A stretch of DNA of 64,000 nucleotides from Microthyrium microscopicum (lineage: Eukaryota), in the NCBI GenBank assembly GCA_010405405.1, contig MU004235.1, positions 510,538-574,537 of the forward strand, given 5' to 3'. Below are positions 1 to 64,000 of the stretch, one piece after another (positions within the stretch are counted from its first letter, which is position 1; every line of letters starts with the position of its first letter). A model generated the notes under the pieces. That model ran no database searches, was not told the DNA's origin, and saw nothing but the letters and a program-made list of their open reading frames with translations. The position numbers were made by a program, and so were the translations under genes.

Positions 1-157
1 ATCCTTCTTCTTTATTACCTAGAGCTATAAGGACTCTACTAAGCTATTTATATTTATAATAGGTCATTATTAGTTAACCTAACTAATAACGCTTTATCCT
101 ACGTAGATATATCCTATTAGTAGTTATCTTAAACTAGAGGTATCCTAGTTCCTAATA
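1..157 (-). repeat. 3' LTR of Gypsy A (partial)
   Basis: Matches ~8512..8668 with mostly transition differences; ends CCTAATA (RIPed ...CA); followed by pyrimidine run (PPT on -). Confidence 0.9.
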
Positions 158-838
158 TTATCTCTCTTCTTAAGGCTATTTATTCTAAAGAGTATATTTA
201 AGAGTTCTAATAGATATTTCTTATACTTATATATAGCTTTTAACTATACTCTATTATACTAAGATTTAGAAGAGAATAAGGCTTAACTAAACGTATAGAA
301 TTAGGTCACTTATACCTTAGGAAGTCTTCTATAGCCTAGTAATATTCTTATTCTTTAGCTTTAGTATATTACTTATTTAAGATAGATAGCCCTCTATTTT
401 TTACTTACTCTAAATAAATAGCTCTCTATTTTTTACTAGTCTTAGGCTATAATTAACTATATTAACTTAAACTTAAAGGAGTCTAATTATTAAAATTAAA
501 TATATTAGTAAGATATTTAATAAGTAATTAATAGCTTTATTAGAGTCTTAATTAGTTAATACTAGCTTTATTAGAGCTAAATTAACCTATCTATAAATAT
601 AGTATAGTACTACTATTTATATTTAATTAGATCTTATTAAAATACTACTAGATAGTTATCCTATATATAGTATAAGTTATCTAGTTATTAAAATATATAT
701 AGCTTAACTTAGTTAGTTATACTATATTAGATATACTAAATTTATATTAGTTTAGTATAATTAGCTTTATAGTAGGTTAAGTAGCTATAACCTATATATA
801 AAACTACTCTATAAGCCTTATTTAGCTCTAGATTAGAG

Positions 839-900
839 GTATATTTTAATTTTATTTTATATTAAAAAGGGTTCTTAAAAGGGTACCCTTTATATACGTA
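839..900 (+). repeat. 62-bp direct repeat, copy 1, containing perfect palindrome AAAGGGTACCCTTT (878..891)
   Basis: Aligns without gaps to 2995..3056; 12 differences, 11 of them transitions (RIP-like). Confidence 0.9.
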
Positions 901-1210
901 TCTTAATACTTCTTATATCTAATTAAGAGTTGTTTTACGTTATTTATAGTAAGGTATTTAAATCCTTACTTAAAAGTTTAGAAACTCTAAGGTTAGGATT
1001 ATACTTTCCTATTTAGGAAGTTATAATCTTTCTAAGTACTTACTATACTACGTATAACTTCCTTTTACTATAAGAAGCTCTTATAGATCTTTACTAAGTA
1101 CTATTATATTAATACTTAGCTATTTTAGGAAGGTAGAGAGATTTAGGTATAAAATAACTCTTTTTACTCTAAATTCTCTATCTCTTATTCTTTATACTCT
1201 AAATCTTAAG

Positions 1211-2770
1211 GTAAGTAGAAATTCTATAGTTTTATAAATATATATAAAAATTACTATTACTAACCTATTTTGCGTTATAAGTCCCTCTTTAGTAATTATA
1301 AATTTTCTTTTCTTAATTATTAAGTTACTTAGTACCTTTTTAGGTTCTCTTAACCTATTTTAGTATACTTTATATCCTTCTAACCTTTAATAACTTATCT
1401 TAACTAATCTATATACTTTTAAATCTATCTTTATTTAAAGTAGGCATTAATATAAATAAGTTACTTAAAGATTCTATTAAAGGCTCTTAGGTCCTTACTA
1501 AGAACAATTTTAACTCTAGTAAGACTATAGTAACTATTCTTACTAATAATAATATTATTACGTCCTATAATAACTAAATCTTAACTACTAATATTATAGA
1601 CCTTATTAAAGTAGTCTCTAAAAATAAGATAGAGTAAGAATATGCTAATAAAAGTATTATAACCTTACTTAGCTTATTATAGTATTACTTAATCTTAAAT
1701 CCTTATTAGCGTTATATAGAGGTCTATATTATATATTTTCCTCTTTCTTTAACTACTAAACTTTACCTTATTCCTAACTTAGACTATTATTATACTTAGC
1801 AAGTTAGTTTAGATAAGTACTTTATTAAATACCTTAATATAAAGTTAACTAAAGATTATCTAAAAGTAATATCTTATTTTAGCTTATTTTATATTATATT
1901 ATACTAATATAAGTAGGTTATTCCTTATTAGAACTTTTATAATAAGGCTAAGCTTATCTTAGTTTATATTATAATTAATAAGGTTATTTATACTCTTAAG
2001 AATAATTCTTAAGATAAATTATCTTATAAGGATAAGTATATACTTTATAATAGCATTTAGTATACTTATAAATATATAGTAACTCTTTATAAGTTATAAG
2101 TACTTATTTTAACTAATTCTAGTCTAATTTTACGTATTTAGATACTAATTAGTTTATAATTATATATCTAAGTAGCTAGTAGCTAACTTCTTCCTATTAT
2201 ATTCTAGTATTACTAAGAGTAGCTTCTACGCAACCTACGTACTTATTAATTACTATATAGGTACTAAAGCTATCTAAAAGCTAGTAGATAATAGCCTTTT
2301 AAAATTAAAAAAGCGTATTATAGCTTATTTAGCTTTCTTAGGCACTAATATCTAATTCTATTCTCCTAAGCGCTTTAAGTGCTATAATATGCTATATTCC
2401 TAGCGTTAAAACTTCTACTATATTATTAGTCCTTAAGGACCTAACTTATCTTAAGTAAGTCTTTTTATATTTATAATAAGTTACTTTGCGTCTAACTATC
2501 TTATAGTAACTTACTAATATTAAGAATAATCTAAGTAGCGTTCTTATAAACTCTTAAGCGCTTCTTAAGTACTATAAGGCCTATCTTAGTACTTTTAAGC
2601 GCTAAGAGGTTAAGGCTTATATTAAAAAAACTATTAAGGCCTTCTATAAGAATAATTATACTAATAAGGACTATTCTAAGGTTAAGGCTATAGGTTCTAC
2701 TATAAAAAAGCGCAAGATAGGCTAGGTAGCTTTTTCTTAAGTTAAAATAAGGTTAGATAGGTTATCTTAA
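1211..2770 (+). pseudogene. RIP-degenerated intron-containing gene of unknown function, antisense to Gypsy A pol (boundaries approximate)
   Basis: Plus-strand intron-like units with GT / CTAAY branch / AG at 1211..1281, 1866..1916, 2134..2207 and 2455..2506. Intervening frames are broken only by occasional TAA/TAG (as expected from RIPed CAA/CAG/TGG). Frame is preserved across the 2455..2506 intron. Confidence 0.6.
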
Positions 2771-2994
2771 GTCTTTTAGAATTTAGTATTATCTATACTT
2801 AGCCTTAATTAGCTAAGTAGGGCTATTTCTTATTATATTAAGTTATTTTATATCCCTTAAGGACAAGTTAGTTAGTAGATACCCTTCTAAGACTTCCTAA
2901 GAATAAGTTCATTAATAGATACCCTTATAGAACTATTATATAGCTAATTTAATTCCTAGTTAGAAATTACTTATTCTTTTATATATTTTCTAAT

Positions 2995-3056
2995 ACGTAT
3001 TTTAATCCTATTTTACGTTATAAAGGGTTCTTAAAGGAGTACCCTTTATATATATA
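2995..3056 (+). repeat. 62-bp direct repeat, copy 2
   Basis: Ungapped match to 839..900 at offset 2156; retains GTACCCTTT core. Confidence 0.9.
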
Positions 3057-6000
3057 TAAAGACTTATTTTGCATATTATTCTAAGTTTTTTTATATATTT
3101 ACAACTTAGTAGTTTTCTTATATATTTATTATCTAGCACTATTTTTAAGTCACTTTAGATTAATTTATTATAATATACGTATAAGAGAATTAATTTAGAT
3201 TCTAATTAGTAAGAAAATTATAAAGTAACTATTCTTCTTCTTTTAAAAGCTTATCTTAAGTCTTTTAAGTCTTTTTTAGCCTTCTTAGCTATCTTTTTAG
3301 TCTTATAAGGTTAAGATCTATTAACCTATCTATAATATTATCTAAATACGTTATTTCGTATTTAATTGCTCTTCTAATTATACTTATTACTAGTACAATA
3401 CCCTTCTTAGTTAACTTTACGTAATAGCGTTTTAAAGTAGTTAAAGAAAAGTTAGCTATAGGCTTTTAAGTTAATTTAGACTTTAGGTAATCTTTCTATT
3501 TTATAAGGTAGTAGTATTTATTCCTTTTATCTACTATATGCTTTATTACCCCCTTTATATTATATATATTTAGGTCTTCTAAGTTTAAAGAATCCTATAG
3601 TAATATAGACTTCTATAGAAAGTAGAGGTTTAACTTATATAGCTTTAATAGAAAGATATAGAATATATTATAAACTTATATATTTTTTAGGAAGTTAAGC
3701 TAATAAGTATTAGCGTTTATAATCTCTATAATCTTAAAGGAGCCTATATATTTAATATTAAGCTTCTTCTTAATATAAGTAGTCTAAATATTCTTTATAT
3801 TAAGTAGGACTTAGTTATTAATATTTAAATAAATATCCTTTTTCCTTTTATTATACTAGTTAGCCTAATATAGCTATACTTTAGCTAATTTATTCCTTAT
3901 TACGTATTATAAAGATAAAATATAGTTTACTATCCTTTTAGCGTTAGGTATAATACTTTTTAATAACATTTTAGCTAATTTAGGAGTATAGAGGTTCCTT
4001 CTAGTATATATAATAAAAAGAGTAACCCTAGTTAATAAGTAAATACTATTATTATAGTTAAACTTAGCTAAACTAAGCTATCTTGCCTAATTATCCTATT
4101 CTTAATACCTATAAATCTATAGGTAGTACTTAACCTCTTAGTTTAAGTACTTTATTTAACTATTAGTTTATAAGTAGAATACTATTAAGAGCTTTCTAAA
4201 GATAGAAAGGTAATAAAGGAACGTTTTCTAATACTTAGAAATAAAGAGAAGTCCTTAATTAAATATAATAGTATAAAGTATACTATATAGGTATATAACC
4301 TTTTATAAAAAGATCTTAATAAGATCTTTTACGTTTATATTCTTTCTTATTAGGACATAGTAGACTATTTTAGTTAATTTATTAATAACTACTATAATAA
4401 AGTTATAGATTTAACTATTATAGATACTTAGAGGTAAATCTATAATAAAATCTATAGTAATATCCTTTTATAGTATTTCTAAGACTAGTAAGGCTATTAG
4501 TAACCCTTTCTAAGCCTATCTAATAGATTTATTACGTTAGTAGTTAAGATAAACTTTATAATAGTCCTTAACATCCTTCTAGATATAGTCTTAAGTATAG
4601 TAGCGCTTAATCTTCTTAAGTATCTTCTTAGACTCCTTATAACTACCCTCTATAGTATTATTATAAAACCTTTATAGAATTTTCTTCTTTTATAACTCTT
4701 CCTTAATAAAAATAAGATTTCTACTTATCTATTTAGCTTTGTTTAAGTTATTCTTAGCTAGAAGTAGTTTATTAATAGCTAAAATCTTACTAGAGCTTAT
4801 TTTTAAATACTTTTAAGTCTTAGTAGGCTTATCTTAACTCCTCTTAAGTTAGTTTATAGTAAGATACTATATATTAATACTAATATATATAATAATAGAG
4901 TTTATAAGTCTAATAGCATTAGTTTTAGCTATAGGAGTATTATTAAGCTATAACTTATTATAAAGCAAATTAAGTAATACTTCTATAGTCTTTTTCTATT
5001 CTCTTTAGCCCTCTTTAATATAGTCTAAATATCTTAAGAGTCTATTAGCTAGATTTATCTTACCTAGGTAGTACTTAATATTAAAATTATATTCTAAGAG
5101 TAAATCTACCTACCTTGTATATATTAATAATATTTTTAATATTATTTTAAGTAATTTAAGATTTATATAGTCTATTAAGACTTAAAATTAGTCTAGTAAG
5201 CCTTATAAGTACTTTCTAAATACTTTTAAGGAATCTATAATTACTAAAAACTCTTATTATAGAGTTCTATAGTAGCTCTCTAGTAGAGATAATTTTTAAG
5301 AATAGAATATAATAGGTTTCTATAGGCTATCTTAGCTCTTATTATACTATCTTTAGCTTAATATCTTATAAATTGCCCTTCTAAAGGTATTAGTCTCTAA
5401 CTATATAGAAAGTATAAAGTTAAAATAAGCTAAAATTAATATATTTATAAAAGAATCTTTTAGTTTATTAAAAGAATCTAAGGCGTCTAGTAGTAATTTA
5501 ATATTTATAGACTCCTCTTACTATAGCTTTAAGCCTTTTAGAGCCTAACCTAGTTCTTTCTAAGTTAAGGCGTTTAGTAGTATAATAATATAAAAGAATC
5601 TAGTAATAAACTAATAATAATAGTTTATAAAGCTAATAAATTCCCTTACTTAGTATATATTATATAGTTTTAGCTAATCTAAATATATATTAACTTATAA
5701 CTAATCTATAGTAGTACTATCTAGAATTATAATATAATCTAGATACTCTATACTACTAGTATAAAACTTATACTTAAATAGTTTTATATATAAATAATAC
5801 TTTATAAGTTATTATAGGACTTCTTAGATATCTTTAATATATTACTCCTTAGTTTTAAAGTAAATAAGGATATTATTAAAGTAAATAATATATATTACGT
5901 CTACTAAGCCTTTTAATACTTAGTTAATATATACTTAGAAGGCTATAAAAGTATTTATAAGTCTAAATAAGACTACTATATACTTAAATATCCTATATTT

Positions 6001-8440
6001 AGTTCTAAACGTAGTTTTCTACTTATTACTATCTTTAATACGTAAATAGTAGTAAGCTTTATATAAGTTAAGGCTAGTAAAAAACTTAGCGCCTTAAAGT
6101 CTATTTAATAACTCTTTAATAAGAGGTAATATATACTAATTCTTAATAGTAATATTATTTAGGCCTTAGTAGTCTATATAGAGTTATAATATCCTATCTT
6201 TCTTCTTTATAAAGAAGATAAGGGCTCTAGTAAAGGATCTTAACTTCTAAATCTAACCTTTTATAAAGTAAGTATCTAAGTACTTATATAGAATAACTAA
6301 CTTAGCCTCTAAAAAGCTATAAATAAGTCTATATAGTACTATAGCGCTTAGCTCTAAGTTAATCTTAAGGTCTTATAGACTATATTAGGCTAGTTTAAAT
6401 ATATCTTATTTACTAAAAGTTTTAGCAAACTATAAATACTTACTTAGAAGCTCTTTTATAGATAAATTTAAGTCTAGTAATCTAATTAGATAATTAAATA
6501 GTTAGGATAAACTATCCTAAGCTAACTTAGAGAACTTATTAGTATTTATAGTCCCTATTTTACTATAAAAGCTACTAAAAGGTTACTCCTACGTAAAAGT
6601 CTTATTCTTAAAGTCTAGAAGAGGATTCTACTTCTCTAACTAGAGTATTTCTATAATAATAGGGTAATATAAGGAGTCTATAATATAAAATAACCCTATC
6701 CTAGTTTTAAAAAGGCTATTTAAGTTAACTACTATTACTATAGCTTCTATAACTTTATAAATTTATATAAAAATACTATTTAGGTATATTATAAGTATTT
6801 TAAAAAGGAGAGTAATATAGAGCTAAAGTCTTTTAGCTAGCTTAACGTTTATAATATTAAAGTATAACTTATAATTAACTATAATATCTAAGAATAGAGC
6901 TTCTTAGCCCTTATTATTCCTTAGACTCCCTTATAGGCATATTTACTTTAACTTTAGTCTTATAAAGTCTACCTTACTAAGTAAGTTATTATTCTTAGCC
7001 CTTAATATCTCTAGGACATATATAATAATAGTCTTATAAAGCTATTTAGCGCTAGGCTAGGCTATCTTATTAATAAGAGAGGCTACTAAGTCTTAGTCTA
7101 TAACTTTATAGCCTTATCTTTCCTTTATAGCTTAGAGTATTCTATTTTAAAATAGAGTTTACTATATTTAAAGTATTTAACCTTTTTTAGGTTAGACTCT
7201 AGCAAAATATCTATATTCTAAGTTATTTTAGGCGTAGTCTATTCTACCTTACTATTCTTTAAAGAGTAGAAGGACTTTCTAGATATTCTTAGCTCTTTTA
7301 AGCCCTTCTTATACTTATATTTATCTTCTAAGGAATATAAGCATTATTTTAAGAAAGGTTATCTTAGGTTTACCTTTTTAGGAGTAGAATAGGTCTTAGC
7401 CTCTATAGAACTAAGAGTCTAGTATAAGTTAGCCTTTTTAAGGGCCTTTTTAACTATAGTAGTAGTAAACTTCTTATTAAAGAGAATCTTCTTCTATATA
7501 TTTTTAAGAAAACCCTTATAGAACTAAAAGAAGTAACCCTTTTAATTATTATACTCCTATTCCTTCTATAACTTAAAAAGGTTATTATAAAGCTCCTAAG
7601 GATGATATTAACCTAATTTAACTATCTAGAACTTCTTAAAAGTAATATATTCTTACTTTATAGGGTAACCTAAATAGCTTAGTATATAGTCTTAGACTAC
7701 TTACTATATCTTTTAGAATCCTAAGTCCTAAGACTCTTTATAGAAAATAAGATTATTTAATTCTATTTATAATAGCTCTTTCTTAAGCTAATTACGTCTA
7801 TAAATATACTAGTAGAGTTACTAATTATAAGTACTCTCCTAATAAAAAGGTTTAATAAACTTCTATTTAATATTATTAATCTAGGATATATATTCTTAGA
7901 GACTCTTCTCTTTATAAAGCTCTATCTTAGGCCTATCTTAGTTTAAAAGTCCTAAGAGGGCAAAAGCTTAGCTTAAAAGACGCTAATTAAGTCTTATTAT
8001 ATTAACTTAGCTAAAGTTCTTTAACTCTTAGGTAGTTTTAAGCTTACTAGACTAAATTACCTAAGCTTTTACTATTAGCTCTTATATCTTAAGCTCTAAC
8101 TTTTTTTTATTAATAAGCGTATTAAGTTCCTCTTTATAGTACGTTATAAAGTTATTTTAAGTCTCTCTAGGCCTAGGTAAGTTAAGATTAGCTAATTTAA
8201 TATTAGATAGGTCTAATAGACCTCTAAATATATTAGTTTAGAGCATAATAGGTACTAGTAATCTTTAGCCTAATAGTTAAGGCTACCTAAGTTCTATCTA
8301 GGCGCTAAGGTCTAAATATCTACTATTAGACATAGTTTCTAATTAAATAAAAGATAAAAATAATTTCTTTAAGTACTTAAGGGTTAAAAAGTAATTATTA
8401 TATTAAAAATAGGTTATTCTAAGTAGGTAAAGACTATAAT

Positions 8441-8668
8441 TATTACGATTTAAGTAAATACGTAAAAATAAGGATAAGAGTAATTGCTAGGAAGTTACTT
8501 AGATCCTTACAATCTCTCTTCTTTATTACCTAGAGCTATAAGGACTCTACTAAGCTATCTATATTTATAATAAGTTATTATTAGTCAACCTAACTAATAA
8601 TGCTTCATCTTATGTAAACATGTCCCATTAGTAGTTGTCTTAAACTAGAAGTGTCCTAGTTCCTAATA
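8441..8668 (-). repeat. 5' LTR of Gypsy A (~228 bp)
   Basis: Starts TATTACGA (TG>TA), ends TCCTAATA (CA>TA), forming short terminal inverted repeats; distal part matches 1..157. Confidence 0.85.
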
Positions 8669-11600
8669 ATAATATTTAAAAGTCTTTAGAACTATATTAC
8701 TAATATCTTTAAGGCTTAAGATATACTTTAAGCACTTTAGAAAGGTATTTATTTTTCCTAAACTAGTATAATCTTAAAGCTAAATAAAGAATTTAATACT
8801 TTAAGAAAGGAGTATAAATAATAAGAACTATAACTCTAGCTAACTTACTAAATATTCCTTTAAAGAGAAAGTTCCTTTTACGATAAGAATAGAATCTTTA
8901 AGAAATAGCTTATAAATACTTTTATAAACGTTACTTAAGCTTCTTGCCCTAGTACTTAAATATAGTTTACTTATTATTATATAGAAGATAAATAACTTAC
9001 TCTTTTAGAATATATTAAGAAGTATTAGACTATCTATAGTAAGAAAACTATATTAGTATTATAATCTAGTATTACTTTTACTACTATCCTTAATAAAAAG
9101 ACTTAGGAAAAGATATCTTAACCTAAGAAGACTTCCTTAAATACTAATATTTATTAACTTTCTTTAATATCTAGATTATAAAGTTCTTAGAAGAATAAAA
9201 AGATAGTTCTTTCTTACCTCTATAGTAAGACAAAATACTATAATAATTATTTCTATCTTTAACTTAATAAACGTCTAAATGAATAGTATCTTAACCCTAA
9301 AGTAGAAGTAAAAATTAAGGAAAGCCTTAAAAATTCTTAGCTTAAAGTAAAAATTAATTATATCTTTAAAATAAGTTATAATTAAGAGCGTAGTAATAAT
9401 AACTAACTACTTAAAATAATTAAATATATAAGTATTAGAATAGTAGTTATAAAAGTTATAATATCTATAGTAGTTAAGATATCTTCTAATAGAAGGTTTA
9501 TTCTTAATTCTAAAGCAAATATATATATTTATAATAATAGATCCTATTTTAAGATATATAAGAGTATTCCTAATTCTTTAATTCATAGTAAGGTCTCTTT
9601 ATAAGTTATAGGATATAGTAATATAAATATTACTATCTTAAGCTCTAAAGAATACTAAATAGTTACTCTCTATAATATTACTTATATACTTAGCTTTTAT
9701 AAGAATCTAGCTTCCTATTATAAGATAAAAGCTATAAGATATTACTAGAATGATAAAATAGGCTAAATTAGACATATTAAAATAGAAAAGCTTCTAATTA
9801 AGATTATCTCCTCTAATATTTACTTCTTCTTTAAAAATAATCTTTACTATACCTTTCTTATAATATTATTACTTCTTTATACTTCTATAGCTTCTATATC
9901 TAAATAGCACTAATAAATAGGTTATATTAGTAAAGCTATAGTATCTTACATAGAATACGCTACTAAAGATATAAAAATTACTCTAAACGTTACCTCTTCT
10001 AAAGATACTAAAAATAATAACTATTTCTATAAAATCTATATCAAAATAAAGTAAAAGAAATAGATCTCCTATTAACTAATAGATTTAGGCTTAAAGCCCT
10101 TTAAGAAGCTTTATATTAATCTAATTTAAGTTAAGAAAAGCTATAATAATAATTACTAAATTATTTACGCTTACTATACTATTATAAAGTTTTATTTATT
10201 AGAAATACTTCCTTAGAAGATATAAGAGAATTATATTTAATTCCTACGCTACGTGCTTACTATTATTAAGAATATAGATTATAAAGTAAGTAATATTAAA
10301 TATAAAGTTCTTTAAATCTATAAAAATTATAAAGCTATAATAAATAAGAAGTAGAATAATAAGATCTAGCTAAATAGTATTATTAAAGAACTATCTATAC
10401 TCTATACTACTTTATAAAATAGTCTTATAGAAGTATTAGGACAAATTCTAATATCTATTATAAAGGCACTAAAATAGTATAGTAGCCTTCTAGATATATT
10501 ATAGCTTAAACTTACTTACTTAGTAGTATATCTACTTAATAGGATCCTAAAGAAGTAGCTAAACTAGAGAATACTCTTTAAAATAGTATTTAAATAAGTG
10601 CTAGATCTCTTATTAGTCTAAATTATTAGCTTAAAAGCCTATATTTATAATCCTAATATTCTAAAGCTTAAGAAGCTTTAATCTTGCTTAATTAAAGGCT
10701 AGCTAATAGGTTATACTAGAAGTAATATCTTTAGAGTCTAGATTCTTTTAAATAATCGTATTATTAAAGCATAAAATATTATAATTAATAAAACTATTAA
10801 ATTTAATACTACTATACTTACTATAATTAATAACTAATCTACTAACGCACTCCTAGATACGCTACTTTCTTATCTTAAAATAAATGTTAGTAGTAGTATA
10901 TTTAATCTATAAGAAGCTAAATAATAGCCTAATTAAAATTAGGGAGTATAGAATACTTAATAATAAGAACAAGATAGCTATTAGACTTCTAAAAACAATT
11001 CTAATTAACCTATATTTAATAACTAGCTAATAATGCCTAATTCTATATTATTACTACTATCTTAGCCTTCTTTATAATATCTAATACTTTCTATAAGTCT
11101 ATTACCTACTTAAGATTATACTAAATTAAGAAAGAATACTTTAGAAGATCTTACTCCTATAATTTTATTAGTACTATTACTAGCTACCTTAATAACTTAC
11201 CTAAAATAGTAGTATATTACTAAGTATAAATAAGAGATCTAAGCCTTCTAAAATGTTTCTATATATGCTATAAGAAGTAGTTATATCTTATAATCCTTAA
11301 GGACTACTAATCTAGTACTCTATAAACTTTACTTCTTTACCTTATTATATTATATATTCTCTATAGCTTTAGTTTAATGCTACTATAAAAGAGATATACT
11401 AGAATTACTAAAAACGTAGTCTAAAATAATAAAATACCTTAATTAAGACTAGTATCTTTTAGCTACTAGAATTAAAATTAAAATACTTTAAGAATAAGGT
11501 ATATTTAAAGAAGTCTATACTTCTTAAACTAATAAGCTTATTCTATTCTTAAAGTAGGTATTCTTAAAGAAGTATAATTTAAATAGTTTCCTTCTTAAAT

Positions 11601-13318
11601 ATAAGGCTAGAATCTATATAAAAAGAAATCTATAGTACTAAAATTTAGAACTAAAGATTTATACTACTACTAGAGCTTATTATATATTATATATAATTCT
11701 TATACTAATAGCTACGTTTAATCTAGATCTTTACTAATTTAACGCTATAAATACCTTCTTAAATACTATTCTAGATAAAATAGTTTTAGTTTAATACCCT
11801 AAAGGCTTTAATATCCTTAGAAAGATCTTACTACTTTACTATACCTTCTACAAACTACTAAGATCTTTATTACTATAATATTAGAATATAAGAGCTATCT
11901 TCTATATAATAAAGTTTAAGCCTATTCTAAAAGACTCTTACCTTTTTAAATATATTTAGTATTCTATCTTTCTCTTTTATTATATTAATAACTTTCTCCT
12001 TCTCTTACTAAAAGCATATTAAGTAGAAGCAAATAAGATAAAATATAAACTTAGTACGTATTATACTATAAAGGATTTAGATACTCTAAAAAGCTTCCTT
12101 AATATTTAAATACTTTAAGATTAAGCTAATTAAAAGCTCTAAATCTTATAGAACTAGTATATTAATAAAATTAGTACTAAATTCTAGCTTAATATTATAA
12201 AGAAGACTAAATATGTTATTCCTATCTTAAATCTTATTAAACTTATTCTAAATAAAGAATAGGTATCTAAAGATTAGATCTACGCTTTCTAAATACGTTA
12301 TAGCTCTATAATCTACTCTATAATAGTATATAGGCTAGATATCTATTATATAGCTTCTTATTTAAGCTACTTTAACTAGAATCCTTCTAAGCTTTACTAC
12401 TATAAGATTAAGAAAACTATTCTATATTTTTAAGTAATAAAATACCTTATACTTAAGTATTATAAAACTACTAAAGTACCTACTACTAGTAAAGAAGTAT
12501 TTCTTATAGCCTATAATACTATATTTATAAATAATTAGGAGACTTAAAGATTAACCTAAGGCTTCTTATTTAACCTATTTAGAAAACCTATTAGCTAATA
12601 ATCTTTACGCTAAAAGATAGTCTTAATATCTATAATAGAAGTAGAACTTCTATCTTTCTTAAACGCTTTAAAAAAGCTAATCTTAATCTAACGCTTCTTT
12701 TTATAGCTTAAGTTTAATCCTAATATTAAAATACTAATATTAAATAATAATACCTAAATAGTAGGTATTATAATAAAGTAGGCTTAGCTTTTATCTTCTA
12801 GATTAAAATACGTTAATATATATTAGTTCTAGTTTTGTTAAGAAGTTATAAAGGGCTATATCTTTATTAAATAGATTCTTATAGGCAAGATACTAGTAGA
12901 TAGTTTAATAAAAGCTCTCTCTCTATAAGAATATAAGAAGTTTAGAAAGATACTAAATTTAGTAAATATAAAGTACTTAGTACTAGCTTAGGAAAATTCT
13001 TCCTAAAATACTATAAATACTTTTACTATTACTATAAATTACTAAATCTCCTATATTTTTATATAAGCTAAATCTCCTATACTAGGGCTACTTAATAGTA
13101 TTCTTTATTTCCTATTTTAACTAGTTTTAATATTTTAGTAGCTTAGTCTTAGAAAACTTAAAAATTAATATTTCTTTATACTTAATACTAAGTATATCTT
13201 AAAATCTATAAGTTAGAAACTTAGAGGGTATAATAGAAAGTTTGTTCTAAACCTTAGATTTATGCTAGTCCTAATCTAGGATTAGGAAGTAGAAATACTA
13301 AAATTTAGCCTCTATTAG
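8669..13318 (+). mobile_element. Ty1/Copia LTR retrotransposon (RIP-inactivated); gag-pol remainder and first part of 3' LTR
   Basis: Copia order PR-IN-RT-RH on +. Protease FILNSKANIYIYNN (~9497, cf. ILDSGA). Integrase PFKKLYINL (~10097). RT LK*VFLKKYNLNSFLLKYKARIY (~11550), FNAINTFLN and YINN (YVDD) at 11981..11992. RNaseH KYVNIY / DSLIKAL (~12826..12920). PPT ~13221..13228; LTR starts TATAATA at 13229. Confidence 0.92.
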
Positions 13319-13545
13319 TGTAACGAGCTGCGGAACTCAGAGCAAGCAGATAATTAGATTATATTCTAGAATCTACGAACGAAAGAGAGAGAGAAGAAGA
13401 TCTAGAAGAGCTATAGATCTATAAGGGAAGTAAGTCTGCTTAGTAAATCCTTAGGCGTGCTAACCCCCTTAGGTCTAGTGCGTAATCTTATAATAAGATC
13501 TCTCTTATAATATTACTATAAAGCTTATAAAGAGGAATTATTATA
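13319..13545 (-). repeat. 3' LTR of Gypsy B
   Basis: Same length as, and co-linear with, 20747..20973; begins TGTAACGA. Confidence 0.95.
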
Positions 13546-13622
13546 TAACCCTCCTCTTTAGTATAGCTCTCTAAGCTATAGATTGCTAATTATATCTACT
13601 TTCCTAATTTATTTTATTCTAA

Positions 13623-13662
13623 TCTAGTCTAGTCTAGTCTAGTCTAGTCTAGTCTAGTTTAG
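13623..13662. repeat. (TCTAG)n pentanucleotide tandem repeat in the 3' UTR of Gypsy B
   Basis: About 7 perfect TCTAG units plus a degenerate TTTAG unit. Confidence 0.9.
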
Positions 13663-16600
13663 TTTAATAAACTTTTAGTAATAAATAATATTTTAATCCT
13701 TCTATAGTATAATACTAACCTTACTAGTTATTTAGAGTATCTTAACCTTTAGCCTACTAAGGCAACTATTAAGAAGTATTAATAAACCTTAAGATATCCT
13801 TAGAATACTCTAATTCTTAAGTCCTAGTAGTCTAGTAGTTAGTAATCTTATTAATATAGGAGAATTAGTAGTATAATTATTTTACTCCTCCTAATTAGTA
13901 GGAACGCTATTAGAGTTATAATTAATACTATTACTAGTAGGCTTTAGTATTAGTAGTATCTAGGTAGGATATAAGCCTAGCTTACTAGGGTACTAAGCAT
14001 AAAACTTAGTAATAAGCTCTAGTACGTTCTTAGTAGCTATCTAATTATACTATTTAGCTTTATTATAACTAGTATACTTAATCTCGTATTATAGCTTCTT
14101 ATATTAACTAGTAAAGTAGCTATTAATAATAGCGTTAATAGACTATTTATTATTATTTATAGTCTCTTTAACGACTACTAGTAATAGGTTAGTATACTTA
14201 AGTAGCTTAGCGTTATCTATAATATAGTAAAGGACCTAAGTATAGAAGATATTATATATCTTTATAAAAGTAGAGAGATTAAGTTTATAGGTAATAATAT
14301 TAATCTTTTTAATTATATAGAAAGAGCCTATGTTTTTATCATCTAGAGTTTTTAAAGGACGTAATATAGGGTAGTTCTATATATCTAAGTAAATCTAGTT
14401 ACCTAGTAATAGGTCTAGAGCTATATAGTAATAGTAGTTAGCGTACTCTACTTACTAAGCTTATACCTAGATTAATTACTCTATTAAATAATTATATATC
14501 TTAGCGCAACCCTTCTACATTATATCTATATTAATAGCTTCCTTATTAGCTATTATAGAAATATTTATAGATTTTAGAAGGCAATATAAGGACTTAAGGC
14601 CTAATTAAGGGTTAAATCTATTTTAAGCTTTAAAAGGTATAACTTCTATAGTAGCGTTTATAGCAAAATTAATTATAAATTTAGCAAAGGATAGAAGGGC
14701 TACTTAGTTATCTTAATCCTAGTTAATAAATACGCGTAAGAACTACTTAAGTATAGTAACTAAGATTTCTATTATGCTATTAGTTTTAAAGTAAAATGCT
14801 ATACTAAAGTAGAGTATTATGCTTATATATTTATATAAGCGCTTCTAAAATATAAAGGTAAATTAGCTACTATAATCTAAAAGAATTATTAATAGCTAGC
14901 TAATAAGCTTCTATATATAGTTAATAAAGGCTAGTACTATTAAGTCTATAGAGAAGTCTAGTAGTAAAATAAAGCGTTAGGTCTATATATATTAATTAAT
15001 AACTATTATAATATACTAGTAAATTACGCCTTAGTATAAATAATAAGGTAATAAGATAGTAAAATTAATAGAGATATTAGACTATATACGTTTAGAAAGA
15101 AGGAATTATTATAAGAAGCCTTACTTCTTTTAGTAAACTAGTTTAGTAAATACGTACTTATAGCTCTTAATAAAGCTCTTAACGTTCTATAATATCTTAA
15201 GCTACTAGTAATTCTCTTATAGGTAGTAGTAAGTTATTACTACTCTGCTATAGCCTATAGCTTTATAGCTATATATACTCTATATAGCGCGATACTAAAG
15301 CTTTTCTTAAAAGATAAAGATTTAGTTATAATAAAGGATTATTTTATTAGTAGCTACTATATAGTCTCTAAGCTTAATCTACTCTTATTCTAGAGTATTA
15401 AAGGGTAAAAAGAGCTAATAGTTAGTTTTAGCGTAGTAAATAGTAATTATTATTTTATTATACTCTATTATATTTATAATATCTTATAAAAACTAGTTAC
15501 TATTAAAATTTAGAAATAAGTTATCTCCTAAGAGATTAAGTAGCTTACTCTTAGGCGTCTTATTATTACTAAGAGACTCTCTTATAGGATTAAGTAGCTT
15601 ACTTATAGGATTAGAAATATCTAACTTATTCTAAGTAATAATAGCTAGATATAGTATTAAGAAGTAGGTAGGTTTAATAAGTAATATAGCTAGCTTTACT
15701 ATATAGTTTATATTAAATTAGTATAAGAATAATAAAGGTTAGACTTATTAAGAGACATAAGGGTTATTATTACTTTATAAGATATCTTATAACTAATAGG
15801 TAAGAGTATCTACCTTTTTATTAGCTATACCTAGTTAGTACTTTATTTTAAAGTAAAACTAGAAGAGAAACTTAGTCTATCTAGCTTATTATTAAGAGAG
15901 ACGTTTTATTATTATAAACGTCTAAAGGTTATAGTAATTAGAAAATACTTAAATAGGGTTAATAGAGCTAAATAGCTTTAGTTCTTATTCTTTAAATATA
16001 TAAATAATAGCTAGAAGTTCTTTATTATAAATATTATAATTATATTCTACTAGAGTTATCTTCTTTAAGAGGTATATAATTAGATAAAGCTTCTTATTAT
16101 TACTTTTTTAAGAGAGAACTATAGTATAAACCTAATCTAAGGTATTTATTTCTAGCTATATCTTTTTAGTATAATTAAAGTAGCGTAATATCTTAGTAAA
16201 TATAAAGTTTATCTTTAGCTTCTTAAATATATATTCCTTTAGCTTATTAGGGTCTTAAGGGAAGATTACTATAGCGTTCTTTTTTATAAGTACTATTAGT
16301 AGTGCTATAGTCTTTAAATATTTAAGAATAAATTAGTAATAAAAGTTAGTAAAGCTAAGAAAAGCTTAAACGTCTTTAACTAAAAAGAAACGTTACTAGT
16401 TAACTACGTTTTAAACCTTCTCTAGGTCTATCTTAATGCCTTTAGTAGTAATAATTAGGCTAAGGTATTTAACTTATTAAGTATTAAATTTATACTTCTA
16501 GATATCTAAGTATAACCCTACTTTGCTTATTACTTTTAAGACTAGGTAGGTATAGGTAGTATAGCTAGCTTTAATATTACTAAAGACTAATAGATTATTT

Positions 16601-19600
16601 ATATAGCTTATAATAAAGTTATTAAGGTAATTAATTAGAATATAGTTAAGATAAGCTTAGAAGGTCTCTAAGGCTCTAGTAAGGCTAAAGAGTATAACTT
16701 TAAATTTATATAACTTATAGTAAGTTAAGAATATAGTCTTATATTTATTACTAGGTTTAATATAGATATATATAAAGGTAATAATAATATTAAACTTAAA
16801 GAAGTATTTTACATAATAGATATAGATTAAAGTTTTTAGTAGCTATAAAGGAACGTTATAATTTTTTTATATAATCTTATTAAGTCTATAATAATTAATA
16901 TAAACTTAAATTTCTTCTTCTAGTTTATATATATATAGTATTAGTATAGCGTAATATAATTTACTAGCCTAAACTTAATCTTAACTAAGTATCTAATTAA
17001 CGTATTATTTAATAATAAGGAATTCCTAGTAACTTAGACTATTATAGTAGCGTTTAAGGATTATAGCGTCTAGGATAATATTAATAGAGTAATCCTATTT
17101 ACTATAATATAGTATAAGTTTATTACCTAATTTTAGGTTAAAGACGTCTATATAATAGTAATATTCTTTTAGTAAGCGTTTAAGAATCTCTTTTTATAAA
17201 AGAAGAGGTTTATTATATTTCTCTTACTACTTTTTAAAGTCCTTAGATAAGATTTTACCTAAATTAATAGTAATATCTTCTTTTAGCATAGAATCTAGAT
17301 TTAGAGGTTTCTTATCTTTTTTATCTTTAAAATTATTAGGCTAGATTTTACTAAATTATTAGCCTCGTTCTAGTAGTTTAACAAAGATAGTAACGCTAAC
17401 TATAGTAACGTTTTTAAAGTAAGGATTAGTTAGGTTAACTAAATAGCCTTTATAATTTATAAAGATTAGGCAACTAGCTAGTAGGCAATATACTAAGTAG
17501 TAGTCTAAATTAAAGAGGATTTGCTTTTTTCCTCTTTTAAAAGTAACTTTATAGAGGTTAATCTATAGGTTACTAAGGATAATATCATAGCTAGCTACGT
17601 TTATAATGAAGTAGTAGATTTATTTAATATACCCTCTTAAATAGACGTTAACTATAGTAGCTTTATTAACCTTTATAATAGCCTTACTATTAGCTAATTA
17701 TATAATTTAGGGGATAGAGAGATTAATAGTAGGGATTCTATATTATTTAATAAAGTTAAGGTAAATAATTTCTATTATTCTACTTCCTATATTTATAAGG
17801 ATATTAATTTTTAAGTAGTAGCCTTACTTTAGAAAGAATATAGTATTATAAGTAGTCTACTAATTGCTTACTATAGATATAGTAGCTACTTCTTAAGGGT
17901 AAAAATTATATACTATAGAGGTAAGAAATATCTTAATAATAACTAACTTAGTATTATTAAATATAATAGGCTCTAGGAATAATACTTATTAGAGGTTAAC
18001 TTCTAAGTACTAAATAGTCTTATTAACCTTATGTTAGATTTATTCTTCTATAAGAACTAGCTTAGGGTTAGGTTTATTCTTCTTCTATTACTAATTATAT
18101 ATTTCTTATTTATTTAGCTTCTTTACGCATCTTTATAGAGAAGCTTTTAGTTTTTTGTATTATTACTATAATTATACTTGTTATAATTATCCTCTATAGT
18201 TAGAGACTAAAGAGATTAAGTAGTAATTTAATTATAAATAGTAATAAACTTTATAATAATAGCTATAATCTTTAGTTAGATTTTAGCGTCTAATAAGGCA
18301 TCTCTATCCTTATATAGTACTAAGTTATACTAATAGCTATAGCCTTTCTTTTTATACTTTATATAATAGTTGTTAGCCTTTAAGGCGTTATAGATATCTA
18401 AAGAGTAATTAAACTTAGGTTTTTATCTACTATCCTTAGCTACTAGATGATTATTATTATTATAGCTTTACAAATTAGTAGAGGAGATATATTTAATATA
18501 ATAAGTAATAGTATATAGGCTCTTAAGGAAATTTATAAATATTTTTAATTCTATAAAGAGTACTCTCTTTATAAATTTTAGGAGTAGAAAAGGACGTATT
18601 TTAATAATCTTATCTTAATTACTAAGCTTAGCTTCTTATAAATTCTTTAAGAAGTAAACTAGGAATTATTTAAGCTTCTTAGTAGGCTTTATTATAGCTT
18701 CTTAACTTTTAAGCTAGGTCTTAGTAGTAATATAGCTATCTTTAATACTATACTTATAGTTTAGATTAGACTATATCTTTACTATAGATAAATATAGGTT
18801 AGTTAACTTATAATTACTCTACTTATTAATAGTACTAAATGCTTAATCCTTTATTACTCCTTAGACAACTTAAATCTTAGAGGCTTCTATAAAATAGACT
18901 TATACATTATTATTAAGATAGTTTAGTACTTTATCTTTCTAAGCATAGTACTTCTACTTATTCTTTCTTAAGAAGAGTAAAGGCTTATTACTTTATACTT
19001 TAAGAAGAGAAGCGCTACTAATTAAGTTAAGGTTAGAGAAGAGAGTAGTTTAATATAAGTTTAGTACCCCTAGAGATATATTTAAGTTAGGTTAATCTAT
19101 ATTCTAAGCTAGAGAGGTCTAGTAGAATAGATTATTATCTACTAACTTATTATAATTAAGATAGAGATTAGTTGCCTTAGTAGCTAAGGGTTTCTTTTAA
19201 AGGGCGTTAACTTAGGCTTAAAGAATAGTAGCTTTATCTACCTTCTCTTATAAAGCCTTATAATATTTACTAATTTTATTAATGTAAGTAGTAAGTACTT
19301 TCTTAAGTAAATTATTATTATATTATAGCTTCTATACTTTTTAGTAGGTAGTTACTACTTCCTTAAGAGTAATAGTATTATCTTAAATTTATACTTTAAG
19401 GTAAGTAATCTATTTTGCGTATTTATTATTAGTTTTAGCTAAGTCTTATATTTCTTCTTAAGCTTCTAAAGCTTCTTTCTAGAGAGTATAGATTAAGTCT
19501 ATATTATAAGTATTTATATTTTACTTAATTTTAAAAAGGTAGGCTATAGTTTAAGAAGCTAATAATAAGGCGTAGAGCTATATAACTAAGTTATTTAGCG

Positions 19601-20746
19601 TAATCTCTTCTTTTAATAGACGTTCTAGGTCTATATTTAATTTAATTAGGTAGTAGAAGTAGTAGTAAAGGTTTAATTACTTTTCTTTATAATAAAGGTA
19701 TACTCCTATATCTTTTAGCTTATTGCTTTCTTTACTAGGCATTTTTTATACTTAAGTAGCTTAAAAGATTAGAAGGTTCTTATTAATAGTTAGAGTAACT
19801 AGTTAATTAAGGTTTACTACTATAGAGTAGTAAGATATTAATATAGGTAGTACTTTAAGGCCTTTAGCTTACTAGCATAGTTTTATTAGCTATTTATATA
19901 TTTTAAGAAAAAGTCTAGTATTATTATTAGGTTAGAAAGGAGCTAGCAACTAGTTATTTCCTATATTTATTTAGTTTAGTAAAGTTATTTAACTAGTATT
20001 TTAAGGAGTGTCTTCTAATACTTTAGTCTCTTTACCTTTATAGCCTTATTCTAATAGATAATTATTTTCTAACTTGTCTTTATCTTTTAATAACGCTCTT
20101 AAGTTTAGTTTTAATAATTTTAATAGTCTTAAGACGCTTTCTACTAAATCTACTACTTTCTAGGTAGTATTTAGTTATACTATATTCTAGGTATTAGGTC
20201 TATTTTAATACTTAGTATATATAGTAGAAGGGTAATATAATAGAAATAGGTAATGTAAGTATATAAGAGATAAGGATAGGTATTAATTATTAGGCTAAGT
20301 ATAAGTAATTAGAAATAGTAAGTAGGCTATATAGCTATTAACTTAGGTCTATTAGTTAGGAGCTTTATTAACTATAGTTATAAATAATAAAGAAGGGTAC
20401 TAGAAGGAAATACTTATTTATTTAGTATATTTTAATAATAAGTATATTAAGTATAATTATAAATATTTAGTAGTAGTATAGAAGATAAACTTTAGTATTT
20501 TATAGAACTAAGAATAAAAGGCAATTAATACTTAGACTATTAATAGATTAAAGAGTATTAAGAAATCTTAACGCTCTAATTAGATAAAGGGTTAATAGGG
20601 CTAATAGATTTAGTAAATCTATAAAGAATCTTTAATAGGGTCTAAGACTATGCGTATAAGATATTAATCTATATAGGTGCTTCTTTAGAAGTAAATTCTA
20701 AAGTGTATAGTATAAGTATATAGGTAGTTAAATAGTTTATAGATTA

Positions 20747-20973
20747 TATAACGAGCTATAGAACTTAGAGTAAGTAGATAATTAGATTATATTCTAGAAT
20801 CTATAAATAAAAGAAAGAGAGAAGAAGATTTAGAAGAGCTATAGATCTATAAAGGAAGTAAGTCCGCTTAGTAGATCCTTAGGCGCGCTAACCCCCCTAG
20901 GTCTAGCGCGTGATCTTGTAACAAGATCTCTCTCATAATACCGCTGTGAAGCCTATGAAGAGGAATCATTACA
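20747..20973 (-). repeat. 5' LTR of Gypsy B
   Basis: Co-linear with 13319..13545; ends TCATTACA followed by TSD ATTAG. Confidence 0.95.
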
Positions 20974-20978
20974 ATTAG

Positions 20979-21107
20979 CTATTATATCTTTTTACCTTTT
21001 CTACCCCTTTCTATATATTACTTTTATCTCTATTATAGCCTAAATTCTAGGCTCTAAGAAGATACGTTTTACGTCTTTAACGAAATATAAATACCGTAGT
21101 TATTACA
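20979..21107 (+). mobile_element. Distal part of the Copia 3' LTR
   Basis: RIP-like sequence resuming after the ATTAG TSD. Ends TATTACA, the inverse complement of the de-RIPed LTR start TGTAATA at 13229; reconstructed LTR ~219 bp. Confidence 0.75.
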
Positions 21108-24100
21108 GTAGTTAGTTAATTAGATTCTTCAATGTTCCCTTCACCGATTCTGCATTCCCTGAGCTGCACGGACCGTATTCCGTCAACCCCACCCGCTCTC
21201 CCTCGCGAACAACTCCCATCTCTATCATTCTTCTCTCGTCTCCATCAAAATAAAAGAACCAACATCTGATATCTTATATTTCCTTTCTGACCATACTGTC
21301 TATTGTACTCTTTACAATCTGGAAGTCCATGAACCTTCGATTACCACTCCGCACCCATCTTTACCTTCAAATTTGCAAGATATGGATACATCGAATATGC
21401 CACAGCTTCCAGACTGTACTCTAGAGCACCGTACAACGCGCAGGTTTTTTATTTCCAAAAATGGCCACTGCAAAAACATCTTCAATCTTCCATTGCTTTT
21501 TGCGCAGACATGCGTAACAAAGCTGCAAGGTAATGCCAAAGTGCTGTTGCTATCTAGCCCATCATGTCGCAGCAGCGCTTTCAATCGCTTAATTTCTTCG
21601 CAAATTCATCCAATGCAAACGTTGGAATTACAATCACCATGGTAGTACTGAAATATAGGATCGTACTTACTTTACAGCTTGTATGCAAGCTGAAATCTGG
21701 TGCTCTTCTTATTCTTGAACTGCTCCTGGATCTCTTTGCTTACCCTGCAATTAACCAATAACTTGTGATCGCCAACATGATATCCTATTTCGGAGGAATC
21801 GTTTCCCCCAGATTTGTTTTACTCATCTACAACGTCTATCCAACTTGGCTCGTTCTAATCACCACCTCATGTATGATTGGGTCAAAGCGCTACATTCGAG
21901 TAACCTCAAAGATCCTTGCTGCTGCGCATGCCGACTGCATCAGGCAATTCACTAACATGTCTTAGATTTTTACCGAATCAAGCACGAGTAATCCACCCAA
22001 TTTTGATAGCTCAACTACCGACATATGCAAACATACTCGACAGAAATGCCATTGTATGTTTACATGCAATGCTGTGATACCCAATTGTGTCGTCGCTACC
22101 CGAATCCTCATTGATAACATATTGTTTGGCGTCAAATTCATTCTATTGAACATCGAGTGGTGAGGTTTTGATTTATCTGTTCTTGTGATCCCTGCTCCGA
22201 CTCGGCAGCTAGTAACTTTAAACCTCGAAAGGCTAGCCGATGAAGGCACGAGAGTATCGCACCAGATGACAGCAGCGCAAACCATCATATGACCAAACCA
22301 GGCAACGTGAATATGGCACTGTGCATGTGGAAGAAAATAGTGCCTGATGCCTGTTGAATATCCAGCCTCCAAGCCATGGTACTACGACATTATGAGCATT
22401 TGTGTGTCGATATTGACCTATCTCGATATTCCGTGACCGTGATTGGTATTAATTGCGCACACCTGCAGACGATACACCTTGTGCTACCACGCACCGCGCA
22501 CAAAATAACTTACAGGCCCGGCAAGGTGGAATTGGATGCAGAAATCCCAGGCAGAATCCAGAACTCTTCCCCAGCACGAGGATCATTGGGGCATTCCTGC
22601 AGGTCTTCCCAGCATCTTATTTCCTCTCCACCTCGCAAATACTGCGATACAACAGGGAAGAACGGGCTAAGACGGCGACCAAATCCGATATGAGCTCACT
22701 TATGCTGGCCGGCAAAGGGCCAGAAATTGTATTTACACGTGTAGCTAGTCTAGTCGCGCACCTCGGGACTTTGCCGTGTGCCCCGAGCAGCTTTGCGAGC
22801 CTGGTAGGGAACGTCCTTCCTCTGATGCTGCAAATGCTGGCGGTTTGAATGCACAGTAGAGACACTAAAGATGCCAGAAGGGATTAGGTTGCTGGGCCTT
22901 TGCTCTCTGACAACACGTATTGGCCAGTTGTCTCGTCCGCGCTGGCCACAGATTTAGACTGTAGCAAGAGTTGAGCCAAAGGAGTTGGTTAGATAATAAT
23001 GCGGGTCTGCTCGCTCAGAATCAAGATGCGAAGGGCGTTGGGAGCTAGGAAGTTTGTTTCCTCCCACAAAACGTTGAATATCATTGCTCGTCTCGTTTAA
23101 GGATCGGATGGGCATTAAAGGAACGACCACCACACGACACAAGATTGCAAACAAGACCGCGAAAGTTTTGTCTCGGGCGCAAGCCTGTTAGTGTCATCAA
23201 CATATCTGACTTTCCAATCTCAAGAACATCCAACTACAAACTGCCGGTGTCGAGCACCAAGTTAAAAATAATACTTCTCGCCCTTCACCCTAAGAAAGAC
23301 CCTGAAAAGCCACTGTACACACAAACTCAAAACACACCACCACGCGGGAAGTAGATTGTTTCCTTAACAAGGTAAGCAAGCTTCCCTTGCCTTGTAATCC
23401 AGCATTTCGAGAACTAGATTCTTAGTTTCAGTATTTTGTACCCATATACTGGTGCTGAACATTCAATCTAATCAATTCTTGGATGCAGTTGCCACTCTCG
23501 GCCCTAGAGTCTGGATACACATCGGTCACCCGGATGTTCCTTCGCATATAACATATCAACATCAAATATTAGCAACCGCATATTGTACAATTGTACATCT
23601 GCAGGACATCTGCCATTTACAAGGAACCAAGGAAACTTCATCTGGGAGGCATATGGTTCTTGTGTGTATTTCTTCACAGTATACACTGCGAACTCAGCAT
23701 TGCAACTGCCTTCGGAAAGACACTGGTATCTGGAGGCTCCATCATCTTCCTTTTTTCTTTCTCTAGTTCTCATTGCTGTTTTCTCAGTTCAAATTCCACT
23801 TCTCCACCGCCGTTCTATCCATCAATCGCCCATCCCACCCTAATCAGTAATTACGCATTCCCCCGCAGCTCATATCGCGGCTCTTACCAGTCGTTGCCCA
23901 TCCCCATATTTCGGATAGGATCAGCCCAAGCCACTCCGGGTGACTTGCACAACAGCTGCGAGATCGACTCTATCGCATCTCCATTATTTCGATCTCATCG
24001 ACCAGCGCGCGCGTGGGACTTACTACAACTCATTGTTTGCCGGACCTTCTGGTTTTCGCCTCAAACTGGCGGTCATATGCCCCGTCTGCCGACCTGAAAA

Positions 24101-24670
24101 TACGCTCCAACCTCCAACAAAGTCCAAAGCAGCACTTTGAAGTTCAGGAAGAACTGTTCACGAGCCACCCGTGTATCGTCAACCTTGACACTCAAATATA
24201 TCCCCACTGAGCACTATCTGGACCTAAGTACCTAGTCCCCCTACTAGTATTAGCAACTACACCTGCATTGTTCTACTCTAGCAGTCAGTTCACATCCAGC
24301 AACGCCACACCTCACAGGGATCCCGGCCAATTTCTATTTCTCTGGCTCAAAGTGCTGACACCATCTTTCGAGAACACCATCGGCTAGCACCGAAGGTGAA
24401 AGTGCTATTCCTTCACCTCTATCAAATATACAACTCATCACCAGATTCACAACTCATTACTCTCTTCACCTCTCGTCTTTGCCCCTCAGAAAATGGCCAC
24501 TTAATTGAGGGGCAACGTCCACCTGCTACTATCCGTCTGCAGACTTCGCGAGCACCGACTACGAGCGCAACGTTTTTGTCTACCCTTCAATTAATCCAAA
24601 CTTGCGCAGTACTTATTCAGTTCCGAGCTGGTGACGCCCGATTCGCCCAGCTCTACCCACTCGTTCAAGC

Positions 24671-27600
24671 ATGGGCGCCCAGACTTTTCAATCGTCACCA
24701 GAAGACAAGCTAAGCAAGGCCTCCCTGGCGATCAACTCCAAATTCATTTCTGCCGATCTGATCTTAACTGCCATTCACTTCTTCTCGCCAATCAGTGTTC
24801 TCCTCTTTTTTCTGGTCTGCTTTACAACAAGAAGCATCCGCGTCTCAACTCCAGACAACTCTGGCTCCAATGTTAACGGCAATGGACATTCTGAACTCTA
24901 CGGTCCTGGCGGAAGGCCCTTGCCACAGCGTCAACTCACTGGTTTGATGCGAAGACAGGATAAGAAGAACGACTTTCGTCCATATCAAAAGCTAGCTTTC
25001 CAGATTTTGCAGTCTCTTGCGACTCTGTCTTTTCTAGGAAATGCGGCTGCTGTGGTAATTCATGTTCTTGTTAAGCGTGGCTGGTGGTGTGGACAAGAAC
25101 AAACGGTAGGTTTCGCGAATGATATTGATATGATGAAAATGTCAGTACTGACGTCAATCTAGGTCTATGTCATTGGATCATTTATGGTATACACTGTCTT
25201 GAATCTGACCCTCATAGAGACGAAGCCATCACCGACATGGGTCTTGTTTTCAACTTGGCTCTTGACATTATTGCTGGAAGCTGTTCGTCTGGTATGCTAC
25301 TTGAAAGTAAACCTTTCTCATCATCGCTTGAGTAAATGGAAAACCGCCGAGGTCATTATCAGTCTCTCTAGAGTCTTGATTCTTCTTGGCCTTGTTCTGC
25401 TCTATATCACATTTACCCACATCCCGCATCGACCTACTCTACCACAGCCTGCTCCTCGACCACTGACTGCTGAAGAATCCGTTGGCCTATTGAACGCTCA
25501 GCATAATGGCCAGCCTAGAAGTGCGGCTAATGGATACGGTACTGTGAACGGCGCCACTCGTACTACTAATGGCGGCACCCCTCCATCTGTTGATACAACA
25601 TCTCGTCCTCGCCCAGATCGGGGTGACAGCGAACCCGGCTGGGTACGCCCTGATAAGGTACCATCACGTAGTTGGTGGGACTACATCAGAGGATACTCGA
25701 CGTTCTTTCCCTATCTCTGGCCTAAAAGAAACCCGAAGTTGCAATTAACCGTTGGGGCATGCTTTTTACTTGTTGGGGCCCAACGCGCACTCAATGTTAT
25801 GGTTCCTTTACAACTTGGAGTTATCACCGACATACTCAGCGGGGAAACTGGACCTGTTCGCATGCCCTGGAAAGAATTATTGTTCTTCATTTGCTTTCGC
25901 TTGCTCCAAGGGTCACAAAGTCTTCTCAATGTGCTTCGATCTATTCTGTGGATACCTATACAACAGTATTCCTACCGGGAACTATCGGTAGCCTCCTTTG
26001 AACACGTACATTCCCTGAGTCTGGACTTTCACCTGTCCAAAAAGACAGGCGAGGTCATCTCAGCTCTTGGCAAGGGTAACTCCATCAACAGCTTTTTGGA
26101 CCAGTTAACTTTCAACGTGATCCCGATGATAATAGATCTGTGCGTTGCTATGGGATACTTCTTGATCGCATTTGATGCCTACTACGCTCTGGCCATAACA
26201 GTCATGACATTTTGGTACATATACATGACCATCCGCCTCGCCAAGCGACGACAAGATGCTCGACGTACGATGGTGACCGATAGCAGGGAACAAGATGCCA
26301 TCAAGTAAGGAGACATTCCTAATCTTTACATCTGCTAATTTTCTATCAGAACCGATTCCTTATCGTCATTCGAGACCGTCAAGTATTTCAATGCTGAACA
26401 ACATGAGTTCAATCGCTATCGAAGTGCTGTTGAGAAATATCAAAACTCGGAATATACAGTCAATATTGCCTTGAGCATAATGAACTTGGCGCAAAACCTA
26501 ATATTCATGGGGGGCTTACTTGTGGTTTGCTACATTGCCGCATTTCAAGTCACCCAGAAACAGATCAGAGTTGGTAAGTTCGTGACCCTTTTGACGTACA
26601 TGAGTCAATTACAAGTTCCACTCAACTATTTCGGCACTTTCTATAAGTCGGTACAAAGTTCCATGATCAACGCTGAGCGTCTTCTTGAACTGTTCAAGGA
26701 GAAAGCAACTGTATCTGACAAAGACGGTGCCACCGAGCTTGAAAGTTGCAACGGAGACATTCGATTTCGCAACGTTCAGTTTGCATACGATAAGCGTAAG
26801 AATGCATTGAATGGCATGGACTTTCATTGCAGACCGAACACAACGACAGCGCTTGTTGGGGAATCCGGAGGGGGTAAATCCACCGTTTTTCGCCTTCTTT
26901 TCCGATTCTACAACTGTGCAGAGGGCGGTATCGACATTGACGGACATGACGTACAAGATATCACAATCGAGTCACTTCGACGCCATATTGGGGTTGTCCC
27001 GCAGGATACTGTTCTGTTCAACGAGACGATAATGTACAACCTCAAATACGCAAAATCAGATGCCACCATTGAGGAGGTCCATGAAGCATGTCGGGCTGCA
27101 TGTATTCACGACAAGATCATGAGCTTTCCCGATGGTTACAAGACTAAGGTTGGCGAACGCGGCCAGCGTCTTTCTGGTGGTGAAAAGCAGCGGGTGGCAA
27201 TCGCACGTTTGATCCTCAAAGGACCTCCCATCATTCTGCTCGATGAGGCTACCGCAGCACTGGATTCTGGAACCGAGCGACATATCCAAGACGCATTCAA
27301 AGCTTTGTCCCGCGGCCGTACTGTCCTTGTCATTGCACATAGACTTAGTACTATAGCCAGAGCTGACCAGATACTGGTGCTGAAAGGAGGCAAAGTCTCT
27401 GAACGCGGCGACCACAATAAGCTTATCAAGCTCAGCGGTGATTATGCCACCATGTGGAAGAAGCAGGTAGAGGCGCAAGTAGCGGCTAAAGAGGCCTCTA
27501 ACTTGTATGCCAAAGTCGACCGTCTTCGACGCGAGTCTAAGGGCGACGTTAATCTCGAGCGCTACATTCCCACTTCCAACGAGACTAGTGACTCAGAAAA

Positions 27601-27721
27601 CGAAGAGGATCGTCGACGACGTCTAGGCCGCGTCGGAAAGCACCACGACGAGACGCGGCACAATTCCGACGATGAGCAGACTGCGCATCACGAGGCGCTC
27701 AGAATGCGACATAACGAATAG
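24671..27721 (+). CDS. hmt1: ABC half-transporter, HMT1/ABCB6 heavy-metal-tolerance type; exons 24671..25105, 25163..26304, 26350..27721
   Basis: N-terminal extra TM domain; FFPYLWP; LSLDFHLSKKTGEV; ETVKYFNAE; Walker A GESGGGKST; signature LSGGEKQRVAIAR; Walker B ILLDEATAALD; two canonical introns restore the frame. Confidence 0.93.
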
Positions 27722-28697
27722 AAACCGTTCACAGGTCTGATACGTTGTCCATATCGCCGTGAAGGACATGTTTTTCTTTCTTGAAGAGCGCGGCATTTTT
27801 TCAGGCATTGTTTGGAGTAGCGGCTGTGTTCTGATTATTCTTTCCTATTCTTTCAACAAATTGCGTGGTTCACCGCACCAATTTTCCTTTCCAACGGCGA
27901 AAAATTCTCTCTCGTCAAAAACATACTCCTGCGATAAATGATACGACGAGACCAATGTATCATCAACCTAAATTGGGCGGCTCAATTGCTTTTACAGACT
28001 CAACTTCCGAGTCTTGCATTGCTACACTTGGCAGCTGGTATGGCTCACGCCTCGCACGAAACCACTAATACCTCTTTTCCTCACTGGAACAACTAGACCG
28101 GCGGCAAATTGTCTTTTATCTCGAATCGTCTCCCAGCACACACAAGGGTGGCGACATTGTTCATATCGTTCGCGAGGCGGTCACATACCGCACATCGTTA
28201 TTTCATGACTGGGCCACCACGCGCAGCATGTCTCTTTTCGTTTCACATCGCGTCTTCAGAATAGCATCGGTAGGCTTCTTGAAGAAGGAAGCCTTTTTCT
28301 TTTTTCCGCGTTTGTTTTCGTTCTTTCGCGCATTCATTAGCGTTTTGTACATATCATAGCAAGGGTAGCATTTTAGCGGGCTGCAGAGCCGGTTGTGAGG
28401 TTGGCCCGTGGATATCAGACGTAAGCAGGAGAGTCCTGGAGTTTGGCACTCATTTGCAGTGACAAAAGTCTTCGTACATGAATTCATATGCCATAAAAAA
28501 CATAAATTTGCTCTAGCTGACCAGTGCTTTCTTTAAGTGATGGACCTCAACACCATTGAAGATTCTTCACGATAGGCCTAATTAGGAATCCTGGACGCCA
28601 CCATTTTCCACGTGACGTACTCCTCAATCCCCTTTCGACGACCCGTTTCAATCTTGCTCTTCAATCAAAAAACCCGTCAGACCCTTCAGTCACTGTA

Positions 28698-30831
28698 ATG
28701 CCACCTTCAGTTACTTGTCCAATCTGCAATAATCTCGATCCGCGCAACCACCCATCTTCAAGGCATCGCGATACCCCTGGCCGCAACGCCTCCGCCAGCC
28801 AAGATGTCTCCCTCTATCTACCACTAGACGCGCTATCACTCGCCCGAACGCGTCGCAAATGTCGCTTCTGTGACGTTCTTGTGCAGGCGCTTGATGGATG
28901 TCTTCCCGACCGTGGCAGTCGGCGGGCAAAGATGGGGCTTGAGATTGGATGGAAGAAGAGCGTGCGTATCTCGGTTTTCGATGGTGGAGATGTAGTTGAG
29001 GTTTATAGGGGAAGTGGTAAGTTATTGAGTTTGCCTGGTTCGAGTTTAAATGTGTATTGATCCAATGGCGCTGTGTTTTGGATTGAGACTGGTTTGCCTG
29101 GTACCGAGTTGTTGGGTCAGCCTTGTTCTCAGCCTTATGTGTTTTCGATGATCCTCTGTTGCCTTGGACATTGCATTTGCTGATTTAGCGATAGACCAAC
29201 CATCCCCTTGGCCCGCACTGGGGTCGGTGGTAGATATACCGCGCCGAGCGGACTCGGAGGAGACGTTCGATTTTCTGAGAGCTTGCGTCGAGAAGTGCAA
29301 GCTTGACCATGAATGTACTTGTGGCGGGAGCAAAGCCAAGTCTAGGGTATCAGCTCCAGCTCGACTGTTGAAGATATCAAAAGATGGAAAATCGATCAAA
29401 TTGGTCATTTGCTCCAAGAGATCACCAGCATATGTTGCTCTTTCTCACTGCTGGGGCAATGACCTTCCAATGACAACGACACAGCAAAATCTTTCGCACC
29501 AAGAGAATGGATTTGCTGTTTCAGAGCTACCACCTCTGTATCAGGATTCTATCGAAGTAGTACGACAGCTTGGGTTGGAGCACATATGGATTGATTCTCT
29601 TTGCATTGTGCAGGACTTAATCCAAGACTGGACTAAAGAGAGTACAAAAATGGCCGCAATCTACTCGGATGCAGACTTTACCATTGCAGCAACAGGTACA
29701 AAGGACAGCTCTCACCGGTTTCTTGACTCCACGAGGAAAAGAGCTCGCGTTAGCTACACCAATACAAAAGACAAGAAGTTTGTACTCAGGTCTCGGCTAG
29801 TCCAGAGTCACCATCCGAAACTTGATTTGAAGCGGCCAGCGGCACTGATAGGCCCATTGACACACCGCGCATGGACGCTTCAGGAGCATGTCATGTCAAC
29901 TCGCATCTTCCACTTCACCGCTTCTGAAGTTGTCTTTGAGTGCTGTGCCTCATTTTCATGCCAGTGCAAACCGACATTGAAGAAGTGGCCAACCACACCT
30001 GGTATCTTCCAAGAAATCTCTTCATGCAAATCTGCTCGACTTAAGCATGAAGAGTGGCATCGCCTGGTTGAGCAATATACCCGTCGCAGTCTAACTCGGC
30101 CAGCAGACAAGTTCCCTGCACTTTCTGGCCTGGCTAGTGAATTTCAAGGCCTAGTAAACTCAAAGTATTGTGCTGGTCTTTGGGAGAGCAACTTCTTAGT
30201 GGATCTCCAATGGTTTTCAGCGCCATGGCTGGAGAGTCCAATCACGCCACAAACACTGGAGACCTATCGAGCGCCTTCCTTTTCATGGGCCAGTACGGAT
30301 ACGCAGGTTAGCTATGATCAGTACAATGACGATTACCTTGAGAGCGTGGAGTTTCTGACCAGCGTGACCGAGATCCACATTGAGACAGATCCGCTTAATA
30401 TATTTGGTGCAGTAGGACTCAACAGTTATGCTAAACTTCGAGGTCCAACAATGCACGCGACGCTTGTTGCCCCAGAGACGTCTGACGATGATAGTTTCCA
30501 CTACTTTCTCAGAATTTGTGACTATCCTTCAGCACATGTGTATCCTGACTGTCGACTAGTGGTGGATAACGACAACTCAGAGTTTCTCCGTGAAACTGAG
30601 ATTCGACGACACCGTCCTGGTGATGAATACTCGGCCTTTCAGGCAAACGTACTTTGTCTTGTCCTCTGCGTTAGTGGCAGGCTAGAGATGGCGCATGGGC
30701 TGGTTCTTGGACTGCCTTCGAGAAAACTGGGGCATAATAATCAGAGCAACACTTACGAACGAGTTGGGTACTTTTCTTGCGGAAGCGATGCGATTATGGA
30801 CGATACGGAACAAGATATTGTCCTAATATAG
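28698..30831 (+). CDS. HET (heterokaryon incompatibility, PF06985-type) domain protein; intron 29017..29194
   Basis: Motifs PARLL, YVALSHCWG, IWIDSLCIVQD, MAAIYSDADFTIAA, RAWTLQE, YCAGLW, RAPSFSWAS; N-terminal CxxC pairs. Confidence 0.93.
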
Positions 30832-30969
30832 CCTCATCACATGGCGAATAACCTTGGACGCGTTATGCAACTGGATCTTTGTTTGATTGAGAAATGTTGA
30901 AGATGCTCTTATTAGGCCTTGAGAATAAGATATTTTTAAACATTGCCCTCAAGGTCAGATGCCAGGATT

Positions 30970-32775
30970 CTAGGCGCTACAACCTTTGTCAATCTCTGAT
31001 GGACTCTCAAACTTGATTGTGGCATCATTAGGTCCACCCAATACAACCACCGTCGGTTCTATTGCAATCTATGGTCAGCATTGCATGCAAATGATGAACG
31101 GTATTGAGAAGAATGACTTACTGGCTGGATCATACAATGGCCATCCCAGCTTCTCAAGTCCATGATCTGGATCTTTGGCGAAAGCAGCCCAGGCATCTCG
31201 CATCTTCCTGGCGAGGACTTTCTCCGCTGGAGTATCTGGCCCCTTGCCCTTACGCTCAGTTGTTCCGAACAGTAATGCCAGTTCCGATCCGTGCCATGCA
31301 CCGTGGACTTGTGCTGCCTTTACTGGATCGGAATAGAGCTGGTTGTTTGGCCATTCAGCCTGGTACAGATAGCGCCAAGCAGGCACTCCGGCGTCTCTGC
31401 GAGCTTTTGCTGCCATACCGGCTGGGCAGCCAAACATGTTCTGTCGGGAGGCAGATGTGTTGGTCTTCAGACCGGCTTCATTGTTGACATTACCAACGAG
31501 GATTGGCTGCGTGAAGTCAGTAAAGCTTCTAACCATGTTATGGATCAAGAACAACTTACTCTCTTGACAAAGTTTCCCTTCTTTCTGCGGTCCGCAATGT
31601 CGGACATCACAGTCTTATCATCGTACTTTGGTCCCCAAACACCAACCTGCGAAGTACCACCGATACCTTCAGTGGCATCAAGAACCTGGTCCACCGACTT
31701 TTCTTGCAAGCAGACAAGATTTGAAGACACGGTAGCCGCTGTAACATTACCGCATCCAAGTTTAGTTGAGAGTTGAGACCAATGGTTAAGAGCAACTTCT
31801 GGTTTTCTTGCCACGTTCTCGGCCATTGATGCTGTACCAGATTGGGGAATGAAAGCGTTCACAATTGGGTCTTCAGTGTAGGCATAGGCCATGAAGTCAG
31901 CACTGGCGCCTCCAGCGGATTGTCCGAAGACCGTGATTCTTTTTGGGTCGCCACCAAAGCCTTCAATATTGTCCCTAATCCACTCAATGGCTTTACGCTG
32001 ATCAAGAAGGCCTGGATTCTTCTCTGGTAGCGCAACTCCTGGGAAACCTAGGACACCAAGACGGTAGCTGTAATCTAGATCAGAATACAGCATCAAGAAA
32101 TGCAAATGGTACTTACTTGATGCTGACAAGAATTACATCTTGCTCATCTGCGAGCTGTGCTCCAACATATGGGCTGTTATTTGCTGAACCGACAACGAAA
32201 CCTTGATCAATTAGTATCTCAAGGACTCATAGCATTCTTAGCATATTTGCACTTACCGCCACCAAAGATCCAAGCAAGAACTGCCTTCTTCTTGTCTCCA
32301 GTCTGTGGCTTTGTCCAGATATTCAGATAAAGACAATCCTCCGACTGTGGTCCCTCCGAAGCTCCCACATTCTGTGGTGACTTCGGGTCTTTACGACTTG
32401 GACGAGAAGCCGACTCGGCACAAGAGCTACCTGCTGTATCAGAAAAATTATCTGCATAGAAATTGCCGCTATAAAATCTTACTTGCTCTGTACCACAGGT
32501 TAGTCACTGCTGCTTGCTCTTAGTGGCATATAACATACATATTGAGTTGCATTTACAACAGCATTAGGTTGATCTAAAGGTAGAGGCATCTGCCATCTCA
32601 GCGCACCGACTGGTGGCCGAGCAAATGGCACACCCAAATATTCGCTGACATCTGGCTTCCACGAAGAGGCTTTACCATGGATTGTTCCACTTGTAGTCTT
32701 GACACCTTGCCCGATTTTCCACGCCGACTGGGCACTCACGACCGCAATGGAAGCTGTAATCGCTAGCAAATGCAT
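30970..32775 (-). CDS. Secreted carboxylesterase type B (cholinesterase-like alpha/beta hydrolase), multi-exon
   Basis: Signal peptide MHLLAITASIAVVSA; YLGVPFARPPVGALRW; EDCLYLNIW; NPGLLDQRKAIEW..NIEGFGGDP; nucleophile FGQSAGG; WHGSEL; last exon ends ...IDKGCSA*. Confidence 0.92.
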
Positions 32776-35700
32776 GTTTTGATAATATCGTATCTTCTTC
32801 TTACGTTACTGATCAGAAGATATTATCGTGATCGAAGGCTATTGATCATATTTCTATGAAATTTGCCAACTGTGCCATAGAGTCGGCCTGGCCGACAAAT
32901 TAACCCCGATGGCGCTTGGATCGAGACATGTTGATGAAATGTTATTAGTTACCCAATAGGGCGGGAGTTTGCGACTTTAACTGGTCAAAGTTATGTGCTT
33001 CTAATGGCTGAATGTAATATCAACTGATTGTGTAGGTGCGCAAATTTTATGGTTGATTGATTCTTATAGCGTTTAACGAAGATACTTCAAATTACGCATA
33101 TAGAAGAACTAACTCCTCTACAGATAGAGAAGGCTATTGGTAGACCTTGACATGGTAATATTAACCAATTGTCCTCTACTCATTAGAGTGAACGTCAGGT
33201 TTCACCTCTATGCTTTTCCATTTGCCCTGAGAACCACTTACGCTCTAAAGTCTTGCGCAGTTCTCTCTAGGTAAACATTGGTAATAATCATGGTTAGAAC
33301 ACGCAAGAACATGTTTATATAAACGAGAATTCAGCTCTATGTTTTGTTCCAGCACTAGACGCAAGCACTCCAAGGTCAAGGCAATATATTCTTGGAGGCG
33401 TACATGGAGAACGCATTTGGTCAACTCGTAAGTCCAAAACGATTCACGAGCTCGCTGCTAAAGTCATAATTTGTTTGTCAGTGGAACAGTGACTATCTTG
33501 AATTATTGTTGATTCAGCAAGTGAAGTTGTTTCGTACGCGTCATCATACTCTTCACTCATTATTGGAAGAAGCAGAATTGAAGTAAAGAGATTCAAACGG
33601 CATAGATCTCGAGGCTCCAGCCCGCATCCTGGAGTGGTCCTTTTATTTCAGAAATTGATAAAGGTCAAGTTTCGAGGATACGGATAATACTACGAGACAA
33701 CTTGTTTCCAAATACTGCGCATCGTCCATCACCTATCACGTCGGGAAGCACTCATGGTGATCGATACATCGATACCAAGCAGCGATCGGTGAATATTCAC
33801 AAGAAAGAAGTTTCATCAGGGTGTTTTCATGAACAAAAACTATAGATCGCAATATGCTGGATAGGATCGATCAGCGATGGTTTAAACATATTCCAGAATA
33901 TGCAGAGAAGTGGAATATACAAACAAATCGAAAGGTATTTGTCACTCTTCTCTGCGCTCCATGTTGAACTTGGAACGTTTCGACATGTTTTGGAAGAGGC
34001 TCTTCAGACTCTGAGGTGTCACAATCGTAGATCAGAGCAGCAGTGCTGCAGAAGACGGTAAGGCTTGAAGATCGCTCACCCTCGCGACGCTCTTCAACTC
34101 CTTACATTGCATGATGCAAGTACTAGCAAGTCAAAGTCCAGGATTTTTGGAAATGAATGGACTTTCGCAGAATGTCAACATGAACTACCCTACCAGGTCG
34201 AGTCAAGGCACTGCAAAAGTTTGCTCCTCGATACCCAGAAAGGCAGTAGGGGTACCAACAGGGTCTGCTGAGCTTGTACAGCACTACTACTCGAAGGTGG
34301 TGGCAGGAATCCTGGTGTCATCCTAGCACATCAGTCCGATGCGCTGAGGGAAGGCAGTTCACAACAGCGTGGGCAAGTCGGCGGCAAACGGGAGATCGCC
34401 AGAGGACAGGAGAATGTGAGGCGTGAAGGTCTACCGCTGCCGCAAGAACGAAAGACTAGCAGGGTAATTTCCATGCTCCATGTCGGCTTCTCTGCAAAGA
34501 TGTTGTGGGAATGCTCGCATGGCATCTTGCCGGGAGTGCCGCTGCTCTGTGAACATCAAGTAGTTTGCGAAACCGCCGATGTGACATTGAAAAGCTTCTA
34601 TGATGTGCTACTGTATGATCTGGTAGATCACTGTCGAGAATCTCGGTACTCCAGAATGAGAGACAATCTGGAGTAACGAGTCGATCTGAGATGGACGTCC
34701 CAATGAACTTTCAGCCTGGTAAATAGCAATTTGAAAGGTTGGAATTTCCCAGGCATGGACTCAAATTTAGAATGAGCACGCAGCCCGGCCCATCAACATG
34801 TGGTACCTGAAAGATCTTCCGAATGGTAGAAGACACGCGCGGTGCTCTTTTACACAGACCAGCTGACACTTCTAACCAAACTGGATGACTATGATCATAA
34901 CAAAAGAGCCCCGGATTATACAATCCAGTCGGGAACAGTCGACTGCTAGTAGGCGAAAGGAAACCCTGTATATTGCAATTGGAGATTGGCCACCAGTCAC
35001 ACGTGGGTGACGGCCTATGCTAACCCAAAGACAGAGATGGCCGAAGTCATTTGTTTTATGAGGCGAAACCTATCTGCCTTCCAGAAGTGATGGTGGCGTG
35101 GTGTTGTCAACAGGGGTGAACGATGTAAAGGTAGTCCATCAGCGGGTCAGGGGCTCTGATATGCCGAGTGACTGCCTCGGACCGGATTAATATAATAGAT
35201 ATTGCACCTGCTAGGCTTGGTTACGGGGCGGTTTCAACGATACCGATTGTAGGAATCAGGAAATAATGCAGAAGGCGAATGCGAAATGCGCTGATAGGCC
35301 CAGCACCGCTTCGTATGATTCTATTCTCTGACAATCCATCGTCGATTAGGGAACAACATGGCCATGGCTTTATCAATATGTCTGATTGGGGATACAACAA
35401 GGTTGACAATGAAGTTTCTGGGATAAAATCGAGATATCGATCCAAGAACGGTAATAGCAACTAGTATTATGGGAATCCAGAATCCTCCCCGGATTACCGC
35501 CCGCGCCTGGTGGGATCCTGGTGTCGACTTTGCTTTATCAAGACGTTGCTGACAGGAGGCCAATAAGAGAACAAAGTTTATGCTACTCAGGGTTCGAGGT
35601 TGATCCCGGGCGATCAAAAACTCGCTCAATATGTACCTAAGACCATGACACGTAAATAGACACACTGCTCATCTTGGGGAATAGGTCATTTGCGCTTGAC

Positions 35701-38380
35701 TTTGAGAGACATGATTTGATCGAACAGGACAGCGACCACGATAGAGTGAAGAGTACCTACACTTTGCCATTCATAATGTATTTAGATGTACTTATGATAT
35801 CATGATAACATTGATTGAAATAGGCAAAGCATTCGGCACCCCATGCTGCGATCTTCCCATTTGGGATGCTACTGCTCATGCCGACCAGCTCAGGGACAAG
35901 ACGCAACCACTTTTGCTGTGGACCTACCGCTGAACATGAATAGCTCGCGACAAACAAAGCGACACTATTGCACATGCTTTTGGGCACTTTCTCGGCTTCG
36001 ACGATGAAGAAGAGAAGAGGTTGGAAGAATAGCGGATGGCTTGGACGATCCTAACGCCACGCGGCCACAAGCGTCTTTCCCCACGTTGTTCAAAGCGGAG
36101 AATTCCACGATCCTCGATTCCTTCCGTATCGTCAAAGTTGGAAATATCCACAACCTACACGATGATTTGGGATCGATCTTGGATCTGAAGCAATCTGGTC
36201 CATCTTTAATCCCTAGGTGAGCATCACAATTGATGGATTCATTGATCCTTTTCCACTCGTATTGCGCTCTATTTTGGTTCTTCCCCAGGTTTTCTGGCCC
36301 TCACTGCAGCTTACAGTGTGCCCTCAGGCCTTCAGTGCCGCTCAGTTTGATGATGACCTGATCTGAATCAGAACGCCTCCAGTGCGCAATAGTCCAGAAA
36401 TGCAACTGCTATTCCCGGCCCAGATATACCCTCGTGAAATTGTCTCTACAATCCAGTCACTTCTGTTCTTGAGACGGTCGATTAGTGGGTTTCATACCTG
36501 CGATTATCTACAGCTATCAACAACGGTCGCCTGTCGTAAGGAGTACTCGTAGTCTCGCACAAGTACAGGAGTCAGAATGTGGGGAAATGATAGCAATTTT
36601 GTAATTTGATATGCCAGTGCTCATTCTACGTCGCTTCAGCAAATTTGAATGCCTTGCAAGAAAGTAAATTTGACATCTTGGCGAACCTGTCAATAATGTC
36701 ATTGTCGAACAAGATGCAAGTCTCATTAGCTGCATCAGGGGACAATTGCTTCTCGAAGCCTGCAGGACGCCATCTTTTGCTTATTATGGCGCCACAAGGA
36801 GGTAATGCTTGGTAAAGTCAACGGCGATGGCGTTGCCGGCGTTTTTACCCGTCTCGCTAAGGTTTAGTGGCACAGCAGACGACGCGCTCTCAACTCCAAT
36901 GCTGCACAACACCAACAACACACTTCAATGTTGGATACCTGCACACAATTGAAGAGTTTGGCCAGCCTGTCAGTGGCTTCTTCAGAAGCGTATGATGGTG
37001 GAATTGCAGGGCTCCGCACACACCAGAAGCCAGAGCCAAAAGCCAGAACCCAACGCCACGCAGGCGGCTGCTGCACGTTGCAAACGTTGCATGCTTCCGG
37101 GGGTTCCAAGGTTTCCTGTTATATTGGAGGGCGTCGGCGTCGTCCCGCGACGATGCATGCTACCAACATGCCACACGTCCAATACCTCCAAGTCTTAGCA
37201 GCAGTCCCAACATAGAAAAGTCCGCAAGAGCTAGACCTCAACTGGGAAATCAACCCTGCGGCATGACAAGTACCCGTCCAGGTACCCACGAACCAACAAC
37301 GGCTCGCGCTGCTACAGTCCCTGACAGCTTACCTACTGTACACTCTCCATCATGTCTACTTCTGCTGTCTCCAGGTGTTAACTCCAGTATCATGGTTTCT
37401 ACTCCGTATGCTGCCCCCATGGCCAATCTCTGTCGCTTCCCCTGCTATCGTCCCCCAGCCCTGGTAAGACTACTGCTTCTATCTGCTCAGTCGACTCGTG
37501 CCAGAGAATGGCCGTGATCGACCCTTGCCGCTGCTGCTCGCTTCCAGACCCACGATACGTCTTCCCCGCGACCGGTTCTGTAACTGTTGCGGGCGGCACT
37601 ACGATGCATCATCTCTGCAGCCATTTTCTACGGTTGTGTTTGATCCATGCTTTGCACTCCTCCAGGCCATGTTTTGAGACTGGAAACAAGCCAGAGAAAA
37701 CCTTTCGGTTTTGAGAACATTCTTCGAGTGGGGTCACCAAACACTCTATACCTGTCCTCGATCGTGATATACTGCGCCCGGCATTCTTGGCTCCTAGCGT
37801 GTCAAAAATATCCACAGACTTGCGGTTCAGGCGGACCTGTTACTCTATAAGGCTGCAGGTGCTATAACTGATTCCACCAAACAGTACTGTTCAGGTCGTT
37901 TACCAGCGGCCGAGGATCAGTGACCTCTTCAAGGTGCACAGTTCTTTGTTTGACCAGTGCTAGGCCGGCATATAAATGAAGCTTCCTGGGATGACAGGCG
38001 GATCTGCCTCCCCTGCCGCAAGTAAGCCAGGGACTGCTGGTATTGGTATGGTTGGACTATCTTGCCCATCGGCTGCATTTCTTCCTTGATGTATGGGCCT
38101 GTACCTCTTCTTCCAGGTCAGTCAAGCTGTTGACAACCCTTTCTCTAGGTTTGCCCAGCACCCCAACTTCACATCCCAGAATCATTTGACCAGCATAAAG
38201 TCAGTCGTCAAGCTGCGCGGATTTACATATGAACCTTCGCCCCGGCGTCCCTCTTGCGGTTCACAATACTCGTCTTATTCATTAATCCTATTGACCTGAG
38301 CGAAGATCTGTTAATACCCAGAGACCATCACCATATTGCCTTCTCATCTATCTCAGCCTTGCTTCGCCTCTTCAGAAAAC

Positions 38381-39548
38381 ATGCTTCAACTTGCCAGTAT
38401 GGTACCTGAGCGAACTGATCGCTACGAACCATCATATCAACAAACAATGCAGCCTTTATATCAAAGTCAGATGAGGCCGCAGGATACCTATTCCTATCAA
38501 CAACCTGCGCAAGTATCGCCATCATACTCGATACCGGCTCAAAAGCGGTTCGACTACGCGTACCCAAATTCTCAATCAAATCTTACCACTGTTACTCCTC
38601 CATCACCCCCTATAGATGAAAGCAAACCACCACAAACGCTACCTTCTATATCAAGTTTGCTCGGTATCACAGAGAGTATGCAAGATTCACCAAGCTCTCA
38701 CAAATACCTGCTAACAAGATTTAGATAAACAAGCAAGTCAACAAGGTCACATTCAATCAGAGCATATTCAGCACAGTCAACAAATTCCAATCCAGCACGC
38801 TGCATCTGTCATTCCTCAGCAAGAATACAGTACTGCAGATGCTTTACCACAGAGCTATGGCTCTACTGTCGTCAATGGAAGGCTTTCATTACCATCAACA
38901 CCACCACTAATGCCAGATGGCCCTCTAGACGGAAATCAGTCACCATCCACAGCCTCGACTCAATCTACAGTACCAGGCGCACAAGCTTATTACATGAGCG
39001 GATCTGTTGGCAGCATAGATCACCAACATCGAAGCGCTTATTCAGAATCTAGTATTCCAAAGCCATTAGCAATAACCTCGCAACCCACTGTTTCTCCATA
39101 CCCAACTCCTCAATACACACCATCATCCTTTGTTTCATCACCCACAGCAATGGCCGGGGGGCCATATTACACAGACAGCCACATGGTACCAAGCGCAGGG
39201 CTTTACGGCCAGCGACCACTCCCATCAAACTTTTCAGCGGCTGTTTCCATGCCATTTGGTCCACCTTCAGCAAACAGCACGACGAATCCGTGGCAGCACC
39301 ACCATTACATCAGCGCATCGAGCCAGTCAACATTCCCGCAATCACAAGATCGTTATGTGTGTCCAACATGTAACAAGGCGTTTTCACGGCCCAGTAGTTT
39401 GCGAATCCACAGTCACAGCCACACTGGCGAAAAGCCCTTCAAATGCTCACATGCTGGGTGTGGAAAGGCGTTCAGCGTACGGAGCAATATGAAACGCCAC
39501 GAACGCGGGTGTCATGCGGGAGCTGGATCATCGACATCCGGGTCTTGA
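38381..39548 (+). CDS. mtfA: C2H2 zinc-finger transcription factor, MtfA-like; intron 38676..38724
   Basis: C-terminal two fingers [57 protein letters not shown] preceded by WQHHHY; N-terminal TPPSPP and LPSISSLL. Pattern recalled as Aspergillus MtfA rather than FlbC. Confidence 0.85.
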
Positions 39549-41676
39549 ACGTGATCGTCAGATCTGTGGAATTTCCGTCTGGAAAAACCACATGGAAAAA
39601 TATTCTACGAGTTGTTCCTAATTTTATCTTGCTTGCGGAACACAAGATTACCGAAGGCCTAGTGCAGCCACATCGTGAACGTGGCGTCGAAATGCTTCAG
39701 ATGTACACTCAAGATCTGTTTCAGACCTTTGAGAAATAATGCATACAGCGTTCGAGAGATCTTCTCGCTTAGCTGAAGGTCCTATCAACTCAACTTGGGC
39801 TGAGAAGAGACGACGATGTGGTGGGTGTCAAAGGTCTGTTATTCTAATTTGATCTTCCTTCGACCTGTTTGGTCGCAGAAGATCCCTTTTTTTGTTCTAT
39901 TCTACTTTTCTCATGTTATCCATGGACTTTCTACGGCTGAAAAAGAGACATGTTGGTTACAAGTCTTTGATTTCTTTTATGTTTGCTTTACACCTTATTC
40001 CCAGCGATTCGAAATATCCGCCTACTACGCGAACCTGTATTCTATAGCAAAGCTAGGATCTCTCTGCCTCTTACATGGCAATAATGTAAATGATTCTCAT
40101 CAAATCCCATCACACAAGAAGAAAACCTCACAACCAGTATGTATGTCCGGGCTTGTCGTTTCAACAAACAATCCTTGATGGGCGCGGCCCGCCTTCGTTG
40201 TGCCTCAGGATGCCACCAAATCCCAGCAGAGTTAATATCAAGTTTATATTACCTAGCGACACATCAGAGTGCTATTTTAATTTTGATGACGAGGCCCCAA
40301 ACCCGCGCCTACCGGCAAAAATAATCTGCCCAGTGTTGAACCCTACCAACAGTTGAGAGGATGCGATTATACATCTCGTCGTCACCACGTTTGTCTGCAC
40401 CTGGCGCTCTATGCGAGTTTTCTTGCCCTCAAATGGCATGGCCAGATGATCGAAATTTGATGAGGACTCCGTAAGGATCACGTACTATGCGAATCTGATG
40501 CTGGCAATGTCGCAGGCTCGCAGCTCCAACTTGAACCCTCAGTACATTTTCTTTTCGTGAAATTATTTGATTGACTGGTAGCATTTTGACTTTTTACCAC
40601 GCGGAACAAAAATAGCAGTCTGGAGAAGACTTTACCTCTGAAATCACAGAAAAGTTGCTGAATCTCGAACGATCTGCCTACCATAAGCTTCACCTTACGT
40701 GACAAAGTTACGCGACTGCCCTGAGGTAGAAAGTGGGGCAATATACCGCACCAGATACGTCAGAAGAATCAAAGCAGGAATTAAATAGGATGAGCGATAT
40801 GGAGGATCTGAACAGCCCATCATAGCGCAGTGATCAGTGGGGTGGAAGAGCAGCAGATCAGCGACCACGATCCACGGCCATCAGGTACCGACCTAACCGG
40901 TGAACGAGTACGAAGGCCTACAACAATTCATCATAGATACACCAGCAAATAGATTGAAAAATGCGGCCCCGAAGGCGCCGACAGCAAAAGAGACTAGAGA
41001 TATGCTTATCAACAACTTGGTCGAACAAAATATGTGTCCGCCAGGCACTTCTAACCGAGAAACCGGGAGCGGCCGTGCGATACTGTTTTCAGGTACCTTT
41101 TCCGATCTTAGCTTCGGACTTTCGGTCTCTGGTTGAGCGTGGAATATGAAAAACGTGTGTAGGAGGCTTCAATATAAGGAACCATGGAGAGATTTGCACA
41201 CCCGGCGGAATGGAATTATATTGCTGAGAAAGATGGGCTAGTAGGGTCCAGTAGGGGCCTGTGATTATCCGTCTTTCGTATCGAAAAGGATCACCGGATC
41301 CCCCTGCGTCGCTCAGGAAATACATTTAATCAATATGAAAAGTGATGCGCGTTGAATTACCTGGTCTTCGGCTTGATTCTTATAATAGAAATCATATTTG
41401 TAGGCTGTATAGGGCAATGATTAATGGCACGCTCCATCTCAGGGAGATCACAGTTCAAACACTGATTTAGGTGGGAGAAATGGTAAATGGTGTGGTATAT
41501 GGGCCTGTGATCATTATGCCCTCTATTTGCAGCCAATGTAAATGCATAAAACAAGCAAGGGTCCGAAAACATGGTCGAATTTGCAAGGAGATTCTTCTGG
41601 CATTTCCGTAGAATGTCTCATTGAGAATAATTAGCACAAAGTCTTGCGACTAGCTTGGAAACCATAAGAGGACCTA

Positions 41677-42798
41677 TTAAGGACGACCAAAGTTCTTGGG
41701 AGGATCTGGAGCTGGACCCTCCGGAGTCACGTATGCCTATTGTCACCGGTTAATCTCCGACAAGCTGCGAATAGAGTATTAGGGAAGTAACAGGACGAAC
41801 CTTTGTCATGCCTCCATCGACCACAAAGTCAGTACCGTTCACAAAGCTGCTTTCGTCGCTAGCCAGAAATAGAACAGCTTGAGCTTGCTCAATTGCTTCA
41901 CCAAACCGACCAGTAGGAAAATGAATCTCCCGACGCAGTCGTTTCTCTTTATCATCGCCAAGCCAATCTTGCAATAGTGGAGTACTGGGTTAAAACATGT
42001 TAGTTTGGATCAAGGTTTCGACAAGAGCTTCAAAAATATGAAAAAGGGCGGAATACGACATACTTGAGCGGGGCGGGACACAGAGCGTTGAATCTGAAGC
42101 CCTCTCGAGCGTGAACGATGGCCAGTTCTCTCGTCATGGCCAGCACGGCACCTTTGCTTGCGGTGTAAGCCAACTGAGGAGTCGCACTGCCGACAAGCGC
42201 AACGACGCTAGCAACATTGATGATGCTCCCCTTCTTCTTGTTGTGCTTCCGCAAGCTCAGGATTGCATGCTTGCTACCAAACCAGATGCCTTTGACATTA
42301 ATGGCCATGGTAAGATCCCAGATCCGTTCAGGGGTGTTGACAGCATCATCATCGTCCTTGTGCATGATTCCAGCATTGTTGAATATCACATCTAATCCGC
42401 CCCAGGAGTCCAGGTGCTGAATAAGAGCAGCCACATCGTCTTCTCGGCTCACATCGCAGAGCTTGGTCTCAACTTTGACCGCTTTGGGAACAATGTCTAG
42501 AAGCTTTTGTTTGGCTTTATCAAGACCGGGTCCAGAGATATCTGCCATGAGGACACTGGCGCCCTCTCGAGCAAACAGCACACATGTTTCAAAGCCGATG
42601 CCACTATATTGTCCGTCAGCGTTTGAGCATAAGAAACAAAAAGCCACAATGACAAGCCAAGGTGAACGTGAAGATGTTGGATAGGGCATTGATAGTGCGA
42701 TAGCGCCTATCTCTAGCGAATACTCACCCAGCGGCTCCAGTCACCACGGCGTTTTTGCCAGCGAGTCTACCAGATGGACTGGCGATAGTTTCGGACAT
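41677..42798 (-). CDS. Short-chain dehydrogenase/reductase (classical SDR), 3 introns
   Basis: After splicing: [23 protein letters not shown], catalytic YTASK within [39 protein letters not shown]. Confidence 0.93.
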
Positions 42799-43601
42799 AT
42801 CGAGCAGAGGAATAAGATAGAGGTCAAGACGACGGAATGTAGGTTTATATTTTGATGTTGATTGTGTGTTGGCAACTGACACGTACCCAACTAATGTAGA
42901 GCGGTACCGTAGAAGGAATGGTGGGGCTGGTGTATGACTGGCTGGCTAATTGATAGGTAATCCAATGCGGAAGTCACGATCAGAGCCGCACGAGACGTGA
43001 ATTTAGTGAAGCGGTGATGACAAAGTAGGCAGCTTCTTGCGGTGTGATTGGTATCTTCAGCGGCTGACTTGCTAGTACATGTCTACCTAGGTAGGCAAGG
43101 AGTGGACGTTGGATTAAGCTGTTGCCAGTTGCCCATTGTGGCGACAGCGATAAGGAGCACGAACCATCAAGATGCAAGCGTGACACATTCTTTGGGAAAG
43201 GCGGGGCCTCATATCGCAGTGATTTGCAGATAGCCCGCATGTCTACAAAGATGGGAAAAATTGATATTTTAACTGATTCTTTAAGCTTCACGATATCGCC
43301 GACGTACGAAATCCTGTTGAGTAAAAAGCCTGGGGCTTTGAGGCGACAATGGATCATGTTAGATTAGCCTCTTAGAGCAGTGGGAGTCGGAGACGAGGTG
43401 CATCCCTGAACGCCACGTTTACAGGGGTAGAGCTCCTTTCACAACCAACCTTCTACGGTTAGCGCCTTTTCATCCAGCCTCGTTGCACATGACGCTGTAC
43501 AAACGGCGCTTTTGACATTGGAACTTGTCGTGAAGAAATCTCTCTCGATCACACTCATATTCTCTTCTGGCTACTGTTAATCTACACGTCCTCTTTACAC
43601 C

Positions 43602-45299
43602 ATGGGAGCCGATCAAGATGTCCAAGTCACCATTGACAATCTCGCCAACATTCTCCAGGACGACATCAGTGTCAAAGTCGCCGGCGTAGATATCGATGGC
43701 CAGCTCCGTGGAAAGCTCATGGCTAAGAGCAAATTCTTGTCCGTTGCCAAAGAAGGATTCGGCTTTTGCTCTGTGATATTCGGCTGGGACATGCACGATC
43801 AGACATATTTCAGAGAGCTCAAGATAAGCAACAAGGAGAATGGCTACAGAGATCTAATCGCGGTCCCGCATCTCAAGACGTTCCGACGAATACCTTGGGA
43901 AAACAACATACCGTTTGTCCTCGTGAGCTTCATGGATCCAGATACTATGGAACCTATCAGTGCTTGTCCTAGAGGGCTCTTAGCTACCATTGTGGACAAA
44001 ATTGAAGCGAAAGGATATCAGGCAATGGCTGGTGGTAAGTTTGATCTGTTTTCGGCTTTTTGCAGCATACATCTCTCAACTCTAGAAGCCAATTCTGTCT
44101 TCAAGTCTTGATACTGATGTGTGATTTAGCTGAGTACGAGTTCTTTCAATTCAGAACTCCAGGCGCAGATAATGGAACCAACCAAAGTGCTCCATCAACT
44201 TCTGCCTTCCTGCGAAACAACCCGGTTTCTGCTCTTCCGACCATCACGGAGGGTATGTTCGGGTATAGTTTGACACGACCAGTACATAACCAGGAGTACT
44301 ACTACAGCATCTTCAACACGTGTGATCAATTCAAATGTGGAATTGAAGGATGGCATACGGAGTCTGGTCCTGGTGTATTTGAAGCTGTGAGACCACTTGT
44401 TTGACTGTCCTTGTTTCTGCTAACCGGAACAGGCCCTTCTCTTCAACGAGATCCGAGAAATGGCAGACAGAGCAGCACTGTTCAAGTGAGGATCTTACCA
44501 CTGTCTACGTAAAACATTACTAATGTACGTCTTAGACTAACAGCCAAGGCACTGGGTACCAAGTTCGGCATCACGCCCTGTTTCATGGCAAAACCACGTG
44601 AAGGACTACCTGGAAACTCTGGTCATATGCACATCTCTCTCGTTGACAAGAGCGGAAAGAACCTCTTCTCGCGCGAATCCAAGGATGAAAATGTAGAGTG
44701 GTCAGATGCTGCGTTCCTCTCTGATATGGGCCGCCAGTTCCTAGCTGGTGTACTCGACGGTCTACCAGACATCATGCCCATTGTAGCGCCAACTGTCAAC
44801 TCATACAAGAGACTCGTCGAAAACTTCTGGGCTCCAGTCACTGTTTCTTGGGGTCTCGAGCACCGCGCTGCGTCAATTCGGGTGATTTCTTCATCAGCAA
44901 ATTCAAAGAGTTCACGACTGGAGGTTCGAGTATGCGGCGCAGACGCGAATCCACATTTGGTTCTGGCGTCCATCCTTGCTCTTGGCTGGCGCGGAGTTGA
45001 GAAGAAGATGGACATTCCTGTTCCTCCACTTGGAAAGGGGGATGATGTTGGCGGGGAGTCTGATAAGGGACAGCGTTTAGCAAAGTCCCTGAAAGAGGCT
45101 ACGGCCCAGATGACGAGAAAGGGTAGTGTCGCAAGAGAAGTATTTGGTGATGAGTTCGTTGACCACTACGGTGGTACTCGAGAGCATGAGTGCCGCATAT
45201 GGGACGAGGCTGTGACTGACTGGTATGTTTTGTGTTTCTATTGAAAGGCTTTTATTAACAAATCGCAGGGAAGTTAAACGATACATTGAAACTGTGTAG
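43602..45299 (+). CDS. Type-I glutamine-synthetase-like protein (probable gamma-glutamyl-amine ligase); introns 44035..44129, 44387..44432, 44486..44535, 45223..45268
   Basis: DIDGQLRGK, ACPRGLL, AEYEFF, WHTESGPGVFE, FMAKP..GNSGHMHISL, PTVNSYKRL, RLEVR..GADANP, VTDWE..RY. GSI-like rather than the eukaryotic GSII; no N-terminal amidohydrolase domain, so not FluG proper. Confidence 0.92.
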
Positions 45300-45914
45300 A
45301 CAGACGCTCATATCTACCTCATTCAGGTGATTCACAGCGTCTTGGAGTTGTCGATATCGGATCGGTTAAACAGTAGTAAATAAATGGTAATGATATTGGT
45401 TTCGAAGCTACTGAAATGGGTAGAAATCAAAACTCTTGTCTCATCTGGTGATATTTAGCCCATCGCCTTATCTCCGGAAGCTCTGCTTTGAACTTGCAAC
45501 TACATTATCAAGGCGAAAGTAATCCCTCTCTTGGTGTCATAGAAACACTGCATCAATGGGCAGATCAGCGGGGCAGGTTGATACTGTCGTCATATGAATC
45601 GCAAACAGCATTTATGGGCAACCAAATCCGCCTCAACGACCACTTCTGGCATCCAATTGCATCTCAATTTGGACCCGAGCTGCATCTTTTGTATCTCCGC
45701 ATCCAATTGGAAAAGGGCCATGGTTAAAGCTAGTTGTGCGTTTCGATCAACCTTCTCCAGGACACAAATAGCTCCCAGATCTCCCCGCCTCGGCACAAGC
45801 TCCAGCTCTATTTTCCGACATCTCATTGACATCACAACTTCCTCTCGTTCTTCTGCAAAACTTACATTCACACCTCACCGATTCTCCTCTAGTGAACCCA
45901 CTTGTAAAACAAAC

Positions 45915-46865
45915 ATGTCTCTCCACAGCGCTGCCTGTAAGTCACATAACCCAATAACCCATCACAACTCTGCTAATACACCTCAGGCTGTACCGTCCCA
46001 CCAGTAGTCGCCAAAGACTACAGCCCAAAAGGCAAATACACCACCGTCGATGGCCTAAAAACCTGTACTCACATCCCTCCTTCCCAGACCATCCCTTCTC
46101 TAACAATCCCAGATCACACCGGCGAAAGCTCCGCAAAACATGGCATCTTCGTCGTATACGACATCTTCGGCTTCTTCCCCCAAACAATCCAAGGAGCCGA
46201 CATCTTAGCCTACGGCAACAAAGACCGCAAATACCAAGTCTTCATGCCCGATTTCTTCGACGGCAAGCCAGCAGATATCTCCTGGTATCCACCAGATAAC
46301 GAGGAGAAGGGCAAGAAGTTGGGCGCGTTCTTTGAGGGGCCGGCGGCACCGCCGAAGACTGTGGAGAAGTTGAATTCGCTTATTGCGGAGTTGAAGAAGA
46401 GTCATTCGGAGATTGAGTCTTGGGTATGTTAGAAGAGATGGACTGGGGTGTAATAGATGGCTAATTTGAGATTAGGGTATTGTGGGCTATTGCTGGGGTG
46501 GAAAGATTGTGAATCTCGTTTCTCAGGCTGGAACTCCGTTTAAGGCGGCTGCTGCTTGTCATCCTGCTATGGTTGATCCTGCTGATGCGCCTAAAGTCAC
46601 TATTCCGATTGCTTTGCTGCCATCGCAGGACGAGGATAAGGATGCTGTGGCGAAGTATGAAAAGGCACTGACTGTTAAGCACACCGTGGAGTGGTTTCCG
46701 ACCCAAATTCATGGATGGATGGCTGCTAGGTACGCGTTCAAGTTCAAGGGGTTGATAAACTGTACTAACACAATCTGCAGGTCTGACTTGGAGGATCCAA
46801 AGGTCAAGTCTGAATATGAGCGCGGCTACAAGATTCTACTAGACTTTTATCACGAAAACTCGTAA
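45915..46865 (+). CDS. Dienelactone hydrolase family protein (AIM2-like), multi-exon
   Basis: MSLHSAACC.VPPVV start, YDIFGF, MPDFF, nucleophile GYCWGGK, HPA, HGWMAAR; four short introns with canonical signals. Confidence 0.9.
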
Positions 46866-48596
46866 TATTTGGAGCTTCTACCGCCTTAGCGAAATACATA
46901 ACAGAGCTAGTCTACAAAAGTAGCATTGCATATCAACAAGATTATGAAAGATCATGACCTGATTGTTTATTACATGACAATCTCCTTTGTCTTTCCAGCT
47001 CCATGAGAACTAGACCAATAAGTAATCTTGTCAGTTGAATCATTGTTTGCATATTGCTGCTCCTAGGTGTGTTGCACCACGAAATGCGATCGATCGTAAC
47101 AATGGTCTCCTCCGAAGAAGCATGGAGAACAAATATCGAAATTTCCTCGGCGACAAACTTGACATCGAAAGGTTACTCCACGAACCTCAGGGTTGAATAA
47201 GTCTCAAATGCTAAGTGGGCGGTAAAGATCTCGAGCAACTTCGATTCTCGTCAAGCTAGTGCTTGGGGTTGTGGCATTTAGGTCTCTGCAGTTGTCACCT
47301 TCCTAAGTGCTGATTACGATAGAGATGCCACAGCAGAAGACCGAGCTGAGATTTGTCGAATGCAAGCCCAACTTAACCGTCTCCCTTAGCAAAGTCCTCG
47401 GTGCGGCATTCAGGGGGCAGTAGCCATCTTATCCAAGATCGATGGGATGAATGCCCATCAAATGCGTTAGAATGACAGCATCACGTTGCGCATCTACGTC
47501 AGTTGGAGAGGCGTAAGTTGCCATGCCTCTCACAACCTGGCCTCGCTCATGAAAGGGCTGCGACTCCACAAACTATCTGTTTGGCCCATTTCTGTCCGAC
47601 TGACTATGGTATAGGCCTGTCTCTAGATTTCAAGCTGTTGAGCAGCCTGAACATTCGTCCCTTCGCAGGTGATTCCACTAGTAAGCCCTTGATGAGCTGG
47701 AGTTTGCTGTCTAGGACTACTCTAACCAGTGGTGCGACACGGGAAGCACCACGAAGCGCTATGGGAACTTGGATCTCACGCCATAGATGGTTGGATCCCA
47801 CTTTTCCAGGTTTGGCAGGCCGGTATACAACCCGGCGGTTGTCGACATTCGCGAGTGGCACAATATCTAAGAGATAGCTCGTGACGAGAGCTGTTTCCGG
47901 GATAATTCGAACGTTTTGATGCCTGAGCGACTCGATACGTACTCCAGCCTCATTTGTCACACCACTATCACCTGAGAAATCTGATTGGAGTCGAAAGCAT
48001 CAGACCTTCTGCCGAATTCGACGTTAATTTCAGTGTCAACGTTGACATCTGAGTGCTCAGAGATGGTACGCCGTATGAGTAGATTGAGACTTTCAGAAAG
48101 GTGGTACTGTCGACACAAACTATGTTCTTGAATCTTGTGATCTAGCTCTCGGCACATAATGGCCACAAGTCGTAGACGAATCCATTGACGCTGAGACTTT
48201 GCGACTAAAATATGCTGCGTGTAAGTAGCGGTGTCAAAATTCTTTTCAGCTACAGTGAAAGAATAACTTTTTATGACTAGATTCAGGATCACAAATTGGG
48301 ATCCCAACGCACAAGTTTATTATGAAAACATCATAGACCTGTTTCCCCAGCAAAAATGCCTTCCATTGAAAGTAGCCACGGCCTATCTTTTGCAGTGCTT
48401 CGCCGCTTTCATACAGCTACTTCGCCGCCCAATTATGGGGCCTGGCTGAGAGCCGTAAGTATACGTCTTCAAAAGACCTTACAGAAATTATTCAAGATCT
48501 ATTCCAGCTGATATCGTTCATCTATTCCGTGTTTCAAGGTATGAATACTATCCATACCTCTCGTAATAGCTTGCTAATTTTGACTAATAGACTGTT

Positions 48597-48809
48597 ATGG
48601 AAGACGCGCCACCTCCTTACGATCCGATTCAAGATCCTGCCTTCCAGGCACTGATTTACTACCAAAATGATTCTCCACAGCGCAATGGTCAGAGCCGTGA
48701 CATCTGTGATCCAGAGAACCGATTGGCCTTGGTTATATTTCTGTTCATTCTAGGGGCCATGTTCACTGGATTTTATGTTTTGTACAGCGATCCACGAAGG
48801 CCTAGATAG
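48597..48809 (+). CDS. Small 70-aa single-pass membrane protein with N-terminal PPPY motif
   Basis: ATG ORF directly preceded by a canonical intron 48539..48590 (GTATGA..GCTAAT..TAG); hydrophobic LALVIFLFILGAMFTGFYVLY followed by a basic tail. Confidence 0.55.
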   Translation: MEDAPPPYDPIQDPAFQALIYYQNDSPQRNGQSRDICDPENRLALVIFLFILGAMFTGFYVLYSDPRRPR

Positions 48810-49310
48810 CATCAAGATTGGCTTGGAGGAAATTGGAATTTTCGGAATAGGTCAAACGTTGTCTAAAGAGATATATCAAGCTCTTCACCTTGGCGTCGAG
48901 TGCATAGTGAAGACATCTTCTGGCCATTGCACCGTGGTAACATAATCATTGCAATTCAACTGATGTAGTTTGGTCTTAAGAATGCCCTGAGTGGTGCTTG
49001 CATTTGCAAATTTGAATGCTACCGAAGCTGCTGATCCGATGTGTCGACGGTAATACAACAATATAATAACTCTATGACATTTTCTGATATATTTTAAAAG
49101 TGACTTCGAGTCACAAAGCGTATTGAGTACATCAGACACGCCAGCAGATCTAGGTATGTTAAGGCGCTGCCTACTCCTCTCTTAGAGCGCTCGACTTTCA
49201 AGTCGCCATTATTGCAAAGAGCCAGGCGTTTAGTTTGTTAGTTGGCCTCAGTCTGAAAAGTCGACCGTTCACTTTCCAGCTGTAACTGTACCAATTCGTT
49301 CCTCGAATGC

Positions 49311-49592
49311 TCAGGTACGTGTACAGTTGCAGCGATCCTGAATCCATCCTCCTCCTCCACAGCGCCGACACGTCTCGCTAAATGGGGGCTTCGAAGTTGC
49401 TGTACAGCGATTACAAGCTCCATAATCTGGAGCTATTTCTCGCCCACGGAGAGTTTTATGATGATATACGCCAGTTCCAAGGCAGTGTTCGCAAGCACAT
49501 ATGCCTTCTCCGTTGCAGGAATTGCATGTAACTGTAGCAATACCATTTCTGCAATTACCACAATATGTGGGAGAGGCGAGTGGTGTGGACAT
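49311..49592 (-). CDS. Small 93-aa cysteine-rich protein with DnaJ-type CxxCxGxG repeats
   Basis: 13 Cys; CNSCNGEG, CEHCLGTG, CRRCGGGG plus CGNC, CNRC, CNC; pyrimidine/A-rich leader upstream. Confidence 0.7.
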   Translation of the reverse strand: MSTPLASPTYCGNCRNGIATVTCNSCNGEGICACEHCLGTGVYHHKTLRGREIAPDYGACNRCTATSKPPFSETCRRCGGGGWIQDRCNCTRT

Positions 49593-50127
49593 GCTGAAGA
49601 ACTATCAGTTTTTGTAGACAAATTGTGGAAGATGAATGAATTTGGCTTACTATGGGAAGAAAATGTGATTTTTATAACTTTGAAAATGGAGAGATATTGC
49701 AGTAGATGCTTCATAGGTGCAAACGCTGACGTTTGAAAAGCAAACAAGAAAATGCCTCATACCTATATGAGCCTAATCGTATTCTGCATCTGGCGATATG
49801 CAGGCAGTCACGAGTCCTTACCATGTCTTTGATCGATAGGTATTTTTGCGGGTATATGATTCTTAGGTAATTCTTTTAGTTTCTACCTACTTACCTGGAT
49901 AAAGTTTCTACTTCTCAGGACGTCATACTCACTTCGGGAAATCGCCATGAACATCGGTACAAAGAGGACTGGCACTTTGCTCAAACCATGTCGCTGTACG
50001 TTAACTCTCCTTTGTGCACACCTTTTGAAGCAACGTGGGAGATTCCGCCTCACTCTTCTTTTAGACTTGTAAATATACAGAACAACCTGCCAGATCCCGA
50101 CTCCAAGGCAGACTCCGGCCCCTCGTA

Positions 50128-52257
50128 TCAAGCAACCACCACGCGAACCCGTCCCAGATTATGCACCTTAGCCCACTTTGCGGCAGTATCATTTTGAAAT
50201 GGACGTTGAGAATATGCTCGTAACGCGGGGAAATATGTCCCCTTGAGCCAGAATCTTGAACTCGTCTGGACAGTAGCGCGCTCGGAACTAGCTGAAGCAT
50301 CGACTTGCAAAGTCCCTGTATTGAGATACAGCCCCAGCCCATCAAAGTCCAGTTCCGCAGAAATGATCTTGCCAATTCCCGGAGGCAGTTCTATTACACC
50401 AGAGAACTCCACAGACTCACCAACTTTGACATCCGCGCGCTCCTTGCCGTTGGCCTTGAGGGTCACTACAGGCTGTATGCCTAGGCGCTGAGCGGCCGAG
50501 TCGGGTAGTTGGATATTGCCGTCGACCACGGTGTAGTTTGTGCTTGCTGGGGCGGGAACACCATTTTCTACCCATTGTACCAAGTCACGAAGTGCTTGTT
50601 GGATCACGGGTATGTAGGACACGATCCTTGTGTTCTCTGCTGGATACATGGTAGGTATCATTCGATCGGGAGGTGTGTGCATGCTCTTGTCAATCATCCA
50701 GGTTCGATAGTGTTTGTCCATGTCGGCACCCAAATGCTTCCGTACTTGATTCTCGTACCACCTGGACTCCCATGGAAGGGCGATCTCGTCCATCTGTGAT
50801 TCTACAAGAATCATCTTGGTATTAATTTTGCCGTTCTGTGTAGTGCCAGTGCCAGAGAGTTCATCATAGCGCTGCGAGAGAAGTGGTCGTTGTGGATATA
50901 TTGGCTTGCCATCTTTTCTGAATTGTTCCCATACTGGGTACTCTGGACCTGGGTCCTGATGTCTGTGGTATGTCTGTGATGCAAGAAATATTGAGTTGTC
51001 AATGATCACACTGTCGCCTGCCTTCATCAATCCTAATGATGGCGAGTTGCGCTCTCCATATGTGATCAAGGCAATGGGTCCAACCATGAAGAGTGTATAA
51101 ACCCATTTGCCAGCGGCCGCACCAGTCTCCAATTTGATTACTGAGCCAGTAAGATCCGTTGAAGGAGCATCTGATAGCCAAAGAGCAAGAGGAGCATTAT
51201 CAGTGACATTCTTGACGTTCTCGGGAACTGGAAAGTCAATTCCAAGGGCCTGTACTTGCTTCGCTGTCAGCATTGCCTTGATGGTAGTCTTATGGCTAAC
51301 TCTCGCTTTGAGTAATGATTGCGTTGCATTAGATCCAAGGTATCCTGGTTTGGTCCAAAAATCGTCAAAGTAGGTGGGATCCATTCGGTACACATTGTCC
51401 AACAACTGAGAAAACACTGCAGCATAACTTAAATAGCTCCTGGTATATCGAAACCAGGCGGCAGGTGCCAGTCCGAACCGTGTAACTTCTTGCAGTGCTT
51501 CCTTCTTCTCAGTGTTCAAACCCGCATAGATATCGCCACTTCCGCCTACATCAGCTGCGTCCACGATTTTCTCGTAGTCATCTCCAATGATACGCATAGC
51601 ATGCATCAGAACCGTAAAGACGTTTGGTATTGCCACAGGCGATGCTGCAATGAACGGCACAGATCCATCCCAGATCCCACTAGTACTCTCAGAGCATGCC
51701 TGAGCCTTATAAGCGCCGCCGCTGCCACCATAGACATAGCCATAGGTTCGATGTGGCCCATACATCTTTTGCATGACCTCTCGCGCAAACCGGGCAGTTG
51801 CCGCACTACCTCGATATCCAGGAATTGTTGGATCCGATCCTGGCAATGGGTCCAGACGACCTTGGTTGGACTCTACCATTGCAGCTCCAGAATCGAATCC
51901 AAATAGTCCCATATCAGGAAGATCGACGCCTACAACAAAGGTTGCGAATACGACATTTTCGCTGCCAGAAATAGCTGAAACTGGTTGGAAGAAGCGGCCT
52001 TTGTAGATTTCCTTAGGAGGCAGATAAAATGAGAACCTCAGGTCAGTCCCGTTGAAGATGCCGTGAACATAACGATGGCGTACAGGTTTGTCGCGCCATT
52101 CGTCCTTGTCGATATGAGGCTTTGTATAGAGTGGATCAATTGGACTTGGTTCGTCATTAAGTCCTATGATTTCCCTTCCTTTTCCAGAGGCGACCAGTGA
52201 TTGCCCCGTTATTGCGAACACTGTTATGACACAAGTGAAAATAGTGTTGGACCACAT
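50128..52257 (-). CDS. Intronless 709-aa secreted alpha/beta-hydrolase-like protein (tannase/feruloyl-esterase-like, C-terminal PKD-like beta domain)
   Basis: Uninterrupted 2130-bp ORF; N-terminal hydrophobic signal; GxSxG motif YGGSGG; candidate Asp (MDEIALPW) and His (SMHTPP); C-terminal beta-rich domain ending NLGRVRVVV. Confidence 0.85.
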   Translation of the reverse strand: MWSNTIFTCVITVFAITGQSLVASGKGREIIGLNDEPSPIDPLYTKPHIDKDEWRDKPVRHRYVHGIFNGTDLRFSFYLPPKEIYKGRFFQPVSAISGSENVVFATFVVGVDLPDMGLFGFDSGAAMVESNQGRLDPLPGSDPTIPGYRGSAATARFAREVMQKMYGPHRTYGYVYGGSGGAYKAQACSESTSGIWDGSVPFIAASPVAIPNVFTVLMHAMRIIGDDYEKIVDAADVGGSGDIYAGLNTEKKEALQEVTRFGLAPAAWFRYTRSYLSYAAVFSQLLDNVYRMDPTYFDDFWTKPGYLGSNATQSLLKARVSHKTTIKAMLTAKQVQALGIDFPVPENVKNVTDNAPLALWLSDAPSTDLTGSVIKLETGAAAGKWVYTLFMVGPIALITYGERNSPSLGLMKAGDSVIIDNSIFLASQTYHRHQDPGPEYPVWEQFRKDGKPIYPQRPLLSQRYDELSGTGTTQNGKINTKMILVESQMDEIALPWESRWYENQVRKHLGADMDKHYRTWMIDKSMHTPPDRMIPTMYPAENTRIVSYIPVIQQALRDLVQWVENGVPAPASTNYTVVDGNIQLPDSAAQRLGIQPVVTLKANGKERADVKVGESVEFSGVIELPPGIGKIISAELDFDGLGLYLNTGTLQVDASASSERATVQTSSRFWLKGTYFPALRAYSQRPFQNDTAAKWAKVHNLGRVRVVVA

Positions 52258-52768
52258 CTTGTAAGTTATCCAAACTTCATGGTGCTTTGAGTTTTCGAAG
52301 GCATTTTGGCCCTTTATACTCTAGAGCTGAACAACAGCCCAAGCAAACCAAGACTACTACCGATCTTACATTGTTCGTGAGGTCAACACGCACGAGGAGC
52401 TTGGGTAGACTATTGCAGCACGGTGAGAACTATAATATAACGACACTTACCATTTTGACCCCTCTGCCCTATAGGTAAGTGACAACCATTGGCAGATTAC
52501 TTGACTTTTAGGACGGTAAATAGACTGAAGCCATCTTCTATAATGAACTTAACAGTTCCATGGCTCGTTGCAACGATAATTCGCTGAAGATCATGTTGGA
52601 GCGCAGTTTTTGGTCCTGATCACCGGGGGTGTTGGCTGCGAGCTGTACTCCATGTTTCTTTCTGGTTTTTTGAACACTCTCGCAATCGGTTAGACGAACT
52701 GAAGCAAAAACCTACTCCGAGCTGTAATACATAAAGTATAGTCTTCATATCGTACAACAGGATTGCCA

Positions 52769-53834
52769 CTAAGACGACAATAGTTGCCTATTGGTGTTTG
52801 TCGCGTCCTCAGATTTTTCATGCTGCAAGCTGTTGCCACAAAGCAATATCAATACGCCTTGCGATATCAAATGGGATGGTACATACCTCTCTTGTTGCTT
52901 CGCTAGCAAGGTAGAATTTACTTGCGGAAGCAACCGCCCTGTAGCGCTAATCTCCTTAAGCTCTTCCAGGGAACAAGTGGAGGGTGACCTGGGGCGTTCT
53001 CTGAGTATCAATTCAGGATAGTCATCCAGCGATTCATATCGAGGGTCATCTTCGTATCTTTCCAAAGCCAGTCATGGAATTCTGCCCGATCTCCAATTCA
53101 GCCCAGCTGATGAAACTCGTGCAGCTTTTTCAAAAGGCAAGCGGTGATCGAGGAAGTCCTAATATACATTTTCTCCGATGCGCTGAATCCGATTTTGTTA
53201 ATCGGTCGACAACGGCACTGGCCCAGTCCACCAAGACAATTCGAAAAGCTCCATTCCCCGTGTCCTGGTACACAAAATTTCGTGCATATACGTCGCGATA
53301 GGTAACGCCTCGATGTTCTATGAGCTTTTCAATCTCAAAAATTATCGCGACAATTTCCTTCTTGACTTCAGCGCTGTATTCTGCAGGACTGAGTCGCATG
53401 GGTGAAGGGCCAGGAATATATTCCATCAGTATCACACGTACAGGACGAAGCTCAAGTCCTTCTGCCCATCATGTTTCGATGTTACAAGTCGAGCAGCCAT
53501 GGGATTTTGGGACCTCCTGGCCTCCGAAGAGAGGGTCTAGTTCCATATACATTATGCCAAAGCCTCTGGAGAATACTGCACGTCGGCACTTCGAGGCACG
53601 TCATAACCTTCATCGGCTCTCAAGTAAAGCGGATCAAAGATTTTAGCAGCCACAATTCCAAAACTGCATGATCCAACTACAACCTGTGCACCACATTCCT
53701 TTCCCACCGCAATGTGTTGCGCGAAGGAAAATCGAAGCTGAAGGCGGTGGAGGATTGTGTTTCATTAGTATAATCTCTGCACCAACTTTGTATGGGAACG
53801 ATCGTGATTTCGGAATCAAACGTTTCTTCGACAT
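52769..53834 (-). pseudogene. Pseudogene of a fungal atypical protein-kinase-like gene
   Basis: Fragments in shifting frames: FPYKVG; GAQVVV..VAAKIFDPLY..ADVQYSPEALA*; YMEL..EVPKSHG..ET*W..RPVRVILMEYIPG..YRDVYARNF..IVLVDW..PRSPLAF*; FHDWL/ERYEDDPRY. Several stops and frameshifts. Confidence 0.8.
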
Positions 53835-54230
53835 TTTGCCTAATTTCCTATCTTCGCTTAGCATAGCAGTAGAGTATACTGTATGACAATGCTGTGGGGT
53901 GGGACGGAAGTTGGCAAGATAATGCAAAGGCGCGCTTTACGCGTCGCGTGGTAAGCAAAGCGCTTCAAGGATAGTTTGAATCAGATTTCTGAAGTGTGGC
54001 CGAGTTTGGAATGCTGTTCCTCTGTTCTCAATTGATGTATTATGCTCAATTATTACCAATTGCAAGGAAAAGAGTTGAAGATGAAGTATCTTGAAGGGAG
54101 AGGGGACAACCAAGGCAACTTCTTCACCTCGTCCTCCAGGCCGCACTCAACCTCAACACGAACATTCGACTGAGTCTTTTCTCCCGGCCACTCCCAATTG
54201 CCAAAAAAATCATCAAACCAATAACTCAAA

Positions 54231-54793
54231 ATGGCATCAACAGTCCTCGTCGAAACAACAATGGGCCCAATAACCCTAGAGCTCTACACAACCCACGCGC
54301 CGCGCACCTGTGAAAATTTCTCCAAACTGGCGCAACGCGGCTACTACGACAACACCATCTTCCACCGCGTAATCCGCGACTTTATGGTGCAAGGCGGCGA
54401 CCCCACCGGCACAGGACGCGGAGGTCAAAGTATCTGGGGCGATAAGTTTAAGGATGAGATTGATGGGAGCCTCAAACATGTGGGGGCTGGGGTGTTGAGT
54501 ATGGCGAATAGTGGGAAGGATACGAATGGGAGTCAGGTATGTGATATTGTATTCATGAAAGGAGAGTGTTTTGTAGTGCGATAGGTGAGGCTGATGGGTG
54601 TTAATAGTTCTTTATCACGTTGGCGCCGACGCCGTGGCTGGATGGGAAACATACGATCTTTGGACGGGTGAAGAGTGGGTTGAAGCTTGTGCAGAGAATT
54701 GGACTGGTCAAGACAGGGAAGGATGATGTGCCGATCGAGGAAATTAAGATTATTTCGGCGAAGATTGTTGAGGAGGGTGCGGATGAGTTGTGA
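54231..54793 (+). CDS. cyp1: Cyclophilin-type peptidyl-prolyl isomerase, PPIL1-like; intron 54537..54607
   Basis: [69 protein letters not shown]. Confidence 0.93.
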
Positions 54794-56287
54794 TGGTCTG
54801 GTTAATGATTTGACGATGATTGCTGAAGTTATGCTATGTCCTGGCTGACTGGTCTTTTCAGTCCTGGATGATAATCCAAGGAGATGAAGATTCAATTCGT
54901 GGTTGTCTCGAATACTACGAGCACACACATTGTTATAGAAGCGCGATGTAAGTACCTGATCTATCTACTACTCGCTCGTTATTTTCAAACTCAAGTAGCT
55001 GACAATTCAAAGCAGTACGGATTATTCGAGTTCTGGTCAACGATTCCTGGAATATCGATTCTGATTTCGTCCATCAAATTTTAATTGACGACGAAGTCCG
55101 TAACTGCGAGCTTCTCAATGTCCTAGGTTACAGTCTAACAGTAGCAACGATATACAGTCGTTGAATTTTCTATCCTTGTAGTCCTGTTTTGGGTAATTTT
55201 GTATACGATGATGTGATGCTTAAGAATACGATGATCTCTGGTAAAGGAAGAGTAATGATGAATCGAGTCAAACATAGTATCAAAGTGTTTCTTGACCAGA
55301 CAAAACTTTCAGCTACTCAAGAATCTCAATCGCTTTAAGAATCCATTATTGTCACTCATCGAAAACATATACAAACTAGACCTAGGCGCATCAAGGCGCG
55401 TAAAACGAGGAGATATACTAAAAGCTGGACTACTCTAGTCAAGTCTGTAATAGCATAGAATATAGACCAACCAAACTACAGCGCAAACTAATGTACATGC
55501 ATGTATTGTAAGGATTACTCTTTACTGTGGCAAAGACGATGCTATGCACATAGCTAAGTGCTACAACTTGATCATTCTCCTGTAGATAGTACATTAGTAC
55601 CTAGAACCGTTGACATCAAAAGCTACAAATGTTTTGCACAAGTACACAAAACTGGACGAAGTATCTCCAGTGAGTTTTGTGTTCTCATTTCGAGCGTTCA
55701 TAGTTTCTACATTCGAAATTGAGCCATGTAGGCTGAGCAAATGGCAATATTTCCCTTTATGAAGGGAATCCGCGGAAACAGCGTAGGCTACTTGGCTACC
55801 CAATTGGGCTCGAAGGTATATTCCCGGTCAAATGCTCGAAATTTGGTGGTGGAAAAGGGCAGTGACGTCAGGGATTTTGGGGGTCACAAGGTGGTAGCTG
55901 CCGTTTGTCGTGTCATCGTGCTTCGTGCTTGCCAACTGAAGTGCCGAAGGCGGGAGAAGGACGAGGAGCACGCATCGCCTTCCGTCTGAACTTCGCCTCT
56001 TTAAACCTTCTTATATCCAAATTCAGCGGGCGTCTTCTCTTCTTAAATACACTACAAAATCCCCAAAGATAACATCCACACTATTTACAAAACCTGTTCC
56101 ACAGCCTGCTGCACGACCCAGTATTTTGCATATTTTGCAGATTCCTATTCCATTCACAGCCTGTCAGACCCTCTTATCTGGCCCACACCTCCGCTTTTAG
56201 CCTGATCAACAGTCGAAGTTTCCTTGATTGAGCCCTCCACAAACCAAAAGCCCTCGTATTCTTTGAAACACACCTGTTTGCTGCTAA

Positions 56288-57556
56288 ATGGCTACGCTTG
56301 GGCTCAAAGCCTTACGTCAGTAATTTCCCATGTGAATCCATCAGCCTTACTAACTGCCCAGATTATGGCGCCGACAGCATTCCCGACAGCGTCTTTGAAA
56401 AAATCCCTGTTGTAGGCCCACGATACTTCCGCGAAGACGATAAAGACGACAAACGCAGAGACCGCAAGAGTAAAAGCGACCGCGACCACAAAATGAAGCA
56501 ACGAGATTCCGGCCGTGGTCGCTCATCGCGCGACGACAAACGGTACAACTCAGACTCCTACTCGGACAACTCCGACTATGACGACAGGAAAGCGCGCCGT
56601 TCATACCGCAGAAGTGAAGGTCAAAATCGCAGGAGAGATCGTGATGATCGCGATTATGATAGCGACATAGGACCGATGGATGAACCAAAACAATACTCTG
56701 GCACTCCGTTTTTCCCACCTCCACCAAGAGGCGCCGCGAGTGCCCATCCTCTGGATCAGCAAGACCAGCAAAGTCGCGGGATACCAGATGATGGCGCATA
56801 TCTCCCTCGTCCTTACAATCCTGATGAATACGGCGCGCAAAATGGCACGCGCGATAATTATTACTCGGGGCATCCTCAAGAGCAGCAACCTTTCACACCA
56901 CCACCCCAAGGAGGCCCGGTTCCGCCGGTAGGCATATCTATCGTTTGAGGCTACAGAACACAGCTAATATTTCTCAGCCTCAAAACTTGTCTCCCCTGCC
57001 TCGATCAGACACATCGCGCCATTCTTCCCGCGGACATTCATCAGTCGCCGACAAATACCGCCCTCTAGGCTACGACCAGCAAGGCCGAGGAAGCCCAAAT
57101 CCCAACTATCCATCCGCCATGACACCATATGCATACGACAACTATCGCGACCCTGGCTACAACACATATCAACCTCCAGATGAACGCGACGACTACGACT
57201 CTGAAGATGAGGAGCCTCGCGCACGACGCCATTCCCGCAGCGGTTCTCGCAAACCCAGCCGCAGCCGCAGTCGTTTCAGTGAGCGGATGAAGGATACGAA
57301 AGTCAAAGCCACTGGCGAATTTGAGAAACACAAGAAAGAGCTCGGAGTTAGTGCCCTCGGAGCTCTAGCTGGTGGAATCATCGGCAATCAATTCGGAGGA
57401 AAGAAGAACCGCAATGTTGGAACTTTGATTGGCGTTGCGTTGGGTGGTATCGGTGGAGGACTCTATGAGAAGAAGAGTGAGGATAAGAAGAAACGAATGA
57501 AGTTGGAGAGACGTGCGTCTAGACGAGACAGTGGAGATGGATACGATTCCTATTAG
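56288..57556 (+). CDS. Low-complexity fungal protein with C-terminal glycine-zipper 2TM motif; introns 56316..56361, 56928..56977
   Basis: Spliced start MATLGLKALHYGADSIPDSVFEKIP; R/D/S- and P/Y-rich middle; LGVSALGALAGGIIG...GTLIGVALGGIGG. Confidence 0.85.
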
Positions 57557-58963
57557 GTTTTATGAGTATATGATGATGAGTGGAGTTTCATGATACGATT
57601 GACGATTATGCATTTTTAGGGCCGATGAGATTATGAATAACGAGATGCATTGCTGGATTGTTGTTTTCATGGTTCTATTCTAGCTGTATCCTTATATCTC
57701 AATTCACGATCCTATTTTTATATTGTTAAGCTCACCGCTGCAGCTTTCGATCCATCCCCAATGCTGTATGGCAATATCCAACCATTCGCAGAAATCGCTC
57801 ACTCGTCCCTTCCTGACAAACGGCTCAGCGTCCACGAAAAGGAAACTGGAATATATCAAGATACGCCACAGTCCCACGTGTATCCCTCTCACCCCAGGTA
57901 TAACACTTGGTCTGCTATATCAGCAATCCGAATCTAGTCCGCCATCAATCCAGCTCTTCACTTCCTCGGCCTGCGTTACCAACATTCTACCATCCCACGT
58001 CTCGCCGAAGTACCTTGTCTGGAACAGAACCTATCAAGACAAACCCGCTGCTTAAACCACTACAAACTTTCGCCTCGGAAATACAAGCAGTGATCTCTCG
58101 CCATGTATCTTCAGGTTAGGCTGTTTTGTGATACCAGACAGCGGATCTCAGATACTGATTCACTCAACGACTTGTGCCGCGGCTAAAATCTACGTTCAGC
58201 CAGCCATACTTTGTTCTTTCTGGAACATCACCACTCGATTCTGGAAATGCTCCTCACTGATCAATTGCACTTCCCGATCTAGGCCCTTGCACAACAACAA
58301 ACTCGACCTTGATCAGCTCATCCCAGGCACCTGGTTAAAGAAGGAAATGGAGCGCACAGAACGTGCTGGATGGCAATCGTGTTGACTTAGTAAATCGGTC
58401 TGGTTATATCGTGTGCGACGTTACATTTTCGTGAAGACGAGCTGCTGTGTATCCTGATTATGCAAAGCAGAATCAACTGGCAAGGCGGAATTAGGCCATG
58501 TCTCTGCCGGGTTTGTTTCTCGCCCAGATTCGGCCGGCTCCCTTTGTCGCTCACACGAGCAAGACGAGGCGCTTTCAACGGCGAAGCCACAGTGACATGT
58601 CTCAGGACTAGTTGACCGTTTGGGAGGCAAAGCACGCTGAGTGAGCAGAGCAAGCAGAGACATACGCACGAGAACGTCAAATGTCTTGGAGTTAGTGGTG
58701 GAGTCAATTCCAACTACGTGCTGATTTTGCTGGAGTGAACAAAAGAGTGGTGATGCGAGAGATAACACTTTGGGTCTTCAAGAGCATGGAAGTACGTTTT
58801 CTATGCAAGATTTGGTATTGGTGATGTATGCTGTGAATCACCAAGACTTCTCTAGCCGCCTGGGCACTATGAACAAAAATACAAGAAATTTAGTATACAG
58901 CATTGGAGCAGACTTCTACTATCAAACCCATCCAGAATCCCCACTCAGTAAGCGTTCTACCCG

Positions 58964-60392
58964 CTACAGTTTGACGACTTGAAAGTAGCCAACCTTATAA
59001 GTCGCTTGCAACATACTATCCGTATCCATAATATACCCAGCCTCACCCAAATCCGGATCATTCACTTCGATTCGGAATCCCATCAACTCGATCAATTCCA
59101 TGACCTCATCCCACGCTAACTCAACCTTGCCCTCAAAAGCCTTCTGCTCCTTCAACTTCTCAAACCGTCTACTACCACTCTGCCGTGCTCTCGCCGCTTC
59201 GTGATCATCTAAATCCCCTTCCAACTTGCCCGCCGGTCCATTCTCAAAGCAATTCCACAACAGTGGCCCCGCATTGATCCACGTGCCACCAGTCTTCAAC
59301 ACATGCTTGATCGTCGCTACATACTCCGCGACATTTGGCGCCGTGTCAAGGAAGAAGGCTGTGACTACCACATCCATGGAAGCCTCGTAGCCTAGGTTTG
59401 AGTATTGCCGGAAATCATAGGGCGTTACGGTAAGATTGGCGCAGCGTAGGAGGACTTTATCCCCCTCTACGTCCAGTCGAGCCTGCTGGTACGGTGCAAT
59501 GATAATCGAATTTTCCTCAGGAACTAGATAGGACCGGAACTGGTCAGAGGCAGATACATGGTTGCTGAATTGGAGGGCCCAGGGCTGGATCGCGTACTGG
59601 CGTGCCTCGCGGTTAGAGAGGATCCAGTGCACGGCTAGAATCTGGTGGTAGGAGAGTTCATTCGCGATCACGTCGGCGGATGGAGCGAGTTTGGCGATCT
59701 CGACCGCTAGACGGCAGAGACCGGCGCCGGGGACGAGTATAGCGAAATTCTCAGAGTCAGATTTGGTGTGGTTTTTGGCGATGGCGCGGATGGCGGTGAG
59801 GATGGGCTTGAAGATGACGTCTCGCTCGCTGGAGCCTTCGACGGTCCAGTCGCGGAATAGTTGGCGAATTGTGGAGCGCACGATGGCCTGATCGCTGGTG
59901 GATGGGTCTTTGCCGGTGTACAGATTTGGGATGAGTGGGTGGGTTGAGGTTTCGAGAATTCTGGCGCAGATTGTGGAGTGGGCTTCAATGGCTTTGCTGA
60001 CTTTAGTGAATTTGTCGCTGAGCTTTTTGTTTAGGAATTGCATCACTGGGTCGTTTGAAGCGCCTTCTTTCTTGAGTGAGCTTAAATGCTGCTCTCGTGG
60101 GCGCAGTATAGTCTTGATGGTGTCAAGTCGATATGAACTGTTGGACGTTAGTTGGATGTGCACTGAACTGACGTTACGATTAAACCTACTCGTATGCTAT
60201 GCGCGCTCTTCCAAATTGATGTCTTGACCAGTCTACTCGTGACATGGCCAAGTTGACTGCCGGAGCCTTGCGACCGTTTGTTGTTGAAGGTGGCGCTGGA
60301 ATATCAATTCGAGATGAGTCAATGGGTTCCGAGTCGCTAATGTTGAGACTTTCGAACGGTTCAGATACATTGTTTTCCAGAGATTCTGTCAT
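58964..60392 (-). CDS. N2227-family SAM-dependent methyltransferase (carnosine N-methyltransferase-like), one intron near 60135..60187
   Basis: STIRQLFRDWTVEG..ER, ILVPGAGLCRLA, NELSYHQ, VVTAFFLDTAPN, WINAGPLLW; GTAGGT..CTAAC..CAG intron joins the upstream exon. Confidence 0.88.
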
Positions 60393-62404
60393 GATACTTT
60401 TTGGTTGATCGAAATTGGTTTGCTGGTACAGAGAGATGCAGTGTTGAAGGTGGTCTGAGGAGTTTTGACTGAGATGGTGCGAGCTATGGCATGACTTATT
60501 TGCGAGTGGCAGTAAACGAGGTTCCGTCAACTGAGCAACACTGTTTGGTAGTCCAGTCACTGGGAGGCCCCTCCTGGATTCGGGCCACCTTGTTGGAGCT
60601 AACATTGCAGTGACCATTTTTCAGCAATTAACTGTACACGGCCGGTAGAAAGTCACTGATGTGATGAACCAACACTATTCGCTGCGTGTCTCCAAAAATT
60701 TGATAGTCGTAGGATACACCCGAGGTACTATACAATAGGTACTATAGTAAAGCAACGGGCGAAGTTGAGGATGTCAATACTCCGATCGTGGCTTTTATGT
60801 GAAGCTGAATTGAGGTGTAGCTGATCCAAAATGAGACAACACCACGATGTAGGCCAAGATCATGGACAGTAGAGATCCAAGTAGACTTGAGTAGTACAGT
60901 TGTACGTGCACACTGAGAAATACTACTTTGTACTTGAGCAATTATTGCGCAGAATCTGGTATTACTGAAAATGGAAACCGGGTGGATGGTACAACTCGGT
61001 TGACAGCCCCGTCGTTGGGTTGCGTGTTACTCTACTCTTATTTGAATGGACTTATACATCCTGCAATGGCCACACAGCATACGTTTGTTGGCCTAACTTA
61101 CCAAGCTAGTGTTTCTGGAGTGCCATGTGCGTGGTCTCGGTGGGTCTTTCGACCTGGTATCTGGTGTTCTGACTCGGGTTCGCCGAGCCCCTAGTAATCT
61201 TGAGTATACCACAACCAGAAATTGGTGTGGATGTGATACTCTAAGGTATTTTAGCTCGAGTATGTCGTATTTTGTAACTGCAACTTTCTAGCTCTGTTTG
61301 GAATAAGTTCGTGGGCTTTTGATCAGTGAACGGTCATGGTTAGCTTTGGGAGTAAGAATCGATACTAGGGCGGCCTATACTCTGAAGTGAAAACGCCCGT
61401 GGTCATGTTATCAAACGGACTTGTTGTATTGCGCTTTTTACCTCCTGCTTCTCGTGCTATTGGCAGTAGTCTCAATTTCATGGCGCAACTCCCTCGCTGC
61501 AAGCAATTGAGAGTGCGCAACACCAATAGTTGTTCTTGAACGATGAACTCCATGAATCCGGGATCCTCGCGATTGCTCTTCACTGTTAGAGTTGGCACAT
61601 GATGCATCGTGAACTGGCCTCCATAATCACTTCTCGTCGCTTGTGAAGTAAACTTATTTGACTGAGCCAACATATCAGCTCGGGTCCTTTGCACGGGCGC
61701 AACCGTGAATCTATTACTTACTATGGTTTCAAACAATCATTAGTCTGCATAACAGCTTATTGTGCATCTGCAAATACTGAGGCCAGACCAAGCAACCTTC
61801 TGAAAAGATGTCAATCTTCTGAATACACAACTTCATGCGTTGACCGCCTGATACGCCTGATCCGCCCTCCAAATCAACACACAAAGAACTGTTTCCTATA
61901 ATTCCTTCTCGTATAGACGTTGGCGAATGTAAACCATCCAGGTATTGCGGAGCAATCCTTCAAAAGTAGCTGACCCCAGTTTGGACAAGGGATCTCGGAT
62001 TCCGGAACGCCACAACGATTCGACAGGGTAACATATCAGCAGAGCAGGTGGAAGAAGATCCCAAAAATCGATTGCCACATTCTGCAACAAGTGAAGAAAT
62101 CACTTTGGGGTGTCACAAGTACCTGCGGGACCATCAATAGGTGTGACGCCTGTCAACTTTCCCAAGCAGCTGTGCTGCAGATTTAGCGTGGATTCGGGGA
62201 CACACTTGAAACGACACAGAACAACCAGTCTTCAGATCCGATACCATCGTATATAGAAAGACGCAGGTCTCGTTGGATTTCACCAAACATAGGCGACTTT
62301 TGAGAGCCTTGTTTCCTATACTCCGTTCATTGTTCAATCATTTTGGAAACCTATCCTTCACCACAAGTCTTTCACTGGTTCTTTTTCATACATTGGACAT
62401 ATGA

Positions 62405-64000
62405 ATGCCTACATCAGACGACACAAAAGGTAACCGGCGCTTACCCGCCGCGCTGGCGAATACCAAACATGCCGAAAATACTCTTGGTTCGTGGAAGAGT
62501 GCCTACATTCGTACGGAGCGTAGCTCAGACGACATTCCAGCCTCGGCCTCAACATTATACACTCCGGAAAATGAAAAGTTCGATATACCGCCGCCTGATG
62601 GAGGCACAAAGGCATATCTTTTCATGCTTACTGCTTTCATTATCGAGGCTGTTATGTGGGGTAAGTCCACTGCTTTCATATCATACTTTCGTCACTCTCG
62701 ACCAAGGAAATGTTTTCTTTGCCTTTTCCTTCCTTTCGTTAATTCCTTGCTCTTTCGGACTTGAGAATTATGCATGCTCCCTGAGTCTATCTTACCCCGG
62801 AAAACGTTGGGGCCGTACGCACCCTTCTGCATGTTCAGTCTGGAGTTGTTACAGGACCCTAGCCCATGAATCGCAACACCATGCTAATGCAGGATATACA
62901 GGATTTCCACTTACCTCAAGTGGAGTTTTTACCTCATACTACAACAAGCAAGACAACTTTGCTAGCAATGCATACATTGCTGTGATCGGTACTCTCGGAA
63001 CCGTAAGTTGCAACTCTGGTCAACCAGAACACTCAGCCTTGTACTAAGGTACCCACCAAAGCACAAGGCTGACCAATCCCGGTCGAATCCAAAACCTCTT
63101 AGCCTCACCATGCTGACTCTTTTGCCCTAGGGAATCCCATTCCTTGGTGCGCCAATCATCACTCCATTTTGTGCCAGATTCCACAGGTACCAAAGGCAAA
63201 TGATATGGACCGGATGGATTATGTGCATGGCGTCCCTGACCGCCGCCAGCTTTTCAACTACCATCTGGCAGCTCATCATCACACAGGGCCTAGGCTATGG
63301 AGCGGGATTTCTCATTCTCTACTACGCCCTACTGAGCATGCTCAATGAGTGGTTTGTTGAGCGTCGTGGTCTTGCATATGGCGCTTTGTTTGCGGCAGCC
63401 GGTCTTAGTGGAACCGGTCTGCCCTTTCTCATCGACGTCTGTCTAAACCGATTTGGCTATCCATTGACGCTACGAGGCTATGCAGTTGCAATACTCGTTC
63501 TGGTTGGACCAACGCTACCGTTTTGTCGTGGAAGACTACCCTCGCCTTCGAATCCCCAGTTCAGCAAGATCCAGTTTTTGAGCGTGTTCAAGAACCCGAT
63601 TTTTTATTTCTTTTCGCTGTCAAACATCTTTCAGGGACTTGCCTTTTACCTGCCTGGTCTTTTTCTCACGATCTACGCTGAAACACTCGGCATCAGCCCC
63701 CTCAATGGCGTAGTACTGCTATGCGTACTCAACCTCGCCATGGTCGTCGGCCAAATTGCGACCGGTTGGTTGTCTGACTGTGCCAACATATTCATTCTGC
63801 TCCTCGTCTCTACGCTTGGCTCCGCAGTGCTTGGATGCGTTCTCTGGTACATCGCCAAGGACATGCTGTACCTCATCTTCTTCGCCATACTTTTCGGTGT
63901 CTTTGCCGGCGGATACACAGTCATGTACACGCGATTCTGCTCGGCATGTACCGACGATCCAGCAACAACACTTTGGCTCTACGGCATCTTCGCATTTGAG
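62405..64000 (+). CDS. MFS monocarboxylate-transporter (MCT/Mch-like) family protein, 3' end beyond window; introns 62661..62901, 63003..63130
   Basis: PPDGGTKAY..AFIIEAVMWG|FP; LIITQGLGYG; LNEWFVERRGLAYG; multiple TM segments. Confidence 0.9.

Follow-up and report, generated by a model that had tools for sequence, protein, structure and literature searches.

What does a fungal Ty3/Gypsy element hold in a long interval between its pol gene and its 3' LTR, and is that interval, or any part of it, a gene? The element in question, Gypsy A, lies at the start of the 64,000-nucleotide stretch of Microthyrium microscopicum DNA analysed here (the window), of which positions 1-21000 form an AT-rich, RIP-mutated block. 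An initial annotation of the window had proposed that 839-3056 is a multicopy, spliced gene carried antisense inside the element. With a probability of about 0.6, we read positions 842-3057 as a module in the 3' internal region of a multicopy Ty3/Gypsy element that contains a RIP-inactivated protein-coding gene antisense to gag-pol. The core of the earlier proposal is upheld by period-3 signal, codon usage and low stop density, but both the extent and the introns of the gene have had to be redrawn: the well-supported coding part is 1404-2725, not the whole of 839-3056.

Gypsy A can be placed in Ty3/Gypsy by its domain order (reverse transcriptase, RNase H and integrase on one strand), its LTRs and its polypurine tract (Table 1). 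The Pfam matches RVT_1 (4e-7), RT_RNaseH_2 (6e-10) and SH3_Tf2-1 (2e-7) share one minus-strand frame, in agreement with the initial annotation, which had put pol on the strand opposite the proposed gene, and the reverse transcriptase-RNase H stretch matches 12 relatives with a best E of 1e-48. Pfam found no rve core in Gypsy A and no Chromo domain in 3235-3651; near 3560-3440 a chromodomain-like motif, YLIKxKDY...LTxKP, can be made out by eye only, with x where W is expected, and resembles what we take to be the chromodomain consensus. The element ends at 8669, where other copies have loose ends, and is at least 8.67 kb long; since weak homology extends to the left of 8512, its full LTR is longer than 160 nt.

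The 3' region of Gypsy A is, as had been noted before, far longer than that of Gypsy B, a second element on the minus strand: about 3.47 kb separate the end of the SH3 domain (~3637) from the polypurine tract and LTR (158-172), compared with about 0.69 kb between the SH3 end (~14236) and the 3' LTR (13321-13543) in Gypsy B. The matching region measures 339-2445 nt in 28 of the 29 metagenomic relatives that have both LTRs; the reading of 5853 nt for the twenty-ninth comes from a contig whose two ends overlap. In the nine relatives with the longest 3' regions, open reading frames antisense to pol are only 70-190 aa long, as expected at 50% GC.

Table 1. Features of Gypsy A and of the module in its 3' internal region (positions in the window; LLR, codon log-odds; stops, in-frame stops per codons).
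Feature	Position	Strand	Remarks
3' LTR	1..160	-	cut by window start; 89% identical to 8512-8671 (direct repeat)
Polypurine tract	158..172	-	purine run AAGAAGAGAGA just upstream of 3' LTR; read from sequence
3' spacer, non-coding	173..841	.	LLR < 0 in all six frames
Tandem repeat in 3' spacer	369-437		period 32
Tandem repeat in 3' spacer	517-584		period 31
R1, upstream repeat copy	842..901	+	hairpin AAAGGGT..ACCCTTT, then TATATA
Block A	1001..1385	+	frame with codon start 2 mod 3, open; 3/128 stops
Exon 1 (predicted)	1404..1865	+	frame 0; LLR about +0.113 to +0.120 per codon
Spacer a, putative intron	1866..1916	+	51 nt, 0 mod 3; GTAATA...TACTAAT...TAG
Exon 2 (predicted)	1917..2092	+	frame 0; LLR +0.088 to +0.127 per codon; 3/58 stops
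Spacer b, putative intron	2093..2207	+	115 nt; GTTATA...GCTAACT...CTAG; 5' end uncertain
Exon 3 (predicted)	2208..2454	+	frame 1; LLR +0.049 vs -0.18 and -0.05; 6/82 stops
Spacer c, putative intron	2455..2506	+	52 nt; GTAAGT...TCTAACT...TATAG
Exon 4 (predicted)	2507..2725	+	frame 2; LLR +0.148; 4/73 stops; ends ...KKRKIG
Putative 3' UTR	2726..2997	+	LLR < 0 in all frames
R2, downstream repeat copy	2998..3057	+	60-nt direct repeat
gag-pol	3235..8100	-	Pfam matches; frame confirmed by RNY and LLR
Integrase SH3	3810-3637	-	Pfam
RNase H	~5475-5145	-	Pfam
Reverse transcriptase	~6207-5730	-	Pfam
5' LTR, matchable part	8512..8671	-	direct repeat with 1-160

The segment is multicopy and RIP-mutated, in line with the initial annotation. 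Within 839-3056 the TA/AT ratio is 1.79 and the (CA+TG)/(AC+GT) ratio 0.077, against 0.70 and 1.29 in 21500-64000 (the RIP threshold for TA/AT is 0.89 as quoted in PMC8365987). Between 2470 and 2791 contigs per DNA run fall on 1-9000 at 80% likeness or more, and in one run (X1) 1533 of the 1568 difference classes are transitions; the three DNA runs are one sample, possibly the source of the assembly, and so do not count as independent support. Contig depth summed over 901-3000 amounts to 0.65-0.83 times the value for 3601-7200, a figure that is not a copy number, and it shows no step at the module borders 842 and 3057. Pieces of other copies cover 1664-1957, which takes in Spacer a, and 1936-2300, which takes in Spacer b, with 0 gaps and with the 12-15% divergence also seen in pieces of pol; two of the spacers are thus kept in other copies of the element. 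A transition-blind word search of 1-3400 against 1-21500 returned only the LTR pair and the 60-nt repeat, and no other copy.

The case for a gene comes from the plus strand, opposite pol, where four blocks in frames 0, 0, 1 and 2 make up the coding part of about 367 codons. We scored 2082 windows across 21 kb with RNY, a purine/pyrimidine period-3 measure that is blind to RIP. The highest value of all, 0.47, falls at 1383-1712, a second peak of 0.35 falls at 2492-2761, and apart from these two stretches scores of at least 0.25 are confined to the coding frames of three retroelements. In codon usage the plus-strand blocks agree with the RIPed pol genes. A codon log-odds score trained on the RIPed coding frames of the same three retroelements in the window put sense above antisense in all three held-out control regions, and 70-codon windows of 0.10 or more occurred only in the elements' coding frames, in some in-register antisense frames and in the supported plus frames. 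The model frame has stops at 18 of its 367 codons (4.9%), compared with 68 of 857 (7.9%) in the true pol frame, and the other plus frames carry 2 to 4 times more stops than the model frame. The three independent measures (RNY phase, codon log-odds and stops) agree on the frame of each block. With 18 in-frame stops the gene is dead in this copy; all of them are TAA or TAG, the type that RIP makes from CAA, CAG or TGG. The initial annotation had drawn attention to frames broken only by TAA or TAG, but this is trivial here, as TGA accounts for 0 of the 236 plus-strand stop triplets in 839-3056 and for 8 of 2529 in 1-21000.

Could such signals arise where there is no gene, with frames, periodicity and codon bias as by-products of a RIP-skewed, T-rich composition and of short repeats, and with introns that are chance motifs? 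The strict intron motif does occur at chance density, there are 28 merged stretches with no more than 7 stops per 130 codons, several of them antisense to pol, the codon score of Block A is negative, and no homologue was found. We nevertheless regard this as improbable, because the period-3 score at 1383-1712 lies above all of 1000 shuffles of the region (95th percentile 0.333, maximum 0.45), because the three measures pick the same frame in each block, and because the spliced-path score of the plus strand, 37.5, is above 200 Markov simulations (mean 9.4, maximum 21.8) and above antisense tiles (8-27), real gag-pol tiles scoring 27-59. We found no tandem repeat over 1383-1712 that could explain its periodicity, and a tandem-repeat origin was rejected on that ground. 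A different objection is that the plus-strand signal is the in-register antisense shadow of a third ORF (env-like or other) in the sense orientation, on the minus strand. Frames that lie antisense and in register to genuine genes are likewise open and periodic, the minus frame of a Copia-like element going down to 2 stops per 130 codons, and exon 4 contains a single stop in the minus frame but 4 in the plus frame. The minus frame, however, has 14 stops where the plus frame has 6 (1420-1865) and 17 where it has 3 (1001-1385), the codon log-odds favour the plus strand in all four blocks (minus values +0.023, +0.069, -0.077 and +0.037), minus-strand windows of the region all stay below 0.10, the spliced path on that strand has a score of 16.5, within the antisense range, and three frameshifts would be needed, all of which makes a sense-strand ORF very improbable.

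The exon-intron model was obtained by dynamic programming on one RIPed copy and, having been chosen from among 398 candidate introns, can overfit. Removal of 1866-1916, 2093-2207 and 2455-2506 leaves 1101 nt, a multiple of three, and the spacer lengths of 51, 115 and 52 nt give exactly the observed frame changes from 0 to 0, 0 to 1 and 1 to 2. As criteria for fungal introns we used a GT...AG unit with a 5' site GTRNGY, a branch CTRAY lying 10-40 nt ahead of YAG, and a span of about 45-120 nt. Spacer c matches this strict motif, its length of 1 mod 3 fits the change from frame 1 to frame 2, and its codon score is negative in both exon frames; it has the appearance of a well-formed, textbook fungal-type intron. 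Spacers a and b have poor 5' splice sites, with a branch-like motif and YAG present in both, and negative codon scores in all frames; Spacer a (GC 0.14), which has frame 0 on both sides, was picked by the model. The four GT...AG units listed in the initial annotation (1211-1281, 1866-1916, 2134-2207 and 2455-2506) are present in the sequence, but the strict motif GTRNGY..CTRAY..YAG occurs 9 times on the plus and 6 times on the minus strand in 21 kb, 2 of them in the region, which is chance density. Two of the four, 1866-1916 and 2455-2506, fit the frames. The unit 1211-1281 (71 nt), which does not fit the frames on its two sides, was rejected as an intron, because in frame 2 the reading passes through it with a single stop and the periodicity carries on, and 2134-2207 needs its 5' end moved to 2093, because the change from frame 0 to frame 1 requires a length of 1 mod 3, which 115 nt provides and 74 nt does not. 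When the four units are spliced out as first proposed and the phase is carried through, the reading of this copy runs into 60 stops over 491 codons, and its length cannot be divided by three. The peptides quoted in support of the proposal are indeed the frame-1 and frame-2 translations of 2209-2454 and 2507-2725.

The blocks differ in how clearly they stand out. In exon 1, 6 of 154 codons are stops, as opposed to 20 and 28 stops in the other frames (Markov P = 0.0003 to 0.002), and exon 3 is the weakest block, with frame 2 also open over 2340-2456. Exon 4 holds an imperfect 21-nt repeat (2.4 copies, 2555-2604) and has its stop, TAG, at 2723-2725. The start codon is unidentifiable because RIP turns ATG into ATA. 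Upstream, the other plus frames of Block A have 17 and 14 stops (Markov P = 0.002 to 0.012) and its codon score is negative; it is possibly an upstream exon or 5' UTR, and its coding status is uncertain. One run guessed to be RNA has no contig on the stretch.

Searches with the coding segment returned no relatives. In six-frame Pfam searches of 1-8700 the segment is blank at E up to 0.1, and single blocks gave nothing at E up to 10 besides sub-threshold noise. A phmmer search with 1386-2132 against 1.84 billion representatives gave 0 matches, while the control, RIPed pol, still matches at 1e-48, and two word-indexed searches with 2339-2758 and 974-1384, confined to proteins of near length, were empty. 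The blocks had 0 tblastn matches in 79 related metagenomic Gypsy loci, in which the integrase control had 83; gag and the chromodomain region also had 0 matches in these loci, so this null result does not speak against the blocks having come from a gag-like sequence. Within the remainder of the window, tblastn gave composition-driven matches only, with a best E of 5e-4 without composition correction.

A feature absent from the initial annotation bears on how the gene came to lie in the element: 839-3056 is bounded exactly by the two copies of a 60-nt direct repeat, R1 and R2, which are identical at 51 of 60 positions, differ by transitions at 8 of the other 9, and were nearly identical before RIP. 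No target-site duplication is visible in the 5 nt next to R1 and R2 and, as read from the sequence, no PBS or PPT adjoins them; a nested LTR element was rejected for these reasons. Each of the three runs has one contig in which 3061, 4 nt after R2, is joined to 6313. None of the three joints listed skips 842-3057, and none of the 18 loose ends listed (there are 324 more) falls at 842 or 3057.

The module could therefore be mere passenger DNA, a foreign piece (842-3057) that entered a master copy in inverted orientation and was amplified passively, with no role in the element; its source would be a transduced host gene with introns or a small mobile unit with 60-nt terminal direct repeats. The exact bracketing by near-identical repeats speaks for such an origin, as do the contigs that join 3061 to 6313, the presence of introns, which are typical of host genes and not of retroelement genes, and the comparison with related elements, 0 of 28 of which have so long a 3' region and none of which has an exon homologue. 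We think it possible but doubtful. Besides the missing target-site duplication, PBS and PPT, and the borders free of depth steps and of listed loose ends, an un-RIPed parent gene was not found among the 1.84 billion representatives, although RIPed pol still matches its relatives at 1e-48, and the depth and divergence of the module equal those of the neighbouring integrase region, which implies that it is as old as the spread of the family. A separate and unlikely reading gives the repeats themselves a function: the gene would be a lineage-specific, intron-bearing one, unrelated to the brtn and plant antisense ORFs compared below, in a self-contained cassette with the two 60-nt hairpin repeats as control elements and as template-switching sites in reverse transcription. 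If this were true, a retrotransposon family could acquire, drop or swap a spliced gene in a single piece, and the module would be a fungal retroelement-borne gene cassette, perhaps a regulator of the element or of host silencing.

The most likely reading of the locus is that it preserves an antisense accessory gene, dead in this copy, located between pol and the 3' LTR. Its coding part would extend over four exons, from about 1404 to 2725, with three short intron-like spacers between them and with 1001-1385 maybe a further exon upstream. The gene would have a promoter of its own and be transcribed counter to the genomic RNA of the element, in which its introns would lie antisense; such introns would not be spliced before reverse transcription, so that each new copy would inherit the gene with its introns. 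The product may serve the element as an accessory or regulatory protein, like those described for Boty (brtn), Grande, RIRE2 and Retand. Antisense accessory genes are known from a few plant lineages and one fungal family, as far as our searches found. A further case from fungi, with introns and apparently no relation to the first, would demonstrate that genes of this type have originated repeatedly and that a spliced gene, placed antisense, can be carried along by a retroelement without change. Repeats, with any genes they contain, are masked ahead of annotation, and RIP afterwards wipes such genes out; a period-3 test and a RIP-trained codon score can recover them from one dead copy. The interest of this copy itself is limited, as it is inactive and no relatives of it are known.

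An antisense accessory gene is not a new concept for fungi, given brtn in Boty (PMC8365987, PMC7264820), and passengers of this kind are rare but already described. Our literature search found no fungal antisense case besides brtn (Zhao et al. 2011, Virology 417:248, as cited in PMC8365987, PMC7264820, PMC4227169 and PMC5987419; labelled 'brtn-106' in PMC4227169). As these papers describe it, Boty is, like Gypsy A, a fungal Ty3/Gypsy element, its integrase end being of the chromodomain type, as that of Gypsy A may be, and brtn, like the gene proposed here, is antisense to gag-pol, lies between pol and the 3' LTR, has an orphan product without an assigned function and is absent from standard genome annotation (PMC8365987). 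The gene in Gypsy A, set against brtn by description only, looks multi-exonic, with about 360 residues or more, and the empty searches with 1386-2132, 2339-2758 and 974-1384 of protein sets that ought to include BRTN argue weakly against close relatedness to BRTN. In plants, antisense ORFs of the 3' region (aORF-3R) are described for maize Grande1, rice RIRE2, Silene Retand and Phaseolus PvRetro13 (PMC7264820, PMC11963269). The coding part of Gypsy A takes the same position, between the end of pol (~3235) and the polypurine tract (158-172), on the strand opposite gag-pol. The plant elements are said to share with Gypsy A a long region between pol and the 3' LTR (2.9-6.6 kb in Retand) that contains tandem repeats; antisense coding regions are described in most of the plant copies, and the Grande antisense gene has its own promoter and a nuclear product (as cited in PMC11963269). 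They are reported to be non-chromovirus lineages of plants, unlike Gypsy A, a putative chromovirus; the Retand antisense protein has a TRP28 domain (PF04195; PMC7264820, PMC11963269), whereas in the gene here Pfam finds neither Transposase_28 (PF04195) nor any other domain; and the word 'intron' is absent from the main text of PMC11963269, whereas the gene here seems to be spliced. A more distant parallel is offered by the antisense genes of deltaretroviruses, HBZ of HTLV-1 and APH-2 of HTLV-2 (as cited in PMC11963269), which likewise occupy the 3' part of their elements on the strand opposing the genomic RNA and for which a regulatory role has been proposed; as these belong to animal retroviruses, are unrelated in sequence and are transcribed from the 3' LTR, the likeness is one of analogy only.

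The segment at 842-3057, in the 3' region of the minus-strand Ty3/Gypsy element Gypsy A, is most readily interpreted (at a probability of about 0.6) as carrying one copy, inactivated by RIP, of an accessory gene with introns that belongs to a Gypsy family and lies on the plus strand, antisense to gag-pol. GC content is 21-28% in window 1-21000 versus 40-54% from 21000 on. RIP marks are strong in 839-3056 (TA/AT 1.79, (CA+TG)/(AC+GT) 0.077); in 21500-64000 the indices are 0.70 and 1.29. The isochore border is sharp, GC at about 21000 climbing from 0.26 to reach 0.41-0.50 in the space of 1 kb, and lies directly past the Gypsy B 5' LTR, with normal RIP indices beyond. With stop codons translated as X in all frame readings, one minus-strand frame of 1-8700 matched the Pfam families RVT_1, RT_RNaseH_2, RT_RNaseH, and SH3_Tf2-1, in the domain order expected for Ty3/Gypsy pol, and the remaining frames gave no Pfam matches. 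Pfam found no chromodomain in Gypsy A; a chromodomain-like motif was spotted by eye against what we take to be the chromodomain consensus. Gypsy B gave RNase H and SH3 matches on the minus strand and has no counterpart of the 842-3057 module or its flanking 60-nt repeat. The Pol_BBD match of the Copia-like element (E 0.0023) is under the Pfam cut-off, and its coding signals occupy a plus frame (codon start 2 mod 3) over about 9200-12500.

Features of the RIP-affected block (window coordinates)
Feature	Coordinates	Strand	Details
60-nt direct repeat	842-901 (R1), 2998-3057 (R2)		51/60 identical; 8/9 differences are transitions
Spacer a	1866-1916	plus	51 nt; dynamic-programming gene model; GC 14%
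Spacer b	2093-2207	plus	115 nt; dynamic-programming gene model
Spacer c	2455-2506	plus	52 nt; dynamic-programming gene model
Gypsy A LTRs	1-160, 8512-8671	minus	89% identical; left LTR truncated by window start
Copia-like element, third RIPed retroelement	8671-13320	plus	Pol_BBD match at about 9500-9730
Gypsy B	13321-20971	minus	LTRs 13321-13543 and 20749-20971, 223 nt, 87% identical

The long 3' region of Gypsy A is real. As the initial annotation had observed, it far exceeds that of Gypsy B: about 3.47 kb separate the SH3 end (about 3637) from the polypurine tract and LTR (158-172), versus about 0.69 kb from the integrase SH3 domain to the 3' LTR in Gypsy B. A metagenome scan with alignment of RT relatives yielded 29 elements having both LTRs and the pol C-terminus, in which the equivalent distance is 339-2445 nt, apart from a single outlier of 5853 nt on a contig with two overlapping ends. 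The five closest RT relatives (P0001-P0005, from metagenome assemblies) are 85-88% identical among themselves and carry substitutions at conserved RT positions (R to W, G to R, P to S), looking as if they were lightly RIP-mutated copies themselves. Two short tandem arrays, 369-437 (32 nt x 2.2) and 517-584 (31 nt x 2.2), sit in the non-coding spacer between module and polypurine tract.

RIP makes only transitions and therefore leaves the purine/pyrimidine sequence untouched. We scored period-3 structure in 60-codon windows by subtracting the purine value of codon position 3 from that of position 1, which recovered the known Gypsy A pol frame over 3600-7200. Across 21 kb, windows of at least 0.25 fall in the coding frames of the three retroelements, in 1383-1712 (0.47, the top of 2082 windows), in 2492-2761 (0.35), and nowhere else. 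No tandem repeat underlies the 1383-1712 signal; 2507-2725 holds a 21-nt repeat of 2.4 copies. A codon log-odds table, trained by contrasting the three elements' RIPed coding frames with their other frames, told sense from in-register antisense in all three held-out regions. It gives plus-strand values per codon of +0.120 (1420-1865), +0.088 (1917-2133), +0.049 (2208-2454), and +0.148 (2507-2725), and is negative in all frames of the spacers 168-838 and 2726-3056. Seventy-codon windows of at least 0.10 are confined to the elements' coding frames, some in-register antisense of those, and the candidate-gene plus frames. Stop counts concur: read in frame 0, 1420-1865 contains 6 stops over 148 codons, compared with 19 and 28 in the two remaining plus frames and 14 in its minus-strand complement; for reference, 96 stops interrupt the 1186 codons of the true pol frame. 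Low stop density has P = 0.0003 to 0.002 over 1404-1865 in Markov simulations, and P = 0.002 to 0.012 over 1001-1385 (3 stops in 128 codons), a block whose codon score is negative and which could be either a UTR or an upstream exon of hydrophobic character.

Along the candidate gene the favored plus-strand frame runs 0, 0, 1, 2. A dynamic-programming gene model, which could switch frame only at GT...AG units between 40 and 130 nt long, placed spacers a-c, each scoring negatively in every exon frame, and ends directly ahead of the TAG at 2723-2725. Its 367 codons include 18 in-frame stops (11 TAA, 7 TAG), or 4.9%, versus 7.9% in pol from RT to SH3. Spacer c has complete fungal-type intron signals (GTAAGT, TCTAACT, TATAG) and the right length class; in a and b the branch-like and 3' signals are present, but the 5' sites are poor. 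Within putative intron c, 2461-2505 resembles the Gypsy A LTR stretches 44-88 and 8555-8599 (73-78% over 45 nt, including an 18-nt exact run), a likeness that might be coincidental given the TA-rich composition or mark a true LTR-derived piece. The initial annotation had proposed four introns here; the model chose two of them (1866-1916 and 2455-2506), and the others misfit the frames. Unit 1211-1281 precedes the supported coding part, and frame 2 continues straight across it; 2134-2207 is of the wrong length class, sharing its 3' end with spacer b. When all four are spliced out with phase carried, the resulting 491 codons include 60 stops, and the total length does not divide by three. Stops limited to TAA and TAG, taken earlier as a sign of a gene, characterize all frames of this DNA, since TG is lost to RIP (TGA is absent from the plus strand of 839-3056 and makes up 8 of 2529 stop triplets across 21 kb). 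The earlier observation is confirmed in part, and its interpretation supported in part.

That no gene is present seems unlikely. In favor of that reading, the intron-like units once thought notable are not enriched, the strict motif GTRNGY..CTRAY..YAG occurring 9 times on the plus and 6 times on the minus strand of 21 kb, 2 of them within the region. Against it, period-3 scores from 1000 shufflings of the region peaked at 0.45, with 0.333 as the 95th percentile, below the 0.47 of 1383-1712. On the plus strand the local path reaches a score of 37.5; 200 Markov simulations averaged 9.4 with a maximum of 21.8, and 1.5-kb tiles scored 27-59 for real gag-pol and 8-27 for antisense strands. A sense-strand ORF3 is very improbable: the minus-strand path score is 16.5, and in-register minus log-odds over the four blocks are +0.023, +0.069, -0.077, and +0.037.

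That the module is a captured gene or foreign unit carried along passively is a doubtful but more serious alternative, and it bears on the 60-nt repeat, which could be a captured-unit border, a promoter or terminator element, or a template-switching site. No further copy of the repeat occurs anywhere in the window and no target-site duplication was seen at the bracket. Both copies fold to one common hairpin with modest z-scores (-0.9 and -2.5); R1 has a 14-nt palindrome centered on GGTACC, and the minus strand of the repeat has AATAAA-like runs.

Contigs of three DNA runs (X1-X3, one sample, possibly the source of the assembly) were matched to window 1-9000 with a minimum likeness of 80%. The segment is multicopy, as initially proposed: 2470-2791 contigs per run matched, and depth summed across 901-3000 amounts to 0.65-0.83 times the 3601-7200 value, without a change in level at either 842 or 3057. 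Transitions account for 1533 of the 1568 difference classes in X1. Sequence from other copies spans 1664-1957 and 1936-2300 gap-free, so these copies keep spacers a and b, and it diverges by 12-15%, like pol pieces; the frame structure is accordingly older than the spread of the family. In each run, a single contig passes directly from 3061 into 6313 and leaves out 3251 nt comprising integrase, RNase H, and part of RT; the junction begins 4 nt past R2, its shorter side is just 24 letters, and it possibly represents a family member derived by deletion.

For the favored reading, an antisense accessory gene, no Pfam family, protein, or related Gypsy locus matched the coding blocks. In control searches, 12 relatives (E down to 1e-48) were recovered with the RT-RNase H stretch, which is RIPed to an equal degree, and integrase gives 83 matches in the related Gypsy loci; the product would therefore be an orphan or one never annotated. 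Genes within transposable elements tend to be omitted from annotation, as exemplified by brtn, the antisense gene of Boty, which is reported missing from the current B05.10 annotation (PMC8365987). Antisense accessory genes between pol and the 3' LTR are a kind already known from plants and Boty: additional antisense ORFs are described there in maize Grande1, rice RIRE2, Silene Retand, and Phaseolus PvRetro13 (PMC7264820; PMC11963269), and in fungi brtn is that of the Boty elements found in Botrytis and Sclerotinia (PMC7264820; PMC8365987). The anatomy of Gypsy A fits this kind, and the likeness to brtn is one of anatomy. Retand has a TRP28 domain, whereas the Gypsy A candidate does not. The main text of PMC11963269 makes no mention of introns; relative to the cases described in these sources, the Gypsy A gene is set apart by its apparent introns and its flanking 60-nt repeat.

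What the first reader, a model, noticed from the sequence alone, without database searches (positions are those of the whole stretch)
41677..45299. Divergent SDR + GSI-like ligase pair: candidate fungal gamma-glutamylation pathway for amine (ethanolamine-type) catabolism
Seen: the two genes are head-to-head across ~800 bp (42799..43601). The ligase is type-I GS-like, not GSII, and lacks FluG's amidohydrolase domain. Established (from memory): Streptomyces coelicolor GlnA4 is a gamma-glutamylethanolamide synthetase, and actinobacterial glnA4 sits with an SDR, an aldehyde dehydrogenase and a glutamine amidotransferase (e.g. M. tuberculosis Rv2857c-Rv2860c). The SDR here carries the motif I associate with that SDR subfamily (AT.Q..YTASKG.VLAM.REL...AREG.R.NALCP.P..TPLL...RR..H.P.GRF). 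Inference: fungi retain a linked two-gene glutamylate-then-oxidise module, which I am not aware has been characterised. Both genes have introns, so any bacterial origin is old.
Basis: partly seen in the sequence, partly recalled or inferred. Interest (0 to 1): 0.75.

Follow-up and report, generated by a model that had tools for sequence, protein, structure and literature searches.

The report
Fungal glutamyl-ligase and dehydrogenase gene pair
This mould and many related fungi keep two back-to-back genes that most likely tag a small amino alcohol such as ethanolamine with glutamate and then oxidise it to gain nitrogen, a route I found described only in bacteria.

Summary
The pair is real. An SDR (42798-41677, minus strand, 284 aa) and a GS-like ligase (43602-45299, 486 aa) diverge across 803 bp. 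All 7 introns are spliced in a public run. The SDR lies beside the ligase in 21 of 25 independent fungal loci while other neighbours change. GATAAG is about 5-6 times enriched in the shared promoters. The ligase lacks the ammonia-handling residues, and a normal GSII lies elsewhere in the genome. It sits in a separate bacterial clade whose operons carry Fe-ADH, ALDH and a C26 hydrolase. One member follows an ethanolamine permease and shares 28 of 31 pocket-loop residues with the fungal enzyme. The SDR does fall among GlnA4-operon SDRs, so the pair looks chimeric. Best reading: glutamylate, then oxidise, an amino alcohol for nitrogen (0.72; ethanolamine itself about 0.55). No activity is shown, and the bacterial hydrolase families were not found in this genome. 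Ten paper searches found no fungal description. The scan noted this pair before in four other genomes.

The parts
41677..42798 (-). Short-chain dehydrogenase gene, 4 exons, 284 aa. TGAAGGIG at 20, Asp45 after beta-2 (NAD-type, established knowledge), Ser156, Tyr170-x3-Lys174. Member of the GlnA4-operon SDR subfamily; predicted gamma-glutamyl-amino-alcohol dehydrogenase.
42799..43601 (.). Shared divergent promoter and 5' UTRs, 803 bp. An X1 contig carrying the SDR exons runs to 43156; ligase contig pieces are listed from 43715.
43148..43154 (+). CGATAAG, the single GATAAG of this promoter. Further GATA[AG] cores lie at 42816, 42952 and 43229. Candidate AreA/Nit2-type nitrogen-regulation site (inferred).
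43602..45299 (+). GS-like gamma-glutamyl-amine ligase gene, 5 exons, 486 aa. Metal, ATP and glutamate residues kept (E146, E148, E222, E229, H278, H280, R340, R358, R363, E377, R379); D50 lost, Y179 to F188, E327 to W346.

Best explanation
The pair is the front half of a gamma-glutamylation route for breaking down a small primary amino alcohol, most likely ethanolamine, switched on when nitrogen is scarce. Step 1 (inferred, strong): the ligase uses ATP and Mg/Mn to make gamma-glutamyl phosphate and joins it to the amine, giving gamma-glutamyl-ethanolamide. Step 2 (inferred, fairly strong): the NAD-type SDR oxidises the free alcohol to the aldehyde; the glutamyl group masks the amine so that reactive aminoacetaldehyde is avoided. 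Steps 3-4 (inferred, weak; genes unlinked and unidentified): a general aldehyde dehydrogenase gives gamma-Glu-Gly, and a non-bacterial gamma-glutamyl hydrolase, transpeptidase or cyclotransferase frees glycine. The divergent promoter co-expresses both genes under a GATA factor. Shown: gene structure, splicing, conserved linkage, GATA enrichment, residue changes and tree positions. Not shown: any activity, substrate or regulation. Ethanolamine as the main substrate is about 0.55 on its own.
For: (1) SDR beside the ligase in 21 of 25 de-duplicated fungal loci with at least 3 kb upstream, 18 of them divergent; 30 of 34 on a looser count that favours positives. Other neighbours vary by lineage. 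Adjacent locus tags: DPSP01_003507/8 and PV09_00347/8. (2) All catalytic metal, ATP and glutamate residues are kept; D50, Y179 and E327 are replaced, the pattern reported for PauA7 and GlnA4 (PMC6529630). (3) The nearest bacterial ligases have an Fe-ADH within 1.5 kb in 19 of 25 loci. In extended loci, ligase, Fe-ADH, C26 hydrolase and ALDH lie together in L176 and L179, which implies an amine bearing an oxidisable alcohol. (4) L115/L177 is ethanolamine permease (TIGR00908, 425 bits against a cut-off of 381.75), ligase, Fe-ADH, ALDH. Its ligase matches the fungal pocket loops at 28 of 31 positions, the best of all bacterial rows (next 25), at only 43% overall identity. (5) The SDR's best NCBIfam model is PRK06057. 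It nests among bacterial SDRs at 45-58% identity, and 6 of the 7 with context lie beside a GlnA4-type ligase, one of them with an eat permease. (6) GATAAG occurs in 26 of 27 divergent promoters, 1.74 per kb against 0.37 in the rest of the loci and 0.28 in 3' flanks; permuted words are not enriched. (7) A canonical GSII lies elsewhere in the genome. (8) The best sequence and fold match in the PDB is Csal_0679, 5DM3, from the organism for which the ethanolamine glutamylation route was predicted.
Against: The ligase is not in the GlnA4 clade, and it shares only 7-11 of 31 pocket-loop residues with GlnA4-type proteins. No member of its own clade has a tested substrate that I found. The permease link rests on 1 of 25 ligase loci and 1 of 30 permease loci, and I noticed the pocket match by eye before counting it (about 1 in 25 by chance). 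Other members of the wider clade sit with aminotransferases or polyamine transporters. Peptidase C26 and FGase were not found in this genome (an exon-wise search can miss them). No ALDH stands out as an operon orthologue (best 38%), and the ALDH near some pairs is only 25-37% like operon ALDHs. 4 of 25 loci lack the SDR nearby. The GATA controls are not other promoters, this window's promoter holds only one GATAAG, and other GATA factors bind the same word. SDR subfamily support against the outgroup is weak (77/93). The role of SCO1611 itself is only predicted.
Confidence: 0.72

Rival explanations
1. The ligase glutamylates amines without an alcohol (alkylamines, diamines or polyamines) and the SDR acts later, after an unlinked oxygenase or oxidase, as in the isopropylamine (Ipu) or Puu routes.
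For: IpuC-annotated ligases score higher against the fungal ligase than GlnA4-type ones do (220-227 against 165-181 bits), and they also have an SDR neighbour. Trp at the flap position is shared with PauA7. Some clade relatives lie beside spermidine/putrescine transporters.
Against: The Ipu-operon SDRs are only 35-36% like the fungal SDR and fall outside its subfamily. IpuC-like ligases form a separate branch. PuuA is 25% identical. No P450 or oxidase recurs beside the fungal pair. The nearest bacterial operons carry an alcohol dehydrogenase and no oxygenase was seen in them.
Confidence: 0.13
2. The pair makes or stores a gamma-glutamyl amide (a detoxified form, nitrogen store or FluG-like signal) rather than feeding catabolism to glycine.
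For: The downstream bacterial hydrolase families were not found in this genome. FluG shows that fungi use a gamma-glutamyl ligase in development (PMC6478659). The SDR is kept at 77-79% identity even in powdery mildews. The PF00120 search found no FluG in this genome (a lower bound).
Against: GATAAG enrichment fits nitrogen scavenging. The bacterial sister operons are catabolic in layout. Loss of MoGLN3, a probable but unverified orthologue, did not impair appressorium formation or virulence (PMC8229676).
Confidence: 0.1
3. The ligase is a second, ordinary glutamine synthetase, as annotated, and the SDR is an incidental head-to-head neighbour.
For: Databases name it glutamine synthetase. Head-to-head pairs can persist in fungi (established knowledge). 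TIGR00653 is its best NCBIfam match.
Against: It scores 221 bits against a cut-off of 429. D50, Y179 and E327 are lost. A GSII is present. The partner SDR belongs to the very subfamily that accompanies glutamyl ligases in bacteria, while next-best SDRs in this genome match at E 1e-28 or weaker.
Confidence: 0.05

Closest known systems
Streptomyces coelicolor ethanolamine cluster SCO1610-SCO1615 (GlnA4 = SCO1613, SDR SCO1611, ALDH SCO1612, hydrolase SCO1615); PMC6529630
   Same: GS-like ligase without the ammonia residues, linked to an SDR of the same subfamily. The S. viridifaciens cluster of like layout was used as a stand-in; its SDR is 47% identical to the fungal one.
   Different: The fungal ligase belongs to another clade (31% identity; AU p=0.0004). 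Two divergent, intron-bearing genes replace an operon. No linked ALDH, hydrolase, permease or GntR-type repressor; GATA sites instead.
Chromohalobacter salexigens Csal_0679 (PDB 5DM3) and the Fe-ADH/FGase-type operons
   Same: Best PDB match by sequence (E 7e-43) and by fold (Z 39.2, rmsd 2.6, 366 aligned; tied within about 1-2 Z with true GSI).
   Different: 27% identity. Operons of this type group with GlnA4 and use Fe-ADH and FGase rather than an SDR.
Uncharacterised bacterial clade with ligase, Fe-ADH, ALDH and often peptidase C26 (phylum of G001, an Archangium MAG; also Collimonas, Burkholderia, Rhizobium)
   Same: Holds the fungal ligases (100/100). Shares the GFC..xFGWD, GMFGYS and RLVE..WAP loops. 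One locus has an ethanolamine permease.
   Different: Uses Fe-ADH: 0 of 25 loci show the SDR. The SDR was found in only 3 of 401 genomes of that phylum, and there beside GlnA4-type ligases or an ALDH. No tested substrate was found.
FluG / NodGS
   Same: Fungal GSI-like gamma-glutamyl ligase domain without GS activity (PMC6478659).
   Different: FluG is about 865 aa with an N-terminal amidohydrolase; this protein is 486 aa with none. No FluG sequence was included in my tree.
Magnaporthe oryzae MoGln3 (MGG_02538) and the fungal 'Gln3' group; PMC8229676
   Same: A single-domain third 'glutamine synthetase' conserved in fungi, cytoplasmic, and dispensable for appressoria and virulence; probably this family (inference).
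   Different: Treated there as a glutamine synthetase, with no amine substrate, SDR partner or pathway in the passages I read. Orthology was not verified by sequence.

Membership tests
True glutamine synthetase type I (GlnA) | D50, Y179 and E327 ammonium site and flap | tested here: not met
   E327 to W346, Y179 to F188; D50 is not Asp under either alignment register (C56 or F70)
True glutamine synthetase type I (GlnA) | TIGR00653 above cut-off | tested here: not met
   220.7 against 429.15 bits
GS-like gamma-glutamyl-amine ligases (broad) | GSI fold with metal, ATP and glutamate residues kept and ammonia residues lost | tested here: met
GS-like gamma-glutamyl-amine ligases (broad) | ATP-dependent glutamylation of an amine | not testable with these tools
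   needs an enzyme assay
GlnA4 (gamma-glutamylethanolamide synthetase) clade | Monophyly with GlnA4-type ligases | tested here: not met
   AU p=0.000413, lnL 91.8 lower; 37 rows, LG+G4; S. viridifaciens protein as stand-in for SCO1613
GlnA4 (gamma-glutamylethanolamide synthetase) clade | Linked SDR or ADH | tested here: met
   21 of 25 loci
GlnA4 (gamma-glutamylethanolamide synthetase) clade | Linked ALDH and gamma-glutamyl hydrolase | tested here: not met
   none recurs beside the pair; C26 and FGase not found in the genome
GlnA4 (gamma-glutamylethanolamide synthetase) clade | Specificity for ethanolamine | not testable with these tools
   indirect only
PuuA / gamma-glutamylputrescine synthetase | NF045547 above cut-off; grouping with PuuA | tested here: not met
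   170.5 against 650 bits; PuuA lies outside the clade, on a long branch
FluG | N-terminal amidohydrolase domain | tested here: not met
   486 aa, GS fold from residue 8
GlnA4-operon SDR subfamily (PRK06057 and kin) | Nests among SDRs of glutamylation operons and carries the subfamily motifs | tested here: met
   sister to Meiothermus/Acidobacteria/Chloroflexi SDRs at 99/98; [AS]T.Q..Y.ASKG in 119 of 120 fungal and 117 of 120 bacterial hits
GlnA4-operon SDR subfamily (PRK06057 and kin) | NF004713 equivalog cut-off | tested here: not met
   267.8 against 404 bits, though it is the best model; the Streptomyces operon SDR scores 507
AreA/Nit2 nitrogen regulon | GATA sites conserved in the promoter | tested here: inconclusive
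   enriched across species, but the controls are not promoters and this window has one GATAAG
AreA/Nit2 nitrogen regulon | AreA-dependent induction on poor nitrogen | not testable with these tools
   only assembled contigs of one run were available

The most novel reading that the evidence does not exclude
Fungi have carried, since before the chytrid-Dikarya split, a bacterially derived gamma-glutamyl-ethanolamide synthetase. Filamentous ascomycetes coupled it, under one nitrogen-regulated two-way promoter, to a dehydrogenase taken from a different bacterial operon type. Together they form an unrecognised, B12-independent eukaryotic route from ethanolamine to glycine, finished by glutathione-cycle enzymes rather than the bacterial hydrolases. 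It is kept even in powdery mildews to harvest nitrogen from membrane-lipid head groups.
Probability: 0.4. Interest if true: 0.75.

Novelty: new variant of a known kind. Interest (0 to 1): 0.58.

Why it matters
Hundreds of fungal proteins are filed as 'glutamine synthetase' and 'oxidoreductase' when they probably do something else, so metabolic models carry a spurious GS and lack a pathway. Phosphatidylethanolamine head groups are a common nitrogen source in litter, soil and hosts, and my searches found no account of how filamentous fungi break ethanolamine down. The pair gives a sharp, cheap test: two soluble enzymes, one predicted intermediate, and knockouts in model moulds. It is also a case of two genes from different bacterial operon lineages held together in a eukaryote by shared regulation.

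Tried and rejected
GlnA4 orthology of the ligase: rejected by tree and AU test.
The ALDH near the pair in 5 loci (L031, L035, L037, L038, L040) as a third pathway gene: only 25-37% like operon ALDHs, variable in side, with an N-terminal hydrophobic stretch. I read it as an MSC7-like housekeeping ALDH (label recalled).
The downstream dienelactone-hydrolase gene as the missing hydrolase: linked in only 5 of 29 clusters, plus three fused annotations; not adopted, not excluded.
Ligase-SDR fusion: none among 12 longer homologues scanned.
A bacterial operon joining the fungal-type ligase with the fungal-type SDR: not found in 401 genomes of one phylum or in the plasmid loci read. Other phyla could not be searched, so one-step transfer against later assembly stays open.
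The genome-wide bacterial pattern scan returned 1 locus.
ATGTTGA(A) near the SDR start is enriched but unexplained. AAGCTT partly reflects coding overlap.
No holder on record as RNA was listed, and X1 is a guess; its depth was not used.
Adjacency in Leotiomycetes and Fusarium, and the identity of published 'Gln3' accessions, could not be checked by accession. Linkage outside Pezizomycotina is untested.
Paper searches found no fungal glutamylation pathway; the locus tags used in 92 and 105 were recalled and may not all be orthologues. The library lacks most subscription papers, and I read no supplements, where expression data for these genes may lie.
10.1101/2021.12.09.472016 (passages), PMC3706326 (passages) and PMC10512294 (one passage) added nothing decisive. 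No complex prediction was run.
Full report
Observation. The window is fungal. The ligase (43602-45299, +) has five exons and 486 codons. The SDR (42798-41677, -) has four exons and 284 codons. They diverge across 803 bp. My models are identical to database proteins P0001 and P0121, named by NCBI as from Microthyrium microscopicum. All seven introns are skipped in contigs of run X1, which the tool guesses to be RNA. Each gene is single-copy: the next SDR matches at E 7e-28, and the only other GS-family locus found is a GSII with the FDGSS motif.

Linkage. A metagenome scan with a 26-sequence fungal alignment confirmed 226 stretches and returned the best 80. These collapse to 61 clusters at 90% nucleotide identity. 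Of 25 clusters with at least 3 kb upstream of the ligase, 21 hold the SDR orthologue, 18 divergent and 3 tandem, and 4 do not. Counting also shorter contigs in which the SDR is visible gives 30 of 34, a count biased toward positives; 27 clusters were too short to judge. Nearest named proteins place these loci among Dothideomycetes, Chaetothyriales, lichen fungi and sordariomycete-like fungi. Adjacent locus tags in Paraphaeosphaeria and Verruconis agree. Other neighbours are lineage-specific housekeeping genes: pyruvate carrier, ribosomal protein, citrate synthase, an ALDH, a dienelactone hydrolase. The pair is the constant unit.

The ligase. It scores far below every NCBIfam cut-off (GlnA 221 of 429; gamma-glutamylputrescine synthetase 171 of 650). 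The predicted model (pLDDT 74.7) has the GSI fold, best matched to Csal_0679, 5DM3 (Z 39.2, rmsd 2.6, 366 aligned), with true GSI structures close behind. Against E. coli GlnA, all eleven metal, ATP and glutamate ligands checked are kept. E327 is Trp346, Y179 is Phe188, N264 is Pro273, and D50 is absent in either register of an ambiguous loop. PMC6529630 reports the same kind of change for PauA7 and GlnA4 (passages). Homologues occur in Glomeromycota, chytrids, Zoopagomycota and Trichomonascus/Wickerhamiella yeasts. In a 37-row tree the ten fungal rows are one clade (100/99), nested in a bacterial clade (100/100) that excludes the six GlnA4-type proteins. Forcing fungi with GlnA4-type proteins is rejected (p-AU 0.0004). 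A 70-row quick tree agrees. S. coelicolor GlnA4 itself was not available; the S. viridifaciens cluster of like layout stood in for it. FluG was not in the trees.

The bacterial sister clade. In the phylum of an Archangium MAG, 31 of 121 genomes match at E below 1e-50, most at 38-47% identity. Of 25 loci read with 1.5-kb flanks, 19 have an Fe-dependent alcohol dehydrogenase, and none has the SDR. I extended 16 loci and scanned 55 of 107 candidate ORFs. L176 and L179 hold ligase, Fe-ADH, peptidase C26 and ALDH; L178 holds ligase, Fe-ADH and C26; L177, L180 and L189 hold ligase, Fe-ADH and ALDH. Several more distant loci (L182-L187) showed no such neighbours. An ADH, an ALDH and a glutamyl hydrolase around an amine ligase point to an amino alcohol. 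In L115/L177 the operon starts with an ethanolamine permease above the curated cut-off. That ligase matches the fungal enzyme at 28 of 31 positions in three pocket loops, the best of all bacterial rows, against 22-25 for its 24 phylum relatives and 7-11 for GlnA4-type proteins. This is one locus, noticed before it was counted, and only 1 of 30 permease loci in that phylum has the ligase within 1.5 kb. Wider relatives on plasmids sit with an ALDH, a glutamine amidotransferase, aminotransferases or polyamine transporters, so the clade is probably not uniform in substrate.

The SDR. It is a classical SDR with an acidic residue after beta-2, which by established knowledge means NAD preference. Its best model is PRK06057 (268 bits, below the cut-off of 404), and its best PDB match is 4WEC at E 9e-63, with the next at 8e-43 (that 4WEC is mycobacterial is recalled). 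Among plasmid records seven hits stand apart (218-284 bits, then 172). The four I opened all lie in GlnA4-type ligase operons, one with an eat permease. The fungal SDRs are sister (99/98) to Meiothermus, Acidobacteria and Chloroflexi proteins at 55-58% identity, inside that subfamily; the subfamily's own support against long outgroup branches is weak (77/93). Of three such SDRs in 401 genomes of the myxobacterial phylum, two adjoin GlnA4-type ligases and one an ALDH. So the two fungal genes trace to different bacterial operon types. Whether they came together from an unsampled bacterium or met in fungi is open.

Regulation. In an unbiased k-mer count over 27 divergent intergenic regions, GATAAG was the top 6-mer (26 of 27 against 9.8 expected) and CGATAAG the top 7-mer (17 against 2.4). 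Density is 1.74 per kb against 0.37 in the rest of the loci and 0.28 in 3' flanks (p 3e-8); permuted words are not enriched. GATAAG is the classic AreA/Nit2/Gln3 element (established knowledge). The controls are not other promoters, related species are not independent, other GATA factors exist, and this window has one such site (43148). It is a good lead for nitrogen-metabolite repression, not proof.

Mechanism. Most likely the ligase makes gamma-glutamyl-ethanolamide or a similar amide, the SDR oxidises it to the aldehyde, and unlinked enzymes finish the route to glycine and glutamate, as proposed for SCO1611-SCO1615 (PMC6529630, passages and section 14; PMC9397018, passages). Only GlnA4's step is shown biochemically there. 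The weak point in fungi is the back half. Peptidase C26 and FGase were not found in this genome, and no ALDH stands out, so general ALDHs and glutathione-cycle enzymes must be assumed. Confidence is 0.72 for an amino-alcohol catabolic module and about 0.55 for ethanolamine. Rivals: other amines (0.13), storage or signalling (0.10), an ordinary GS with a chance neighbour (0.05).

What is known. Ten searches (listings and abstract starts) found the pathway only in bacteria and archaea. PMC8229676 (passages and section 15) describes a single-domain fungal 'Gln3' that is cytoplasmic and dispensable for appressoria and virulence. It is probably this family, but I could not verify that by sequence. 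PMC6478659 (passages) covers FluG, a different architecture. I read no supplements, and most subscription papers are outside the library. The scan's own notes list the same pair in four other genomes with the same reading. I saw them after my main tests; they are not independent support.

Verdict. A real, intact, conserved and probably co-regulated gene pair that works like the bacterial ethanolamine glutamylation route but is not a GlnA4 member by descent. New variant of a known kind; interest 0.58.

Noticed in passing
window 1-21000: AT-rich block (GC 0.23) with TpA/ApT 1.75 and (CpA+TpG)/(ApC+GpT) 0.09, against 0.70 and 1.29 in the gene-rich part: a strong RIP signature, probably decayed transposons.
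   Followed up: partly
window 45445-45503: A 59-base skip with CT..AC ends in run X1: an intron of a minus-strand transcript between the ligase 3' end and the next gene, so an antisense or small unannotated RNA.
   Followed up: no
window about 45915-46865, + strand: Dienelactone-hydrolase-family gene (PF01738, GYCWGG motif, 4 spliced introns) directly downstream of the ligase. Also near the ligase in 5 of 29 fungal locus clusters and fused to it in three lichen-fungus annotations, probably merged gene models.
   Followed up: partly
window 50128-52320, - strand: Intron-free ORF of about 710-730 aa with no Pfam match. ESM Atlas look-alikes at 0.98-0.99 are mostly bacterial hypothetical proteins, some with Tannase (16-28%) or PKD (27-60%) domains; a possible secreted hydrolase of bacterial origin, not tested.
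   Followed up: partly
window 38315-39548, + strand: C2H2 zinc-finger transcription factor gene about 2 kb beyond the SDR 3' end; not seen in any of 80 related fungal loci, so probably unrelated to the pair.
   Followed up: partly
P0126, P0134, P0164, P0194, P0215: Powdery mildews (Podosphaera, Blumeria, Erysiphe) keep the SDR at 77-79% identity over the queried exon; whether they keep the ligase beside it was not checked.
   Followed up: no
P0273: A Gregarina (apicomplexan) protein falls in the same wider ligase clade but outside the fungal branch: a separate eukaryotic acquisition or contamination.
   Followed up: no
G000, PF00120 search: Only two GS-family loci were found in the genome: this ligase and a GSII at C1:420893. 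No FluG was seen, though the count is a lower bound.
   Followed up: partly
divergent promoters of L015, L022, L028, L035, L037, L038, L040, L070, L071, L075 and window 42855: ATGTTGA(A) recurs, mostly on the SDR side, in 12 of 27 promoters for the 8-mer and 0 times in 25 kb of 3' flanks; unexplained.
   Followed up: partly

What the first reader, a model, noticed from the sequence alone, without database searches (positions are those of the whole stretch)
50128..52257. Intronless bacterial-type secreted hydrolase: horizontal transfer candidate
Seen: a 2.1-kb ORF without introns, whereas the other long intact genes in the window are all spliced; it has a signal peptide, a GGSGG nucleophile elbow and a C-terminal beta domain. 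From memory, the motifs (IDKDEWRD.PVRHRYVHG.F.GTD.RFSFY.P...Y.GRFFQ; QQALRDL..WVE.GV..PAST.Y; GTYFPALR..SQR; NLGRVRVVV) match an uncharacterised family mostly seen in bacteria (actinobacteria, sphingomonads, Firmicutes), loosely annotated as tannase/feruloyl-esterase-like or PKD-domain proteins. Inference: bacteria-to-fungus transfer with a eukaryotic signal peptide; possibly acts on plant aromatic esters.
Basis: partly seen in the sequence, partly recalled or inferred. Interest (0 to 1): 0.7.

Follow-up and report, generated by a model that had tools for sequence, protein, structure and literature searches.

The report
Bacterial tannase-like hydrolase domesticated by fungi
This intact, intron-free fungal gene encodes a secreted enzyme of an unstudied, mostly bacterial branch of the tannase and feruloyl esterase group; an ancestor of a few leaf-litter and dung fungi most likely took it from prokaryotes long ago, other fungi took a distant cousin separately, and what it cuts is still untested.

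Summary
The 709-codon intronless ORF (50128-52257, minus strand) is real and lies among spliced fungal genes in one unbranched contig. The host is Microthyrium microscopicum, judged from a named match to the gene's paralog. The protein is a serine hydrolase related to tannases, feruloyl esterases and MHETase, with the triad S179-D490-H527 aligned. It lacks their active-site disulfide, carries a beta-barrel in its lid and ends in a PKD-like domain. With a second intronless paralog, Trichodelitschia, Eremomyces and about 11 fungal-looking metagenome proteins it forms one clade (100/100) nested among prokaryotic sequences. Many other ascomycetes (Aspergillus, Fusarium, Cadophora) carry a distant relative next to Streptomyces and Paenibacillus proteins; a single fungal origin is rejected (AU p 5e-13). 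So the transfer is supported, but it is old, was followed by duplication, and happened at least twice in this family. No donor can be named. Activity on plant aromatic esters is a guess. A sound new case of a well-known process, in an uncharacterised enzyme subfamily.

The parts
50128..52257 (-). Intronless CDS, 709 aa secreted tannase-like serine hydrolase with PKD-like tail (P0001)
52186..52257 (-). Probable signal peptide (about aa 1-24; cleavage site judged by eye)
   Evidence: hydropathy 2.76; pLDDT under 50 for aa 1-32; 14 of 14 full-length clade members have a hydrophobic N-terminus
51643..52140 (-). Alpha/beta-hydrolase core, N-terminal part (aa 40-205)
   Evidence: model strands and helices; profile match to AoFaeB2, FoFaeC, tannase and MHETase
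51715..51729 (-). Nucleophile elbow G177-G-S179-G-G181; aligns with GCSTG of tannase-family enzymes, with Gly in place of the disulfide Cys
   Evidence: S in 119 of 122 rows
50980..51324 (-). Small beta-barrel domain (aa 312-426) inserted in the helical lid; common barrel fold, no clear homologue
   Evidence: best Z 8.6, rmsd 3.7, 84 aligned
50788..50790 (-). Predicted catalytic acid D490
   Evidence: aligned to the tannase-family Asp; D in 121 of 122 rows
50677..50679 (-). Predicted catalytic H527, followed by Thr, not Cys
   Evidence: H in 119 of 122 rows
50131..50475 (-). C-terminal PKD-like beta-sandwich (aa 595-709)
   Evidence: feature score 0.92; TM 0.83-0.88 to models whose aligned part is PKD; PF00801/PF18911 on homologues; weak profile hit to collagenase domains, E 0.075
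52313..52318 (-). TATAAA 56 bases upstream of the ATG; function not tested
   Evidence: sequence only

Best explanation
The gene is a domesticated prokaryotic gene. An ancestor of some early-branching Pleosporomycetidae (Microthyriales, Phaeotrichales, Eremomycetales) acquired a member of an uncharacterised tannase-like hydrolase subfamily from a prokaryote. It duplicated early, took on host base composition and N-glycosylation sites, and stayed intronless in this genome. The protein is secreted (inferred) and works as a classical two-step serine hydrolase: S179 attacks a carbonyl, H527 and D490 relay the proton, and the acyl-enzyme is then hydrolysed (residues shown by alignment; chemistry from established knowledge of the fold). 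The large lid with its beta-barrel probably selects the substrate, and the PKD-like tail probably spaces or tethers the enzyme (inferred). Most likely substrate: a carboxylic ester of an aromatic acid from plant litter. My odds: transfer from prokaryotes 0.9, serine hydrolase 0.9, carboxylesterase 0.7, aromatic-acid ester 0.35.
For: Clade A has 100 SH-like support in a 301-row FastTree, 99 SH-aLRT in a 69-row quick IQ-TREE and 100/100 in a finished 30-row search, inside a 26-row clade (100/99) whose other 18 rows are prokaryotic or prokaryote-type metagenome proteins. Prokaryote-type homologues are 47-52% identical to P0001, against 10-18% structural identity to solved tannase-family enzymes. 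Clade A plus clade B as one group is rejected (delta lnL 457.6, p-AU 5e-13, 34 rows); clade A plus the two Asgard rows is rejected (p-AU 0.0015). The two paralogs are not sisters (p-AU 2e-7). GC 0.49 and GC3 0.47 fall within the range of eight neighbouring exons (GC 0.47-0.52, GC3 0.39-0.62). Sequons average 4.1 in 14 clade A proteins and 1.1 in 157 others; hydrophobic N-termini in 14 of 14 against 18 of 157. Model pLDDT 91, pTM 0.91; top structural matches FoFaeC, MHETase, tannase (E about 1e-10; Z 18.0, rmsd 4.6, 381 aligned); the family profile finds AoFaeB2 at 1.6e-11 and aligns all three catalytic residues.
Against: The trees use LG+G4 without a mixture model and have no outside root; the sister of clade A is unresolved and P0001 has a long branch (0.68). 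Most rows on the prokaryotic side are unnamed metagenome proteins. Eleven full-length clade A members are metagenomic and their fungal origin is inferred; 0 of 80 metagenome loci fetched belonged to clade A. Each protein search listed only the best 120 of 867-2403 hits, so absence from other fungi is not proven. No Pfam model reaches its cut-off for P0001. Structural likeness to tannases is partial (TM about 0.3), and peptidases and lipases score nearly as well (Z 16-17). Prokaryotic gene neighbourhoods point to no single pathway. The sequon comparison counts related sequences as independent.
Confidence: 0.8

Rival explanations
1. Vertical inheritance: one ancestral fungal (or ancestral eukaryotic, Asgard-derived) gene, lost in most lineages.
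For: The family is widespread in ascomycetes: 28 of 120 rows are named fungi of four classes (classes from my own knowledge). Asgard archaea carry close homologues.
Against: AU tests reject A+B and A+Asgard. Each fungal clade has its own prokaryotic neighbours at about 50% identity, while P0290 of clade B matches the two clade A paralogs at only 35-42%.
Confidence: 0.05
2. Recent, species-specific transfer, or bacterial contamination of the assembly.
For: No introns; half the residues identical to prokaryotic proteins.
Against: One unbranched 69-kb contig holds the gene and spliced neighbours at even depth; host-like GC and GC3; a paralog on another contig beside fungal genes; closest relatives are fungal.
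Confidence: 0.03
3. One entry into fungi, then spread between dung and litter fungi by fungus-to-fungus transfer rather than by descent with losses.
For: Only three named fungal genomes hold clade A; two are dung fungi (PMC7082219, passage). No named Venturiales protein appears in those lists although that order is described as close to Microthyriales (PMC7452091, passage).
Against: All three named hosts are placed in Pleosporomycetidae, with Eremomyces and Microthyrium in one subclade, which fits descent with loss; branching inside clade A is largely unresolved.
Confidence: 0.15
4. The origin is as stated, but the enzyme is not an aromatic esterase: it cleaves another bond (lactone, amide, acyl group on a glycoside or polysaccharide, aliphatic polyester oligomer).
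For: No active-site disulfide and a different lid. Neighbours in prokaryotes include rhamnosidases, apiosidase-like, GH43, GH3 and GH116 enzymes in some loci and beta-oxidation or amidohydrolase genes in others. Atlas neighbours include 3-hydroxybutyrate oligomer hydrolase clusters at scores near 0.8 (leads only). The genome already has about four standard tannase-family loci.
Against: The closest solved structures and profile hits are all aromatic-acid esterases; carboxylesterase genes recur in 5 of 69 locus groups.
Confidence: 0.5

Closest known systems
Tannase-family feruloyl esterases FoFaeC (PDB 6FAT, 8BHH) and AoFaeB/AoFaeB2 (3WMT, 6G21); Aspergillus niger tannase (7K4O)
   Same: Alpha/beta-hydrolase core with a large inserted lid; Ser-Asp-His in the same order and aligned positions; secreted glycoprotein type.
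   Different: 12-18% identity; no Cys beside the catalytic Ser or His and only one Cys in the mature chain; beta-barrel in the lid; PKD-like tail; prokaryotic ancestry; substrate unknown.
Ideonella sakaiensis MHETase (PDB 6QZ3, 6JTT)
   Same: Best whole-chain structural match (Z 18.0, rmsd 4.6, 381 aligned); Asp-to-His spacing 37 residues here, 36 there (D492, H528; PMC7568301 passage).
   Different: MHETase has five disulfides including the active-site one and a calcium-bound helical lid; P0001 cannot form these disulfides; calcium site not tested.
Prokaryotic 'PKD domain-containing' / hypothetical proteins of the same family (e.g. Ca. Angelobacter, Acidoferrales, Dehalococcoidales, Freyarchaeota records)
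   Same: Full-length colinear, 47-53% identical, same triad and tail.
   Different: Most lack a hydrophobic leader (139 of 157) and have few sequons; none has a tested function that I could find.
Fungal clade B 'PKD domain-containing proteins' (Aspergillus, Fusarium, Ilyonectria, Cadophora, Verticillium, Elsinoe)
   Same: Same family and architecture.
   Different: About 35% identical; group with Actinomycetota and Paenibacillus proteins; separate origin; absent from this genome.
Pfam DUF6351 (PF19878) and Abhydrolase_10 (PF20091)
   Same: Weak matches around the elbow and the acid/His region.
   Different: Scores 17.6 and 18.4 bits, below cut-offs 22.4 and 23.

Membership tests
Tannase / feruloyl esterase family (PF07519) | Pfam gathering score | tested here: not met
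   17 bits against cut-off 29.8; three distant prokaryotic members do pass with partial matches (39.5-55.5 bits)
Tannase / feruloyl esterase family (PF07519) | Alpha/beta-hydrolase core with large lid | tested here: met
Tannase / feruloyl esterase family (PF07519) | Ser-Asp-His triad at equivalent positions | tested here: met
   profile alignment and conservation 119, 121 and 119 of 122 rows; distances in the model could not be read
Tannase / feruloyl esterase family (PF07519) | Active-site disulfide between Cys next to the Ser and Cys next to the His (PMC7568301 passage) | tested here: not met
   G178 and T528; no Cys among the five commonest residues of either column
Tannase / feruloyl esterase family (PF07519) | Calcium site in the lid | not tested
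   lid not alignable by sequence
Tannase / feruloyl esterase family (PF07519) | Hydrolysis of gallate, hydroxycinnamate or benzoate esters | not testable with these tools
   needs an assay
PKD domain | Beta-sandwich matching PKD models | tested here: inconclusive
   no Pfam PKD hit for P0001 itself; structural and feature matches to PKD-labelled models; PKD hits on homologues
Prokaryote-to-fungus horizontal transfer | Fungal sequences nested among prokaryotic ones with support | tested here: met
Prokaryote-to-fungus horizontal transfer | Vertical alternatives rejected | tested here: met
   AU tests
Prokaryote-to-fungus horizontal transfer | Physically integrated in the fungal genome | tested here: met
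   (runs may be the assembly's own source)
Prokaryote-to-fungus horizontal transfer | Patchy distribution of the clade among fungi | tested here: inconclusive
   3 named genomes in the best 120 rows of two searches; no genome-by-genome test of fungi was possible
Prokaryote-to-fungus horizontal transfer | Donor lineage identified | tested here: inconclusive
   sister group unresolved
Prokaryote-to-fungus horizontal transfer | Orthologues in other fungi also intron-poor | not testable with these tools
   DNA of the Trichodelitschia and Eremomyces genes was not available; both paralogs here are intronless

The most novel reading that the evidence does not exclude
This subfamily (no active-site disulfide, beta-barrel lid, PKD-like tail) carries a hydrolytic activity not yet described, useful enough in decaying plant matter that filamentous ascomycetes captured it at least twice from different prokaryotes and kept it as a secreted enzyme beside their standard tannases; it would be a new class of fungal biomass-degrading (possibly aromatic-polyester-active) enzyme.
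Probability: 0.25. Interest if true: 0.65.

Novelty: new variant of a known kind. Interest (0 to 1): 0.4.

Why it matters
Transfers of prokaryotic enzymes into filamentous fungi are well known (my own knowledge), so the event itself would not surprise a specialist. What is useful is the enzyme family: more than a thousand homologues across bacteria, archaea and fungi, no solved structure, no curated model that reaches its cut-off, the tannase/MHETase scaffold without the disulfide that family conserves, and two independent captures by fungi. Repeated capture suggests a real advantage in litter, dung or soil decay, and a secreted fungal member is an easy handle for the first assay of the family.

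Tried and rejected
Direct sequence search of PDB with P0001: 0 hits at E up to 1. NCBIfam: only a chance SDR hit at E 0.044. A metagenome scan meant to fetch DNA around clade A members returned 80 loci, none closer to clade A than to prokaryotic proteins, so their fungal context was not seen. Gene-neighbourhood analysis of 92 prokaryotic loci (69 groups) found no conserved partner; the commonest neighbours were ABC transporter parts and short-chain dehydrogenases (8 groups each), then amidohydrolases, carboxylesterases and TetR regulators (5 each); two recurring clusters were antisense-frame artefacts. The inserted barrel gave no Foldseek match at E up to 0.001 and only common-barrel matches by VIA; a SAF-like lead (altronate hydrolase, E 0.5) was not confirmed. 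Expression: no holder is on record as RNA; one run guessed to be RNA shows spliced neighbours and covers the ORF only at depth about 4, which could be DNA carry-over, so expression is not established. Run X6 held scattered low-depth identical pieces and was not used. The careful 69-row tree did not finish; the quick tree is quoted. No complex prediction was run, as no binding is claimed. A phylum-wide prevalence search was not obtained. Literature searches listed no paper on this family or this transfer; I saw listings and abstract openings only, the library lacks most subscription papers, and supplementary tables of fungal transfer screens were not searched.

Full report
Observation. It aligns over 94-99% of its length with homologues, has no canonical intron pattern inside, and is crossed without a joint from 51053 to 52354 by a low-depth contig of a run that shows 19 spliced joints in the surrounding 17 kb. 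A single 69-kb contig spans the whole stretch without differences, and another run covers the gene and its neighbours at even depth; these runs may be the source of the assembly. Neighbours are ordinary fungal genes: a short-chain dehydrogenase, a glutamine-synthetase-like gene, a cyclophilin, a HET gene, an ABC transporter, a carnosine methyltransferase. Contamination is therefore rejected. Lack of introns by itself proves little: a gene beside the paralog has a 1219-codon open frame.

Host and paralog. The genome holds a second copy on contig C18, 48% identical, with no stop inside the match; it is a 690-aa intronless ORF with a hydrophobic start. It is identical to an NCBI protein of Microthyrium microscopicum except for 11 residues that the database model cuts out; homologues keep that segment, so the annotated intron is probably false. 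The contig length agrees. Passages of PMC7082219 (figures not seen) place Microthyriales, Phaeotrichales and Eremomycetales in Pleosporomycetidae, put Eremomyces and Microthyrium in one subclade, and list Eremomyces and Trichodelitschia as dung fungi.

What the protein is. Pfam gives only sub-threshold hits to Abhydrolase_10, DUF6351 and Tannase, and no PDB sequence matches the single protein. A profile of 122 homologues finds the tannase family (AoFaeB2 1.6e-11, FoFaeC, tannase, MHETase) and aligns GGSGG with GCSTG, D490 with the catalytic Asp and H527 with the catalytic His. These residues are kept in 119, 121 and 119 of 122 rows. The AlphaFold model (pLDDT 91, pTM 0.91) matches the same enzymes best by Foldseek (E about 1e-10, TM about 0.3) and VIA (MHETase Z 18.0, rmsd 4.6, 381 aligned; FoFaeC and tannase within 1 Z; peptidases close behind). 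Three things differ from the tannase family as described in passages of PMC7568301 and PMC13618265. The cysteines flanking the catalytic Ser and His are replaced (G178, T528) and the mature chain has one Cys. The lid holds a six-stranded beta-barrel (aa 312-426) that, folded alone, resembles only common barrels (best Z 8.6, rmsd 3.7, 84 aligned). A PKD-like sandwich ends the chain. So it works like a tannase-type serine hydrolase but fails two membership tests for PF07519. The genome has about four standard tannase-family loci besides (9 exon matches).

Origin. The search with P0001 found 1621 homologues; of the best 120, two besides the query are named fungal proteins (Trichodelitschia 53%, Eremomyces 49%), seven are named prokaryotes, and the rest are unnamed. 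With the paralog as query the first 13 rows are clade A and prokaryote-type proteins follow at about 53%. In a FastTree of 301 rows (of 334 available; rows outside 560-900 aa and the duplicate of the paralog left out) 15 rows form clade A with support 100, inside a 175-row clade otherwise prokaryotic or metagenomic. IQ-TREE agrees: 99 in a 69-row quick tree and 100/100 in a finished 30-row search, with the sister group unresolved. P0001 and a few metagenome fragments at 59-63% identity branch first in clade A; the two paralogs are not sisters (p-AU 2e-7), so the duplication is older than the split from the other named hosts if the gene was inherited by descent. Eleven full-length clade A rows are metagenomic. 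I read them as fungal because 14 of 14 full-length members have a hydrophobic leader against 18 of 157 other homologues, 8 of 14 have an RQ or RRQ pro-peptide end (typical of fungal secreted proteins, from my own knowledge), and sequons average 4.1 against 1.1. I could not see their DNA. GC and GC3 match host exons, as expected for an old transfer.

A second fungal clade. The Atlas showed a cluster dominated by Ascomycota. Representatives were traced to Elsinoe and Verticillium, and a search with the latter gave 28 named fungal rows of 120 (11 Aspergillus, also Fusarium, Ilyonectria, Cadophora, Pseudogymnoascus, Byssothecium, Aaosphaeria, Parahypoxylon, Cylindrodendrum) mixed with Streptomyces, Actinomadura, Nonomuraea and Paenibacillus at about 50%. 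They are not: forcing them together costs 457.6 log units (p-AU 5e-13; 34 rows). Forcing clade A with the two named Asgard proteins is also rejected (p-AU 0.0015). This genome has no clade B copy. Support for clade B as a single group is weak (61 and 87), so it may be more than one event. Limits: no outside root, no mixture model, a long branch for P0001, and lists cut at 120 rows.

How it most likely works. Shown: fold, triad residues, hydrophobic leader, five sequons. From established knowledge: Ser-His-Asp catalysis through an acyl-enzyme; in MHETase the lid is crucial for activity. Inferred: secretion, and ester hydrolysis in decaying plant matter. The substrate is open. Prokaryotic neighbourhoods (92 loci, 69 groups) are mixed: glycosidases for rhamnosides, apiosides and glucosides in some, carboxylesterases and amidohydrolases in 5 groups each, beta-oxidation genes in mycobacteria. 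I put aromatic-acid esters at 0.35. Expression is not established.

Novelty and verdict. Five literature searches (listings only) showed no paper on this family or transfer; PMC7191039 (passages) and PMC7452091 (passages) were read for background. Earlier notes of this scan report other intronless bacterial-type genes in this genome (unchecked), so such transfers are not rare here. The finding is real and the transfer reading holds, as an old and repeated event. It is a new variant of a known enzyme type and a new case of a known process. Interest 0.4.

Noticed in passing
window 1-21000: AT-rich block (GC about 0.22-0.25) with a strong RIP signature (TpA/ApT 1.75; (CpA+TpG)/(ApC+GpT) 0.09): RIP-mutated repeat region.
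   Followed up: partly
L002:1420-3492 (G000:C18): The NCBI model of the paralog removes 33 bases in frame that homologues keep: probably a false intron in the annotation.
   Followed up: partly
L095:766-4425 (G000:C18, beside the paralog): A 1219-codon open frame of a multi-pass membrane protein, recalled as OSCA/TMEM63-like; an unusually long exon for a native gene. An AAA ATPase lies on the other side.
   Followed up: no
window 41500-45300: Divergent pair of a short-chain dehydrogenase and a glutamine-synthetase-like gene, both spliced, followed by a gene recalled as dienelactone-hydrolase-like at 45900-46865.
   Followed up: no
window 53130-53468 (-): Short frame resembling a protein-kinase-like fragment just upstream of the hydrolase (resemblance recalled, not searched).
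   Followed up: no
window 28560-30831 (+): HET-domain gene with one apparent intron.
   Followed up: partly
L089:1032-6800: A metagenome locus with three tandem paralogs of this hydrolase family.
   Followed up: no
P0013, P0130: Asgard archaea (Freyarchaeota, Jordarchaeales records) carry close members nested among bacterial-type sequences, probably also by transfer.
   Followed up: partly
clade B (P0290, P0329-P0437): Fungal clade B is as diverse as, and possibly basal to, its Actinomycetota/Paenibacillus neighbours; the direction and number of transfers there is open.
   Followed up: no
L009:4-11271: In Bifidobacterium margollesii the homologue sits between two alpha-L-rhamnosidase genes, an apiosidase-like gene and a sugar transporter: a lead for plant glycoside deacylation.
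   Followed up: no
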